From: Mayamaea pseudoterrestris
Taxonomy: Eukaryota
Direction of reading: 5' to 3'
DNA length: 64,000 bases
Assembly: GCA_027923505.1 (NCBI GenBank)
Contig: BROI01000019.1
Location: 1 to 64,000 of the forward strand
Shown here piece by piece: positions 1 to 64,000 of this stretch (positions within the stretch are counted from its first letter, which is position 1; each line of letters begins with the position of its first letter). Under the pieces are notes generated by a model, which did not search any database, was not told the DNA's origin, and was given only the letters and a program-made list of their open reading frames with translations. Position numbers and translations under genes: made by a program.

Positions 1-3000
1 TACTTTGGTTGAGTCTTCTTGGCGCATCCTACTTTGCCGGCCGCTATCGCAGTCCTTTGCCCACGTCGCCGCCCTCTCAAGAGCCACCTCCCAAGTTGAG
101 CCGCCAGGCAACTCGCCGCCTCCGTCGAGGCCTTCGCCGTTGCCTCCGTCCTGCTTCTACAGCTCCAAGTGCTGCAGATCTTGGCTACCATCGCTCCTTT
201 CCCATTCGTCTCCGTCGCCAAGATGCCCACCTTCACCTACCCTCTGTTCGCCAAGTTTGAGACGCCCAGGTCGCCCGCAACTTTGCTCAACAGGTTGAAG
301 GCTTCTGCAATCGCTTGTCAAGGTCTCCCGACGAGGGAGATAGAGCCCGTGTTGCTCCTCCTGCCAAGGCCAAGATGAAAGGACAGGTCTCCAAGACGTC
401 CCAGTTCAAACCCCAGTGTGGAGCCCGTCGCTCGCCCCAGTTCAAAACCAAGCGTCGAGCCCCTCCTGAACCCGTGTCGCAGTCAACACCCCAGTGACAC
501 CGAGTTCATTCAACTACTCGTCGCCCTCGTCCTTCTTCAAGACCAAGGCCTACTAGGAGCAACGTTCGGGAAACCCTTCCTTCGGATCGCATTCAGGGTA
601 TATCCACTGGCTCCTACACTCACCGTCCTGTTGGTCCCACCGCTCGCCAGCTCGCCTTGCTGCAAACCTACGGGCATGCCTACATCTCGAGTCTTTCCCC
701 TGGAGAGCAAGAAGCCCTTCCTGACTGGGTTCGCGAGGGAGCTCAGGCTTACCATGAGGCCACTAGCAACCTTAACAAAGCTACAGGCAATGTCCGCCGT
801 CGCCGAGGCAAGAAGGAACGCTACAGGAAGGTGATCTGGGACAGTGGCGCCTCCATCTCCTTGTCCTTCTCCAAGGATGACTTTGTCGGTCCCATTCACG
901 AGGCCCCTGAGAGCATTGAGCTTAATGGTCTCTTTGCTGGCTCCTTTATCAGAGGATACGGGCATGTGGCTTGGAGCTTTGAGGACTCAAAAGGACAGCT
1001 TCGAACGCTCAAAGTGCCCACCTATTACGTCCCCAGCGCCCGAGTCCGTTTGCTTAGCACTAACAGCTTGGTGTCGGTCTACAAGGATGAGTATGTTCAC
1101 CAAGACAGTGAGGCTCTCTATTTAAGTGGAACTCAAGGATCAAGACGCCCTGATGGATCGCCTCCGTTGAATAGCATTCGCATCCCCATTGATCCCCAAA
1201 CAAACTTGCCCACTGGGTATGCCTACGAGACCCGCATGGACTCAAATGCCTACAATGCTCAAGGTCCTCCGCCTCCTTTGCCTGGCTCAGGTCCAGGATC
1301 CTCTCCAGGTGGTCCCAATTCTCCTTCGTCAAACGGCAACTCATCTGGTCCTTCGTCGGGTCGCTCTCCAAACAGTCCATCCAATCGCCCCAGTGGTTCG
1401 CCAAGTGCTCCTTCTCCTTCTCCAAGTCCACCAGCCGTCTCTCCAACCAATTTGAATCTATCAGAGGCTGATAAGGAGATCCTCCATTGGCATTACAAGT
1501 TTGGTCACATTGACTACCGCAAGATCCAGTTTCTAATGCGCAGCGGAGCCTTGGCCCCAACCGAGGGAGCTCGCCGCCTTCACAGCTCTTGTGTACGCCT
1601 TTGCTCCTTTCCAATGTGTGCTGCTTGTCAATATGCAAAGCAAAAGGTTCGCACTTCTCCAGGTCTAAAAGAGAGCGTGGTTAAGGACAAGGCGGATGCT
1701 CTGAGGCGCGACAACCTGTTTCCCGGCCAGCGGATCAGTGTGGACCATTTCATCTGTTCAACTAAGGGTTGCCTCTTCTCCTCTCGAGGCAAATCAAAGG
1801 AGACTGATCTGTTTGGAGGCGGATGCATCTTTGTTGACCATTGCACTGGCTACGTGCATGTGGAACTGCAGAGGTACTTAACAACCGAAGAGACACTTAA
1901 GGCAAAAGAGGCATTCGAGTTGTTCTGTCTTGAAAGTGGAGCCGTTCCCCAAGAGTACTTGACTGACAATGGCACTGCTTTTACTTCAAAGGCATTCGCA
2001 AAGCATTTAACCACGTTCCATCAAATCGTCAAGTTTGCCGGCACGGGCTCCCATTGCCAGAACGGGGTGGCGGAGCGAGCCATCCGCACGATCATGTCCA
2101 TCGCCCGAGCAATGCTCCTACATGCCGCTATCCATTGGCCAGAGGTTGCAGATCCTAGTCTTTGGCCTATGGCAGTCCGCCATGCCGTTTACTTGTGGAA
2201 CAAAATGCCGAATCCAAGCACGGGGATCAGTCCACAGGATCTGTTTACAAGGACTCAATGGCCCCACAGTCGCTTCCACGACCTGCACGTTTGGGGATGC
2301 CCCGTATATGTGCTTGATAAGAAGCTTTCAGATGGTCACAAGCTTCCTCGTTGGCAACCTCGAGCTCATCGGTGTATCTTTGTTGGTATGAGCGACTCGC
2401 ATGCCAGCTCCGTCCCTTTGGTACTCAATCCTCAAACGGGAAGTATAACGCCGCAGTACCATGTTGTTTTTGATGATTACTTTGCCACCGTTTCTTCTGA
2501 TCCCTCGTCTCTCCCTGATCTTTGGTCCAAGGAATGGTTTCAGCTCTTTGGTGACTCTGCCTACCAGTACATTCCTGTTGGTGACGAGACAGACAGTGAG
2601 GCCGAGGCAGAAGAGGAGGCTGCTTCTGCTCCTATTCCAAGCTCCTTTAGTCGCCAAGAACGCATTCGGGCTGCATTTGATGCCAACCATCCTTCTCAAG
2701 CTCTTCCCGTTGATGTGCCGCCATCTTCTCCAAGACGCCCCACCGATAAACCAAGCGATAATCCAGTTGCCAACGCCAGTCCCAGTGCTCCACCCAACTG
2801 AAGCGCCTGCTCAAGCTCCTTCTCCATCTCCTCTTGAGCACCCAGACGCCTCCAATCCTGCTTTAACTGAGATTCCTTTCCCGTCTCCCAGCGACGATCC
2901 TATTGACGAGCCGTCTCAAACGAGGGAGCTGCCTACGTTTGAACCATCCGACGAGCCATCCTCGAGGGAGCCTACACCCTTGCCTACCCAAACAGAATTT

Positions 3001-3789
3001 CTGAGGGAGACACAAACCACTACTTCTGCTCCATCTTCTTCCCCTTTGCCGTCTGCTCTCCGTCGCTCAGGACGCCTAGCTGGTCTCCAACCCCAGGACG
3101 CCCCAGCGCCTCGCCGTTTGACGCGCCAAGTTGGCTGGTCTTCTGCCCGTTATGGCTATGAAGGAGACCAAGGCTTTGGCTACAGCGCTTTCAATGCCTC
3201 TGCCTCTCCTTTAAAGCCTCCATCCTTTGCCGATGCCGCGCATTTTGCTGGCCTGTTTGCTTCCCTCCGTATCCCGGCGCCTGCTGTTTACAAGGCTGCC
3301 GCAACGGATCCCGACACACTCTCCTACGAGCAAGCAATGGCGGATCAACCTCATGTTAGCAAGTGGTTAGAGGCAGCAGCAGAAGAAATCCGTGTTTTGG
3401 AGTCCAAGGGAACGTGGGAGGAGGTGCCCAAGTCTCAAGCGAAAGGAAGGATCTTGCCAGGAACCTGGGTCTTCCGCCGCAAGCGGACGCCCGATGGCAG
3501 CATTAAAAAGTATAAAGGCTGCTACTGTGTCCGTGGTGATCTCCAAAAAGGCGTGTTTGAAACGTTTGCCCCTGTCATTGCTTGGAGCACCATTCGAGTG
3601 CTGCTCGTCATTGCCTTGACCCTTGATTGGCATACCTGCTCAGTTGATTTTGCCAGCGCCTTTGTCCAAGCAGAGCTCCAAGATCCCGTTTGGATTCATC
3701 TTCCTCAAGGCTTCCGCTCTTCCAAAGGTGCCAACATGTGTTTAAAGTTAATGAAGAGTCTCTACGGTCTTGCCGTCGCCCCGCGCCTC

Positions 3790-3995
3790 TAGCAGGTTGC
3801 ACACGAAAAACAGCAACCAGAGCGATACCTTTACTTGTCATAGTGCATGGTGCCTTGTATGCAGCATATAGTACACTAGCAGACGGAAAAGTAGCAGCGT
3901 GTTTAGAGGTGATATAGCCGGTTATCCTTGGTTCGATTCCGAGGTGCGCTACTTTTAACGGCATAGTGATACTACTTTCTGTTGCATACCTGCTA
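3790..3995 (+). repeat. TRIM 5' LTR
   Basis: TAGCAGGT...ACCTGCTA (8-bp perfect inverted ends); identical by eye to 4260-4465. Confidence 0.95.
3893..3956 (+). ncRNA. tRNA-like Pol III cassette in TRIM 5' LTR
   Basis: T arm CTTGG-TTCGATT-CCGAG (B box GGTTCGATTCC, 3930-3940), 7-nt acceptor strand GTGCGCT plus discriminator A, A-box-like TGTTTAGAGG, TTTT at 3953-3956. D and anticodon arms are degenerate. Confidence 0.7.
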
Positions 3996-4008
3996 TGGTA
4001 GCGTCCCT
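3996..4008 (+). other. Primer-binding site of TRIM
   Basis: TGGTAGCGTCCCT directly after the 5' LTR. TGG complements tRNA CCA, and the sequence resembles initiator-Met-type PBSs (yeast Ty1/Ty3 TGGTAGCGCC). Confidence 0.85.
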
Positions 4009-4259
4009 ATCGAGAGATCTGGACTGAGGCTGCTGGTTCGAGTTGCGATCGAATCAAGCGAAGAAAAAGCAAAAATTCACTGGTTGCACGGGTTTGTCAC
4101 GAACGAACGATGGGGAGTCGCGGACCCTGGGGAGTGCACAAAGATGCGCCGAGCCCGAAACGCCGCAGGAAAAACTGAAAAGTGACATTCCCCCGCGAGA
4201 CGAAAATGCCAGCTGAAACGGAAGACGAGTTAGCACTATGACGCGCAAAGCTAGGGGAG

Positions 4260-4465
4260 TAGCAGGTTGCACACGAAAAACAGCAACCAGAGCGATACCT
4301 TTACTTGTCATAGTGCATGGTGCCTTGTATGCAGCATATAGTACACTAGCAGACGGAAAAGTAGCAGCGTGTTTAGAGGTGATATAGCCGGTTATCCTTG
4401 GTTCGATTCCGAGGTGCGCTACTTTTAACGGCATAGTGATACTACTTTCTGTTGCATACCTGCTA
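4260..4465 (+). repeat. TRIM 3' LTR
   Basis: Identical copy of 3790-3995 at offset 470. Confidence 0.95.
4363..4426 (+). ncRNA. tRNA-like Pol III cassette in TRIM 3' LTR
   Basis: Identical copy of 3893-3956. Confidence 0.7.
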
Positions 4466-5650
4466 CCTCTGGTTCGAGCATTTGCGAGACGCTCTCCTTC
4501 GTATGGGATTGAAGCAGAGCAAGTTCAACCAATGCCTCTTCTATGGTGTTAACATCCTCTTTGGTTGCTTTGTTGATGATGGTTGCATTGTCGCTAAGTC
4601 AGTTGATGTGGTTACCCAGTTCATCTCCAAGTTGCAAGCCATGGGATTCGAGTTGACTCAGGAGGCATCCTTGTGCGAGTACCTCGGTATCAAGCTCGTG
4701 CGGACAACAAAGCAGGCTCCTTTACTTTAACCCAACAAGGATTGATTGACAAGATTGTTGCAGCGACTGGTCTTCAAAGCCGCAAGCCCAACTACTTGCC
4801 CGCCTCGCAAGTTGCCCTTGGATCCGACCCAGATGGCTCCCCAATGGTGGAAAAATGGGGATACGCCTCCATTGTTGGCATGCTCCTTTACTTGTCAACC
4901 AATACTCGCCCTGATATTGCATTTGCTGTCTCACAAGTTGCTCGCTTTAATTCTTCACCAAAGCAGAGCCACGCCATTGCCGTTAAGACTATCGTGCGCT
5001 ACCTTGCTGGCACTCGCAATCAAGGCACCATCTTCAAGCCAACCCGCAAGCTTAACTTGGATCTGTTTGTTGATGCAGACTTTTGTGGGTTGCACAAGCG
5101 AGAACCAGACCATTTGCCTGATAGCGTTCGATCCAGGACTGGGTATGTGATCCTGTTGGCTGATTGCCCATTGGTATGGAAGAGCCAGTTGCAGACCGAG
5201 ATCTCTCTTTCCACCCTTGAAGCTGAGTACTGTGCTCTATCCTATTCGCTCAAGACTCTCCTTCCTTTAAAGCGCATCCTTGGTGAATTCGTTGAGGTAT
5301 TGAGCTTGCCGCCCGAGATCAAGACCTCCATTCGTGCCCGTGTTTTCGAGGACAATCAAGGTTGCTATTACCTCGCTACCAATCAGAAACTAACCAATCG
5401 CACCAAGTACTTTCTGGTTAAGTATCACTGGTTTTGGTCGCACCACAATCGAGGAGAGTTTGAGGTCTTCAAGGTTGATACCAAGAATCAAGATGCCGAC
5501 TACATGACTAAAGGGTTGCCGCGTGAGTCCTTCGAGCGGAACCGCCTTTCAGTCCAAGGTTGGTAGTCCTTGGTTGTCTGCAACCAGCTGTTAGAGAAAC
5601 AAGTCGCCCCTGTTGTCATCTATATGTTATTGATTCCCCGTCCAGTCTCG

Positions 5651-5660
5651 CGAGGGAGAG
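5651..5660 (+). other. Polypurine tract of copia element
   Basis: CGAGGGAGAG about 85 nt after the pol stop, directly before the putative 3' LTR. Confidence 0.75.
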
Positions 5661-6020
5661 TTAAAGGTCGTTGCGGTTCTCAGTGCGACACCTTTCAGCC
5701 ACTCATCTCGTTCCACATAATCAAGCCATCGCCATGGGAATCCTCCTCATTCATGTACTTGAACTTGCAGCGTATCAGGCCTTTCTTTGGATGCAAGTTG
5801 AATGTACCTTGAGGTGAATCTGAGCTGGAGCATACGTGGCTTTCTTCGCTCCTTTGGATTGCAATCGTTTGCTCAGTCTCAGTGTTCTTTCACCGACCCA
5901 CACCACATCTAATTCACACCTACTAGTAAAGCGACTTTCACCCAACTACAGTCTTTGTACTTTAGAGACTATTGTATCCATATAAAGCAGTAAGACGAGA
6001 GCAGCAAAAGGAACGTTTAA
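5661..6020 (+). repeat. Putative 3' LTR of copia element (right end 6020, alternatively 5940)
   Basis: Begins TTAAAGGT right after the PPT. ACGTTTAA ending at 6020 gives inverted TTAAA/TTTAA ends and abuts host-like coding sequence. GCGACTTTCA ending at 5940 is an alternative CA end. The 5' LTR is outside the window, so this is unconfirmed. Confidence 0.6.
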
Positions 6021-6649
6021 CTCTATGGGAATATTGCACACTCCAACCAAATTCCAAAGTGGTTTACATGCACGCAAAGGGATCCTTTCACCCAAACCCA
6101 GAGAATGAGCAACTGCGAAGATTTTTAACGGCTGGTGCATTATCCGAAGAATGTTTACACTTACCGGATGCCTGCAACGTTTGTTCCTCCCGCATGTCAC
6201 CCCTTCCGCATCCGCATACACCCGGCAACATGTGGTTGGCAAGATGCCAATATATTCGTCAACTCATTGATCCACTCTTGTTTCAAGCCAGGATGGATAA
6301 CTTTGCTGGCAAAGTAAAAATTGCGGGAAGGCCGGCTAGATATGCATGCTATGGACTCGGTCGATTCGCTGCCGAGCACTGGGTGCACTCGCACCCAACC
6401 TGCAAGCCGTGCGACTTGAGCGACGATTCCAAGTACGGGTATAACTATGACGGTATTCCATCTGCTAACTTTTCCAAACATTTGAGCATGGCGCCGCGCT
6501 TCAACCAAAGCGTCTACGAGAACAAAGTTGGGTGTAAATTTCCGCCATTTACGGGATCGTTGGCGAAAGATCGCATTGCCGAATATGAGGCATTGTACAA
6601 TGAGACTCCATTGAATGATTGGTGGGGTCGGGGCGCTTACTATACCTAA
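6021..6649 (+). pseudogene. 3' part of an uncharacterised host protein gene, probably interrupted by the copia insertion
   Basis: Protein-like sequence LWEYC...VVYMHAKGSFH...GNMWLARCQY...AEHWVHSHP starts exactly at the putative LTR end. No in-frame ATG between the upstream TAG (5963) and this point. Confidence 0.6.
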
Positions 6650-7140
6650 GAGGTGTCGTCTCTCACTTGGGGTAAAACCCATTCGTCGGGCAGTCTCGGC
6701 TGCACTGATGGCGGGAGCGACATTAAAGCCGCATAGGCTGCTGCGTAGGGTCTTTTAGTAAATTTTTGTTATGCATTTGATTGCTTTTATGGGTGTGATT
6801 GCTTCGCGAAAAGTAGCTGCAAAAGAATCTTGTCGGAGCATCAACTGCATAACTTTGCGGTAGTCACTGTTACTTCTACTTGCTGTCTGTGCAAACAGCA
6901 CCTTCTGCTCTAATATACTTCGGATAGCTTTTAAACCTTTTTAATTCTTGATTTCTTAGTCAGTGAGTAGTGCGGTAATTCTGCACAATTCAAGCCGTTG
7001 TGGCGTAGTTAAAACTTGCGCGCCACAAAGCTAAAGTTCCTACCTTTACAATGCTAAAAGCAAGCTTAATGTGATACAGAGATTACGAGAACACGTCAAA
7101 TAGTGGCGGCAATGAGCCAGAGCCATTGAGCCAATCCCAT

Positions 7141-7917
7141 TTAGAAAAAGGCATCCTCATAATTGGCACCTATTTCGTCGACGACATCATAGTCATCATT
7201 GTCACCAAAGGTTTCCACATACTTTTTCTTGGCTAACAAATCAGCCGACTTGTCCTTCTTTGCCTTTTGCGCCTGTCCCTTGACCTTGCGCTTGGCAGCT
7301 TGCACCTTGTCATTCTTGACAACGTTGAGCGTCTTGATGAGTTCCTGGACGGCATCCTCATCCAAAATGTCCTTACTTTTCAATATAACCTCCTTTAAAA
7401 AAGCTTGCGTCAAGTGAATCTTGCCGTGCGCGCTCAAAGCTTCGCCGAGTCGAGATGCATGTCGTAGGTGATCCTTCATGTCCTTTAAAACAAGCGTGTC
7501 GGATGCGTTTGCAGTACTTGGAGCCTTTTGATTCCTGCCGTCAAACTTTTCAATGTTTCCAAACAAGTCATCCGTTAAAGCGTGATCAGCATCCTCAATT
7601 TGCTTCTGCTTCAATCGCTTCAACTCGTCGGGTGACATGTAATTCTCTGCTTCCGCTTCGAGGTCCATGGCTTTTCGGGCAATCTCTTCCTCTTCCGCCA
7701 ACTGCTTCTCCAAGGCTTTCTTGGCAGCCAACGCATTTCCCTTTTTCTTTAGTTCCGAATGCTGCACTTGGTCGGATTCGCGCTTTTCCTTGAGCGCCAA
7801 GTCTTCCTCGTCGTTAAATTTTGGTGCGTCGGCAATTTTGGTCAAACCGAGGCGCTTGTCGAGCTCGTCGTCGTCCGCGTCCCAATCGTCCTCGTCACCG
7901 TCGTCCCAGGCGCTCAT
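7141..7917 (-). CDS. eIF3j: Translation initiation factor eIF3 subunit J
   Basis: Acidic N-terminus MSAWDDGDEDDWD, QIEDADHALTDDLF, C-terminal YEDAFF; 258 aa. Confidence 0.85.
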   Translation of the reverse strand: MSAWDDGDEDDWDADDDELDKRLGLTKIADAPKFNDEEDLALKEKRESDQVQHSELKKKGNALAAKKALEKQLAEEEEIARKAMDLEAEAENYMSPDELKRLKQKQIEDADHALTDDLFGNIEKFDGRNQKAPSTANASDTLVLKDMKDHLRHASRLGEALSAHGKIHLTQAFLKEVILKSKDILDEDAVQELIKTLNVVKNDKVQAAKRKVKGQAQKAKKDKSADLLAKKKYVETFGDNDDYDVVDEIGANYEDAFF

Positions 7918-8064
7918 GGTAATGAATTTAGACCTTTTCTTGTCCAACAGACGCAGTAGACGCAGAGATGGAGCAGCAGCGCTCGTCTTTCGTATGGTTT
8001 GAAACGCGAACGACGCAGCGCTGCGCGAACGTGTGGCCGTCCTTGCGCATCCATCAACTTCTGA

Positions 8065-8074
8065 GTACCGGTAC
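8065..8074. promoter_or_regulatory. GTACCGGTAC palindrome in divergent promoter
   Basis: Between the eIF3j and proteasome beta starts; one of five perfect copies seen. Confidence 0.6.
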
Positions 8075-8274
8075 GTCATCTACGTAAAACCACTACGACG
8101 TCGACATCTTTCCGTCGCCATGGGCAACCATGCAGTGTTTTCGACCTCAATTTCCATTTCCATGATTACGTTATTTGGACTAGCCTCTTCAATTGTCAAG
8201 CGTCTATATAGAAAGTTTGATAAATTGAACTAAGATTCGACAAAACTTCGTCTTACTTGTCCCGCCGTGCCATC

Positions 8275-9297
8275 ATGACGACGAGACTACACGATTTCCT
8301 GCCCTTGCCAAGCAGTCGCAGCATCATTATTGTATTGCTAGTTTTGCAATGTTGTTCTTTCATACAATTTGCAAACGCTTCGTCGGTAGCAGGAACGGAA
8401 ACGCTGATTGGTATTGTTGGTTCCGATTTTATTTTGCTGGGAGCCGACTCGAGCGTGAGTCAATCCATCGTCTTGACGTCATCAAGCGTTGACAAGATAT
8501 CCATCCTTGCCCAAGCGCCACATATAATGGACAATGACAAGCAGCGTCGAATGCATCGACAACAATGTATAGCAGCTGCGACAGCCGGTGATGCAGCGGA
8601 TGCGGATCGATTGGTGGGACTTTTGACGGCTGCAGCAACCATAGCCGAGTATCAAAACGGAGTTGGAACGGATGTCCATTATGTGGAGTGCGGCAATATT
8701 GAAGCGAGTGCAGACGAAACGCATCAATCGTCACACTCTTTGGCGTCCACATCACCTATACCGGCTTCAGGGCTGTCGGTGGAGCAAGTTGCTCGTTTGG
8801 CGCAATACCAAGTCTCGTCACGACTCCGAACGTCTACGCCTCTACGCGTTTGTATGCTGGTGGGTGGCATGCAAAAACATTCGGAGCGACGTCTTCCGAG
8901 TAGCATTTTGGTGCCAAGCACGCTCCTGCCGTTTGCGTCATCGCAACGGGATGTCGTCGGAGCTGATTCAAGTAGCGAGGGAAAAACGGAGACTGAGCAT
9001 GACAATTCACTTACAGCAACCACTTCCATTCCTAACTCTTGCCTTCAACCACGGCTCTACTGGCTTGATGAGTACGGATCGATGCAGTCGCTGCTTTATG
9101 GCGCTCATGGTCACGGATCGCACTTTTGCATGAGTATCTTGGATCGAAACTACAAGGCAAACATGACGAAAGAGCAAGCATTGAAACTGATGCGAGAATG
9201 TTTTACTCAACTGAGGACGCGCTATGTGATTAATGCGCCGCAACCACCGTGCATCAAGTGTATTGATGCGCGTGGGTGTGTTCGACTGATGGAGTAG
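8275..9297 (+). CDS. 20S proteasome beta subunit (beta4/PSMB2-like) with N-terminal signal peptide
   Basis: ETLIGIVGSDFILLGADS, GDAADAD, AHGHGSHFCMSILDRNYKANMTKEQALKLMREC match beta4; hydrophobic leader IIIVLLVLQCC. Confidence 0.85.
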   Translation: MTTRLHDFLPLPSSRSIIIVLLVLQCCSFIQFANASSVAGTETLIGIVGSDFILLGADSSVSQSIVLTSSSVDKISILAQAPHIMDNDKQRRMHRQQCIAAATAGDAADADRLVGLLTAAATIAEYQNGVGTDVHYVECGNIEASADETHQSSHSLASTSPIPASGLSVEQVARLAQYQVSSRLRTSTPLRVCMLVGGMQKHSERRLPSSILVPSTLLPFASSQRDVVGADSSSEGKTETEHDNSLTATTSIPNSCLQPRLYWLDEYGSMQSLLYGAHGHGSHFCMSILDRNYKANMTKEQALKLMRECFTQLRTRYVINAPQPPCIKCIDARGCVRLME

Positions 9298-9682
9298 TGT
9301 ATCAATGTGTCGGTCTGTTATCGGCCCTGCTGGATACCTATTTTCCAACACAGACATCTTTCTTCCACTACGACGTAAAGCAAAGTCAAGTTAAACGGGG
9401 GCGTATTCTTTGCGACACTCCGTGAATGCGACTATGTGTCGCTCAAGACGAGTACGTCGTTGCTGTTCATGCTCGCTACGTATGGCGGCATTTGAGACAC
9501 TTCTTTGCCGCGCCAATAGTACACAATTACAGTAGAGAGAAATTTACAATGAATGTTCTAATAATTTCATGCATGGGATGACAAGATCGTCTGCCTGTTG
9601 GAGTTTTTCGTCAGCAATTAATTGTTGTTGCAACATGCCCAATGGTCTCATGGAACCAAAAAGCTGCATCGAATATAGCCAC

Positions 9683-11887
9683 CTAAGCTACACACGCGGC
9701 AGGTGGACACACAAGCTCGAACCGCCATAAGGTCGCTCCTTCGATTGGAATAAGCATACTGCTTTCCCCAAGTCTTTGGTAAAGGCGATCCGCCGCTGAA
9801 TAGCATTTTAAAGCATCTTCCAGATTTCCACGCATAAGCTTTATGTTTCCCATTTCAAAGTATGAAACCGCACGAATTCTATCATTATTGGCAGTAAACC
9901 CTTTACAGAAATATGGCAGTGCGCGTTCAAAGTCCCCACGATGAACAAATATCACAGCAATGCCATGGTGAATCCAACCTGTAATTCGGGTACTATTTAC
10001 ATCATAAACGTTAATCATTTCGTCGCTGAATCGTTCGGCACAGCTATACCAAACCAAGGCCGACTCAGAGTCTCCCTGCATGTACAACATCCACCCAATG
10101 AAGTACAAGTAATGAAACGTATAAACACTCGTTTCTCCTTCGCTAGCAAGCATATGTATGCGGTACGCCTCATATATGGCGTCAAGTGCCAGGGTCAATT
10201 TGCCCATGTAGTGCAAGCACTGCGAAATTGTCAACAGATTTCTCGCAATAAGTTCATGGTCGTCGCCAAGTATTTCTCGCTGAATACAGATTCCTTCTTG
10301 CAGTGCATTTAAAGCTTCGTCAAACTGATTTTGTGAGTAAAAAAGCTGACCAATCTCGAACAAGGTAGAAGCTATTTGAAGGTGCGCACATTCGAGCTGT
10401 CGCTGCACACGAAGGGCACGCTGATATACTTTCAGCGCCGCGACGTAATTCTTCTCTTGATGGTAGACTGTTCCCATCTTTTGCAGTATCGCAATAGTGT
10501 GTTCGTTGTTCTCCAACTGAGGATACTTTTCCAGAATAGCAAAAAAAGCTTTATACCATTTCATGGCTGCACCAACATCGTCACATCGTAGGTCACCAAG
10601 CTTCATGTAGATCGTCGCCATTTCCGCATGCTCTGGACCAAAGATTTTGCACCCGATACTGACTGCGAGTTCGCCCACGCGCAAAGCGTCGTCGTACCGT
10701 GCCATGTCATGATAAACGCTCATAATGGCCTTCAACACGGTAAAATAGTCAGGATGTTCGTTACCGAGTTGGCCTACAATCATTTGTTGGCATTCACGGT
10801 ACGCATCCAAAGACTGCTCTGTATTCCCCAGCTTGCCATGCGATTGACCCAGCCAGAACAGAGTGACTGCAACATTTGCAGTGACATGTTCTTTCTTGTT
10901 GCGTCGGCGGATAGGGAGAGCGTGTTCGAAGGCAAGCAGCGCTTCATCGTGGCGGCCCATGCGAGCCAAGATGCGACCGAGGTTGAAGTAGCATGTTGCG
11001 ACAAGGTTATCATCCTCAGCATTTCCCTCCGCTGCTCCAATAATCGAAATGCTTTCATTGACAGCGGCAAGACCTTTGTCAAACGAGCCGGTTTGATAAA
11101 GCAGCACAGCGAATGCGTTCAAGCATTTTGCGAGTTGGACTGCCTGTATGAGTTGACACTCTCGGCAAAAGTTCAAAAAATTGTTGCACGAATAAATCCT
11201 CCAAGACGCTGCATACTTCGTGTTATTTTGTATATGAGCAACCGCGGCGCGACTGCAACGTATCACCAACTGAAGCCGGACGCGATTGTTAGAATCTGCG
11301 ACACTTCCCTGTTCTTCGGCGGCTTCATCATATCGCTGCAGCGCACTCGCATACTGCTTTTGATTATGAAATAGTCTTCCAATATTGTACAAAATTGTTG
11401 CATTGGCAATGACTTTTGAACTGTTTTCATCCAAGCGAATCGCTTCTGGAAACGGATCGAGCCCATCGTCAAACGATGGGCGACAACGTGAACACTCGGT
11501 AATCAAACTTGGACAATAACATGAAGGACAAGCTTCATGCGATACTGCATTTATTAACTGCAAAATCTCTAGAGACGTTTCATCGTCTTCGCCGCTTGTA
11601 TTCGTCGGTTGCGCATCAAGATTTAGCTGCAAAACGGTTATTGGAGAGGTCGAGTCTGTCTCGCGTTTCTTGTCGTCTTCAAGTCCAGATACCTGCAAGG
11701 CTTCCATCAAAAGCGCTTCTGCCGAATCATATTCACCTTTTTCCATGAAATTTACAGCCTTATTGTTGAGAAGACAAAGGATTGAGATATTACGTCCTTC
11801 GTCATCATTCATGCTGTTGCTGGTTTCCAAGACAATCGAGTCTGCCGCGTCGGAGCTATCGCTTGGATCCATGGAGTTAGAATTCAT
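9683..11887 (-). CDS. Tetratricopeptide repeat protein (kinesin-light-chain-like TPRs)
   Basis: Repeated ATxxxNLGxxxxxxGxxDEAL...A motifs with GxEHP spacers; 734-aa ORF. Confidence 0.85.
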   Translation of the reverse strand: MNSNSMDPSDSSDAADSIVLETSNSMNDDEGRNISILCLLNNKAVNFMEKGEYDSAEALLMEALQVSGLEDDKKRETDSTSPITVLQLNLDAQPTNTSGEDDETSLEILQLINAVSHEACPSCYCPSLITECSRCRPSFDDGLDPFPEAIRLDENSSKVIANATILYNIGRLFHNQKQYASALQRYDEAAEEQGSVADSNNRVRLQLVIRCSRAAVAHIQNNTKYAASWRIYSCNNFLNFCRECQLIQAVQLAKCLNAFAVLLYQTGSFDKGLAAVNESISIIGAAEGNAEDDNLVATCYFNLGRILARMGRHDEALLAFEHALPIRRRNKKEHVTANVAVTLFWLGQSHGKLGNTEQSLDAYRECQQMIVGQLGNEHPDYFTVLKAIMSVYHDMARYDDALRVGELAVSIGCKIFGPEHAEMATIYMKLGDLRCDDVGAAMKWYKAFFAILEKYPQLENNEHTIAILQKMGTVYHQEKNYVAALKVYQRALRVQRQLECAHLQIASTLFEIGQLFYSQNQFDEALNALQEGICIQREILGDDHELIARNLLTISQCLHYMGKLTLALDAIYEAYRIHMLASEGETSVYTFHYLYFIGWMLYMQGDSESALVWYSCAERFSDEMINVYDVNSTRITGWIHHGIAVIFVHRGDFERALPYFCKGFTANNDRIRAVSYFEMGNIKLMRGNLEDALKCYSAADRLYQRLGESSMLIPIEGATLWRFELVCPPAACVA

Positions 11888-12357
11888 GACAAATCGAGCG
11901 ATTTAAGGTTTTAATAGTGTTTCACAGTACTATGAAGGTCTTCATACGTCCTCACTGTCAATCTAGTCACGATGTGAAGATCTTGTCTCCGACGATCGAG
12001 CCAATGCGGATCAACAACGCCTTCGCGCTGATGTCGTATGATAAACGGTGCGACACGAAGGTGGAATGTTGCGCCGTGAAAATCGACTGCCTTCATTCTT
12101 CCCATTGCCACCGCTCGTCTTGAAGTATTATTTCCGCTTCATTCTTATATTTTTACATCAGTACGAAGCTGCTGATATTGTATGGAAATACGGCTGCTTT
12201 GCTTTAGCTTCTCTGGCGCGCCCGTAGCCCGCCATGCAATCTACTTTTGCCCGTGATATTAAGAAGTTGATAAGCAGATTAGTTTATTCGGATAACAGCT
12301 ATAACAGTGTCACCAGCGCATCATGCTACATGAAGGACCTTTAATTACTACTTTGAC

Positions 12358-15300
12358 CTAATCTTCGAACGAGATGCTGAGCTTGTTTTGTTTGCGTCGC
12401 GAGCGACGAGTCTTTTTTCCTTCGTCCATCTTTTCCAAGTAATTCATCTCGAGCATTTCTTTGACAATATCTTCGCCTCTCTCGACCCAAATGCGTCGAT
12501 TCTCCAAGGCATTAGTGAGACACTCGTCACTTGAAACTCCAAAAACACCACAATCTTTGAGTTTCTTGGCAAGGGGAATGATATAGAAATCAAAGAAGCC
12601 GATTTCGCCCTTGTACCAACCGACGGATGGGCAAACACCATCAACGCGCCCTGTTTTAAAGGCCAAATGCATCTCGAAGAAGAGTCGCTCGTTCCATTTG
12701 CGATAAATCTCCCAGTGCTGCATGGTATGCGAAACGTCCGACGCTTGGATCAAATGCTCAAGCACTATCGTGGCCTTGCGGTTCACTTGCACATGAACGG
12801 GCTCGCTCAAACTTGCTTCTGAAAATGCCTTTTGCCATCTCTGATCCCGTAGTGCCTTGAGTTGAGGGTCAAAAATGTCGGTACTGATGACTATATTGAC
12901 TGTGATCTGTCGGAAACGGTTCAACTCGGACTGGTCGGCAAAGATGCAACTGCGAAGTTCCCTAAAGTTTGGTTGCATGAGCAACTCCCATGCCAAGTCG
13001 ATGGAGTTCTGCTCGGCAACACTAAAGGATTATGAAGACAACTGAGAAAGGATTTTGCAATAGTTTCGATTGCGAACTCAGCCATGCTTACCTTTTGCCC
13101 TTGTAAAACGTTGCAACTGGAGCATTCTCCTTTACTAATTGCCCATTCGATACACCGCAATGATCAACGTCATGAATGAGTGCGGCCCAAACAACTGCGA
13201 ACGAAGTTAAAGGGTCTGATGTAATTCCGAACGTGTAGTTGTGCACGTCGGATGCGACAGAGTCCTTTGCTCCTCGATAATCAACCGAATCTGGACTGAC
13301 AACTCGCTGCAGGAGCTTGATCATGCTCATTTGGACGTGACATGCATGTGCGTAGTTGTGGAAAGGATTATCTCGGTACATGGAAGCGATACCGGTCACA
13401 AAGTCGCGGAGCTGACCTTCCACGTCGCCATCAAGTTCGATAGAATCCGGATCGACGTGCTGGATCGGCTGGGAAGTGTCCAAGCGAGGGAGCTCAATAA
13501 TTTCGCGTACTTCATCCAAAGTATTGCCCTCGTCTGAGATCAAAGATGACAGAACACTATCGTCGGGTTGAAAAGCGAATCCTTTTGTGGCAACTCGATG
13601 GGCGACCACCGGCTTCAAGAGATTCAATAGAATCTGCGTGTTCCAGTCAATGAGGCGGCACGTGGCATCTGACGCGCTACGACGCAATGTCGTTGGTGGT
13701 GGCATGTCGATTTCCGAACGAGCCCAAATTTCATGCTTGGCCGTCTTCATTGCTTCCCGCCCAGTTGCGCTCGTCTGCCATGGGGCCTCTGGGCATTTTT
13801 CTTCGGGCATGCCATCGAACGAGTCGCACGAAATTTGACTCATGAGTTTAGTTCGCTGTGAGTATGCTTCACGCGATTCTAACCAGAACGTCTGCATTTG
13901 ACCCTTGCCCTTGGCGGACACGAGATCTTCGCGGGGCGTCACCCAACTTCCTTTTCCAGCTTCAATGAGCAAATTCGCCGTGGCTTCCGATACTTGCACG
14001 CGATCACGCTGCCCCGTGCTCTCCATTCGAGCGGCAGTATTGACGGTGTCACCAAAAAGCTGTTCAAAAGAGCGAACGATGTGAGTACGACTTTGTCGAG
14101 GGGTTTTTGAACGGAATGCGATTTAATTGACGCACCTGGAACCGAGCGCGCTCTCCGCGAAGCACACCAGCAATTACAGGACCCGAATGAAGTCCGAACC
14201 GCATGACAAGACTGCTAGTATCTGGGCCGAGAATACGTTCCAGTTTGCGAGTGACCTCTTTCATCTTGGATCGGCAATGCAAAGCGAAACCAGCCATAAT
14301 TTCGGCATGATTCGGTTGTCGATCCGGAAGTCCAGTGACAGCGACGTAACAATCACCAATTGTTTCGACTTTGAAGACGTGACGTTTGCGAGCAGCCTTG
14401 TCGAAAGCTTGGTAAACTGCTTGTAGGAGCTGAAAGACTTGTTCCGGTGGTCGTTCCGAAGCAAACGCGGTGAATCCTGGTGACCAAATATGTATGTAAG
14501 TTTTGCATATTCGCATAACGACCATTTGCTACAGGGTGGGACTACGACTATCGCTTCCGGCACTTACCAGCAATATCAGCGAAAAGGACAGTGCATGCAG
14601 GGAAAAAGTCAGCAATCTGCGATGGAAGAGACTTTGTAAGAAATGTCAAGCAACAACGATCAATACTCAGTGTCTCATGAACTGTACTTACTGGCTTGTC
14701 AGATTGATTCATCACCAAGTCATCGTACATGTTACCACTGTCCTTTAAAACTTGCTTAAGCTTGTGCTTTGGCGGCTCCTTGATTAGTCCAGGTGCATTA
14801 TGGTTCTGATGCGAAAGAAAGGCTGCTTTGACTTGCGACTCCTCCATGTCATCCTGCTCAACGTCCTTGGAGCATGCGTCATGGTCGGCGTGATTTTGAA
14901 AGAGGCGATCAGCAACTTGGTTGGGAAAGAGACTTGACACAATCTTGGTCGATCGAAGGACAGCTTCATGAACTTGTTTTTGTCGGCGCTGGACAATGCA
15001 ATCGTATAACAAGAAAAGCATGGTCAACAGAATAAACATGACAGCCACTAGTGCAGCGTATATACCAGCTGATGACTTGTTTCTAGTGGCGGTTGCAGGA
15101 TATACGCGGAAAGAGAAACGAGATTGCGTCTTCTGGGACTTTGACATGGTATAAGAAGCGGTTGCATTGGTGAAGAAATCCCATGTTTTCGCACTAATGT
15201 ACTTTTGCTTATCACGCGCGTCTGCATTTGCAAAGTACACCGCCTTGTTCTCCTTGACGGCAAACGAAAATGACTTGCTGTCCTTGTCGATGTCGAGGAC

Positions 15301-16323
15301 ACAATGACTCGTTCTTGAAACTGCAGCGTCAGATATCAACTTACTCCAGCGAAAAGTGGCACCGAGGATGCCAACGACACTCGTGGCATTGGTCTGGGAA
15401 CGAATGGGATAGTAGACGGTCCCGAATGGCTCCTCAGTGTCGTCTTGGTTCATTTCGCCCGTGCTCTCCATGATGCGTTCGAGTAGATGGTTGAACTCAT
15501 TATCGTTCGATGACTTGTTTATGACATGTCCCAAAGTTGCTTGCCCACTGGAGAGAACGTAGCGAAGGTCATCGGCAATGTCTGAAAGACTCAACATGTC
15601 GGCAATGTAAATGGATGGATTTAAAACTTTTGGCGAGAGTTGCCACAGTGGAAGAAACGGACCGTCGTTATCCGCGGTGATCGACCTTGAGTAAGCGTCT
15701 TGATTGACGGAAGCCACTGTTGCATTAATAAAACCAGTGTCATTAAGCTTGTTCAGCGTAGAATGACCTTTTTTTGACCAGTCATTATGGTTTGTTGTGT
15801 AGTTGTTCCATGCCGGGATATCGCTGGCGTTGACGAGTGGAAGCAGCATGATTGTTTCAAATCCAGCATGCCTTCGCTGCTGGTCTCCTCCAAAATCGTT
15901 GAACGATACAAATGGCCACTCCTGTCCGCCGCGCATCGACAGCTCCAAGCTGTAGTCATTCATGACTTGCAGCATGTGTACAAGTCTGTTTTCAATGGTG
16001 TCAAGCAAGTTATTTGCCTCGATGCGAGCAATCTCTGACGTTTGCTCTGCGTACTTTTGACTCGCAACGTAAACGGTCGCTGCCGTCATGGCACCCGTCA
16101 CCAAGACCACGACTAGAATTACTAGTCGAAGCACCAGAATGATTCGCGTCTCGGGGCTTTCATGTTGCTGCAGCTGCTTTTTGTTTTCGGCCCGGGAGGT
16201 TTCGCCGCTGCTGCAAAAGCCAGACTCGTCGTCCGCGTAGTCGATGGAGCCGTCATGGTCGTCTGTGAGGATCATTTTATCCTCCTGACAAATGCGACTA
16301 TCCATGAGGTTGCGAATGGACAT
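12358..16323 (-). CDS. Membrane adenylate/guanylate cyclase-phosphodiesterase fusion (5 exons)
   Basis: TM-sensor-TM, then cyclase motifs ([41 protein letters not shown]) and PDE motifs ([30 protein letters not shown]). GT-AG introns near 14617-14690, 14478-14566, 14060-14135 and 13022-13091. Start uncertain. Confidence 0.9.
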
Positions 16324-16719
16324 GGCAGCCTTGAGTTTGTTGCTGCGCCTGTGGTCAAGCATGGGTGCGATGAATTGTGATGGAGCGAGTGCTTCGATTT
16401 GTGGAAGGACAAGGTGGGAAAAGAAGCTTTCGCGTTCGGTCCGAAGAACAAAGAACATGCGAAGCACAATTGAATTACTCCGATTTCATGATTAACAATT
16501 GTATCCTTGCCCAACCCAGCACATTAGGTAAAGGACACTGAACTAATAGTATATCTTCATATATCATGCAAGAGGACATTAGAAAAGATAACACATAGTT
16601 ATTGGTACAAGGCAGCCACTGACAACGCGGAAGTTCTCGTACCCCCATCACATTTGCACATCGCCGTCTGGGTCCTTTTACAGAAAGTGTTAACAACAAT
16701 AAACCGAAGCAAGAGACTA

Positions 16720-18003
16720 CTAATCACCGAGTATGACCGTTCTGTGACTGACTTGCGCCGCAGCATTGGCAGCAACCGACGTGTAGAGGCGGCGGCAGAC
16801 AAGGTCAAGATCGGTGCCTTGAAAGGGCAATGGCGGTGGCTTTAGCTTGGGCGAACTTTCCAAGTGTTTCATGATCCATGGGTCACGCAAGGCTTCCTTG
16901 GCGCTAATGCGACTGGATGGAACAGGATGCAGCATCTTAGCCACTAGCTCCTTGGCTTCCACTGAAATATCCTTCCAATCGGAATTTGGAAACACGACTT
17001 TGGTTTCATCGTTTCCAGCGAAAATGGGCGGAAACCCACAGAGGAGAATGTATACAGTAACTCCCAATGAGTACACGTCAATAGCGGGACTATAGCATTC
17101 CGAAAATGCCACCTCGGGAGCGGTGTAATAGTCGCGTCCGAGAATACTATGCGTCCTTTGAATGCGTCCAGGTGTGACGACTGGCAATGGCGTCGCTAAT
17201 ACATCATCATCGTCCTCGTCACTATCAGACTCGACTCCTTGATCAAACAGTGGTCGGGCAAGACCAAAGTCACAAAGCTTGACATGAATGTCATTTTCAT
17301 TCTCGGAAACAAGTAAAATGTTTTCCGCCTTGATGTCACGATGCACAAACCCAGCTTCATGCAAATCAAACAAGGCTTGAAGAATCTGATGAGTGATGCG
17401 TGAGGCCTGCGCTTCCGTATACCTTTGGGATGATTTGGATCGACCTTGCTTATTTTGGAGTGCCGCAAAGAGCTCGCCGCCTTCACAGTACTCCAACACC
17501 AACTGAATCTCCTCATCCGTTTCATATACATCCAAGAGACTGATAATGTATGGATGATCTTGGAACCGTTTCAAAATCTCCCACTCCTCCACGTAGAAAC
17601 GCCCACGCACCCGCAGTCGCCTCGATCGTAGCGCTTCATGCTTGGCAATCGTCTTGATTGCCACCTTGACGCCATCCGCCAGTCGCACGGCCAATCGCAC
17701 CGTGCTAAAGGCGCCATGACCCAAGACGCCGCGACTGTGCGGTGCGTGGAGGTCGTAGTCGTTCGATAATCGTTTGTTTGGATCAGATTTGGTGAGTCGA
17801 ACGGCATGTCTCCGAAACGCGGAGAGTGTCAAGGGAGGCTTCGTCATGATTGCTGATTCGTCCGTGGATGCTGATGGCAATGGTCGCAGCATGATGGTAT
17901 CTGACATCAAAGTTGCAATGCTAGCGGCGGAACGCTGGTCTTTCTCCTCATTTGGATCGTCGTTGTCGAATGTGAGCGGCAAACGTAGACTCGTCATTGC
18001 CAT
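16720..18003 (-). CDS. CAMK-group Ser/Thr protein kinase
   Basis: GHGAFSTV, VAIK, HRDIKAEN, DFG, YTAPE, DVYSLGV all intact. Confidence 0.93.
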   Translation of the reverse strand: MAMTSLRLPLTFDNDDPNEEKDQRSAASIATLMSDTIMLRPLPSASTDESAIMTKPPLTLSAFRRHAVRLTKSDPNKRLSNDYDLHAPHSRGVLGHGAFSTVRLAVRLADGVKVAIKTIAKHEALRSRRLRVRGRFYVEEWEILKRFQDHPYIISLLDVYETDEEIQLVLEYCEGGELFAALQNKQGRSKSSQRYTEAQASRITHQILQALFDLHEAGFVHRDIKAENILLVSENENDIHVKLCDFGLARPLFDQGVESDSDEDDDDVLATPLPVVTPGRIQRTHSILGRDYYTAPEVAFSECYSPAIDVYSLGVTVYILLCGFPPIFAGNDETKVVFPNSDWKDISVEAKELVAKMLHPVPSSRISAKEALRDPWIMKHLESSPKLKPPPLPFQGTDLDLVCRRLYTSVAANAAAQVSHRTVILGD

Positions 18004-18506
18004 TTTCTAGTTAGTGCAATGGATTTCGGAGCAAATCTTTGGGTGTCAACAGACTTTTTCTACACGTGACGTCAAGTCGTCAAGTTGGCGATGCGAATGA
18101 ATGATTACTAGTGAGAGCGATCAAACACTCTTCTCTCGTTACTTGTCGCTCAAGAATGAACTAACGCTTTCTATGCTTGTTGCACAACTCCTTGCCATGC
18201 TGACAACTTGTATTCGTGTCGCCAAAAGTTCTGGATCAAAATCGGCAAATGCGTCGTGGCGAACGGAACGAGAAAGGATCCGGAACCAGTGTGACTTCTG
18301 TGAGATGTGGGATTGACATCTTCGTCCGAATGACTTTTGACATTTTATCACGAATGCTTCAATGACTTTTTCCTTGCCTCTGTCGTAGCGGTTCTAATTA
18401 CGATTCGAAAAATTCGATGGTCGCGCGAGGCTTCATTTCACTAACAGTAAGCACTTGTCGATGACGCAGCCAACAACAAGTCAAGCTAACCAATCTACAC
18501 TTCACC

Positions 18507-20084
18507 ATGACGGAAGTACGAAACATTGGTGACAACAATCAAAGCTTGTTTGCCACGCAAAGCTACAAGGAAGGTGATGTCATACTCGAGGAAGCTGCTC
18601 CACTGGTGCGTCTGGGCCCAACGTTGACGCTGCAACAAAATGAAGCGTCGTTGTTTGCCCAATTCAACAGTGGCAAGTCATTGAACGTAAAACCTACGGC
18701 AAAATACGCTGCAACGACTGGAAAGCGAAAGAGTGAGCAAATTGTGACGACGCCACTACAGACGTTCTACGATTCCATTTCCGTTCCGTCCGACATTGTC
18801 GAACCTAGGCTCGCCGGTACATTTCGATCCATGGTGCAGGCTGCGACATGTTTTGCGTGCGCTACAATCAACGAAGATGTCACGGAACGATTACTAAAGC
18901 TGTATCATCCTTCGTTGATTGCTCCAGCAACGGACGAAGAAAAGGCGATTGTAACACTCGCTCAACAAGCGTTGAGCTACATGCAGGCAAACGCCCGAGA
19001 AGGATCCAAGCTCCAGCAGTTACTGGAACATGGCGGCGGCGGCGATTTACTCGTCAAAGTCATGCTCATTTATAGCTGCAACTCGTTTGAAGGTGGACGC
19101 ATCTACGAACGGACCAGTCGCATCAACCATTCCTGCGACCCAAACGCTGTCGTCAATGTCGACGGCAATGAGGAATCGCAACGAGTCTTGGCTGCCACGA
19201 ACATTTCTGTTGGCGACGAGATTACCATATCATACCTTGGAACCATGCTATATTCCGACAAGACGAGTCGACGGGAAAGGTTGCGGCGCGACAAGCATTT
19301 CATCTGCCAGTGTGCGCGGTGCGTCGCGGCGGCGGACTTGGCCGCGCGCGTGCCATGTAACTCCTGTCACCCTCGACCAAGTGGCCAGAGGCAGTTGGAC
19401 GAAGACGTGCAGTATGACGATGAACGCACCGTCCACTACATGGCGCCGAACGGACACGGTCTTTATACTTGTGAACGTTGCAGCAAAATACTTGATGTGA
19501 CCATTAAAACGGACGAACAACTGCTCAAGACGATTCAATCCGTGACGGCCAAAGTATCTATATTCATAAACGACAACCTGTCTACAAAGCCAGCAAGCGA
19601 AGACAATGACCAGGAAGCCGACATGGTGCAGCAGACGCTACGCGAACAGCACTTGGAGCTGGCGAGTAGCTTTCTCGGAGCGTCGCACTGGACGACCAAC
19701 CTGTTGTTGCTCATGCAGTTGACGCAGCTGCTGGAAAATCTTCATGCGGAGAGCCTTTTGGAAACATCAACTGACAGCAACAGTGACGTCGACATGGATA
19801 CGATTGCTCAAGGCATTGACATGTTGGAGCGACTGGTACGTTTCGTGGATGGTCTGCAGCTTGCGCTTCATCGCGGCCACTTGCTTTCAGACGTCGTTAT
19901 TGGAATGGCGCGAGCGTTGGTGAGCTTGGGCGACGTCAAGAGCCAGAAATATGCCGTGGAATGGCTCGACAAGCTTGATGACTATGTTGAAAAGTTTGAG
20001 AGCGAAGGCATGTGCAAGGTTGTTACAGCACTCAAGGTGGCTTGGACGAGGGGCGACGATAAGAAACAGAAATTGATCAAGTAA
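18507..20084 (+). CDS. SET-domain (SMYD-like) lysine methyltransferase
   Basis: SRINHSCDPNA, GDEITISYL, post-SET FICQCARC. Confidence 0.9.
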   Translation: MTEVRNIGDNNQSLFATQSYKEGDVILEEAAPLVRLGPTLTLQQNEASLFAQFNSGKSLNVKPTAKYAATTGKRKSEQIVTTPLQTFYDSISVPSDIVEPRLAGTFRSMVQAATCFACATINEDVTERLLKLYHPSLIAPATDEEKAIVTLAQQALSYMQANAREGSKLQQLLEHGGGGDLLVKVMLIYSCNSFEGGRIYERTSRINHSCDPNAVVNVDGNEESQRVLAATNISVGDEITISYLGTMLYSDKTSRRERLRRDKHFICQCARCVAAADLAARVPCNSCHPRPSGQRQLDEDVQYDDERTVHYMAPNGHGLYTCERCSKILDVTIKTDEQLLKTIQSVTAKVSIFINDNLSTKPASEDNDQEADMVQQTLREQHLELASSFLGASHWTTNLLLLMQLTQLLENLHAESLLETSTDSNSDVDMDTIAQGIDMLERLVRFVDGLQLALHRGHLLSDVVIGMARALVSLGDVKSQKYAVEWLDKLDDYVEKFESEGMCKVVTALKVAWTRGDDKKQKLIK

Positions 20085-20144
20085 TTTGCTGGTACTAATT
20101 TTATGTTAGGCAAGCAATATCACTTCAAACCAAATATTTTCAAT

Positions 20145-20678
20145 TTAATACTTTGGTTCTGGAACAGTCCACCCTTTGGCTTGCAGCGCCTTGGCGTAGT
20201 ACTTGAGTCGCTTTTGGTTGACGCCCAGGTCGCTTTGGCCAATGCGCGAGGACGACTTGACCGACACTTCGGCGCCATCCAGCTGCACCACAAAGTCGTC
20301 AATGTAGGGTTTGCCGCCGTTGAAGAGTTTGGCAAAGTTGCCTAAATTCTTGTATTCGATGCGAGCCCGGCCTTTGGAACTAAGCGTATTTTCGACAATG
20401 TCGTAGCCAGCGCCGTCAATTCCGGCTTGTCCAGTGGTGGGATACGATTGAACAACCTCCATGATGGTTTTGACGACAGCTCCTTTGGGAGTTCTTGGTG
20501 GTGGAGTCCAGCGCGTCAATATGCAATTCTTGGAGCCCTTGGGGCAAGGCTCCAGTGCGAGGGCAGTCGCCAAGGCAAAGGAAATAGCATGACTACCAAA
20601 TCCAGTTGTAGCGACTGCATCTGCTGAAGCCGTGCAACTAAGAGCTGCGATGAGGATAAGCGATAGGAACTTCATCAT
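20145..20678 (-). CDS. DUF1499-family protein with signal peptide
   Basis: PCPKGSKNC, YIDDF, SSSRIGQSDLGVNQKRL. Confidence 0.8.
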   Translation of the reverse strand: MMKFLSLILIAALSCTASADAVATTGFGSHAISFALATALALEPCPKGSKNCILTRWTPPPRTPKGAVVKTIMEVVQSYPTTGQAGIDGAGYDIVENTLSSKGRARIEYKNLGNFAKLFNGGKPYIDDFVVQLDGAEVSVKSSSRIGQSDLGVNQKRLKYYAKALQAKGWTVPEPKY

Positions 20679-21119
20679 GCTTGGCTTACGTTTTTGTTGT
20701 AAGTGCTGGATTAGACGATTGCGTGTCGTTTGTGTAGAGGCGAGCTTCATCCGCTCGTCCCTCTCGCAGCTGCATCATCGTGCGATCGAAAATGTGAGTC
20801 AGAAACATGTGTGGAGGCCGGCTGGCGCGATGGCCATGCAAAAGGGGGCAGTCACACGGTTAGCTATTGCTCGTTTAGCAATCGATGCAGGTAATGAAGG
20901 CATCGACGACATACTCTATGAGTTTCAATTTATGTAATCTATAGTTCTTGTAGATAGCGCGTAGTTATACACTATATCGCCGTCTCTTTCACAAGACCGT
21001 ACCAACAGCCAAAAATGGCGAGGGACGGTGCTTTCAAGATTCGAGAACCACTTTTGGCTGGTCGACTGGCCCAACTCCGTCTCGTACAAAATGCATTTGT
21101 CACGAATTTCCATACTTCT

Positions 21120-21599
21120 TTACTTTTCGCCAGCCATTTGTTGAGTTTGACGCTGTCGTCGCTCCATGAGGTCTTCCTTATATTCTCGCACCAACTCAAT
21201 CTTGCTCTTGTCGGACATGCCCATGCCATTGTAATAGCCTTCCGTATTAGGCTTTCCAGAGGGCTGGTACTTGCGCTTGCCGTAAAAGACTTCTCCATTG
21301 CCTGATTATGAGAAAGAAAGATGATGAAAAAATGGGCGCACAGCGCACAGCGCACAGCGCACTGAATGGGTGCAGCTTCAACAATCGAAACATTACAATT
21401 TCAACTTACCCATGCGCTTGTTCATAAAGTCATCCATTACATCATCAAAGTTTTCGAAAAAGTCTGATATGCCTTCCAAAATCTTCGCATGAGCGACCGT
21501 CTTGCTCTTATCACAGCGACGAGACATCGGTTGTTGGTGGGTCAGAAAGGCCGACGCTGTCGCGACTAGCATGAATATCGACAGAACGAAGACCGACAT
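21120..21599 (-). CDS. Small plastid-targeted protein of unknown function (2 exons; intron 21302-21409)
   Basis: Signal peptide ending ASAF; the spliced frame gives DDFMNKRMG|NGEVFYGKRKY; stop TAA at 21122-21120. Confidence 0.75.
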
Positions 21600-21876
21600 T
21601 GTCGATAAGGAGTTTTAACGGATATGAATTCAATGCAATCCTCTGTTGATCCACCATGGAGCATGGCGGAATGCAGAATGCAATCACACGACGTCGCGCA
21701 CACACACATCAACTTGCACGCGCCGCGCCAAGTCAGAATGCCGGAGTTGCGATGCGACATTTACTATTTCTCGTTACCTGCAGGAGTATAGCCACTACGG
21801 TAGTATCTTATGCCGGCAATTGCAGACTGCAAAAGCATTGTCACTGCTGCTATTGATAAGGTTACCGCAAAAGTCC

Positions 21877-23094
21877 TCAATCGTTTGCTCCATGTTTCAG
21901 TTTTCGCCACACTTTGCTCCCTAGCTTGATATTGTCGCCGTCACTTTCTACATGTGGCCCAAACAGAAGTCGCGTCAACTCTACAAACTGACCAGGAGTC
22001 AGTTGCTCTGGCCGCATTGACGCCCAATCATCTGGCAGTAGTTGAGTTTTGGCAAAGGCATCGCCATTTTCCATTGCTGTTTGAACAGACTTGGGCCGCG
22101 GCAATGGCGCGGAATCCAACAGGGCTGAGGCTGCATCAGCATCTCCCTGACAAATCTCCAAGCTCAGTTTCCGTAAACTATTTCGCACAGTCTTGCGTCG
22201 TTGCTGAAAGCTCATGTTGACAACCCTTCGCAAATGCGATGGCGAAACGCCAGCTAGTCGTTGCTTCAACTGCGACGGCGTCAAAAAGTGAAGCCCAACG
22301 AGCGCCGAGTCAACCTTTGGTTTCGGGTAAAAGACGGTAGGTGGAATCTTGAAGTGACACTTGACCTGTGCGTATAGTTGAAAGACGACTGACAATATGC
22401 CATAGTCTTTCGTACAAGTCTTGGCCACCATGCGCTGGGCCACCTCCCACTGCATGGTGACTGTCGCACTGCTGATGGCGCCAAAGTGACTGGCATCCGC
22501 CAAGGAAAACAAAATTTGCGAGGTAATGTAGTAGGGTAGATTGCCAATGACGACCAACGGGTGGTTGACGTTTTGTGCCAATGCAGGGTAGTCCGTCTGC
22601 ATGACGTCCTGATGATCGACTCGAAGACCAGGATGCTTGTTTCGCAGCAAGTCAACGGATCGTTCGTCAATCTCAAGGCAATGCAGCTTGTCGGCGCCAT
22701 AGGTTTCGACAAGCTTATCGGTCAGTGCACCTGCTCCAGGTCCAAGCTCGACGACATGCTCCACACTTGCTTGATGTCGCGTCGCATCCTTGTGAAAGGC
22801 TCGCAAGATTTTCGCAACCGTATTGGCATCCTGCAAGTAGTTTTGACCGAGCGATTGCTTTGGCTTGTAGCTTCCCGCTGGAAGTTTCGGAGTGGCGGAT
22901 GGTGCGGATAGCAAAACGGTGGCAACCGATGCGGCGTAGTTGGGGTCGTCCTCCTGCCACTCCCATTCGTCATTGTCGCGTTGAACCCAGCCGTTTAATC
23001 TTGATAAATGTATTCTAGTATGAGATATGGAGAAGGACTTAGCATAATCTGCTAGCAGTATACATATCGATAGCGTGAAAAGAAGCTTCACCAT
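21877..23094 (-). CDS. ksgA: rRNA adenine dimethyltransferase (KsgA/Dim1 family), probably plastid-targeted
   Basis: KQSLGQNYL, VELGPGAGALT, GNLPYYITS, QWEVAQR, FYPKPKVDS, FQQRRKT; signal peptide ending AKS-F. Confidence 0.93.
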   Translation of the reverse strand: MVKLLFTLSICILLADYAKSFSISHTRIHLSRLNGWVQRDNDEWEWQEDDPNYAASVATVLLSAPSATPKLPAGSYKPKQSLGQNYLQDANTVAKILRAFHKDATRHQASVEHVVELGPGAGALTDKLVETYGADKLHCLEIDERSVDLLRNKHPGLRVDHQDVMQTDYPALAQNVNHPLVVIGNLPYYITSQILFSLADASHFGAISSATVTMQWEVAQRMVAKTCTKDYGILSVVFQLYAQVKCHFKIPPTVFYPKPKVDSALVGLHFLTPSQLKQRLAGVSPSHLRRVVNMSFQQRRKTVRNSLRKLSLEICQGDADAASALLDSAPLPRPKSVQTAMENGDAFAKTQLLPDDWASMRPEQLTPGQFVELTRLLFGPHVESDGDNIKLGSKVWRKLKHGAND

Positions 23095-23149
23095 GATGAA
23101 CAATGCTTGATGGTTTTGTTCTTTGAAACCATTCAAAATCGATAGGTCA

Positions 23150-23159
23150 GTACCGGTAC
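23150..23159. promoter_or_regulatory. GTACCGGTAC palindrome in divergent promoter
   Basis: Between ksgA and the 23261 ORF. Confidence 0.6.
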
Positions 23160-23260
23160 GATCCTTGTCATAACCCGATGAGCTCCGTTTCGTTTTGCCG
23201 TCATCACCATGGAGGATTGGCTAATTGGCTTGCCGCGCTAATTCGACGGCACGAGACGGA

Positions 23261-23611
23261 ATGAACGCTTCCACCCTCCAAAGGCTTGGAAAGAGCATGC
23301 ATCTGCAAGCTCGCTTCCTTTCCAAAGTCAAGCAATCACATCGACTGAAAAAGGTAGGCTCTGGACGCGCAAAGCGAGGAAATGTCGATGCCGTTGCAAT
23401 TACTTCACAGCAGGAACCAAAGTGGCAGGGCTTTGGATGGAGTCCATTTCTATTTCTGGGAGTTGCTCCCTTGGTGGCATGGTTAGGGACTGTCTTTATA
23501 AGTCCTAATCTGCGCAAGGATCTCTACGACCGACTTGGCTATACGGATGTGAGGCAAGTTGTTACTGATGGTGCAATTAATGGACAACACGACAAACAGG
23601 ATGGACGGTAG
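23261..23611 (+). CDS. Small hypothetical membrane protein
   Basis: ATG ORF with basic leader and one hydrophobic segment; fills the gap between neighbouring genes. Confidence 0.5.
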   Translation: MNASTLQRLGKSMHLQARFLSKVKQSHRLKKVGSGRAKRGNVDAVAITSQQEPKWQGFGWSPFLFLGVAPLVAWLGTVFISPNLRKDLYDRLGYTDVRQVVTDGAINGQHDKQDGR

Positions 23612-23682
23612 AACAGATTGCTACTTTGATCTGCAGGCTATTGATGCATACCATTCGAATACAAGTGCTTCAATATGTATGC

Positions 23683-24768
23683 TCAGTTCACGACCAAAGT
23701 TTCATCGAGTCGTGTCAAGCGCTTGGCCGCCTCCTTCATGTTTACCGAAACGGTTCTTACGTTTCCATTCAGCATGACCAAGCCAGCCTTGGCGCCCGGA
23801 GGTTTGGAAATGTCGCGGCATCGGGTCAAGTTTACTTTAACGACTGATCCGCCGCATTTGGATTGTCTGGCAGCCAAGGCGGCAGCGTCCTGAATAACGT
23901 CAGCGGGTAGCTGCTCAGATGTGTTGCGAATGACAACATGACTACCCGGACAACCCGATGCATGCATCCACCAATCCGCATTATTTCGGTGCTCCCGGTT
24001 CAAGGTTAATTCGTCGTTATCCGTCGCTCGCTTGCCGACGCGAATCTCAGTGCCATCAGCTGCATAGTAGCAACGGTAGGGTTTGCGAGGAACTTCCAAG
24101 CGAGGACCCTTTGGTTTGGGAGCACCGCGGGGCGGCGGTGTAGGTGGTTGGTCGTCAACGCCAAGGCTTATTGCGAGCGTAGCCACGTCGAGTGGAAGAA
24201 TGGTTTCCTTGTTTTTCATGGTATGGAGCTGCTCCGCTAAAAGATTTAGCCCTTTCAAACGACTCTGTAGTTCCGTCAATTCTTCTTCCAGTAGTTGTAC
24301 GTTAGGACAGTTTTCTAGCTCCTCGAGCGAGGCTGAACTGCTGGGGTCAGTCAATGCTTGCACGGTTGCTCGCGCTTTTTCGTAACGTTCGTTCGCCTTG
24401 CCAATCTTTTTATGACATCGTAAAATGAGTCGTTGGACTTCCTTTTTTAGTCCTGCAACGTTCCAGATGCTGTCTGTAGACTTGGACGCATCATTGGCTT
24501 CATCTTCGTCTCCCGCTGACATGAAGATTGATAAGTGACGCCTACCTGGAGCTGTATATCGGATTGGAATTAAGTGTGCCGAGAGCATCTTCGTGACTGT
24601 AGCGAAATCTCTTAGACAAGAAAATCTGTTCACTTGTATATTGTTTTTAGTCATGTGCATCATTCGCTGCATTCCAAGTTGATTTGTGAATTGCATCCTT
24701 GTTACTCTTGACGACGGAAACATCAACGCCGATGTGCAACGAGATGCAATGACGAGGATACTCGTCAT
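23683..24768 (-). CDS. NFACT RNA-binding (DUF814) domain protein
   Basis: IRVGKRATDNDELT, WWMHASGCPGSHVVI, DAAALAA, KPPGAKAGLV; start uncertain. Confidence 0.88.
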   Translation of the reverse strand: MTSILVIASRCTSALMFPSSRVTRMQFTNQLGMQRMMHMTKNNIQVNRFSCLRDFATVTKMLSAHLIPIRYTAPGRRHLSIFMSAGDEDEANDASKSTDSIWNVAGLKKEVQRLILRCHKKIGKANERYEKARATVQALTDPSSSASLEELENCPNVQLLEEELTELQSRLKGLNLLAEQLHTMKNKETILPLDVATLAISLGVDDQPPTPPPRGAPKPKGPRLEVPRKPYRCYYAADGTEIRVGKRATDNDELTLNREHRNNADWWMHASGCPGSHVVIRNTSEQLPADVIQDAAALAARQSKCGGSVVKVNLTRCRDISKPPGAKAGLVMLNGNVRTVSVNMKEAAKRLTRLDETLVVN

Positions 24769-25003
24769 TGCAGTTAATCGGAACCGAAATTGGCCGTAAT
24801 TTTGGCTCGGTATAGACCTTAACTTCATTAAAGGTTATTCTACTGTAATGTTGGGTCCTTTTGTATGCATTTCATCACGCAAAGCGGCTTGCTGGCCATG
24901 ATAATGACAAAAGAAAAGCGAAACGGAGTTTGTGGATGACGCGAGCGTCATTTCAACAGGTGTCGGTGCGACACGCAAGTATCGTGCAGTTGGCGTGGGT
25001 CCG

Positions 25004-25013
25004 GTACCGGTAC
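25004..25013. promoter_or_regulatory. GTACCGGTAC palindrome in divergent promoter
   Basis: Between the NFACT gene and the 25209 ORF. Confidence 0.6.
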
Positions 25014-25208
25014 GACTAAAGAAATTGGATCGCGACGAAAGCTTCGCCGTCATTTTTTTGCCGCAAAACTTCAGATGCAAATTTCTCACCGTGGATTGTT
25101 TCTTCTTGCCTTCCACGATTTCCTTCCATCGCGAGACAAAACCGAGATCGTCAATTGAAGAAAGGATCCAATCAAAACTACCCTTCTACTATCGTCACCT
25201 TGAAGAGC

Positions 25209-26651
25209 ATGATGAGTTTCGCATCTGAGAACCGCTCATTGATTGGTCCCATCCGCGACATGTTGCAGTTAACGGATGAGGAGTTAGTCGCCTCTTACAC
25301 GCGAGACCATGATTCTGTCAGACTCCCTGTGTACACGCTACACAATGGACAGAAGTTGGCGCAAATTGCTGCTGTCGATGGCTTCCGCCTACACCATATA
25401 GGAGAACCTGAATTCATTATCCGACTTCCAAATGATACGCTTTGCCTCTTTCCGGATCCTGATGTTCCAATACAGATCTTTGGAAGCGATGGAAACGGAT
25501 ACGTTGAAGCTGGGCCAAGATTGAAGCGTTATTTCGGCACTCCAGATCATAAACAGATTGTTACTTGCCGCGGTTTTGTCCGCATCGGCAGCGCTGTGCA
25601 GGAGCACCGAGACGATTATATAGATATGATGGAATACGTGGCGACGTTTTCAAATACCCTCGATACAAGTAAGTTGTATGTGACTGTTGCAGACTATCCC
25701 CCATGTTGGAGGATGTTTAAGAAGGGCTTTTTTGTTGGGAATGAAAAACTTAATTTCGCCGTGGACGAGTTGCAAAGTTCTCTCTGTAAAATAGATTGGG
25801 AAAATACAACATTAGATCTTGACCAAATCAGTCTATCGGAAGAGCAATGGAATTTTGTGGCTTCCATTCCGCTGAAATGCCTACGTTTGCATCACATGTT
25901 GATTCCTCGCGAGATTTTGCAAGCAAATGAGTGGCAAACATTGGAGCCTAACCACGTAGACATCTGCGAATCAATTGCTCTATATGAAGGTCCGGCCATT
26001 GTCAATTTGAAGTTCACTGATACGTCTCTTAAATCGGAACATGATGTAGACAAATTTTTGTGGAAATGGAGCCCACTGTGCCATCGCTTGGAGATGGATC
26101 GAAGTTCCTTCGATGAGGCCACATGGGCAAGATTTTGGAGCCAGCTTGAATACAGAACAACTTGCGCTTTGGTTGCGCTATCACGAGCGAGAATTTGCGG
26201 AGATTTGTTATCGGAAATTGACTTGGATTTAATAAGTAAGGACACATGGTGCATTGACGTGGTGGATGACAATACGGACCGGCCAATGGTGCTTGCGCGT
26301 CGTCGGGTGCCAGGCGAGACTTTTACGGTCCAGGATCATCCTAAACTGCCATATCATACCCATAACTTCGATGATAACGTTTGTGCCAACACTGCGGCCG
26401 CTGTTGCCGGCGGGGACTTGTTTCGGTTCCCTCTCTTGCAAGAAAGGAGCGTCGATGTCTATCACCATTTTGAGACTGGAAAAGCCAAGTCTGACAAGGC
26501 TTGTGCAAAACCCCGTATGACACTGTTGGCTCTTGGAGCAGTGTTGGTTTGTTTGTCGGCGTCCTCATCGGCATGTTCGCGTGAAAACTTGAGAAGCTAT
26601 TTATACCTTCGCTTTACGATCGTGTCTGTATCGTTTAAGCTGCTTCCTTAA
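25209..26651 (+). CDS. Hypothetical protein
   Basis: ~480-aa ORF, no motif recognised. Confidence 0.65.
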   Translation: MMSFASENRSLIGPIRDMLQLTDEELVASYTRDHDSVRLPVYTLHNGQKLAQIAAVDGFRLHHIGEPEFIIRLPNDTLCLFPDPDVPIQIFGSDGNGYVEAGPRLKRYFGTPDHKQIVTCRGFVRIGSAVQEHRDDYIDMMEYVATFSNTLDTSKLYVTVADYPPCWRMFKKGFFVGNEKLNFAVDELQSSLCKIDWENTTLDLDQISLSEEQWNFVASIPLKCLRLHHMLIPREILQANEWQTLEPNHVDICESIALYEGPAIVNLKFTDTSLKSEHDVDKFLWKWSPLCHRLEMDRSSFDEATWARFWSQLEYRTTCALVALSRARICGDLLSEIDLDLISKDTWCIDVVDDNTDRPMVLARRRVPGETFTVQDHPKLPYHTHNFDDNVCANTAAAVAGGDLFRFPLLQERSVDVYHHFETGKAKSDKACAKPRMTLLALGAVLVCLSASSSACSRENLRSYLYLRFTIVSVSFKLLP

Positions 26652-27030
26652 GCTGTCAGCTTATTATAAACATAATCATCTCCACACGCCACTCCACATT
26701 GTTGTCTGCTCCTCGATTTGTACACCAACCAAGCCGACAAGCAGTGCAGGAGGCAAATGCCACCAACAATCACCATCTCGCGTAGCAATTGCGCCGTCTT
26801 TTTGCAAAACAAGTTGCGGCACGTCGCACCTGTCGTTGCCAATGCCACCAACCGCAATCGTCAGCAAGCAAAATCGCATTCCATCCTCGGCGTTGTATAT
26901 AGCCACTTTGTTTCATGTATGGTTGGCGTTGTCAAACACCCATCATATCCGGAGTCATGATTGCTATACTGGCAGCATGCATGCGAGACTTCGTCATGGC
27001 AATAAAGAAGATGAATAGATACATATTCTT

Positions 27031-27693
27031 TTAATTTACTCCATGTTCTTCTAGAATACTTTCCAGTTCAGTCTGCGTCATATCAACCTTGAGGGAAAGT
27101 AGCTGATGCTGCATTTTGCCATGTCGATACAGAAACAACGTCGGCAAGTATGAATGCGGCCACTCGTGCTCAAAGGCATGCTTGGCCTCAATGACGACAA
27201 ACTTGACGCGCGACTGCTGGTGGCGCGCCAGTGACTGAATACTATCTTCCATGCATTTGGTCTTGCAGGGAGTCGAGGAAAGGCAAACGACAACCCAATG
27301 ATGCTCGGACGCTTCATTGACTTGGCTGGTCCACTCGGAGCGGTCAATGCGAATGACTTGATTGAAACTTGATTGTGCTGCTTGTTGCTCCAAACGTCGT
27401 TGGCGATATTGCTGCATGATTTCATCGTCTTCGTCTAGGTCGTCGTCGTCACTGCTGGATCCTGATGCGTTTGACTCTACATCACCATGCTCGGTACTCT
27501 CAGCAACCTTTGCATCGGCTTCTGCTGCTAATAGCTGTTGAATAGTATTCTCCGAAGCTCCCTTGGCGTACAAGACTTGCTCTTTGGTCAGTATCTGGCG
27601 GCGAATCAGCTCATCGTCAAATTCCGTCGTGGATGCAGTGTAGGCATAGGTTGGAGCGTCCGTCGCATAGTTTGTCACGCCATTTCCCTGCAT
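27031..27693 (-). CDS. Phosducin-like protein (PhLP2/PDCL3-type)
   Basis: TTEFDDELIRRQIL, YRQRRL, WTSQVNEAS, VKFV, LPTLFLYRHG. Confidence 0.88.
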   Translation of the reverse strand: MQGNGVTNYATDAPTYAYTASTTEFDDELIRRQILTKEQVLYAKGASENTIQQLLAAEADAKVAESTEHGDVESNASGSSSDDDDLDEDDEIMQQYRQRRLEQQAAQSSFNQVIRIDRSEWTSQVNEASEHHWVVVCLSSTPCKTKCMEDSIQSLARHQQSRVKFVVIEAKHAFEHEWPHSYLPTLFLYRHGKMQHQLLSLKVDMTQTELESILEEHGVN

Positions 27694-27956
27694 GAATCTT
27701 AGTTTGTTTGTTAAAAGTAAGAGCTGGAAGTAGGTAGAATCGAGTAAATGTTACTATGACGAGAGCGACAACGTCGATAAGGGCAAGAGAGAATGAGCGG
27801 ATCGTCGACGGCGCGCCTTTGTTTGAAACCTCCTTCCGTCGCAGCGGTTTTCGAAAGCGCAAAAGCTCTCGTCGTCGTGTCTGCCGTTTTCACCATGAAC
27901 GTTTGGCCGATAAGTTTGCTCGCTCATTCATCCAATACTCTCCGGCTTCGAGCCTC

Positions 27957-29408
27957 ATGCGACGACTACACAATGTTTTCCTTATAATACCGTTACTAAG
28001 CGCATTATTTCCTGTAGTATCCATTACTTGGGGCAGCAGCAAGAGTACGCCGGAAGCCTCATCGACCCTCCTCGAACTTCATCGCTTGTACCAACAGCAA
28101 CCGCCACACGACAGAGCACTCTACGACAGACTCAATGTATCGCCCAATGCTACTGCTTCCGTGATTCGCCGCAACTACTTGAAACTCTCGCGGCAATATC
28201 ATCCCGACAAGCAGCGAGACGAATCCACTAAACAATACACAATGACGCAGTTGGAGCGCGTGCGCGAAGCGTACGAAATTCTAAAGGATGATAAGTCGCG
28301 CCTGCCCTATCATCGTTACGGACTACTGGATATGCGACAAGCCATCATCTTGCTGACGGGGCAGCATCATGATGCCGCGCCGTTGGAGGATCCGTCCCTT
28401 CAAGCCTTGCTGCAACTCATGGGATATCCGACGACTATGCATGAAGACCAAAATTGGCAGCAAAACTACGATACGGACAATTATTACTATCATCAAACAC
28501 CATTAATGTCAAACATGCCGACATCGAAACACGATCGAACGTGGTACATTGCCGTGCGTCTCGTGGAGCGCATGCGGCCATACGTCGAAGGCCGCGTGTC
28601 GGCGCAAACGCTGGCGGAACGTTTAGCGGAGGAGTGCGACTTGCTCAAGCGCCTGGCCCTCGGGGCATCCATACTAAGATGCATTGGCAGGGCGTATCGA
28701 TATGAAGGAGGACGCTATTTGAGAAAGCATCGAGTACATGCTGAACAACGATATCATTATCAACATGGATTTGCCAAAGGCAGTCACACGAAGCAGATTG
28801 TTGCGGATGTTTCAGAAACGGTTCGCTTCCACTGGCGCAACGCCAAACACTTGGCGACAGCCGCCGTAGCTAGTGGAAAATGCATCGTGGCCGAGCAGCA
28901 GCACAAGCTTGGCTACTACAAGCGAAAGGTGGATCAAGCAGCGGCGCAGGCAACCACTATGTATCAGCAGTACCAAGGTGGAAGCAGCAGCAACGGCAAT
29001 CAGCAGCAACCAATAATTGGTCAGCTCCATGACGAGGATCCACTGCCGAGTGACGAGGATATGCGTCTGGAAGCAAAGCTAAAGGCGCAAAGGGTTATCA
29101 TCGAGTCGCTGCAGATTGAAGCGCTTTGGAAAGTGAGCAAGATGGAGCTGGATCAAATCGTTCGTGACGCTTGTCGACTCATATTGAGCGGAGAATACTT
29201 TTTCTTCTTTCCGTCGCAACAACATCCAGTTCATCAACATGATTATTTGCATTATAATCAACGTTCACAGTATAGCGACGGCTGGGTGGGATCCGCGGGC
29301 GTCGCCATTGACGCGCACCTTGGTCGACTGCGGGCGGCGCAAGCCTTAATGCTCATGGGCGATGTCATGGTTGCGCGGAGCAAGGAAGGAACCGCATGGA
29401 TGCAATGA
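27957..29408 (+). CDS. DnaJ-domain protein with DnaJ-X-like C-terminal region
   Basis: LYDRLNV...YHPDK...EAYEILKD J-domain; LRCIGRAY and RAAQALMLMG X-domain-like motifs; hydrophobic leader. Confidence 0.85.
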   Translation: MRRLHNVFLIIPLLSALFPVVSITWGSSKSTPEASSTLLELHRLYQQQPPHDRALYDRLNVSPNATASVIRRNYLKLSRQYHPDKQRDESTKQYTMTQLERVREAYEILKDDKSRLPYHRYGLLDMRQAIILLTGQHHDAAPLEDPSLQALLQLMGYPTTMHEDQNWQQNYDTDNYYYHQTPLMSNMPTSKHDRTWYIAVRLVERMRPYVEGRVSAQTLAERLAEECDLLKRLALGASILRCIGRAYRYEGGRYLRKHRVHAEQRYHYQHGFAKGSHTKQIVADVSETVRFHWRNAKHLATAAVASGKCIVAEQQHKLGYYKRKVDQAAAQATTMYQQYQGGSSSNGNQQQPIIGQLHDEDPLPSDEDMRLEAKLKAQRVIIESLQIEALWKVSKMELDQIVRDACRLILSGEYFFFFPSQQHPVHQHDYLHYNQRSQYSDGWVGSAGVAIDAHLGRLRAAQALMLMGDVMVARSKEGTAWMQ

Positions 29409-29691
29409 CACTGACGACTATCACCGTAGTTGCTTATAAACGAAGTTGTATAGCTTAAAGTCAACTACAGTAAGCCATCATCGGCCACGTTTGGTTGTCG
29501 CGGTCGCACGGTTGAAATATCACGTTGTTGACAACGATGCGACTTGATGACGTTTTCGTCCGTTTTTCCAAATCGAACCTTCCATTCGTTCCATTCTGCC
29601 GATCGCCTACACGATTGCAAAATGGCCGACAAAATCTTTGACCAGCAACAAGAATTAGTCGCCTCCCAAATTCTTCTTGCCTTGCAGCAGC

Positions 29692-32667
29692 ATGACCATG
29701 AATGGCTTGACCATGACGGACAAGGATGATGATACGAGTTTGACAGTCGCCCGCGCGCGTCGATTACTTGGTGCGATGCGCGACCAGCGCGACATTCTAT
29801 CCGGCCGAGTGCAATCCTCAAAAGCAACAAACAGCAATGTTCCTTTGTCGACACAGACAGAAGAAGTTGGAGCGATTAACAATAGTTTGCTGACGACAGA
29901 TGGTGACGATCATATTACCAAGAGGCTCCTTCAATCATTGAACGAACGACGGAATCGGGTGCAGCGAATGGTCGAAGAAAAGAAGGAAGATGTCGGCTCA
30001 ACCATTGAAGAGACCAAAAGCGAGATGATTGATGGACATTCAGTATGTGAGTCACTGTATTTTGACGAAAGTGTGGCTGACACCAGAGTCGACAAACCTG
30101 GCGAGTCGTCATATTCAATCAACGCTTCGTCAGCAATATCTATTCGACGACTCGAATCGCCTACACCCTTGTATTCAAGCAACAAACCAAAAACACCAAC
30201 TAAGGAAGAGATCAAACAGTTCTACAAAGCTGCCAATGTGTCGTTCGGAACCGAAATAACTGGTACAACAGCCGATTTGACTGCCGACTGCATCTCGTTG
30301 AACAATTTAATTGTAGCTGGCAAGGAGGGTAAGAACAAGCAGCCGTCACTGCAACCATCCGCGACAGACAAGCTGAAAAGCGTCTCTAAGGAGCCTGACT
30401 GCGATTCGGAAAGTGATGAGTTCAGCTTTGACGACTGTCCAGCAACCTTTGAAGTTGCGTCAACCTCCTCTGAGAGTTCCTGTAGTGCTGAGGATCAGAG
30501 TCGGTTGGACACTACCGATGCTGCAAAGAATCTAAATTATTCGGATGCAAAAAGAGAAATGAATGTCGATGTAGACAATGTTGATGACATCACAGCTGTG
30601 GCACAAACTTTGGAGCGGCAGGCAAGTGGCCTTTCTCACAATCCTCGCGACACAGCTGAAACCGATCGAACGCACATGGAGAAAGAAGCTATCAAGCTGC
30701 TGCATACAGATAACCAAAAGCTTTTACTACCGATGCAATCAACAGACTGCCTCGTGACGGCTAACGACGATACATCTGCCTTCTGTTCCGTGAATGCACA
30801 TGGACAAACTACGCAAGATATATATGTTGCTGGCGCCGCAAATAACAGTACGATGGATTCCAAAAGCTCTCCCGTGCCGGCTTGGTGTGGCGTTGTAGTG
30901 GAGCAAGGCAATCACGAGCAATATGCCGATACGAATCGAAAATTGACAGCGATGGCGAAGCATCAACTGGTCTGCGATCAAGTCCAGCCCATACTACGAG
31001 AACAGGAGACGAGCACACGGACCTTCGACACGTGCAAGCATCAGAGTCAATCACTGGATCACACCAAATCAATTCATGACATGCCTTCACAAACTGTACC
31101 AGGCCGGAATTTACAGTCAAGGGGCGAGGTCAACAATGGACTTACTGCTAATATTCCCGATCAATCTCCATTGGACGATGGTGTCTCTTGCTTTGTCGAG
31201 CACAGCGGAAAGCAAAAAGCACATTCGAGGTCACATTCATACGATGCATCTCTAGACAGATCTGATTTTATTAGAAGAGCTGGAAGAAGACGGGCACGTT
31301 CATTGGACCCGACATTGCTAATGAGCCATACCGGCAGGAACGAGTCGCTTATTCAGCGTGAACAACGACAAATCGTTGTTGGGACACTAACTACTCCAAC
31401 CACACGTCCTGTCACACCGGACTGTCATTTGAATCGTCCGACGGAAAGGGGCACGGGGGATGTTAATTGCGACGCTAGCACTTGCAGCTCGAGAGGCTGC
31501 CGATCAGATGACGGTCGTGCCGTCTACATTGGGGACTTGTATTCGTCCGAGCGCAGCAAAACTACTTCGACTGACATCAGTAACATTTCGTCGGAGGGAT
31601 CGAACGGCAACTCTGAAACCTCACATGGTGCAACGTTCAAAAAGGCGAGAGTAGTTGTGCAGGATTCGGACGGAGAAGAACTTTCGCTATCGCTTATTGT
31701 AAGTGAAGACAGCTCCGTAGATTTTACGACAGACTCTAATACCTCCGGCTGGATGACCGAAGAAGAGTTTGACCGGATTGCCATGCGTTATCCGAAGGAA
31801 GTATGCCATGACATTGACGCAGAATTTAGTGATGTTTCAGGTGAAGTGGGTGATAGTCTGCTTGGCGATCTTGATGCACTTTTGGATGAGCCATCACTGC
31901 TGGGTTCGTGCTACAGCTTTGAGGAAATAGGCAAGCACGAAAATGCGGCTGATATGACAAGAAACAAGGTCAAAGACAATACGTTGACTCCTGCACATGC
32001 CGTACAGGAAGATGAGGTGGATGCTCACGATTTGTTGCCTGAAACAAGATGGGTCATCGTCGAAAGGCTCAAGAAAGCAAAATTGTCAACGCAACATGTG
32101 ACTTGGGACCTTCCAAAACTGCAACCGACTTCACCTATTATATCGCGTGCATTATTTGCTACTGAGGAGGAAGCTGACGAGAACTGCGGGGTCAACCGCG
32201 GTCTATACGCAGTCGCAATGAGATCGGGTCTTCGATTAGACGGGCCTTTCGACATCAAATTGACATCTACCACGGCATTGCCTATGCAAGCTTTGCGTCT
32301 TTCGACTGACTTTCGATGTGGCGCCCAGGGTAGTCTATACGACATCGCAGTTCAATCAGGCTTTGACCTATCGCAGCCATGGATCTGGAAAAAGCAGAAG
32401 CAGAAGAAGTTTATACCAGCCCGCGGCGGACTTTGGTACATCTCCGGACTGAACAAGAAAATGCTTCGGTCTCGCAAACCTTTCACCTTAACGACTAATC
32501 CTCCATCACTGGACGATGATGATGATGCAACGGTTTTGCCGGAAGATATCACAGACTACGAGTGTGGCGCAAATGGAAACTTGTTCTTAGCATTCGAGAC
32601 AGCTGGAGGAGACTACACGTGCAGTGGATCGCTATACTATCTGGCAACATACTCGAACAAATCATAA
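29692..32667 (+). CDS. Large hypothetical, largely disordered acidic/Ser-rich protein
   Basis: ~990-aa ORF; short C-terminal repeats of CG..G.LY..A type. Confidence 0.75.
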   Translation: MTMNGLTMTDKDDDTSLTVARARRLLGAMRDQRDILSGRVQSSKATNSNVPLSTQTEEVGAINNSLLTTDGDDHITKRLLQSLNERRNRVQRMVEEKKEDVGSTIEETKSEMIDGHSVCESLYFDESVADTRVDKPGESSYSINASSAISIRRLESPTPLYSSNKPKTPTKEEIKQFYKAANVSFGTEITGTTADLTADCISLNNLIVAGKEGKNKQPSLQPSATDKLKSVSKEPDCDSESDEFSFDDCPATFEVASTSSESSCSAEDQSRLDTTDAAKNLNYSDAKREMNVDVDNVDDITAVAQTLERQASGLSHNPRDTAETDRTHMEKEAIKLLHTDNQKLLLPMQSTDCLVTANDDTSAFCSVNAHGQTTQDIYVAGAANNSTMDSKSSPVPAWCGVVVEQGNHEQYADTNRKLTAMAKHQLVCDQVQPILREQETSTRTFDTCKHQSQSLDHTKSIHDMPSQTVPGRNLQSRGEVNNGLTANIPDQSPLDDGVSCFVEHSGKQKAHSRSHSYDASLDRSDFIRRAGRRRARSLDPTLLMSHTGRNESLIQREQRQIVVGTLTTPTTRPVTPDCHLNRPTERGTGDVNCDASTCSSRGCRSDDGRAVYIGDLYSSERSKTTSTDISNISSEGSNGNSETSHGATFKKARVVVQDSDGEELSLSLIVSEDSSVDFTTDSNTSGWMTEEEFDRIAMRYPKEVCHDIDAEFSDVSGEVGDSLLGDLDALLDEPSLLGSCYSFEEIGKHENAADMTRNKVKDNTLTPAHAVQEDEVDAHDLLPETRWVIVERLKKAKLSTQHVTWDLPKLQPTSPIISRALFATEEEADENCGVNRGLYAVAMRSGLRLDGPFDIKLTSTTALPMQALRLSTDFRCGAQGSLYDIAVQSGFDLSQPWIWKKQKQKKFIPARGGLWYISGLNKKMLRSRKPFTLTTNPPSLDDDDDATVLPEDITDYECGANGNLFLAFETAGGDYTCSGSLYYLATYSNKS

Positions 32668-32695
32668 TAAGTATGGTAACTTGAATTAGGCATTT

Positions 32696-34256
32696 TCAAG
32701 TCTGCCACTCTTCGTCTTTCATGCGTACAATTGACACTCTCCTTTGTAAATGCGGCCGATCGATGGAAGCTAGTGGCTCGTCAAATTCCTCCTCGTACTT
32801 TTGATGTAAGTAAAAGGCTGCCGATGCCGCAAGACTTCCTACTATGGTAATAAGCGCCTTTCGCGAGGCTCCAGGACCGCCCCATCCAAGTTGCGTCTGA
32901 GCCGCTCCTGCTATCAGACCAAGCACACCACCCGTTGCAATAAGTGTAATCTCATCCTCTTGAAAGACTGGATGCAGCATGTCTTCAAAGTCAATGGGGC
33001 TCAAAGTCTTTAAACGCCGCGCCAGTGTTTGCCGGATATCAAGCCTATCCAAAACATAGGCATGCAACTCGGGGTGATCGCGTGGGTTCTCTGCCACGGA
33101 TGCAATGGCAGCAACCGCAGCCGACAAAATTTTCGTCGGAATAGGATGCGGCAGCTGCCTTCGCAGAAACGCAAACAATTCGCCATCTTCTCCTCCTTCC
33201 GCCAAATCCGACAGTAGCGCCTGCGGATTGAGTACTCGCCGCGCCATGAACTCGCCAAATTCGTCGGAAACTTCCACTTGCCGACTCTCAAACAACCCTT
33301 GCACCTCAAACAAACCTAACACGTCGACTGGTTCGGCCGGTTCGAAGAGTAGCTTGATGGCGATCCAGTTAGTCACATAGCCAACCAATGCACCTGCCGC
33401 CGGCAGTGTCCACATGGCTGGATGCTTTGCCCAGAATGCCATTTGTCCCAATCCCAATACTAATCCAAATCCAAAACCAGAATTCACCAAGAATTCCAGT
33501 TCAACACGACCAACTTTTTGAAACAAGTCAATCAACACTGCCTTGTCTCGCACAAAGGCTTCCATGACAACTACATGCAAGTCCAATACGCGATCAATAT
33601 TTTCCTTCTCCTGCAGCTTGGTCAAAACGTGAGGCAACAAGATTGGCAATACTGGTTGCAGCAGCACCAACCACACTTGTCCACAGTCACGTCGAATGGC
33701 ATCCTGCACGGCCGGCATGAGCATTCGGCTCAATTCATTTGGATCCAATCGTCCAAAGGCTTCGTCCAGCGACAGCAAGCGCTCCGTGACCACCTTGACG
33801 AGTCGGGCCGCCATGACCTTTGTTTTGGTGGGAACGACTCCCTCCCAGCCGAACAAACCCCAGGGAGTGTCGGGCCAGCGCATCCAGTTGATGCCGGTGT
33901 ATTCAATCGGGTAAAAGAGCATCTGTGTGAAGAAGTGAAAAGGTGTTGGTAAAAGCTTCAAAATATAATGTTGTACAAGGGCAATCAAACTCATCACTCC
34001 ATCATGTCTAATTCATACAAACCTTGACGCCCATCCAATTGGTCATGATACCAACAAAGGCTGCCACGCAGGGAATGGAGGCATACTCGATGGGTCGTTG
34101 CTGGATTTGCTTCCACCATTTGACTGGAGATTGCTTGGCGTTGCTGACTGTGACGGTGCTTCGTCGGAACGCAATTGGAAATGCAGTTCGTTTACTACAT
34201 GATCCGTTTCTACCTGCCAAGACGAGACTTCTTCTGGAAGCTTGCATCATCATCAT
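32696..34256 (-). CDS. DUF445-family membrane protein (2 exons; intron 33923-34022)
   Basis: VGIMTNWMGVK|MLFYP, WEGVVP, GYVTNWIAIKLLFEP, FQEDEITLI. Confidence 0.85.
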
Positions 34257-34544
34257 TGTCTTTTTGTGACAGTCGGCCTAGTAGTTAAGCCGACGTCTCG
34301 GCAGCTGCCATGGTGAAAAAAGTGCCGACCCGCATGGATGAGGCGCCGACGAAGAATCTTATGACGACTCATGCGTGACTGAAAAGGTCTCTGATTCAAG
34401 TCTCGGAACGACACGATCTCACCATGCAAGCTGCCGAGTAAGATATGCTTCAACAACGAATGGATTTCTGCGCCAAACGGATCTTCCTCCTCCAGCACAG
34501 CTTCCTCACACAACTCTTCCACACGAGTACAGTCATCCAACAAC

Positions 34545-35219
34545 ATGAAGATCATCATTGCTGCTTCCCTCCTTGCCTCGGCCGCCGCCTTTGCCCCTGC
34601 GCAACAAGCGTCCAAGTCGTCCTCGATTGCTGCGTTCGAGAACGAGCTCGGTGCTCAGGTAAGCAACCAACTGCGATAGCGACGACGAATCTTGCTTCAT
34701 TTCACAACAAGATACTAACGCTGCTTTACGTATTGAACACATCAGGCTCCATTGGGCTTCTTCGACCCTCTTGGCCTTGTCGCCGACGGTGACCAAGCCA
34801 AATTCGACAGACTCCGTTACGTTGAGTTGAAGCATGGCCGCATCTCCATGCTTGCCGTTGTCGGATACCTCGTTTCGGAAGCTGGCATCCGCCTTCCTGG
34901 AGACATTGACTACTCTGGAACGTCCTTCGCCTCCATCCCAGCTGGATTCCCAGCCTTGACTGCTATTCCCCAGGCAGGTCTTCTTCAAGTGGTTGCCTTC
35001 ATTGGCTTCCTTGAGCTTGCCGTCATGAAGGACATTACCGGAGGAGAGTTCCCAGGTGACTTCCGCAACGGTGCCATTGACTTTGGCTGGGACTCGTTCG
35101 ATGCCGAGACCCAATTGAAGAAGCGCGCCATTGAGCTCAACCAGGGCCGCGCTGCCCAGATGGGAATCCTTGCCCTCATGGTTCACGAAAAGTTGGGAGT
35201 CTCCATTCTTCCTAACTAA
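34545..35219 (+). CDS. Lhcf: Fucoxanthin-chlorophyll a/c binding protein (intron 34659-34745)
   Basis: MKIIIAASLLASAAAFAP presequence; FENELGAQ|APLGFFDPLGL, ELKHGRISMLA, ELNQGRAAQMG. Confidence 0.97.
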
Positions 35220-36115
35220 ATTGAATATTCTAGGAACCGCTAATTAGTTACAGTACTTTTTGCAAGCATGGTAGCAATTTGGTAAACTCAAATATTACTG
35301 CTTTCCAGTTTGCTCATAGTCAAGTATTCCGTAACTTATCTCTTCTTGCAACATATGAACATGCACTCGCTTGCATGAGTAATTCTGTGATTCACTGTCT
35401 ATCGGGGCTACCGGTGGACTAATGCAACTCCGGATCTAGACTTTGATCGAGCAATTGAATGTGCATATGCAAGGGTGCTGCATCGAGGCTACCAGCAGCA
35501 TCGTGCGGTCTACGGTAGCAAGTCACTTCCCTTTTCGCAAACTCAAACCTTTGAATGCCCCAGAGACATGTCCTACATTTACATCTAGCTACTTGCCTAT
35601 TCTTGGTCGACCTATGCTCGTTGGTGTCTGCATGCCTGCCATGAATTTGCTTTTCTCCAGTACTTTAACAACTCTATATGAGATAGATGTGACCGTACAC
35701 TCTGTGATCATGCAACCTGAACTTCGTAGCTGACATTATGTATCAAAGTAGCCGTGAGTCTCCTACTAGTACGTACAGTACCGGTAGTGCCATTCTACGA
35801 CGGCGTTGGAGTAGGAGGAGTATGGTGGCGTTTGTACATAAGCCATGATGCACGTTGGACTTACGTTTCGATAACAGCCGATCGTGCCAAAAGTGGCATT
35901 GTTCGATCGTTCAGCGCGAAATGCCGATCCGGCCCTCCCTCGAGTTCTTTTCTCCCTCCGAAGAGTCATCATTGCGTTCCATGACCTTGCACGATCTCGT
36001 GCTCGGCAATCTGCATGACATGGAGCACCTATAGACAAGTCCTGACGCTTTTAAAAATAAAAACTGAAAGCCTTTGTCGAGTTTAGAAGCACGACAATTT
36101 ACGTCACTTGGTTCC

Positions 36116-37794
36116 ATGAGAAGGCTTGCCTTGCTCCTCCTGGTTCACCTTGTCATCGACGCATCGGCATGCTCCTCGCACAATCATGATCACTCCAATG
36201 TTCATCGTCACTTGCTCGAAGACGAGATTGAACCTGATGTAAGCATTCAAGAATGTGGCATGCCTCCTCCCACCGACGAGCAAAAGCGCATTCTCAGCGA
36301 GACGCACGCCAACTGGGCAAGCAACAATCGGCATCGCGACCTTGTCGCTGATAACTTTCAGGTCCCTGTATACTGGCACATATTTCAACTCAATGAAACC
36401 TACGGATCCTTGCAGCAATCAACAATAGTCGATTCTCATATGCCAATCTTGAATGAGGCCTACAGCGTCACGCCCTTTCAGTTTGTACTACAAGGCATCG
36501 ACCGTGTCATTACCAATAGTCTAAAAACATTCAACTGCAACGAGACACTGCCCTTGCAGCAGCTCCTGCACAAGGGTGGAAGGAATGCGCTCAACATTTA
36601 CGTCTGCAACACATATTCCAAGGTGAGTTGAGTGTCGTTATGGAGCCCGCGGCCCGCGACTACGCTGCAATCGTGAGACTTACACATCATCATGATGCGT
36701 CTGCTCTCAACAGGGACTCTCCGGATACGCCTACTTGGCCGCCATCACCAAGGATTATCCACTCTATCAAGATTCTGTCTTTGTCATGAATGCGGACATG
36801 GCCAAGGCGCCTCTGTCGCTGTCATACACTCTTGTGCACGAGGTGCGCGATCTGCAAGCTGCATGTTTTATAGGCTCGTGCGGCTCTATGAATTGACAAT
36901 TTACTCATTTGCGAATTGTATTCTTCAAAAAGGTTGGCCACTGGCTGGGATTGTTTCATACATTTGAAGTAAGCATTAGCGGCATTGCCAGGTTGTCGAG
37001 ATTGGCTGCAGTAATCAACTCAGATGCATTTCCTCTTTCTTTCGCAGGGCGGATGCTCAGCAAAAGTTGTTTCCTCCTACAATGGCTTGTATTCTATAGC
37101 AGGTGATGGCGTCAGCGACACTCCTGCTCAGGTAAATGGTACATCAAGTCGACCTGGCCAAATCAAGTGCTGGAGACTTGACCCGCCAATCAACTCCTGC
37201 CCTGACAACGTTGCGGGAGTGGACGCTGGTGTTGATGGAGTGAATAACTATCTGGACTACGGGTCGGGTCCATGTCGACAACAGTATGGCTACTTTACGC
37301 CCATGCAGATCCAACGAATGGTGGCGCAGTGGGAGACCTTTCGTTACATTGCCAACCAACCGCCGCTATCCGCTCCATCGCAGTCACCGTCGTCGTCGCC
37401 ATCGCGAGTGAGAAAACCGACGAAACCACCCACACGAAAACCATCCAAGGCTCCTACTCGCACCCCAACATCAAGTGCTCCCACAAGCCCACCCATCAAC
37501 ATTTTCAAACGCGTTCCAACGAATCCACCTTCCAGCAAGCCAGCCAAAGCTCCGACTCTTCCTCCGTCACCGTCTCCGACAAGCTACATAGTGTTGGTGA
37601 AGCGCTTGGCGCGCCGATGCGCCCGCCTCATTGAGCGTCGGTGCGGAACCTGCGATACATCGTCGTGCGTCCAAAATACGAAAGCCATGCGGTGTCGCTT
37701 GCCGGCGGCTTCATACATGAACAAGTTTGACGCGCAGGTGCAACGTTATCTGACACGATTCTGCACGCGGTCCAAGCGAACATCACTGCGGTGA
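36116..37794 (+). CDS. Secreted M43 (pappalysin/ulilysin-like) zinc metalloprotease with Pro/Ser/Thr-rich tail (4 exons)
   Basis: Signal peptide, CG Cys-switch-like motif, spliced HE|VGHWLGLFHTF, DGVSDTP, FTPMQIQRM; introns 36623-36713, 36843-36932, 36969-37047. Confidence 0.9.
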
Positions 37795-38029
37795 CGTTCG
37801 TTGCAGCAGATGGCGCGGCAGTGACGCTGAAAACACAATAGAAAAGTGTATAATATAGTAGAATGGTTAAAGATTAGAAGTAAACTCAGTATGAATTGGG
37901 CTGCGATAAAGAATTACGCTGGTGCCTCGCTTTAGGCAAAATATAAGCATGTCGAATTCGAAAGGAGCCTTCGCCAAATGGCAACCATTCTCTATCGACC
38001 AGTCCGTTAACATGCCTATGCATGTATCT

Positions 38030-38236
38030 TCATTCATTCTTTGAAAGAGCAGCTACTATTCCAGCCAATCCCATGATGACCAATGGTCCCCCGACGGTTG
38101 CCACGAACAAATTCTCCATTTGCTTGGCTTGCTGTGCCGGCATTCCGGCGCTTCGAAGATGAAACACAGACGAGAAGCTGCATTGGAGAGCCCTCGTGCG
38201 TAGTACTCGATGCGCGGCACTTGTAACTGGTGGCAT
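38030..38236 (-). CDS. Possible small tail-anchored protein
   Basis: 68-aa ORF, Arg/Ser-rich leader, C-terminal hydrophobic helix. Confidence 0.35.
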   Translation of the reverse strand: MPPVTSAAHRVLRTRALQCSFSSVFHLRSAGMPAQQAKQMENLFVATVGGPLVIMGLAGIVAALSKNE

Positions 38237-38455
38237 GACGAATGACAATGACAGTTGGCGAAATATATATAAATAGTGGCAGGCAAAACGTCGTCGCTGC
38301 CATGCGATCGGTGATCGAGATGCTGATGATGCAGTCGTCATAAATGAGGTGTATTCATTGACTTTCAATTTCCTTTTTTCCTGAAAGATGGCGTTTTTAG
38401 TACTATGATTGGTTGGTTTAAGTTCACTTTTCATTGGTCTTCATGAATCAAAGTC

Positions 38456-38465
38456 GTACCGGTAC
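38456..38465. promoter_or_regulatory. GTACCGGTAC palindrome upstream of kinase-like gene
   Basis: Intergenic, between the 38236(-) and 38774(+) starts. Confidence 0.55.
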
Positions 38466-38773
38466 TGAACCACTCGAGACCGGTTTGCGTGCACAGCACT
38501 CCATCACCATGGCCATCCACTGCTCTTGGCTACCGCTCGCACCTACGGTGACATTGTTGGGCTTCGCCAAACGGCGAGTCCATGACAGCATGCGACTGGT
38601 CAGTCGTGAAGCATCAAAACGCGCCATTCGATTTCGCTCCATTGCGTAGCACATTGCACACATGCACACCCAGCATAATCGACTACCATAGCTCATTGGG
38701 CTTACGTTTGGCACTTTATCTTCTATAAATCACATTCACCATTCTTTCGCTACGCAAAAAAGACAAGGCCCGC

Positions 38774-40210
38774 ATGCCAGGCTGCATGGATCCAATGTTT
38801 GCCATTCAGGAGCAACCGCTCTGTGGCGGGCGCAACACGACTGACTACTGCGGCGACGACTTGTCGAAGCTTGTCGTTGCCGTCGAAAGCGACTGCTCCA
38901 GCAGCAAGGCCGAGTCGTTTTCGACAGTGGAAATGAACAACAACAAAGACTCCAACAGGGATCCGGCGCAGCAGCAGATTGCCTCGTTGCAGAACGAATT
39001 GTACAGGGAGCGATCACTCATGGCGCAGTATCGTGAGGAATGGGACGCTGTTCGAAACACATTGGCGGCAGCTCGCCGACAGAATGAAACTGTCGTCAAG
39101 GAGCGAGACGTGTACCAAAAGCATGTGCAAGTGCTACAGAGCAAGCTGTCAAGTTTGGAGACCAAGTTTGCTGGATTGCAAAAGGAGCGCGACGCCTTGT
39201 CGTTTCTCAGTCGGACGATTCATTCCTCGTCGTCGGATCCACGCTTTCCGTCCCTTCCGGCGCTGCAATCATCACTCAAGGAGGTTGTTAACAAGGTTGG
39301 CTCTTACATGCTAGAACGAGAGCTACGAAAGGGCGAGACGGGGAATTTGGTGCCAGTTCATAGCAAGAATGATTTAAATTTGCGATTCGCCATGAAGGTT
39401 GTCAACAAGTCCAAGATTCAAGACTACGAATCGCTGCGCCAGCTGGATCGGGAGGTTGCTGTCTTGAAAAAGCTGCAGCCGCATGCAAATATTGTACAGC
39501 TGCACGAGGTTCTTCATGGGTATCGCGCGTTTTACATGGTGTTTGAGCAAACCGACATGAATTTGCGCGAGTATCATACGCAGTACGCCGCTCCACACCA
39601 CTCTAGTGGTTTCAACAGCAGCAATGGATGGCTCAAGCAAGCTGTGATTGGCGTGGCGCAAGCTTTGGTGCACTTGCATGCACACAAGATTGCCCATTTG
39701 GACGTTAAACCGGAAAGCATTCAGTTGGTCGGCCTCGGACGGGTCGCGGAGGATTGTGTACCACTGGTACAGGCGGACCATGTTCGACTCTCGGGTTTTG
39801 AGGCCTGTGTCTACCAAAAGGACTTTACAACCATGCACAAGGATGGAATGCGCTTGTCCACGCTTGGTTACTTTGCACCGGACGTGGCCTTGTCGCGAAG
39901 CTCAGTGGATGGCGCCGCGTGTGACATGTGGTCTCTGGGAGCAACCTTGTTGGACTTGACGACTGGATTCTGCGACGGATGGATGACGAGCTATGAAGAT
40001 CATGCGGTGGATGTTTCAAAGTTCGAAGCGGGACTCTGCAAATGTTTGAAGGACTTGAAGGAAAAGGGCCTGGCATGGTACAAGGATGCTGATCTGAAAG
40101 ACTTGCTCGTTGAGCGTCTGCTAGTTTTACCTACTTTGCGGGCCACGGCGCAACAAGTCTTGCAGCACAAGTGGTTGAGTCCAGTCAAGAAGGACGTTGT
40201 ATGGGTCTAG
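38774..40210 (+). CDS. Coiled-coil plus protein-kinase-fold protein (probable pseudokinase)
   Basis: FAMK, HANIVQL, HLDVKPES, DMWSLG present; DFG replaced by GFE. Confidence 0.88.
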   Translation: MPGCMDPMFAIQEQPLCGGRNTTDYCGDDLSKLVVAVESDCSSSKAESFSTVEMNNNKDSNRDPAQQQIASLQNELYRERSLMAQYREEWDAVRNTLAAARRQNETVVKERDVYQKHVQVLQSKLSSLETKFAGLQKERDALSFLSRTIHSSSSDPRFPSLPALQSSLKEVVNKVGSYMLERELRKGETGNLVPVHSKNDLNLRFAMKVVNKSKIQDYESLRQLDREVAVLKKLQPHANIVQLHEVLHGYRAFYMVFEQTDMNLREYHTQYAAPHHSSGFNSSNGWLKQAVIGVAQALVHLHAHKIAHLDVKPESIQLVGLGRVAEDCVPLVQADHVRLSGFEACVYQKDFTTMHKDGMRLSTLGYFAPDVALSRSSVDGAACDMWSLGATLLDLTTGFCDGWMTSYEDHAVDVSKFEAGLCKCLKDLKEKGLAWYKDADLKDLLVERLLVLPTLRATAQQVLQHKWLSPVKKDVVWV

Positions 40211-40469
40211 CTACTCGATATGTGTGTAATATTTGTGGCAATGGATGTGAATGAGTTTGACGAGAATATCTCCTACTGAATGACACTTTATGTATGACTT
40301 AAGTCTCTATTTGTTAAAGTAGCCTTGTTAGTCGCAGCTTCTAGCTTATTTCACGTTGTAAACATCTTCATAGCCAATTCAATATTGCAATATAGTGGCC
40401 GAGTTGCTGATCCTACTACGTAGCAGGCCCTGCTCGCGCGTGACTATACTGGTACTATCACCTACACAC

Positions 40470-42050
40470 TCAAGTCGTTGGCTTGTCATCAGCCTCACGA
40501 ATCTTGGCGTCGTCCCAGTCGGCTTCTTCCCGCAGCATATCAAGTGCCACCTGCAACTTCCTTGACGGTAATCGAGAAATGCTGAGTGGCTTGCCAAAGA
40601 GCTTGCCTCGCCGAAAAAGCAAAAACGTTGGCACCGAGTCCACGTCCAAGGCCTTGCCAAGATCCTTTCCAGCCTTGCCCGTGGCGTTCGCCTTGGCAAA
40701 CATGACTCCACTGTCTTGGCCCATTCTCGCCATTCGCAAATACTGTGGACTAAGGTATCTGCACGTTCGACAAAAGGGGGCCGACAGAAACAGCAAACAA
40801 TCGGCTTGAGCGTCAATGATTTGTGACTGCAAACCATTGACACCAATGACATTGACCAGAAACGCATTCGACTCTGCGTCACCATCTTCCTCACCGCTCG
40901 TCGCGTCGTCCACAAGCACCGCCGCTTGCCTTGCCGGAGGTTCGTTGATCATGAATCGCTCCTCCACATTATCCAAATCGTCCGGCACGGGAAAGCCGAA
41001 CCGCACGTTGGCACCTCCGGCCGCGTCGCGCGGCCACGTGGTCGCTTCCCAGTACGTTTTCAAATCCCAGCCGCGCATGTAGTAGGTTAGCTTGTTGGGA
41101 TTGTTGTTCAAGTTGGGAAACGTAACTCCTTGTGCGAGCAGCGCTTCCACCGTGGCACCCAATCCAGGCGGAGGCATAAACTCCACTAGATCATTTCGCT
41201 CATGCATGCGTTTCACATATTGCTTGGCTTGGTTTGGTCCAAATAGTATGCCTTCATCCGCCACAATCTCCTGCGCCTTGGTGCAGGTGCTCAGGTAGCG
41301 CCGACATCCATGCATTTGCTCCAAGAGCTTCACGACGCTGCTGTTTTGGTCGCAGTATTCATCGCCGACGGTATCCAGCAATACGTCAAAGTTGCCAATC
41401 ACTGGGGCGAATCCAAGCTGGAGTTCACCCACAACTGGTGGCATGCTGTTTTGATTTTTGTTGATGGACCCAGTCGTGACAATGGTGGTTTGGATGCCTA
41501 GCGCCTGCAGCGCCACGCTGGATGACACGGCTAAATCGCCGCCGCCGACAATAATGACATGCCAATGCTGTTTCTTGTGCAGCAAAGCATCCTTGGGAGG
41601 TAGACAGGAGTGTACATGAGTTGTGGCGTGAAGAAAGGTTGAAATGGCAAGGGATGGCGACACAGGTTGTGAATTGCCCTGTTTCGTAGGTAGCTTGGCC
41701 ATGCTGTCCGTGTAAATACTTAATGACGACGCCAACACTCCAACGACTCTCTCTTTGTCCATCGTTTCTCCAACGACAATGGTCCACCTTGCGGCATCAT
41801 TCTTCTTTGACAGTGGTCGACCGAGGGACGCTTGCAGCGTCTGATACTCTGGTCCATCCAGTATTGCCGCTTGCTGCGCAATGATGGAAATGAGAGGAGT
41901 CGTTGCAGTAGCTGTCTCGGTGGATGTTGATGATAGATGGAGAAGTAAAGATTGAAAATGTCGTTGTGTTCGTGATGGTGTCAGGGAAAAGGACAATGTG
42001 TGACAGAAAATTCGAATGAGTAACAGGAGCCGCAGCTTTTGTATTCTCAT
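40470..42050 (-). CDS. Plastid-targeted protein with C-terminal thioredoxin domain
   Basis: Signal peptide ending TLS-F; SAPFCRTC and VDSVPTFLLF thioredoxin motifs. Confidence 0.82.
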   Translation of the reverse strand: MRIQKLRLLLLIRIFCHTLSFSLTPSRTQRHFQSLLLHLSSTSTETATATTPLISIIAQQAAILDGPEYQTLQASLGRPLSKKNDAARWTIVVGETMDKERVVGVLASSLSIYTDSMAKLPTKQGNSQPVSPSLAISTFLHATTHVHSCLPPKDALLHKKQHWHVIIVGGGDLAVSSSVALQALGIQTTIVTTGSINKNQNSMPPVVGELQLGFAPVIGNFDVLLDTVGDEYCDQNSSVVKLLEQMHGCRRYLSTCTKAQEIVADEGILFGPNQAKQYVKRMHERNDLVEFMPPPGLGATVEALLAQGVTFPNLNNNPNKLTYYMRGWDLKTYWEATTWPRDAAGGANVRFGFPVPDDLDNVEERFMINEPPARQAAVLVDDATSGEEDGDAESNAFLVNVIGVNGLQSQIIDAQADCLLFLSAPFCRTCRYLSPQYLRMARMGQDSGVMFAKANATGKAGKDLGKALDVDSVPTFLLFRRGKLFGKPLSISRLPSRKLQVALDMLREEADWDDAKIREADDKPTT

Positions 42051-42371
42051 TGTACAATTTCCTTAATGCACTAGAGATAGTAGAAAGGCAGTCTAATGAT
42101 TGGAACAAGGACTTTTTGATGAAATCTCGGAGCAAGTATAATAGCAATGAACAGCCGGAGTTTGAAGTTGAATCTGTCGTCGTCGAAATACTTCTTTCAA
42201 GAGTCGGACCGGTTATCAATTCGTGAGTCGCACCGGTTATCAATCAAATTCTCCGTCGCCCCTTGTGAATCTTTGCGTTCATTTTTTTGGTCGAAACAAA
42301 ATCAACGGGCTTCACGCCACCATCATAGCTCGTTCAGCCACAAGAAGAGATTTCCGGTTGCAGCGTCCTTT

Positions 42372-43960
42372 ATGCATGTTCTTGAGATCCTTCTATGTTT
42401 GGCTCTGAGATCAAAGGCCGATGCCTTTGTGTCACACCACAAGACGAGTCTCCAGCGAGACAGACGACGCTCCATTATTGCGTCTCCATCCCCACTTGCA
42501 GTTGCGACCATTGATTTTAACGACAGTAGCCACGACGAGCCATTCCATGTGATTTGTTTGGAACCTTACTGGCAGCAAGAACCAGTCTTGATACGTAACG
42601 CTGTGCCACAAAATAATGCAGCTGTCTACAGCACATCATTTCAATGGCCCTTCTTTGATTGGAACGACATTTTGCGCATTGCCATGGACGAGGAAACGCA
42701 AGATTCGGCGCGACTGGTGAAACACATTCCTGGCAAGCTTAATTCGTTCGACTTGGAGCTGGCGCCTTTCGACAAGAGTGTGTTGAAACATTTTTCAACG
42801 AAAACAACGTCAGCTGCTACGAAAAAGTACAAGCAAACCTTGCTTGTCAATGACGTTGATCGCCACGTTCCGGCATTGGCAAATTGGATGGATGACTGCT
42901 TCTCGAAACAACGAAACGAAAACGAATGGTCGTTGCCACGCTGGCGCCGCGACGACGCGCAAGTGTCGCTCGCGCACGTTGGAGGAGGTATTGGCCCGCA
43001 CGTGGACCAATACGATGTCTTGCTCTTTCAGGCGAGTGGTCAACGAGAGTGGCTCATTGATGCAAGCCGTCGACTGACCGTGCGGGAGGAAGTGAAACAA
43101 CTGATTCCTGATTTAAGTGTTCGCATACTGCAGCAGCCATCCACAGACAACAACAATTATACGCGCATCATGCTGCAACCAGGCGATTGTCTATATTTGC
43201 CGCCGCGTGTCGTTCATTGGGGAACGGCGCAGTCGGATCAATGCATGACGTTATCGATAGGTATGTATGTACGTGGGCGTTGGGTGCGCAAGTGACGCAA
43301 AGTGTGTTGACCATGGCATACACCAGTGTATACTTACTGACGAGTCGTCGTCAATCTATAGGATTCCGAGCTCCGTCGGCATCCGATCTGGTGTCACAAA
43401 TTGCCGAAACGCTGGTCTCTTCGGTGGGGAAAGCAGCCAATCAACGATATATGGATCATATAGCAGAGCCTGAATCAAATGCCGACGAGCCATCCATTAC
43501 TCCTTTTATCAAGGCTCGCATGAAGCAACTGGTGCTTGATGCAATCCACGAAACAATGGACGACAAGCTTCTCTGGGACGAGCTTGTTGGGAAACTCGTC
43601 ACAAACCCAATGCGATACAGTGATGCGCTCGACTATGAGCCTATGGATGAAGCAGCAGCGAGCAAACTTCTTGGCATGGTGACGCGAAACGAGGGATCGT
43701 TGCGTCGAGCACCGGGCGTTTCCTTTGCTACGTCCCGCACGCCAAATATGGACGACGACGTCATGGTCGATCGACTCTTTGCCGCAGGGCAGGTTTGGGA
43801 GATTGCAAACGATGGAAACGCCTTGAGCTTGTTTCGAAGCATTGAGCTTGGTTATTCCCTTGACGGCTCTGATATTTCTGGAATGTCTGGTGAGCTAAAG
43901 CAACTTCTAGTCGAAATGCTCGTGGAAGGTGTGATCACATATGAAAAGATGACGAAGTAG
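42372..43960 (+). CDS. JmjC/cupin 2-oxoglutarate oxygenase, RoxA/YcfD-like (intron 43261-43361)
   Basis: YWQQEPVLIR, WRRDDAQVS, GGIGPHVDQYDV, PGDCLYLPP..HWG, SIG|FRAP; leader ending ADAF. Confidence 0.9.
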
Positions 43961-44461
43961 AAGTACGACATGGCGTGCACATTCCTTTTTCTCTTCCGGC
44001 GCAACTTCCGGTCTTTAAAGCTACATATTCCAAGCTTATCACAACATTTGGTAGCAAATGGACCCCGAGAGGGATTGACCCACCCAACAAGTTAGATCTG
44101 ACTCGTTTCGAAAAATTGCTTCCATGCATGCTGCAGCTAGGGTCTACAGCTTGCAACACTTGGTTTAAGTTGCGCAAAACACAACTGGTGTTCTAAAGAA
44201 GGTGTTTCTCTTAACTATCGGCAGCTGCTGGGTAGTCGTCTCGCGCCAAATGGGCTTCTTTCTTGAGTCGTACCGGTTATCGATCCGTCGCCGCGTCCCG
44301 CGCTTCTCCTCGTTTGCACGTCCACGACAATCACATTCTCGATTGGCGTCTAGAACTTGGCATTTTTTCTACATCCTCCGTCACTAGTCTGTCTACAAAT
44401 GATTGAGCAAAAGACAACGAAGCAAACCAAGAGGGTTCGGAGTTTGCATACACTTGCAGCA

Positions 44462-45161
44462 ATGACGCGAGACAACACGGAGAGCATGTCGGACGATGAC
44501 GATGAGGAACGTGTGATTGAATTTTGCGCCCCTTGCCATGAAACAAATCAATCAGCATCGGATGCAACCATGAACGAGCTAGCATCAAGTCGTAAAGTAG
44601 TCATTCGTGAGGACTTAAACGTTGAGCATATGAACTGGGAGGCGGAACGAAACGAGGACGAAATGGATCAGTGTTTCGTCAAGGTACGTTCTTGCTGCAT
44701 CCAGACCTTGTCAATGCAGAAATATACCGACTCAATCACGGCATTCTACGCTGAATCGTCAGCGCTGGGAGCGGCAACGTTATCGCGAGGACAATGCCGC
44801 CTGCGTCCTGGCCTTTCGACGCTGGACGCTTGAGCTAGGCATGGATTGGGACGATTGTCACGACAATGCCGGTAGCGTGCGAGGCTTGGAGGAGTTTTTG
44901 CATCCAAACTCGTATCATAAAGCCATGAATGCGCGAACGACGCAACGGAATGCTGTATTAAAGGCGCAAGACAAGCAGCGAAAAGTCGCGGGAGATGCTG
45001 CACCGGCCAAGCGAGAGGCACTGCTGCGTCGTGTTGCATCCCGTCACTCGCAACCAAGTGTCACGCTTGCATTGCATTTGGCGCAAAGGGAGGGTGAACG
45101 TAATGAAAGCAGCGGGTGGGGTTCAATTTTGGCAAAAGTCCGGTTGGGTTTTTTCTTGTAA
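44462..45161 (+). CDS. Hypothetical protein (intron 44684-44762)
   Basis: GT-AG splice joins ORF 44357-44833 and ORF 44841-45161 in frame; RGLE motif. Confidence 0.65.
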
Positions 45162-45456
45162 ATGCGCTTTAAAAACTAAAATATTCATAATATGTTTTAT
45201 CATAACTTACTTATTGACGAGAAATGTGAGGGCGAAATTTGATTCCTTGCCAAGTTTTTGGATTGCCAAGCGACAGTATGCGTTCACTACGCGGGACATG
45301 CCTTGATTACCGGCCCTGATCATGCGGACTGCTTACAGAGTCGCAGATACCGGTACTGGTACGAATGAAAAAGAATAACGTAGGGGCATCCCCACACACA
45401 CGTGGCCACCCGAACCAAGTGTCAAATTGGCCCTTTGCTTCACACAGCAAACAGCG

Positions 45457-45849
45457 TCACATATACATAAGACCTTCCTGTAAAATCAACATTGTCATCC
45501 TCATGGCATTGCCTTGGCTTATCTCAGTGTCGAGTTGGCAACCGAGATATTCAATTACTTCTTGAGTGAGCGAACGTGTTTTGCGAATGATGCGCTCGAT
45601 ACTCCCCTTCATCCCGTTCGCAGTTTGGCTGATGTGTCTCATCCGTTTTTGGACCGCATGGAAGAGCAAGCCTTGGCGAAAAACTTGAATGCGTTCAATT
45701 ATGGCTCGCTCCGGAATGATTTGAGCAAGATAGAGATTTTGCTGCTCGTGAATCTCTTTGACACGTATTGGTTGATTTGGGACGACAGAAAAAGCTCTTC
45801 GCTTATTGCTCGCGGTGACGTTCGACGACTTACTCGCCTTGCGCTTCAT
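45457..45849 (-). CDS. Possible small hypothetical protein
   Basis: 130-aa ATG ORF; no motif; a competing opposite-strand ORF exists. Confidence 0.35.
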   Translation of the reverse strand: MKRKASKSSNVTASNKRRAFSVVPNQPIRVKEIHEQQNLYLAQIIPERAIIERIQVFRQGLLFHAVQKRMRHISQTANGMKGSIERIIRKTRSLTQEVIEYLGCQLDTEISQGNAMRMTMLILQEGLMYM

Positions 45850-46167
45850 GCTGTTATACTCTCTCTCTGTTTTTTGAAAGCTAACTCTCGCTCAACAATA
45901 GCAACGTGGATAAATGAAGCTATTAGATTGCTTACCATCGTGATGTTTCGTTCGATATCCGTTAGAATTGCATGACAAAATGTGACAGCGGGTAGCTGGA
46001 TGAATAAGTACCGCTACGAGTCATCATTCATTCGTACTGAATAATTTCGGCGCGTGCATCAACCATCAAACAACCCCTCCTCGTCGCCTCGATGAACAAT
46101 GAGGGGATCGTAAAGACTTACAAGCAAATCTTGGCGTCAAACTTCACATCTCGTCCAGGCTTAAACC

Positions 46168-48003
46168 ATGGTTGCCCATCGTGATCCATTTCCAATGCAA
46201 TCGGACGCTGCCAAGGCGCTGAGCGCAACGAGCGGGGACGCTAGCAATATCATTCATCAATGGACTTCCATGGATACGAGCAGCAATGAGCCGAGTAATA
46301 CTATCATTGAAGCTTCCGATGCACAAGATGGTTTGACGGGAACAAAGAAGAAGAAGAGTGCCGACGATGATTCTGACGATGAGAATAACGACGACGAGGA
46401 TGAGTTTCTCGACCGTCCAATTTGGGAGAGTCGATCGCCATCAGAAAGGGCGATTGCCAAGGTGCAGCGAGTCTTGGAGAAGGTGTATCAGCGCTTGTAT
46501 GGCGATAAGCTACCCATTTCGGAAATGATTCGAACGCTTTGTCTTGCATCCACCCTTTACTTCATGATTGGAGGGTACTGGATCATGCGCAGCCTCAAGG
46601 ATCCAATTTTAACGTCCATTTGTGGTGTTGGCGTCATTCCAAAGGCCAAGATGCTTTCCGTTGTGCTAGTACTAGGAGTGGTCTCCATTTATAATCGGCT
46701 GCTTGATACCAAGATTCCAAGGCATCAGCTTTTCTACATTTTTGGCACTTTCTACTTTTTCCTCTTCATGACCATTGCCTTGCTGCTCATGCATCCCACT
46801 ATCGGTTTAGCCAATCAGCGGCAGTCGCCGTGGCGCCTGCTTGGATGGGCCACTTACTGCACAATTGAGAGTTACGGATCCATCATGGTGTCGCTATTTT
46901 GGTCTTTTACGAACAGTAACTTTTCTTTGGAATCAGCCAAGGCGAGCTATGGCGTCTTGATTGCATGCGCTCAAGTTGGAAGCATTCTCGGACCCACCTT
47001 TGTCAACCAATATGCCGAGACGCTTGGTGTAACAACGTGCTACATTATTGGTGCTTTCTGTCTCACCTCGCTTCAGGCGACCATGTACATGTATGTGAGC
47101 ATCTACGGGGCGATGGATCATACGGCAGTTGCAGCGTCACCGACCAAAACACTCTCCAAGGAGCGTACCGGCATATTTGAGGGTGTACGCTTGTTTTGGA
47201 AGTACAACTACGTCAAGGGTATCTTTGCGATTAGCTGCGTGTTCATGATTGTTGGAACAATCATTGACTATATAATGAAGACACTTGCCCGAGACTACTT
47301 TGCCGAGAAACATGTTTGTGAGATTGGCATGTCTTGCTACGACACTACGGGGGGCGAGCATGGTATGTCGGAGGATGCCACGGCGGCGTTCACCAGTTTC
47401 ATGGGCTTGTTTGGTCAGTCTGCAAATACTATTAGCTTTCTCTTCAGCTTGCTTGGGACAAGTGCCGTCATTCGCACGCTTGGCTTGCGATGGACGCTCC
47501 TCTTATTTCCCTCTCTATGCCTAACCGTCATCACCATTGTTCGATTTTATCCGACGCTGAATGTGACCTTTGGCGCCATGATGGCCATCAAGGCAGCGTC
47601 ATACTCGCTCAACAACCCCACCAAGGAAATCTTATACCAGCCCACAAGTAGCAGCGTCAAATACAAGGCAAAGAGCTGGATTGATATATTTGGAGCTCGC
47701 GGTGCGAAAGCAACGGCAAGTCTAGTGACCAATGCGTTTTCCTACTCCACTGCTGTTCTTGTACAAAATGGAAGCCTGGTGGGCATGTGTGTGGCGTCCT
47801 TCTTGATTTGGAATGCAACGTACATGGGAAAGAAGTTTGACGAGTATACTGAATCTGGCTACATTGTTGGTGACGAGAACAGTCCTGACGAGGATGGCGG
47901 AGATGGCAACTATCTGGAAATGTCCACGGATTCGCATGAGGGCGATACGAGCTGTGTGATATACGATGACGACGAATTAGATGATCTCGAGGCAGAAATC
48001 TAA
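46168..48003 (+). CDS. Nucleotide transporter (NTT/TLC ATP:ADP antiporter family), paralog 1
   Basis: About 12 TM segments; [47 protein letters not shown]. Confidence 0.9.
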
Positions 48004-48274
48004 ACGATATTGATAAGAATGGGTTACTAAACCTGTTAGAACCCCGTCGTTAGTTTTCGTTGCACATGATAATGCCTGCTGACAGCGTATGTCGACTCGC
48101 TCTCAGCTTTTCTGTAAGTAGTATCGTTCGTAGCAATGCAGGCACGAGTGTCATAACTAGGTGCCAAACCGATGCGGCACCAGAAACGCATTGGTCTTTC
48201 GTCTTCCCCATCAACCATTCGAGCCACTCCTGCTGCCGCCGCTCATTACTTGGACCTATCCATATTGCTTGAAT

Positions 48275-49603
48275 ATGTCGTCCGATCAAAAGAAACGCAA
48301 GTTTTATGAGGAAGACTCGTTAAAGTTTTATGAGGAAGACTCGTTAAATAATTTGTTTATAGCGGATGAGCTCGAGCCCGCCGATATTCCACGCAGATTT
48401 CTGGACATTGCCTCACTCCAAACGAGAACCATTGACAATGCACCGAATCCTCATGTATCGAAAGAGAAACAAATCATTCAGCTCAAGCAAGAAATGCAAG
48501 CCATTTCAACGATGCGAGATAACATTGACATATTCGTGGAAGAGATGCATGATGAGTTAATTGACAAACGATTGACAGCAATGCATGGGTTACTCGACAG
48601 CTTTTCGCCACTCCTTTCACTTCTTCCAGTCGGAGAAGTTTTAAAGAATATTGTATCTTTTTTGGATGAAGTGTCGCTTTATCAACTGGAGGAAGCATCA
48701 GAAACGATCAAGGATCGATTTCCGCATGATCAATGGGACGAGTTGGATGATTGCCGCGAATTTGGCTCATACAGGAACAAAGACCCGACGAGTTATAGCT
48801 GCAGCTACTTGAGAGGTCATGCGTTTGCGAAAGCGTCCATATTCACCGAAAAGATGGAAAGACTCGCGTGTAAGCACTACGACTACGAAGTGGTCCCAAG
48901 CGAAACTGCCGTGGCTCTAAAGGAGTGCCTTCGTTGTAAGAGCTTTCCAAACTTCGATTATTATCATGCCTACGATGACTACCAATCATTTATACGATTG
49001 TCGCTGCAGGAAAAGGATGAATTGAAGCCGCTTTGGTGCGGCTTCGTGCCTTGGGTTGGTGATTGTAATTATGAAAGAGTGGATTTTTGTTTGGCTGGTG
49101 TAGCAGGCGAAATGATGAGCGGTTGGCCTGACCTACAAAAATTTCGATGCTGGCTGGACAATCTGGGCGAGGAGGAAACGGCGCAAGAAGAATTTAAAGA
49201 CCGTTTGCGCTTTAGTAGGTATGCAAGACTGACGCGCGTTCCATGGGTGAAGTCCAAATATTCATCACGACGTAGTGCATACAAAAAAAGGATGAAGCGA
49301 CTCTTGACGCCTCTACGACTAACGGTTACAAACTATAAGATTGCCGAAGTGGAAGTTTGCAATCTGTACATTGCTTCTGGTGGGTTTTTTGATTTTCTTG
49401 AGGATGGATGGTGTCGTTTGCATGTTCGGGATGCCAGTGGAGAGGAATGTGGCGAATCGCATGCGCGAAACATTAAATTGAATGAGCAGATGTGGGCGCA
49501 GATACGTATTGGACAGGATGGTCAGTTTGACCTAAGCATTCGCACCGGACGTACGCCAAATACACCCTATTATTATGGCAGCGATTCAGAAGATTTAGTT
49601 TGA
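48275..49603 (+). CDS. Hypothetical protein with F-box-like motif
   Basis: LLPVGEVLKNIVSFLDEVSLYQL resembles an F-box. Confidence 0.65.
   Translation: MSSDQKKRKFYEEDSLKFYEEDSLNNLFIADELEPADIPRRFLDIASLQTRTIDNAPNPHVSKEKQIIQLKQEMQAISTMRDNIDIFVEEMHDELIDKRLTAMHGLLDSFSPLLSLLPVGEVLKNIVSFLDEVSLYQLEEASETIKDRFPHDQWDELDDCREFGSYRNKDPTSYSCSYLRGHAFAKASIFTEKMERLACKHYDYEVVPSETAVALKECLRCKSFPNFDYYHAYDDYQSFIRLSLQEKDELKPLWCGFVPWVGDCNYERVDFCLAGVAGEMMSGWPDLQKFRCWLDNLGEEETAQEEFKDRLRFSRYARLTRVPWVKSKYSSRRSAYKKRMKRLLTPLRLTVTNYKIAEVEVCNLYIASGGFFDFLEDGWCRLHVRDASGEECGESHARNIKLNEQMWAQIRIGQDGQFDLSIRTGRTPNTPYYYGSDSEDLV
48299..48346 (+). repeat. Perfect 24-bp tandem duplication (KFYEEDSL x2)
   Basis: AAGTTTTATGAGGAAGACTCGTTA occurs twice, in frame. 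Confidence 0.95.
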
Positions 49604-49702
49604 TTAAAGATTGCCCTGCTCCGATATGTAACTTTACGATGCTTATGTTAACTCAATTACTCTTTAAGAGAATAAAGCATGTCAAGCGGAGCTCTTCGTT
49701 CT

Positions 49703-50728
49703 TTACTTGCTCCCTTCGCTGCTGCCCCCTTGGTCTTCGCCGCCGCCACCCCCATTATCTCCTCCACCGCCAACGGGAACACCGAATCCCACGCCGCCTG
49801 ATGGAACGCGCCGAGCAATCTCACTAATCATACGATCAGGAGGCTGGCCCTGCAGCCAAACGGTACCAGGTCCTGTAAAGGTAGTAAAGAACAAACCTTC
49901 GCCTCCAGCAAACACATTGGCAAAGCCCTTGACCATTTGCACATCAAACTCGGCATTGACGAAAGCTACCAAGCAGCCCGAGGACACTCGCAGTGTCTCT
50001 CCTTCCTTCAAGTCTCGTCGAATCAACGATCCTCCCGCCTTGACGAAAACGTCACCCTCACCAGTCAACGCCTGCAGAATGAAACCTTCACCTCCGAAGA
50101 AGCCCGTCGAAAACTTTTTGGTAAACTCCATGGCAATGTCAATGGTATGTGACGCGCACAGCAGCGCTCCCTTTTGACAAACAATCTTGCCATGTTCATC
50201 TACATTCAATCGCAATATTTTGGAAGGAAAGTCCGTTCCCAGCGCCACGTAGCCATGCGAGTCACCACTATACGTATAATCCGACACGAAAAAGTGCTGC
50301 CCCGTCAGCATGCGCTGAAAGCCGCTCGACAAGCCGCCTCCCGTCGTGGTGTTCATGTCAATGCCGTCCGTCATGAACATCATGGCGCCGCTCTCGGCGC
50401 GCAGCACTTGGTTTGGCTCCAAGCGGACCGTTAGTATTTGCGACTCGCTGCCTTCAATCTTGGCGGCAATGTCAAAGTCAATGGGACGACCAGTGACTCC
50501 GTCTTTGCTTGTTTTGGTAGTCAAGTCTTGAGGTTTGGGAGTGGTAATGGATGTGTCTGATGTTAAAACAGACGACGAGGAAAAGGATCGAGTCGAGCAA
50601 AATGAAGTTGCGGCTGCTTGAACAAGCTCACTTCGATTCGTCGATGCAGCAAGGCTTGTAACGCATGGTATAGCCAAGGAGTGGCGCGCTAGGGGTCGAA
50701 GAAGGGTAGAAAGGGAGCTCATTGCCAT
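49703..50728 (-). CDS. AIM24/TIGR00266-family protein, probably mitochondrial
   Basis: AESGAMMFM, GFFGGEGFILQ, GGEGLF, GPGTVWLQ; Ser/Arg-rich leader. Confidence 0.9.
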   Translation of the reverse strand: MAMSSLSTLLRPLARHSLAIPCVTSLAASTNRSELVQAAATSFCSTRSFSSSSVLTSDTSITTPKPQDLTTKTSKDGVTGRPIDFDIAAKIEGSESQILTVRLEPNQVLRAESGAMMFMTDGIDMNTTTGGGLSSGFQRMLTGQHFFVSDYTYSGDSHGYVALGTDFPSKILRLNVDEHGKIVCQKGALLCASHTIDIAMEFTKKFSTGFFGGEGFILQALTGEGDVFVKAGGSLIRRDLKEGETLRVSSGCLVAFVNAEFDVQMVKGFANVFAGGEGLFFTTFTGPGTVWLQGQPPDRMISEIARRVPSGGVGFGVPVGGGGDNGGGGGEDQGGSSEGSK

Positions 50729-50841
50729 GGTAATGATGGTGATGGAATCTGCTGCCATGGTAGAACGACGAAGAAGCGCGCGCTTTTTTCTGTGACGTGG
50801 CATTAGATTGGTGATTGGCTGCAAGACGTCAGCAGAAAATC

Positions 50842-50851
50842 GTACCGGTAC
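50842..50851. promoter_or_regulatory. GTACCGGTAC palindrome in divergent promoter
   Basis: Between the AIM24 and NYN RNase starts. Confidence 0.6.
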
Positions 50852-50943
50852 TTGTTGCAACCTCTCACGCATCGCGGCTATCGACCATGGCGTGACATTG
50901 GGTTTCGCTCGTACAACCAAGCGACACAGGATATACGCCCATT

Positions 50944-52254
50944 ATGGTTCGACCAAGACTTGTCGAGGAAGGTGTTCCCGTAGGATCCAATGCAATTCAC
51001 AATGTTGAAAACGAAGTAGACGACCATTCCATGGCTGATGATGATGACAATGTTGCGGCTGTCACACATCGTCAAGGTAATCCATCGCACCGTTTCAGTC
51101 ACCAGGCTACAGGTAGTCAAATTCCGAAATCGTCTTTGCAAGTAGCAAGTGGCGGGAAATCGTTTCATACGAGACCGAAACGAATGCACGCGACGCACGT
51201 TGTCATTGGTGGAACGGAAATGCATGACGACGACGACATGAATTTTGCTCAACATCACGACAACCACGGACAACGGCACAACCATCCTGCAATGCATCCA
51301 ACTCATTTTCAAATACCATGTGACGTTTCGAATCACGTATATCAAAGCATTCAAGCAGCTTCGTTACCTCTTCCAGCGCATCATTCTCATCATAATCATC
51401 AAGATCCATTACATCATACTCATGCTGCACATGTTTCGTCGACGGCGCATCAATATTCACAACCTTACGTAACAAACGCTCCGAATCTCCATTACGACTA
51501 CTCACATATTCCATCGCCGCCTCCCGCCGTTCGCACGCACTACGAGATTGGCGCCGACGATCGTCCCACGGAACGCATGGTGGGCGTCGAAGACCATTCC
51601 GTCAAGCCACCACTGGTGGTCTTTGACGGCGCCAACGTGGCCTACGCGTACGCGCAAGCCATGAAGCAACAAGAAAAGGTGTATACGAACCATTCGCAAC
51701 CGCAGTTGCCGTTGCAGCCAAACGTCAAGGGCATTCTCGTGGCGAGCGAATACTTTGTGGGCGCCAACATGCGCGTTTTGATCGTCCTGCCGCAATCGTG
51801 GTTACGGACGCGGACAATTGCATCGAATGGTAGTGTGATTTACGAGCAACCAGTCATGCCTGGCTTGGAGGAGCTGCAGCGACAGCATATTATTGTGGCG
51901 GCGCCTCCGACGGACGACGACGACGCCTACGCCATTACGATTGCCCGACGAGAAACGATGCGCGTCAATCACCATCATCATGACAGCATGCAGGGTCATG
52001 GCTACGTTTTGTCCAACGACTTGTTTCGCGACGCGTGCGCGCGCGACGACACCAAGCAACTGCAAGAATGGCTCACGCACGGATTGAGTGACGGCACGGG
52101 AGCGGGACGCATTTCGTACGCCTTTTGCGACATTGGCAATCGAGATGACTACGGCGATTTGCAACTGGACTTGGTGCCGAATCCGCGGCATCCGCTCGTG
52201 GCTCACATTGAAACACAGCGGTTGCAGCAAGTGCGCAGTATGCAGCAGCGATAG
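50944..52254 (+). CDS. Zc3h12a/Regnase-like NYN (PIN) ribonuclease domain protein
   Basis: VVFDGANVA, DDDAYAI, VLSNDLFRD acidic motifs; His-rich N-terminus. Confidence 0.85.
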   Translation: MVRPRLVEEGVPVGSNAIHNVENEVDDHSMADDDDNVAAVTHRQGNPSHRFSHQATGSQIPKSSLQVASGGKSFHTRPKRMHATHVVIGGTEMHDDDDMNFAQHHDNHGQRHNHPAMHPTHFQIPCDVSNHVYQSIQAASLPLPAHHSHHNHQDPLHHTHAAHVSSTAHQYSQPYVTNAPNLHYDYSHIPSPPPAVRTHYEIGADDRPTERMVGVEDHSVKPPLVVFDGANVAYAYAQAMKQQEKVYTNHSQPQLPLQPNVKGILVASEYFVGANMRVLIVLPQSWLRTRTIASNGSVIYEQPVMPGLEELQRQHIIVAAPPTDDDDAYAITIARRETMRVNHHHHDSMQGHGYVLSNDLFRDACARDDTKQLQEWLTHGLSDGTGAGRISYAFCDIGNRDDYGDLQLDLVPNPRHPLVAHIETQRLQQVRSMQQR

Positions 52255-52454
52255 ACTAACGAGCTACTATTAACTGCAAGTTGAACAATCAGCATTCGAT
52301 ATATAGCAGCTTTAAATATATATATTCTAGGTAATAATTAAACTCACTATCAGTCATCGCATCTTCACGATCAAGCTTTGCATTGGCGTCAAAAGCACAC
52401 CATCACAATACATAGAGTCAAGTCCGTATAGCAAACATCAGCACATATTCTTCA

Positions 52455-53531
52455 TCAAATGCAAAATTTGTTCCCCAAGCATTCTCCGTTGCGTCCGCCG
52501 CAATTGTGACAAATCGAAACACTCATTTGCGAGGCTCCCGAGGAACTCGTCAGCGTGCCTGTTCGTTTGGATTGCACTGACAATGACGCTGGACCAGCAA
52601 CCGTGTTCCATGCAAACGACGACGACGGCTGCGCCGCACTGTTACTACTTTTTCGTTCATGAATGGATTGCGGAATGGCCTCGTGCGAAAACTTGCGGCG
52701 GGCCGCATAGTTGTTTAAAGGCAATGGCGGCGGCAATTCGTAAATCACCTCCGGCTCAAAGGTGAACACATAACCCATGAGGCGCTGGTCAAAGTCCTCT
52801 TCGTCCAAATCGTCGCCCTCCAAAATGAAAATGGCATTGCTCGAATCGTCATCGTCATCTTCATCCGAAAGTAGCAACTCACTTTCAACATCATCCAAAT
52901 CAATTGGACATGCCACGCGACGAGAAAGCTTCGGCGGCGATGGAACATCCACCAGTGGCACCATTTCGTCCACGTCGATTGGCCCCGTGCGAATCGATCG
53001 GTCGTCGTCGGCGTGCTCCTGTTGCTCCGTTTCGCAGGGCGAATACTGAAAGTGACTGGCAGCAGCTGCAGCAGACGAATAGTAGTAACTGTTGCAGCTG
53101 CTACTAGTGCTCGTCGCACTCGGTCGTCGACTCGCCACGGATCGAGCGGCGCCGTACTGCTGCGACATGGAGTTCACGCCCGATGAAGTGCTGCATCCAC
53201 TATTGCTGTTTCCATATAATGGCGCAGCACTGCTGACCGTCGAGGACGTTTCGGCCAGCGTCTCGCGCGTGACATCGGATGTGGCGCTTCCGGCGGAGCG
53301 GTGGCGGCGGAGCAACGGCATGAGAGGTTTCTTGGTATGGCGGCATTGGCTTGGACTGCTCTGCATGGCTGGCGTGGGAGGTCGACTGCTGCTGCTGCCT
53401 TTGCGATTAAATGCAGCAGCAGTGCCATTCTTACTCATGCTGCTCCTTGATGCAAACAGTGGCGGAGTCGTTGACGATTTGCCGCTGCCGTCATGCGTCA
53501 CTGTATTTGTTGCTGCTGCCTTTCGTCTCAT
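52455..53531 (-). CDS. Hypothetical low-complexity protein
   Basis: 358-aa Ser-rich ORF with PIDVD/PIDLD repeats and a Cys-rich end. Confidence 0.65.
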   Translation of the reverse strand: MRRKAAATNTVTHDGSGKSSTTPPLFASRSSMSKNGTAAAFNRKGSSSSRPPTPAMQSSPSQCRHTKKPLMPLLRRHRSAGSATSDVTRETLAETSSTVSSAAPLYGNSNSGCSTSSGVNSMSQQYGAARSVASRRPSATSTSSSCNSYYYSSAAAAASHFQYSPCETEQQEHADDDRSIRTGPIDVDEMVPLVDVPSPPKLSRRVACPIDLDDVESELLLSDEDDDDDSSNAIFILEGDDLDEEDFDQRLMGYVFTFEPEVIYELPPPLPLNNYAARRKFSHEAIPQSIHERKSSNSAAQPSSSFAWNTVAGPASLSVQSKRTGTLTSSSGASQMSVSICHNCGGRNGECLGNKFCI

Positions 53532-53906
53532 GCCTACAAAACTGACAGCAACGTTGCTGCTGCTCTAATCGTGGGCGAGCGTCCCAAGTTTTCGTGAGAC
53601 CGGCGGACCATGAGAGAGCGAAGGGATCGAAAACGATGCGCTTCCGAGTGGCGGCCAAGCTAATTTGCTCGCAAATGCATGACATGGATCGATGGAGTAC
53701 ACTGTGTGCCATAGTCGCGTTTTCATTCCGGGACTGAATTGGATGTTTCCCATTTTTGGCGATCGCATCCTTCGCAGCGGCATTGAAATTGGAACAACGC
53801 TACGACACACAGTCAGCGACGACCACATCAGCGCGCGCGACCATGACGTGTTCCTTCGAAGCGCAGGTTGCGCGATGATGGTCATCACACAAACTCTAGC
53901 GCCGCC

Positions 53907-54248
53907 ATGAAGGGATTTATCGTCACTTTGTTGGCCATTCTCTTTCGTGGAGCTAGCGCATTCACCGTCTCACCTTTAACAACAACAAGCCGCATTTCGA
54001 CTCGACTCGACGCGGTACCGCCCACCATGGTGATTTACTGATCCATCAAGAGCGGAATCGACCTCGTGTCGTATGGACTGGGAGCAACGGACAAGTTCAA
54101 GGGGACGGGAGTATATAGTGGGATTCAGTTTGAGCGAGAAAAGAAGGATGAAACTGGAGACAAGTCTTTGGAGAAGAAAGGTGCTAGTGAATCGTCGAGC
54201 ATGGCCAAGGCCAATGCAAAGAAGACGAATCCAACGTCATCCAAATAG
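53907..54248 (+). pseudogene. Small plastid-targeted protein ORF with in-frame TGA (nonsense allele, error or recoding)
   Basis: MKGFIVTLLAILFRGASAF plus transit peptide; TGA at 54039-54041; the frame continues to TAG at 54248. Confidence 0.7.
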
Positions 54249-54577
54249 TACTGGTTGCGAACAATGCTGGATCTGATGGAATATACTTGACTGAATGAAA
54301 GCAGACTGAGAATGACGACTGCGACATTTTGTTGTGGTCTGATAAAATCACCGGTGGATGGTTCGATGCCGAGCTTCGCCTCCCCGTCCAGGAGCAAAGC
54401 ATTGAGCTATTAGCCGCGTGATCAGAAAGTAAAGTTTAATACAGTATAATCGATAGACAAAGCATCTTATACTACAGTATATAAACAATATACAAAAGCC
54501 GTTGGGACTACATACAAGATCTGATAAAGCAAATTATGAATGTCTTGTCGAGCAGATGGCAGATCGCCCTATGCTCG

Positions 54578-55991
54578 TTAAGGTGTGATCTTCGCGATTT
54601 TACTATAGCGGCAGCTGTCTTGGCCATGGTTTTGAAACATTTCATGTGACCAATTGCGCTTCTGCGCATGGCGTGTACGTGTTGCCAATGCTGTATCGCC
54701 TGCCGGACGAGAACTTTGCAGTCGCCTCTTCTTGCTCAGGGCCGTTTCGATAGATGCATTTGATACCACGCCATTGTCGTTCAGGGTATAGATTGCAGAG
54801 TGGCTTAGCAGAGGATTGGAAAGCAACATGATGGCAGCACTATTGACTTCCCGGTAGAGCTTGACGAGCTCATCCTCGGACTTCAACGGAAACTGAGCAA
54901 CCAAGTAGTCTTGCATGAATTCGACGTTACATCTCCGATTGTCGATTGAGCCGAGAGCGACAGTGGCAATCGCGAGTCCCAATGTCGCTGGAGCATAGAG
55001 GAACGCGGAATCCGTGCACATGAGTGTTCTCGTCTCCATTTCCAGAAGATGAACCAAGATATGATCAGAAGTGCTGCGATGCAACGCGTCATTGGAGAGA
55101 GATTTCGTGTTTGGATCAATGGTGGCAGTAGCATCTGAGCTCCACTTCGATAACTCTCGGGCCACGTTTCGCAAGGTAACATTCGCGTGGTGGTTGATGA
55201 ACTCATAGTTTAGCCCCTCCATAAGGATCTTTTCCGCGCTTTCAATCTGAGAAATGGTGACATACGAAAGCTCTTGGCATAGCAACGGAGACGAAATGGC
55301 GCTTGACTTAACAAACTTGGTAGCATGAGATAGCAAATCGAGCTGAAGGAAAAGCAAGCAGAGGATTAGACTCGCATGGACGACATAGCTCGACGAGTTC
55401 GGCCGGCCGATCGTGTTGTTAACAAGATGAGTCATAATCGTGTCGTTTGCATCAAGGTTCGGCAAAAAACATAAGCCTCACCATTTATGGCACGACACAA
55501 ATGCAAGCCGGGCGAGCCTCTCATCTGTCGTTGGATGCAACACGGAATGGGGCCAAGTGGAGCCTTACCTCGATCTTTTCTTCCTCCACCTTGGCGGCCA
55601 GAAATGCGGCTGCCATGCAAATTTGTCGCGGATCAAAGTCTAGAACAGAGTTTGACAAGTAGAATCGTTTGACGAACGTAATGGCTGTGCAGAGCACCCG
55701 CTCGCTCGTGCGTAGTCCGTCGAACAACGCTTTTGGACCACATAGTGATTCCAACTGATGGATATGAATATAGAGGACCAACTCTTGGTCTTCCATAGAG
55801 AAGCCATTTATTGAGCTACTGATTGGACTGCAGGCTTCGTGATTAGATTGATTCCTGTGATGATAGCCCGAGGCGAATTTGCGTGCCTTGCAGTGCGCAC
55901 CGTCAATCGAGATGGCTTGCTGCCGGCAGCTTAATAGTGTATCGACATTGAACATCCAGTTCCTTGCATGAGTGGATCGTTCATACTCCAT
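54578..55991 (-). CDS. CCNH: Cyclin H (intron 55343-55568)
   Basis: YERSTHARNW, TAITFVKRFYLSNSVLDFDP, AAFLAAKVEE, LMEGLNYEF, TDSAFLYAP. Confidence 0.88.
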
Positions 55992-57004
55992 TTTAGTGAC
56001 AAGACAAAGTGTCTTGAATTGTGATGATCTTGGGAAGGATTTTGTGTGATGATTTGATGGAACAAAAATCGCTTGATGTTTTTGCGGGTGATGGCGAAAT
56101 TGGGGCGTTTGAACGGCTCGGCTCAACCGGCGCCGAAAACTCAAAGGGTTAGGGTCCGCTAATGGGACTCTCTTTGGACTGACTTTTTCTCAAGACTCCC
56201 GGGAAAAAGGCTATGAATTGTTCGGTTTGATGATTATGAAGAAAATAAGTTGGTAAACTTGTTGATAGTCCCAACAAACAGTATTATAAGACCTGCCGAC
56301 AATGGCAAGCGCGCTTCATGTCCAAGCTCACTGACACTACCCACCCCGGTACAATCGATTCATTACAAATGCCTCACTGCATGACTACTAACAAAAGGCT
56401 CTACAAGTCAATTACCTCAACGAGAGCACTGACTAATAATCTTTGAAAGATGGCAGCAAACGGGAATCAAGAGGGACGGCAAGACATGGCAGTGCCGCTT
56501 GTTCACAGATAGGTGTGTGCTTTGCTGCCAATCGTATTGAGACGTATGGCTGTTAAAAGATACGAACCCTTCTATTCATATGCTGTGTTACCAAGTTTGT
56601 ATGATATAGCTATATCTCATGGGAAGGGAGAGGATGTGACAAGGTAGGACAATTATATAACAGCTTTCTGCACAGTTCTCCTGGCAGCATGTAAAAATAT
56701 TTCTGGCTCGGGGCGGATCACTACTACAAGTGTGACTGCATTTAAACAAGAAGTAAGTTGCCACTGCCTGGTCCCGTGCAGCTAACGTAGTTACGTACTC
56801 GATTGGGTCATTTCTGTCGACATGTGAGACCCGAAACGACATAAGTTCACTAGTTACAAAACGTCTTCTGTGTGTTTCGCGCACCCGAGCACGACGATGG
56901 GCGAGGCAGCCGATTCTTGTGGCAGCAACGGCTTTGGACTTGCATCTACAACAACAATAGAGTAATACATACGCAACAAGGGCAAAAGCGTTAAAAGTAT
57001 CAAT

Positions 57005-58885
57005 ATGCCTCGTCGCGATCCATTTCCCATGCGATCAGACGCCGCCAAGAAACTGGCCGGAGCCGACGACGACGAACATGGCAACGAGTGGAGCACCATG
57101 GCGACAACAACAAACACTGCTTCCAATGCTGCGCCACTAGAAATTGATGACGCTCGCGATGGATTAATGGGAAGCAACAAGAAGAAGAGTCATGATGATA
57201 ACGACGATTTAAATGATGACGACGACGATTCCGTGGAGGACGTGTTTCTGGATCGACCACTCTGGGAGAGTCGTTCGTCTGGACGAACTTTGGCAAAATG
57301 CCAACGCTCCTTTGACCGCGTCTACCATCGCTTGTACGGCGACAAGTTACCCGTTTCGGAAATGCTGCGCACCCTTTGCTTGGCGTCGACGCTCTTCTTC
57401 ATGATTGGCGGCTACTGGTTGATGCGCAGCCTCAAGGACCCGATTCTGACGGCACTCTGCGGCGTGGAAGTGATTCCCAAGGCGAAAATGCTTTCCGTCT
57501 TTGTGGTATTTGGAGTTGTGTCTGTATACAATCGGTTTTTGGATACGGAAATTCCAAGGCATCAATTGTTTTACATTTTTGGAACGTTTTACTTTGTCGT
57601 CTTTTTGACGATTGCAATGTTGCTGCTGCATCCAACGATTGGACTGGAGAATCAAAGACCGTCTCCATGGCGTCTGCTGGGTTGGATCTCCTACTGTACG
57701 ATTGAAAGCTTTGGATCAGTCATGGTTTCATTGTTTTGGTCCTTTACCAACAGCAACTTTTCACTGGAGTCGGCCAAGGCAAGTTACGGAGTGTTGATTG
57801 CCGTGGCGCAGCTTGGCAGCATCTTGGGACCAACCTTTGTGAGTCGGTACGCGGAAACGGTTGGAGTCGCTGCATGTTACGTTGTTGGCGCCTGCTGCCT
57901 CGCGTTGTTGCAAGTGACCATGTACGTTTACATTAGCTTGTATGGAACGGCGGATCGCAATATTCCAGCCAAGCCGCAAAAGAAAACAAAGGCTGGCATG
58001 TTTGAGGGACTCAAGCTCTTTTGGGAGCACAATTATGTAAAGGGAATTTTCGCCATTAGTTGCTTGTTCATGGTGGAAGTTACCATCATTGATTTCACCA
58101 TGAAAATGTTGGCGCGCGACTACTTTGCCGAGGAGCATCCTTGCGAAATGTCCATGTCTTGCTACGATAATTCTGGAGCTGGTAATCATGGCATGTCGGA
58201 GGATGCGACGGCGTCCTTTACAAGCTTTATGGGATTCTTTGGGCAGGTGACAAACTCGCTCAGTTTTCTGTTTAGTCTCTTTGGAACGAGCGCCGTGATC
58301 CGAGCGCTCGGACTGCGGTTGACCTTGCTGCTGTTTCCCTCGCTCTGTTTGGCAGTCATTATTTTCGTTCGCCTATATCCTTCACTCTTTGTTGTTTTTG
58401 GCGCCATGATTACACTCAAGGCTGCCTCATACTCGCTCAATAACCCGACGAAGGAAATCTTGTATCAACCGACGAGTGGCAGTGTCAAATACAAGGCCAA
58501 GAGCTGGATTGACATATTCGGTGCGCGTGGCTCCAAGGCTCTGGGCAGTGTTGTGACGAATGCCTTTTCGGATTCATCCGTTGCTTTGGTGCAGAATGGC
58601 AGTTTAGTTGGCATGTGCGTGGCATCCTTTCTCATTTGGAACGCAACGTTTATGGGTAAACGCTTTGACGAGTACACGGAGTCTGGCTACATTGTTGGTG
58701 ATGACCCTACCGAGGAGGAAACGGAGGCGGTGAATGTCGCCATGGCGAGTGACCAGAATGCGGAGGCGGATACAAGTTGTGCGATTTACGAGGAGGACGA
58801 TGAGCTTGGGGCGGAGGATGATGGTCAAAGCGACGGCGAGACCGACTTTGCCAAGGCTAAATCAGCAGACACTACCATGGTATAG
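57005..58885 (+). CDS. Nucleotide transporter (NTT/TLC family), paralog 2
   Basis: Same motifs as 46168-48003, plus an intact VEVT. Confidence 0.9.
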
Positions 58886-58918
58886 TTAAAAAATTACTAA
58901 CAAACACAAATGTCTAAA

Positions 58919-61037
58919 TTACATTTGCCGCTGGTGCCGTATCCTTGCACTACTCCGGCGATGTTGCTCCAGTAGCTTCTTGTCAACATCTGATAGTGGT
59001 GTCCAGCCTTCAAGGCGACGTCGGCACTGGAGCGAGACGGCGACCGAGAGCCCCAAAACAATTAATATTCCAAGCAGAAACTTTGGGGCGACGAGCGGCG
59101 GAACAAAGCCAACGTCGCTAATCTTGTCCGGTTCGTCCCAAAGAATGGAATCTTGGCCATCGTGAGCGAGACAGTGCGGACCCGTCCAACCATCGTTGCA
59201 CTCGCAAACATTGCCTTTGGTACACCGTCCTCGATCCTCGCCACCGCATGATTCAGGGTTCACGCCAACAGCCTCGTGCACGCATGCTCCCAATCCTCGC
59301 TGAATGTCCTTCAATGGGCGGGCATCGCTCTCCTGCTTGTACAAGTGCGCGTGAGCTTCAATGTACTGCCGCGTCGGTCGCTCCGGCGTTGAGCATCCAA
59401 CTTTCTGTTCCGGCATGTTTGGATCTTGGTACACGCGGATCCAGTCGATCTTATATTTTGGTGGCTCCTTTTGCTTGATCATATCGCAAAAGCCTTCCGA
59501 AAATCCGCAAGTATCTTGCCATGCATGCGAGTTGCAATCATACTTTTTGCAGGGGCAGCTTGGTGGGCATTCCCTGGGAAAGCCCCATTGCTTGGAAATT
59601 GCCGTATTCAGTATAATGTAACTGGGCTCTGACGAAACTGTCGTTCCAAGTCCAGCATCCTTGATTCCACTTCCATTAATTGCCAAGACGAGCTTACCAT
59701 CCAAAAACCAATGCAAGTATCCATCCTTTTCATCCGTCGGAACGTCCCACTCCAATCGATACACGTGCGACGAATTGAAGTGTGTTTCGGCCAGTTGATT
59801 GTTGTATGATATGGCATCAGACCAGTAATCTTGCTGCGCCGGGTGAACACTGTTTAGAAAGTGATTATATGTGCCGTAGAACCCAATGTTGAGCGAAGCG
59901 TTTCTGCCGCCGAGCAAGCCCTTGTACCATTGACCCGGACCCGGCCACTCGCCATCCCCGGGGCGATTTGCGGGCCGGCCTTTGTATTTACAAATAAAAG
60001 TAAGGATTAAACATCGTGAGGAAGAGGACACAATTGGGCACAGCATGCCGCTTACATAACTACGAATACAACATCACATGACACACTCATCTCAACTCAC
60101 CAGGCGCCACTTGATACGATGCACTCATGAACGGCTGACCGACCGGCGACTTGAGAAAGACTCCCGTGTTTGCCTTGATGTTGCCCGGCTGCACCTCGAA
60201 AATATCAATCTCGGGCGCTCCCCTACCCAGAAACGGCGCCATGCCGTAGTGCGCCACGGCGTCACACCCCGACACTTGCTGCGCGTAGCCCGACTTTTCC
60301 GTGCACACAATACTACTCCACGGCCAAACGTGCTGCGAGCTGCCCACGTAGGTATGTCGCGCCAAATTGCCGAGCAGCCAAAAGGCGGGCCACAAGCCTC
60401 CCACTTGGGAGTTGCCGGGCAGTTGCACCTTGGCTTCAATGATTCCGCCCGTGAAGCAAAACTTGTTCCAGGACTGCAGCATGGCCGACGTAAAGTGCTT
60501 GGTGGTTTGCTCCTTTTGCAGCGTCAAATCGTCAAAGCCAACAACGTTCGTGTCAGCTGCGTGACTCTCAATGACCAATTGGCCGTCGGCGTTGGTGTAA
60601 GCATGTTCCGGCGAGTAGTAGTGCAAAGCGTCGTTCGTGTAGTCGTTTTTATGGAGCGACGTCCATCGCGGATCCGTGCCATCGTCAAAGGTGCGCGCCG
60701 CAACGTTGAATTCATCGGAAAAGACCAGCTGTAGTTTATCGCTCGCGTCAAAGGTGGGATAGTCAGTGGGAGATGATGATGGATTGTAGCTTGGTTGCGT
60801 CGAGACCGTGGGACGAGGAGAAGTGGTTGGTTTGCGCCGTTTTCGTGGCTTGCTGGTTGGCTTGGGAGTAGGCGGAGGCGCCGGTCCCAGGCGAATGTTG
60901 TACCGACGCGTCGTTTGCGCGTGATGCGGCGTGTCCGGGTCAATCCAGGATTTTTCGCCTTGAGATTGGGCCACTGGGAGACTCATGCCAAGTATTAACA
61001 GCAATAGCATACTCAGAAAACCTCGATTCATCATCAT
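58919..61037 (-). CDS. KRE6/SKN1-like GH16 beta-1,6-transglycosylase (intron 59980-60100)
   Basis: Signal peptide, WIDPDTP, LVFSDEF, MLQSWNKFCFTGG, GRGAPEIDIFE (GH16 EIDxxE), IDWIRVYQ, EGF-like motif and C-terminal TM. Confidence 0.92.
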
Positions 61038-61464
61038 TGATGATTGTTCATGACATCGCCTCCGACGTTTGCGATTCCATTGGTAATTCAGTAAGGGATC
61101 AGTTACCGCTGATAAACTCATTAATATATTTTGTTGCATTCCAACTAAAAGAGTTTCAATACATTGCTGTATGGCAAACTTTGGTGCAACTGTTGCACCT
61201 GAGTTTCTGCTTTTTCCTTGGCAAAGAGAGTCGTCGATGATCATCGGCAACCCCAAGTGCGTGTCGCCAGGAGTTGTCGCAGCGTTTTAGCTGTCGTAGC
61301 ACGATCGAATTCAGTCCGTCGGTCGTTCCATAACCGGTGCGATTCTTCGTCGTCGACGTCCAATCGATCGCCTTCGACCATGGCGATTTTCAAGTTCCGC
61401 CAAGGTGTAGTTTACTCAGCACTCTGTTCTTAGATTGACTTCTTGACACACATTCGATCCAGAA

Positions 61465-64000
61465 ATGTCATCACTGAGTGAAAAGCAGCGAGTTTTATCG
61501 CTAGTGCTGCGATACATGAGCAGCAATCATCGTCACGTTTCTGCGCAACAACAGAATTCAAGGTTACAGCATGGAGCTGCTATTCGAGCTGCTTCATCAT
61601 CCACCATTGAACCCATTGTCAGCAAGGAGGAAAATAACAGTCGATCCAGACGACGATCAAAGTATTCTCCGTCCGAAACGGCAGCCTACAGTGACGGCTG
61701 GGTACCGACCGCCTATCGAGGCGCCGAAACTTCGTCGTCGTCGAGCAGTAAAAGTTATGCCAGTGGCAATGGATCTGCAGCGCGTCCTCATCGCCACTCG
61801 AGACACTCTCGAGGAAGAACATTCAAACCAACATATTCGAAAGAGCAAGAAAAACTGGAACAGTATATTGCCAAGCGACAGGAGCATTACGAGAAACTGT
61901 CGCGTCACTGGGAAGGTACGCTGGCGCGACTGGTCGACAAGTACTCCAGTAGTTTTGGACAAGTCAATCGCACACAATCCGCTAGCAGCAAAATTGGCAA
62001 GAACAAGTCACATGCTGCAGAAGTGACTCGACTTGGTCAAGAACTCGAGCGCATGTTTGCAGCAGTGCACCCGTCATCATTGCATGATCATTCCATGGAC
62101 GTGACCACCATTGGAAATTCCGAGGATTCCTTTCGCAACCTTTGTCGCGCCCTGCAGGGGACGATTGAATCGTGCGCCGCGTTGGCCAAGTCATCTTCTG
62201 CAGTCGACGCGGCGGCGGCGGAACTACAAGGCGACAACGTGAATGCTCCGCAGCACCAGTATGCGGAGGATGCCAGAGCGTACGTGCAACTGGCGGAGCA
62301 AGCTTTATTGGCCTTGGCCAAGTTTCGCTCGGATCGTGCCGAGTTGATTGCCGTGGTTGTAGACCATGAGTCAGCTGCTGCTGCGTCGTCTCATGGCGAT
62401 ACTGAAACTGATATTGCTCATTCACAGTCGTCGGCAAACAAGGGTTTTTTCCAAACGTTGGTCAGCTTTATACGTGGTGACAGTGGCAACGAGGTAAATT
62501 CCTCTATCAAGGAAAATCCCTTGACGGCGAGACGATTTGCGCATGAGGATGCCAATCTTGGTGTCACGGAGGAACTATTGGGTTTAGTCTTGCGCTCCTT
62601 GTATAGTTTAGTGGCAGAGGTGCCCAAGGATGGATTCGTGTTTTCGAACCATGCACACTCTGCGCAAAAGCAGCCACATGATTTGCACCAAGTGGCAGAT
62701 CGCATGTGCAACTTGCTGGACGTCATGCCGCCGTCGTGGAAATGTACGAATGGAGAAACGCTGGATTTAGTGCTGGACATGCTCCGTCGGGTGGGGAGCT
62801 TGGAGAGTGCTATAAACTCTTCTCAATTATTCCAACAACACTCAAATTTGGAGAACCAGGGTACATTTGCCCTCGTGTTGCAGGCATACTTGGCAGCTTG
62901 CTTACAAGAGACGGATGATGAAATCCGGTTTAAGGTAGCCAAGATTGCGCTGACCGTCTTGCACGAGCAGTGGAGTGAATGCTATCCGGAACACCATGTG
63001 CAGCGTGTCTTGCATGCATCCATAATGCTTCATTGTGTCACCGTCGCCGATCGAGTGCGTGCACCTGGCACCGAAACATTCATGCGACAGCAGGGAGAAA
63101 ACCTTATTTTTCGAACTCTGGGCAAAAAGATGCATGCCAAGCTGATGCAAGAGTTGGAGACTACCAGTCCATCGTTAACTTACCTCTCGCTGCCACTGGC
63201 AAACTATCTTGCACAGTTGTATGCACATTCCGATGATCGCGACAAACTTGTCGTTGCCATGAGGACAGTTGGACCCATCCTCTCGCACTATCGCGTCAGA
63301 ATTGGAAAAATGATTGCATTTCCAGTCGTTGAGACAGTTAACGTAGTTCTTCGATCCGTGACACGCCAGTACCAGGGCGTGGCTAAAAAGAAATGGAAGA
63401 ATTTGAAGCCCGATGAGGATGTAAAGTTTGCGATGAAGGTGCTTGACGATATGCTGCGTCATCAGGACAGCACATGCTGGCCGGATGCCGACACTTTTGA
63501 TGTCATCTTTAGTCTTTTGTTGGCGGTGAAACCAGCAGATATTGGATTGCAGGCGGATCATCTACTAGCGAAGATGGAGATTCGTAACATCTTGTCCCCG
63601 TCGATACCAGTTCCTATCACCTTATCCACGTACCATCAGGTTCTGCAGTTTTGGTTGGAGGCGGCCAAGCGTGGGACCGCACCTGATGCATGTGATCGGG
63701 CTTTGGATATTTTGAACAAGCTTGAGCTACAGTCAAACCCGCTTTTGCTGAGCGATATTGAGTCGCGAATGCCTGTGGCGTTGCCATTGTACAACATATT
63801 CCTTCGTCCGACGCGGCATACATACAAGCTTATTCTCGAAATATGTTTGGCGACGAAAGCGGAAGAAAAGCTTGAAGGCGCTTTGCAGATTGCCTCTGAG
63901 GCTTATGCAAGAATGGAAAATAGTGGAATTATGTCGGACAAGAAGAATGCTACACTACTGGCTAAGATCAGGAACCACGGTGTAGCAGATAAAGGAGACG
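61465..64000 (+). CDS. PPR-like helical repeat protein, 3' end beyond window
   Basis: Frame read by hand is open from ATG 61465 to the window end (absent from the ORF track because it has no stop). PDADTFDVIF, TLSTYHQVL and PTRHTYKLILEIC are PPR-like. Confidence 0.8.
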   Translation, partial: MSSLSEKQRVLSLVLRYMSSNHRHVSAQQQNSRLQHGAAIRAASSSTIEPIVSKEENNSRSRRRSKYSPSETAAYSDGWVPTAYRGAETSSSSSSKSYASGNGSAARPHRHSRHSRGRTFKPTYSKEQEKLEQYIAKRQEHYEKLSRHWEGTLARLVDKYSSSFGQVNRTQSASSKIGKNKSHAAEVTRLGQELERMFAAVHPSSLHDHSMDVTTIGNSEDSFRNLCRALQGTIESCAALAKSSSAVDAAAAELQGDNVNAPQHQYAEDARAYVQLAEQALLALAKFRSDRAELIAVVVDHESAAAASSHGDTETDIAHSQSSANKGFFQTLVSFIRGDSGNEVNSSIKENPLTARRFAHEDANLGVTEELLGLVLRSLYSLVAEVPKDGFVFSNHAHSAQKQPHDLHQVADRMCNLLDVMPPSWKCTNGETLDLVLDMLRRVGSLESAINSSQLFQQHSNLENQGTFALVLQAYLAACLQETDDEIRFKVAKIALTVLHEQWSECYPEHHVQRVLHASIMLHCVTVADRVRAPGTETFMRQQGENLIFRTLGKKMHAKLMQELETTSPSLTYLSLPLANYLAQLYAHSDDRDKLVVAMRTVGPILSHYRVRIGKMIAFPVVETVNVVLRSVTRQYQGVAKKKWKNLKPDEDVKFAMKVLDDMLRHQDSTCWPDADTFDVIFSLLLAVKPADIGLQADHLLAKMEIRNILSPSIPVPITLSTYHQVLQFWLEAAKRGTAPDACDRALDILNKLELQSNPLLLSDIESRMPVALPLYNIFLRPTRHTYKLILEICLATKAEEKLEGALQIASEAYARMENSGIMSDKKNATLLAKIRNHGVADKGD

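What the first reader, a model, noticed from the sequence alone, without database searches (positions are those of the whole stretch)
3790..4465. Recently inserted TRIM with tRNA-derived Pol III cassettes in its LTRs, in a diatom-type genome
Seen: 676-bp element, identical 206-bp LTRs, PBS, PPT, 4-bp TSD and no credible coding sequence. Each LTR holds AAAAGTAGC...GCTACTTTT closing a tRNA-like unit with a perfect B box/T arm, an A-box-like sequence, TATA about 25 nt upstream (3867-3870) and a T4 run. Known: Cassandra TRIMs carry 5S-derived LTR sequence, and Helenus TRIMs (fungi, animals, plants) carry tRNA-like LTR sequence. Inference: this is a stramenopile member or independent origin of small-RNA-gene-derived TRIMs; I know of no such report in diatoms. 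Identical LTRs imply recent activity.
Basis: partly seen in the sequence, partly recalled or inferred. Interest (0 to 1): 0.9.

Follow-up and report, generated by a model that had tools for sequence, protein, structure and literature searches.

The report
Diatom mini-retrotransposon with tRNA-like LTRs
A 676-base non-coding jumping element that carries a decayed tRNA-like gene in each of its two end repeats has recently landed inside another retrotransposon in a diatom genome, which extends a class of elements described in 2024 to a new branch of life.

Summary
Window 3790-4465 is a 676-bp non-coding LTR element with two identical 206-bp LTRs. It has 8-bp terminal inverted repeats, a PBS starting TGG right after the 5' LTR, a short purine tract before the 3' LTR and a 4-bp duplication (CCTC). 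It splits the reverse-transcriptase ORF of a degenerate Copia-type element exactly: Pfam RVT_2 positions 11-128 end at 3789 and 130-213 resume at 4470.

Each LTR holds a sense-strand tRNA-like unit (3870-3952, 4340-4422). It has a perfect T arm/B box and an A-box-like motif, and a T4 run follows it. It fails ARAGORN's default threshold and Rfam's tRNA model. At 95% of ARAGORN's threshold these two units are the only hits in the 64 kb, and 1 of 3000 shuffled LTRs scores as well.

Contigs from public runs of two studies hold the element unchanged. They break exactly at its LTR ends, show a second 5' flank and diverged LTR copies, and include ~6-kb contigs that share only the LTR end and PBS; similarity appears to continue a short way into the leader. 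These contigs are a candidate autonomous partner.

The host is a diatom. Best reading: a recently active Helenus-type (TRIMp3-like) TRIM, so a new member of a known kind. Pol III use is inferred, not shown. I found no stramenopile report of such an element.

The parts
3786..3789 (+). Left copy of the 4-bp target-site duplication (CCTC)
   Evidence: Read. It is identical to 4466-4469. Removing 3790-4469 restores the Copia RT frame.
3790..3995 (+). 5' LTR, 206 bp, termini TAGCAGGT...ACCTGCTA (non-canonical TA...TA)
   Evidence: 100% identical to 4260-4465. Contigs of run X3 begin exactly at 3790.
3867..3870 (+).
   Evidence: Read. Function not tested.
3870..3952 (+). tRNA-like unit of the 5' LTR. 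It is an 83-nt cloverleaf with a long variable arm, an 8-nt anticodon loop (ARAGORN: 'Stop|Leu', ttag), 6 of 7 acceptor pairs and a 5 of 5 T stem.
   Evidence: ARAGORN finds it at -ps95/-ps90 but not at default. 1 of 3000 shuffles reaches -ps95. No Rfam tRNA match.
3877..3886 (+). A-box-like motif TAGCAGACGG. A second, weaker copy, TAGCAGCGTG, lies at 3892-3901.
   Evidence: Read. Compared with 'TRGCY ... YGG' given for Helenus in PMC10886601 sect. 3.5: TRGC and YGG are met, the Y is not.
3930..3940 (+). B box GGTTCGATTCC inside the T arm 3927-3943
   Evidence: The consensus occurs in the window only here and at 4400-4410, both strands searched.
3953..3956 (+). T4 run directly after the tRNA-like unit (possible Pol III terminator)
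   Evidence: It and its 3'-LTR twin (4423) are the only T4+ runs on the + strand of the element. It is lost in the diverged copy of run X1 (3953 T>A, 3955 T>A).
3996..4007 (+). Primer-binding site TGGTAGCGTCCC
   Evidence: Abuts the 5' LTR. It is the only exact match in the window. ~6-kb contigs in public runs share it with the LTR end. The cognate tRNA was not identified.
4008..4252 (+). Non-coding internal region, purine-rich and T-poor. The A-tract at 4071-4075 is expanded in run X5.
   Evidence: Composition and A-runs, no Pfam match, A-tract loose ends.
4253..4259 (+). Short polypurine tract AGGGGAG
   Evidence: Abuts the 3' LTR.
4260..4465 (+). 3' LTR, identical to the 5' LTR. It carries the second tRNA-like unit (4340-4422), B box 4400-4410 and T4 4423-4426.
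   Evidence: Contigs of X1 and X4 end exactly at 4465.
4466..4469 (+). Right copy of the target-site duplication (CCTC)
498..5566 (+). Host of the insertion: a degenerate Copia-type (Ty1/copia order) retrotransposon, interrupted at 3789/4470
   Evidence: Pfam gag_pre-integrs, SH3_retrovirus and RVT_2. At least two frame changes. No LTR pair in the window.

Best explanation
This is a young copy of a Helenus-type TRIM: a short, non-coding LTR retrotransposon whose LTRs each carry a decayed tRNA-gene-derived module in the sense orientation.

Shown:
- It inserted into the RT gene of an older Copia-type element and duplicated 4 bp.
- Its two LTRs are still identical.
- The same unit, unchanged, occurs in public runs of two studies, and there is sign of other insertion contexts and of diverged LTR copies.

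Inferred:
- It encodes nothing. A ~6-kb autonomous LTR retrotransposon supplies its reverse transcriptase and integrase in trans. That partner shares the last ~25 nt of the LTR and the PBS; its sequence just past the PBS also looks similar (compared by eye), while the rest of its LTR, upstream of 3971, differs. The 4-bp duplication hints at a Gypsy-type partner.
- The tRNA-like module keeps the two Pol III promoter boxes (A box 3877-3886, B box 3930-3940) while the rest of the cloverleaf has decayed.
- My preferred mechanism (about 40%) is that the module drives sense transcription from about 3866-3870. Read-through of the weak T4 in the 5' LTR and termination at the T4 of the 3' LTR would give a ~557-nt genomic RNA. 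Its terminal repeat (R) would be the tRNA-like unit itself, with U3 about 3790-3869 and U5 about 3957-3995.
- The alternatives are Pol II transcription from the TATA at 3867 (about 35%) or no promoter of its own (about 25%).
For: Anatomy: identical 206-bp LTRs, and 8-bp TIRs, PBS, PPT and CCTC TSD.

Exact insertion: RVT_2 profile 11-128 lies before the element and 130-213 after it. The frames end at 3789 and resume at 4470.

Non-coding.

tRNA-likeness:
- ARAGORN -ps95 finds only the two LTR units in 64 kb, and 1 of 3000 shuffled LTRs.
- The B-box consensus occurs only in the LTRs.
- ARAGORN's fold has a long variable arm and a TAG-containing anticodon loop, both of which fit a Leu-type (class II) tRNA.

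Family evidence:
- 500-bp contigs (a 470-nt LTR+internal cycle plus 30 nt) with 0 other letters in X1, X3 and X4, and a 453-bp contig in X5.
- Contigs begin or end exactly at 3790 and 4465.
- Depths of 38.8 against 2.6 for the flanking Copia piece in X1, and 871 against 4.9-6.9 in X5. The tool warns that depth is not a copy number.
- A 68-bp X3 contig joins other sequence to 3790.
- Diverged LTR pieces in X1 (14 differences in 127 nt).

Partner: contigs of 6207, 5454 and 6268 bp in X1, X3 and X4, with the same loose ends in X5. They match only 3971-4006, with 4 differences.

Other points: all 8 listed runs, from 2 studies, hold 90-100% of the sampled words. The length of 676 bp lies within the 311-1263 bp given for Helenus, and a lack of shared LTR sequence with the partner is what PMC10886601 expects for TRIMp3. 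A4+ runs are enriched on the + strand (8 against 2.4 expected, 0 of 2000 shuffles), while T4+ runs occur only after each unit.
Against: - ARAGORN at default finds no tRNA.
- Rfam's tRNA model gives nothing at E<=10 on 1301 nt or on 101 nt. Only the T arm is picked up, as a 5.3-bit tmRNA fragment.
- RNAfold of ARAGORN's 83 nt is no better than shuffles (z +0.89).
- The T4 run right after the unit in the 5' LTR would end a Pol III transcript before the PBS unless it is read through.
- T4+ runs are not depleted against shuffles (P=0.77).
- The single diverged LTR copy has changes in the B box (3935 G>A, 3940 C>T; both keep the T-arm rules) and lacks the T4. That copy is one contig at depth 2.5 and may contain errors.
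- No contig bridges the window's own junctions, so occupancy at this locus has no independent confirmation.
- The alternative 5' flank has only 30 letters on the element side, one short of the tool's 31-letter rule.
- No donor tRNA, no whole genome and no family alignment could be obtained.
Confidence: 0.65

Rival explanations
1. It is an ordinary Pol II-driven TRIM (TRIMp2). The tRNA-like stretch is an inert relic, for example an old SINE or tRNA-gene fragment caught in the LTR, and plays no part in transcription. Genomic RNA starts about 25-30 nt after the TATA at 3867-3870.
For: - The unit fails the default ARAGORN threshold and Rfam's tRNA model.
- The anticodon stem and loop and one acceptor pair have decayed.
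- A TATA motif lies in the LTR.
- The T4 directly after the unit would hinder Pol III read-through.
- The T4 is lost in the diverged copy.
Against: The B box is perfect and the A box nearly so, while the rest has decayed. That is the pattern of a retained promoter and is what PMC10886601 reports for Helenus. The unit is in the sense orientation and lies where an R region would be. No poly(A) signal was looked for or found.
Confidence: 0.3
2. The tRNA-like unit descends from, or acts as, the primer tRNA. Its 3' end matches what the element's own PBS calls for. So the unit was either captured from the packaged primer tRNA, or its processed, CCA-tailed RNA can prime reverse transcription of the element.
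For: Counting back from the discriminator A3951, 9 of 10 positions pair with PBS 3999-4008 (8 Watson-Crick, 1 G.U). Only 46 of about 128,000 window positions (3.6e-4) do as well. TGG 3996-3998 would pair with an added CCA.
Against: The test was chosen after seeing the data. One mismatch lies in the middle. The unit is followed by C+T4, not CCA, so it looks like a gene copy rather than a mature tRNA copy. PMC10886601 looked for such complementarity in Helenus and found none. The real primer tRNA of this species is unknown.
Confidence: 0.1
3. The tRNA likeness is a chance resemblance, or the element is an assembly artefact or a tandem duplication of a 470-bp unit rather than a transposon.
For: Only one copy lies in the window. 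In contig graphs the element appears as a 470-nt cycle, which tandem arrays would also give. Rfam gives no tRNA match.
Against: A perfect TSD, 8-bp TIRs, PBS and PPT at the right borders, and an exact split of the RVT_2 domain are not what an artefact or a tandem duplication gives. Shuffle and window controls give about 3e-4 for the cloverleaf. The element occurs in runs of two studies.
Confidence: 0.04

Closest known systems
Helenus (tRNA-derived TRIMp3; Kojima 2024, PMC10886601; I read the abstract, sections 2.1, 3 and 4, and the tables and legends)
   Same: - A TRIM under 1000 bp with two LTRs, PBS, PPT and TSD.
- A sense tRNA-like sequence inside each LTR, with A-box (TRGC...YGG) and B-box (GGTTC) motifs kept while the tRNA itself looks non-functional.
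- A 4-bp TSD, as in animal Helenus.
- The LTR body is not shared with the presumed autonomous partner, but the PBS region is.
   Different: - The host is a diatom. The paper lists only fungi, animals and Selaginella.
- The unit is more decayed than many Helenus units: it has no Rfam tRNA match, and tRNAscan-SE was not available here.
- The unit is class-II-like, with a long variable arm.
- Its 3' end is complementary to its own PBS, which the paper says it did not find in Helenus.
- The LTR termini are TA...TA, not TG...CA.
Cassandra and Ajax (5S-rRNA-derived TRIMp3), as described in PMC10886601
   Same: A small-RNA-gene-derived Pol III promoter module duplicated in both LTRs of a TRIM. The length falls in the same range.
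   Different: No 5S rRNA match in the Rfam scan of 3500-4800. The module here is tRNA-like (type 2 promoter boxes A and B), not 5S (boxes A, IE and C).
Canonical TRIMs, including the 'putative TRIM/LARD' annotated in Phaeodactylum tricornutum (PMC5859163, passages read)
   Same: A short non-coding LTR element that depends on an autonomous LTR retrotransposon. A diatom host.
   Different: Those diatom entries are an automated class count (27 elements), with no tRNA-like LTR content described in the passages I read. The supplements were not read.
tRNA-derived SINEs (SINE2)
   Same: A decayed tRNA head that keeps the A and B boxes. Short and non-coding. A-rich sense strand.
   Different: SINEs have no LTRs, PBS or PPT, and LINEs mobilise them. 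Here the structure and the TSD are those of an LTR element. A SINE inserted into an ancestral LTR is one possible origin (proposed for Helenus in PMC10886601).
Retrozymes (hammerhead-ribozyme-bearing non-autonomous LTR elements)
   Same: Non-autonomous LTR elements with a structured small-RNA motif in each LTR, and LTRs unrelated to those of their partners.
   Different: No hammerhead match in Rfam.

Membership tests
TRIM (terminal-repeat retrotransposon in miniature) | Total length under 1000 bp with terminal direct repeats | tested here: met
   676 bp; 206-bp repeats, 100% identical.
TRIM | PBS next to the 5' LTR and PPT next to the 3' LTR | tested here: met
   TGGTAGCGTCCC at 3996 and AGGGGAG at 4253-4259. 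The PPT is short. The cognate tRNA was not identified.
TRIM | No coding capacity for gag or pol | tested here: met
   264-bp internal region; 0 Pfam matches in 3 of 3 frames tested; ORF list.
TRIM | Target-site duplication showing integrase-mediated insertion | tested here: met
   CCTC on both sides. The RVT_2 profile is continuous across the excised site.
TRIM | Multi-copy family with copies at other sites | tested here: inconclusive
   Contig breakpoints lie at the LTR ends, there is one alternative 5' flank (30 letters on the element side), diverged LTR pieces, and higher depth than the flanks. No genome was available for counting copies.
Helenus / TRIMp3 (PMC10886601) | tRNA-derived sequence inside the LTR | tested here: inconclusive
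   For: the only ARAGORN -ps95 hits in the window are the LTR units; 1 of 3000 shuffles does as well; the T arm is perfect. Against: no hit at ARAGORN default and no Rfam tRNA match. The paper's own tests (Censor against Repbase tRNA/SINE2, tRNAscan-SE) could not be run.
Helenus / TRIMp3 | Box A (TRGCY...YGG) and box B (GGTTC) conserved | tested here: met
   TAGCA...CGG at 3877-3886 (the Y position is not met) and GGTTC at 3930-3934, compared with the motifs. Conservation across copies rests on one diverged contig only.
Helenus / TRIMp3 | Transcription by RNA polymerase III from the LTR | not testable with these tools
   No RNA holder was listed. PMC10886601 states that this is unvalidated for Helenus itself.
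Cassandra / Ajax | 5S rRNA-derived sequence in the LTR | tested here: not met
   No 5S match among the 5 Rfam matches at E<=10 on 3500-4800.
Retrozyme | Hammerhead ribozyme in the LTRs | tested here: not met
   No hammerhead match.
Functional tRNA gene | Canonical cloverleaf with a 7-nt anticodon loop that passes the standard detectors | tested here: not met
   8-nt anticodon loop, mismatches in the acceptor, D and anticodon stems. ARAGORN default gives 0 and Rfam gives none.

The most novel reading that the evidence does not exclude
The LTR-borne tRNA-like unit is not only a promoter relic. It is related to the primer tRNA or stands in for it. Its 3' end, once CCA-tailed, pairs with the element's own PBS: 8 Watson-Crick pairs and 1 G.U over the 10 genomic positions, plus CCA with TGG. 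The family may therefore carry the gene for its own reverse-transcription primer, or it arose by capturing the packaged primer tRNA. That origin would differ from the SINE-insertion route proposed for Helenus.
Probability: 0.08. Interest if true: 0.8.

Novelty: new member of a known kind. Interest (0 to 1): 0.5.

Why it matters
If confirmed, this puts TRIMs built around a small-RNA-gene promoter (TRIMp3/Helenus) into stramenopiles. That would be a fourth major eukaryotic lineage after fungi, animals and a lycophyte, and it would strengthen the view that LTR-element parasites capture Pol III promoters repeatedly and independently.

There are practical consequences too:
- Such elements inflate tRNA-pseudogene calls.
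- They are easily missed by TE annotation in diatoms.
- A young, homogeneous 676-bp family gives insertion-polymorphism markers for strains.
- It points to a currently active autonomous LTR retrotransposon in this diatom.

The match between the unit's 3' end and the PBS offers a testable idea about how such modules are acquired.

Tried and rejected
- Whole-genome search: no genome is held for this window. A try through locus L001 to reach control genomes failed.
- Earlier findings of this scan: nothing by sequence, by place or by words.
- RNA evidence: no RNA holder was listed. This says nothing about expression.
- Metagenome scans. The T-arm/acceptor pattern gave 0 matches. The pattern of PBS plus leader motif gave 1 match, L001. 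I read it and rejected it as a chance match, because nothing LTR-like lies upstream of the motif and about one random hit was expected.
- Viral contigs: 0 matches for two patterns.
- Prokaryote genomes: 0 exact matches to the 22-nt T-arm-plus-acceptor string, so no donor tRNA was identified.
- Rfam: only weak matches, all far below their gathering scores (snoRNA ncR3 16.4 bits, mir-728, a tmRNA fragment). I treated these as noise.
- A 5-bp TSD (CCTCT) with the LTR starting at 3791. I rejected this because the T at 3790 is also present at the PPT/LTR junction (4260) and at the alternative flank in X3, and because it completes the 8-bp inverted repeat.
- The host Copia as the mobilising partner. 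No similarity between the element and the rest of the window beyond 13-21-nt matches.
- T-run depletion as a Pol III signature: not significant (P=0.77).
- A custom covariance model from bacterial class-II tRNAs. I considered it and did not build it, because it would be weaker than Rfam's own model.
- First taxon search: it used a TPR-repeat protein and was uninformative.
Full report
THE OBSERVATION

Window 3790-4465 is bounded by two 206-nt direct repeats, 3790-3995 and 4260-4465. They are 100% identical and occur nowhere else in the 64 kb. Reading the sequence shows the following:
- Each repeat begins TAGCAGGT and ends ACCTGCTA, a perfect 8-bp inverted repeat.
- TGGTAGCGTCCC starts at 3996, the base after the 5' repeat.
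- A short purine run, AGGGGAG, ends at 4259, the base before the 3' repeat.
- CCTC flanks the element on both sides (3786-3789, 4466-4469).

The 264-bp interior cannot encode a protein of any size. The frames that cross the element have no Pfam match (0 of 3; ORF list).

IT IS A REAL INSERTION

The flanks belong to a Copia-type retrotransposon with the Ty1/copia domain order: gag_pre-integrs and SH3_retrovirus lie in ORF 498-2801, followed by RVT_2. The upstream ORF ends at 3789 on RVT_2 profile position 128. The downstream piece starts at 4470 on profile position 130. Removing the element and one CCTC copy leaves the frame intact. An assembly error or a tandem duplication would not give a TSD, correctly placed PBS and PPT, and an exact split of a protein domain. 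The host Copia is itself decayed, with at least two frame changes, and no LTR pair for it lies in the window.

THE tRNA-LIKE UNIT

The standard detectors fail:
- ARAGORN at default finds no tRNA in the window.
- Rfam's tRNA model reports nothing at E<=10, either on 1301 nt or on the 101 nt around the unit. Only the T arm surfaces, as a 5.3-bit tmRNA fragment.

So this is not a functional tRNA gene. It is still far from random:
- At 95% of ARAGORN's threshold, the only hits on both strands of the 64 kb are 3870-3952 and 4340-4422. At 90% one further, unrelated hit appears.
- Of 3000 dinucleotide-preserving shuffles of the LTR, 1 gives a hit at 95% and 7 give a hit at 90%.
- The textbook B-box consensus (recalled) occurs only in the two LTRs.

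ARAGORN's fold has these features:
- 6 of 7 acceptor pairs;
- a weak D stem;
- a decayed anticodon stem with an 8-nt loop that contains TAG (printed as 'Stop|Leu');
- a 4-bp variable-arm stem, as in class II tRNAs;
- a perfect 5-bp T stem with a 7-nt loop;
- a discriminator A followed by C and T4.

The A-box-like TAGCAGACGG (3877-3886) fits the 'TRGC...YGG' that Kojima gives for Helenus, and GGTTC is present. It folds modestly better than shuffles (z -1.93), whereas ARAGORN's 83 nt do not (z +0.89). The 5' border of the unit is therefore uncertain. The T arm, the B box and the sense orientation are not.

RELATIVES

No genome is held for this window, and the scan's earlier notes held nothing. 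Eight public runs from two studies, under five coded organism labels, hold 90-100% of the element's sampled words. None is on record as RNA. I laid the contigs of four of these runs on 3300-4960.

In X1, X3 and X4 the element appears as a 500-bp contig with no differences. That is the 470-nt LTR+internal cycle plus 30 nt. In X1 the 11 letters that run on after 4465 are the PBS again. In X5 it is a 453-bp contig with no differences. There the cycle is broken at 4054-4070, just before the A-tract at 4071-4075, which is expanded in that run (loose ends of 15-23 A).

These contigs begin at 3790 (X3) or end at 4465 (X1, X4). Those are the branch points expected if the LTR ends sit in several different contexts.

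Depths:

| Run | Element | Copia flank pieces |
|---|---|---|
| X1 | 38.8 | 2.6 (0 differences) |
| X5 | 871 | 4.9 and 6.9 (9 differences in 245 nt; 9 differences plus 1 gap in 388 nt) |

The tool warns that depth is not a copy number, and the kind of library in X5 is unknown. I take this only as a sign that the unit is much more abundant than its present neighbourhood.

Other pieces from the same call:
- A 68-bp X3 contig joins 38 unrelated letters to 3790-3819. This is a second 5' flank, although it has 30 letters on the element side, one short of the tool's bridging rule.
- Two X1 contigs are diverged LTR pieces. One covers 3870-3996 with 14 differences. They include 3935 G>A and 3940 C>T in the B box (a purine is kept in the loop, and a G-C pair becomes G-T), 3909 G>A (a G.T pair becomes A-T), 3944 G>A (breaks an acceptor pair unless compensated), and 3953 and 3955 T>A (the T4 is lost).

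That diverged piece is one low-depth contig, so conservation of the boxes across the family remains essentially untested. No contig bridges the window's own junctions.

A CANDIDATE PARTNER

In all four runs, long contigs match only 3971-4006, which is the last 25 nt of the LTR plus the PBS, with 4 differences. They are 6207, 5454 and 6268 bp in X1, X3 and X4, and X5 shows the same loose ends. Upstream of 3971 they run on into different sequence. Downstream of 4006 the first letters resemble the TRIM's leader around 4014-4023; I compared these by eye. The size fits one LTR plus the interior of an autonomous LTR retrotransposon. Their depths (29.6, 16.6, 15.7) are like the TRIM's.

Sharing the LTR end, the PBS and perhaps a little leader, but not the body of the LTR, is what Kojima expects for a Pol III-driven TRIM and its Pol II-driven partner. 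I could not read these contigs, so 'autonomous' and 'Gypsy-type' are inferences. The second rests on the 4-bp TSD, by analogy with animal Helenus. Pattern scans of metagenome, viral and prokaryote collections found no relative.

HOST

A Dim1-type methyltransferase encoded at 21880-23094 (minus strand) has its best named relatives in diatoms, at 57-65% identity. These include Seminavis, Nitzschia, Cylindrotheca, Pseudo-nitzschia, Thalassiosira, Fistulifera and Attheya. Of the 12 hits with an organism label among the best 120, 11 are diatoms; the other is an MMETSP record labelled 'Tiarin...'. The window is gene-dense, has 49% G+C, and carries two TLC nucleotide-transporter genes. 'Diatom-type genome' is supported.

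HOW IT MOST LIKELY WORKS

Shown: an LTR-type insertion with a 4-bp duplication, no coding capacity, and a sense tRNA-like module in each LTR.

Inferred:
- Reverse transcriptase and integrase come from the ~6-kb partner.
- Reverse transcription is primed at 3996 by a tRNA whose 3' end reads as the complement of TGGTAGCGTCCC. That tRNA was not identified.
- The pattern 'boxes intact, rest decayed' points to selection for promoter function. I therefore prefer (about 40%) Pol III initiation near 3866-3870, leaky passage of the T4 at 3953, and termination at the T4 of the 3' LTR (4423). That would give a 557-nt RNA whose terminal repeat is the tRNA-like unit.
- In favour, weakly: these two T4 runs are the only T4+ runs on the sense strand, and A-runs are strongly enriched there (8 against 2.4 expected, 0 of 2000 shuffles), so the antisense strand is full of terminators.
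- Against: T-runs are not significantly depleted (P=0.77), the T4 in the 5' LTR is badly placed for a genomic RNA, and no RNA data exist.
- Pol II initiation from the TATA (about 35%) or dependence on read-through transcription (about 25%) remain open.

AN UNEXPECTED DETAIL

Counting back from the discriminator base, the 3' end of the LTR unit pairs with the element's own PBS at 9 of 10 positions. The TGG of the PBS would pair with an added CCA. Only 3.6e-4 of window positions do as well. Kojima reports looking for such complementarity in Helenus and finding none. There are three possible explanations:
- The unit derives from the same tRNA species that primes the family.
- Its RNA can itself prime reverse transcription.
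- It is a coincidence noticed after the fact.

The C+T4 that follows the unit, rather than CCA, argues for a gene-derived copy. The species' tRNA set would decide.

COMPARISON WITH WHAT IS KNOWN, AND NOVELTY

The element meets the structural definition of a TRIM. It also meets that of Helenus/TRIMp3 (PMC10886601), with one reservation: its tRNA derivation rests on sub-threshold ARAGORN hits with controls, not on the paper's own tools. It is not Cassandra/Ajax (no 5S match) and not a retrozyme (no hammerhead match).

The Helenus paper's text and Table 1 list fungi, six animal phyla and Selaginella. The words diatom, stramenopile, heterokont, oomycete and protist do not occur in its main text. 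I did not read its Supplementary Table S1.

Full-text searches for Helenus, TRIMp3, and TRIM terms with diatom or stramenopile found no report of a small-RNA-derived TRIM in stramenopiles. They did find that 'putative TRIM/LARD' elements (27) and putative SINEs were annotated in Phaeodactylum tricornutum (PMC5859163, passages read). Two other diatom TE papers contain none of these terms (word search only). Diatom LTR elements without TG...CA termini are known (3 of 26 families; PMC2806351, passages read).

VERDICT

This is a real, young, probably still mobile Helenus-type TRIM in a diatom. It is a new member of a known kind in a new major lineage. Its Pol III function and its relation to the primer tRNA remain to be tested. 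Interest 0.5.

Noticed in passing
window 498-5566 (+): The element sits in a degenerate Copia-type retrotransposon (protease, integrase, RVT_2, RNase H order). It has at least two frame changes (ORF overlaps at 2449-2801 and 4607-4730) and no LTR pair in the window. Its 5' end probably lies left of the window.
   Followed up: partly
window 46168-48003 and 57005-58885 (+): Two paralogous TLC ATP/ADP-transporter genes about 10.8 kb apart, 71-75% identical at the DNA level. This looks like a local duplication of a nucleotide-transporter gene.
   Followed up: no
window 4071-4075, in run X5: The internal A-tract of the element is expanded in the coded organism E (loose ends of 15-23 A, several variants), while the rest of the element is unchanged.
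   Followed up: no
window 3939-3951 versus 3996-4008: The 3' end of the LTR's tRNA-like unit is complementary to the element's own PBS at 9 of 10 positions. The background frequency is 3.6e-4.
   Followed up: partly
window 3790, 3877, 3892: The hexamer TAGCAG occurs three times in the LTR: at its 5' terminus and at the start of two A-box-like motifs 15 nt apart. This may be a small internal duplication.
   Followed up: no
window 397-465: Two 33-nt direct repeats 36 nt apart (82% identical) lie inside proline-rich open frames at the window's left end.
   Followed up: no
L001 252-278 (-): The only metagenome match to the pattern of PBS plus leader motif lies in a 1115-bp contig with no LTR-like sequence next to it. 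I judged it a chance match.
   Followed up: yes
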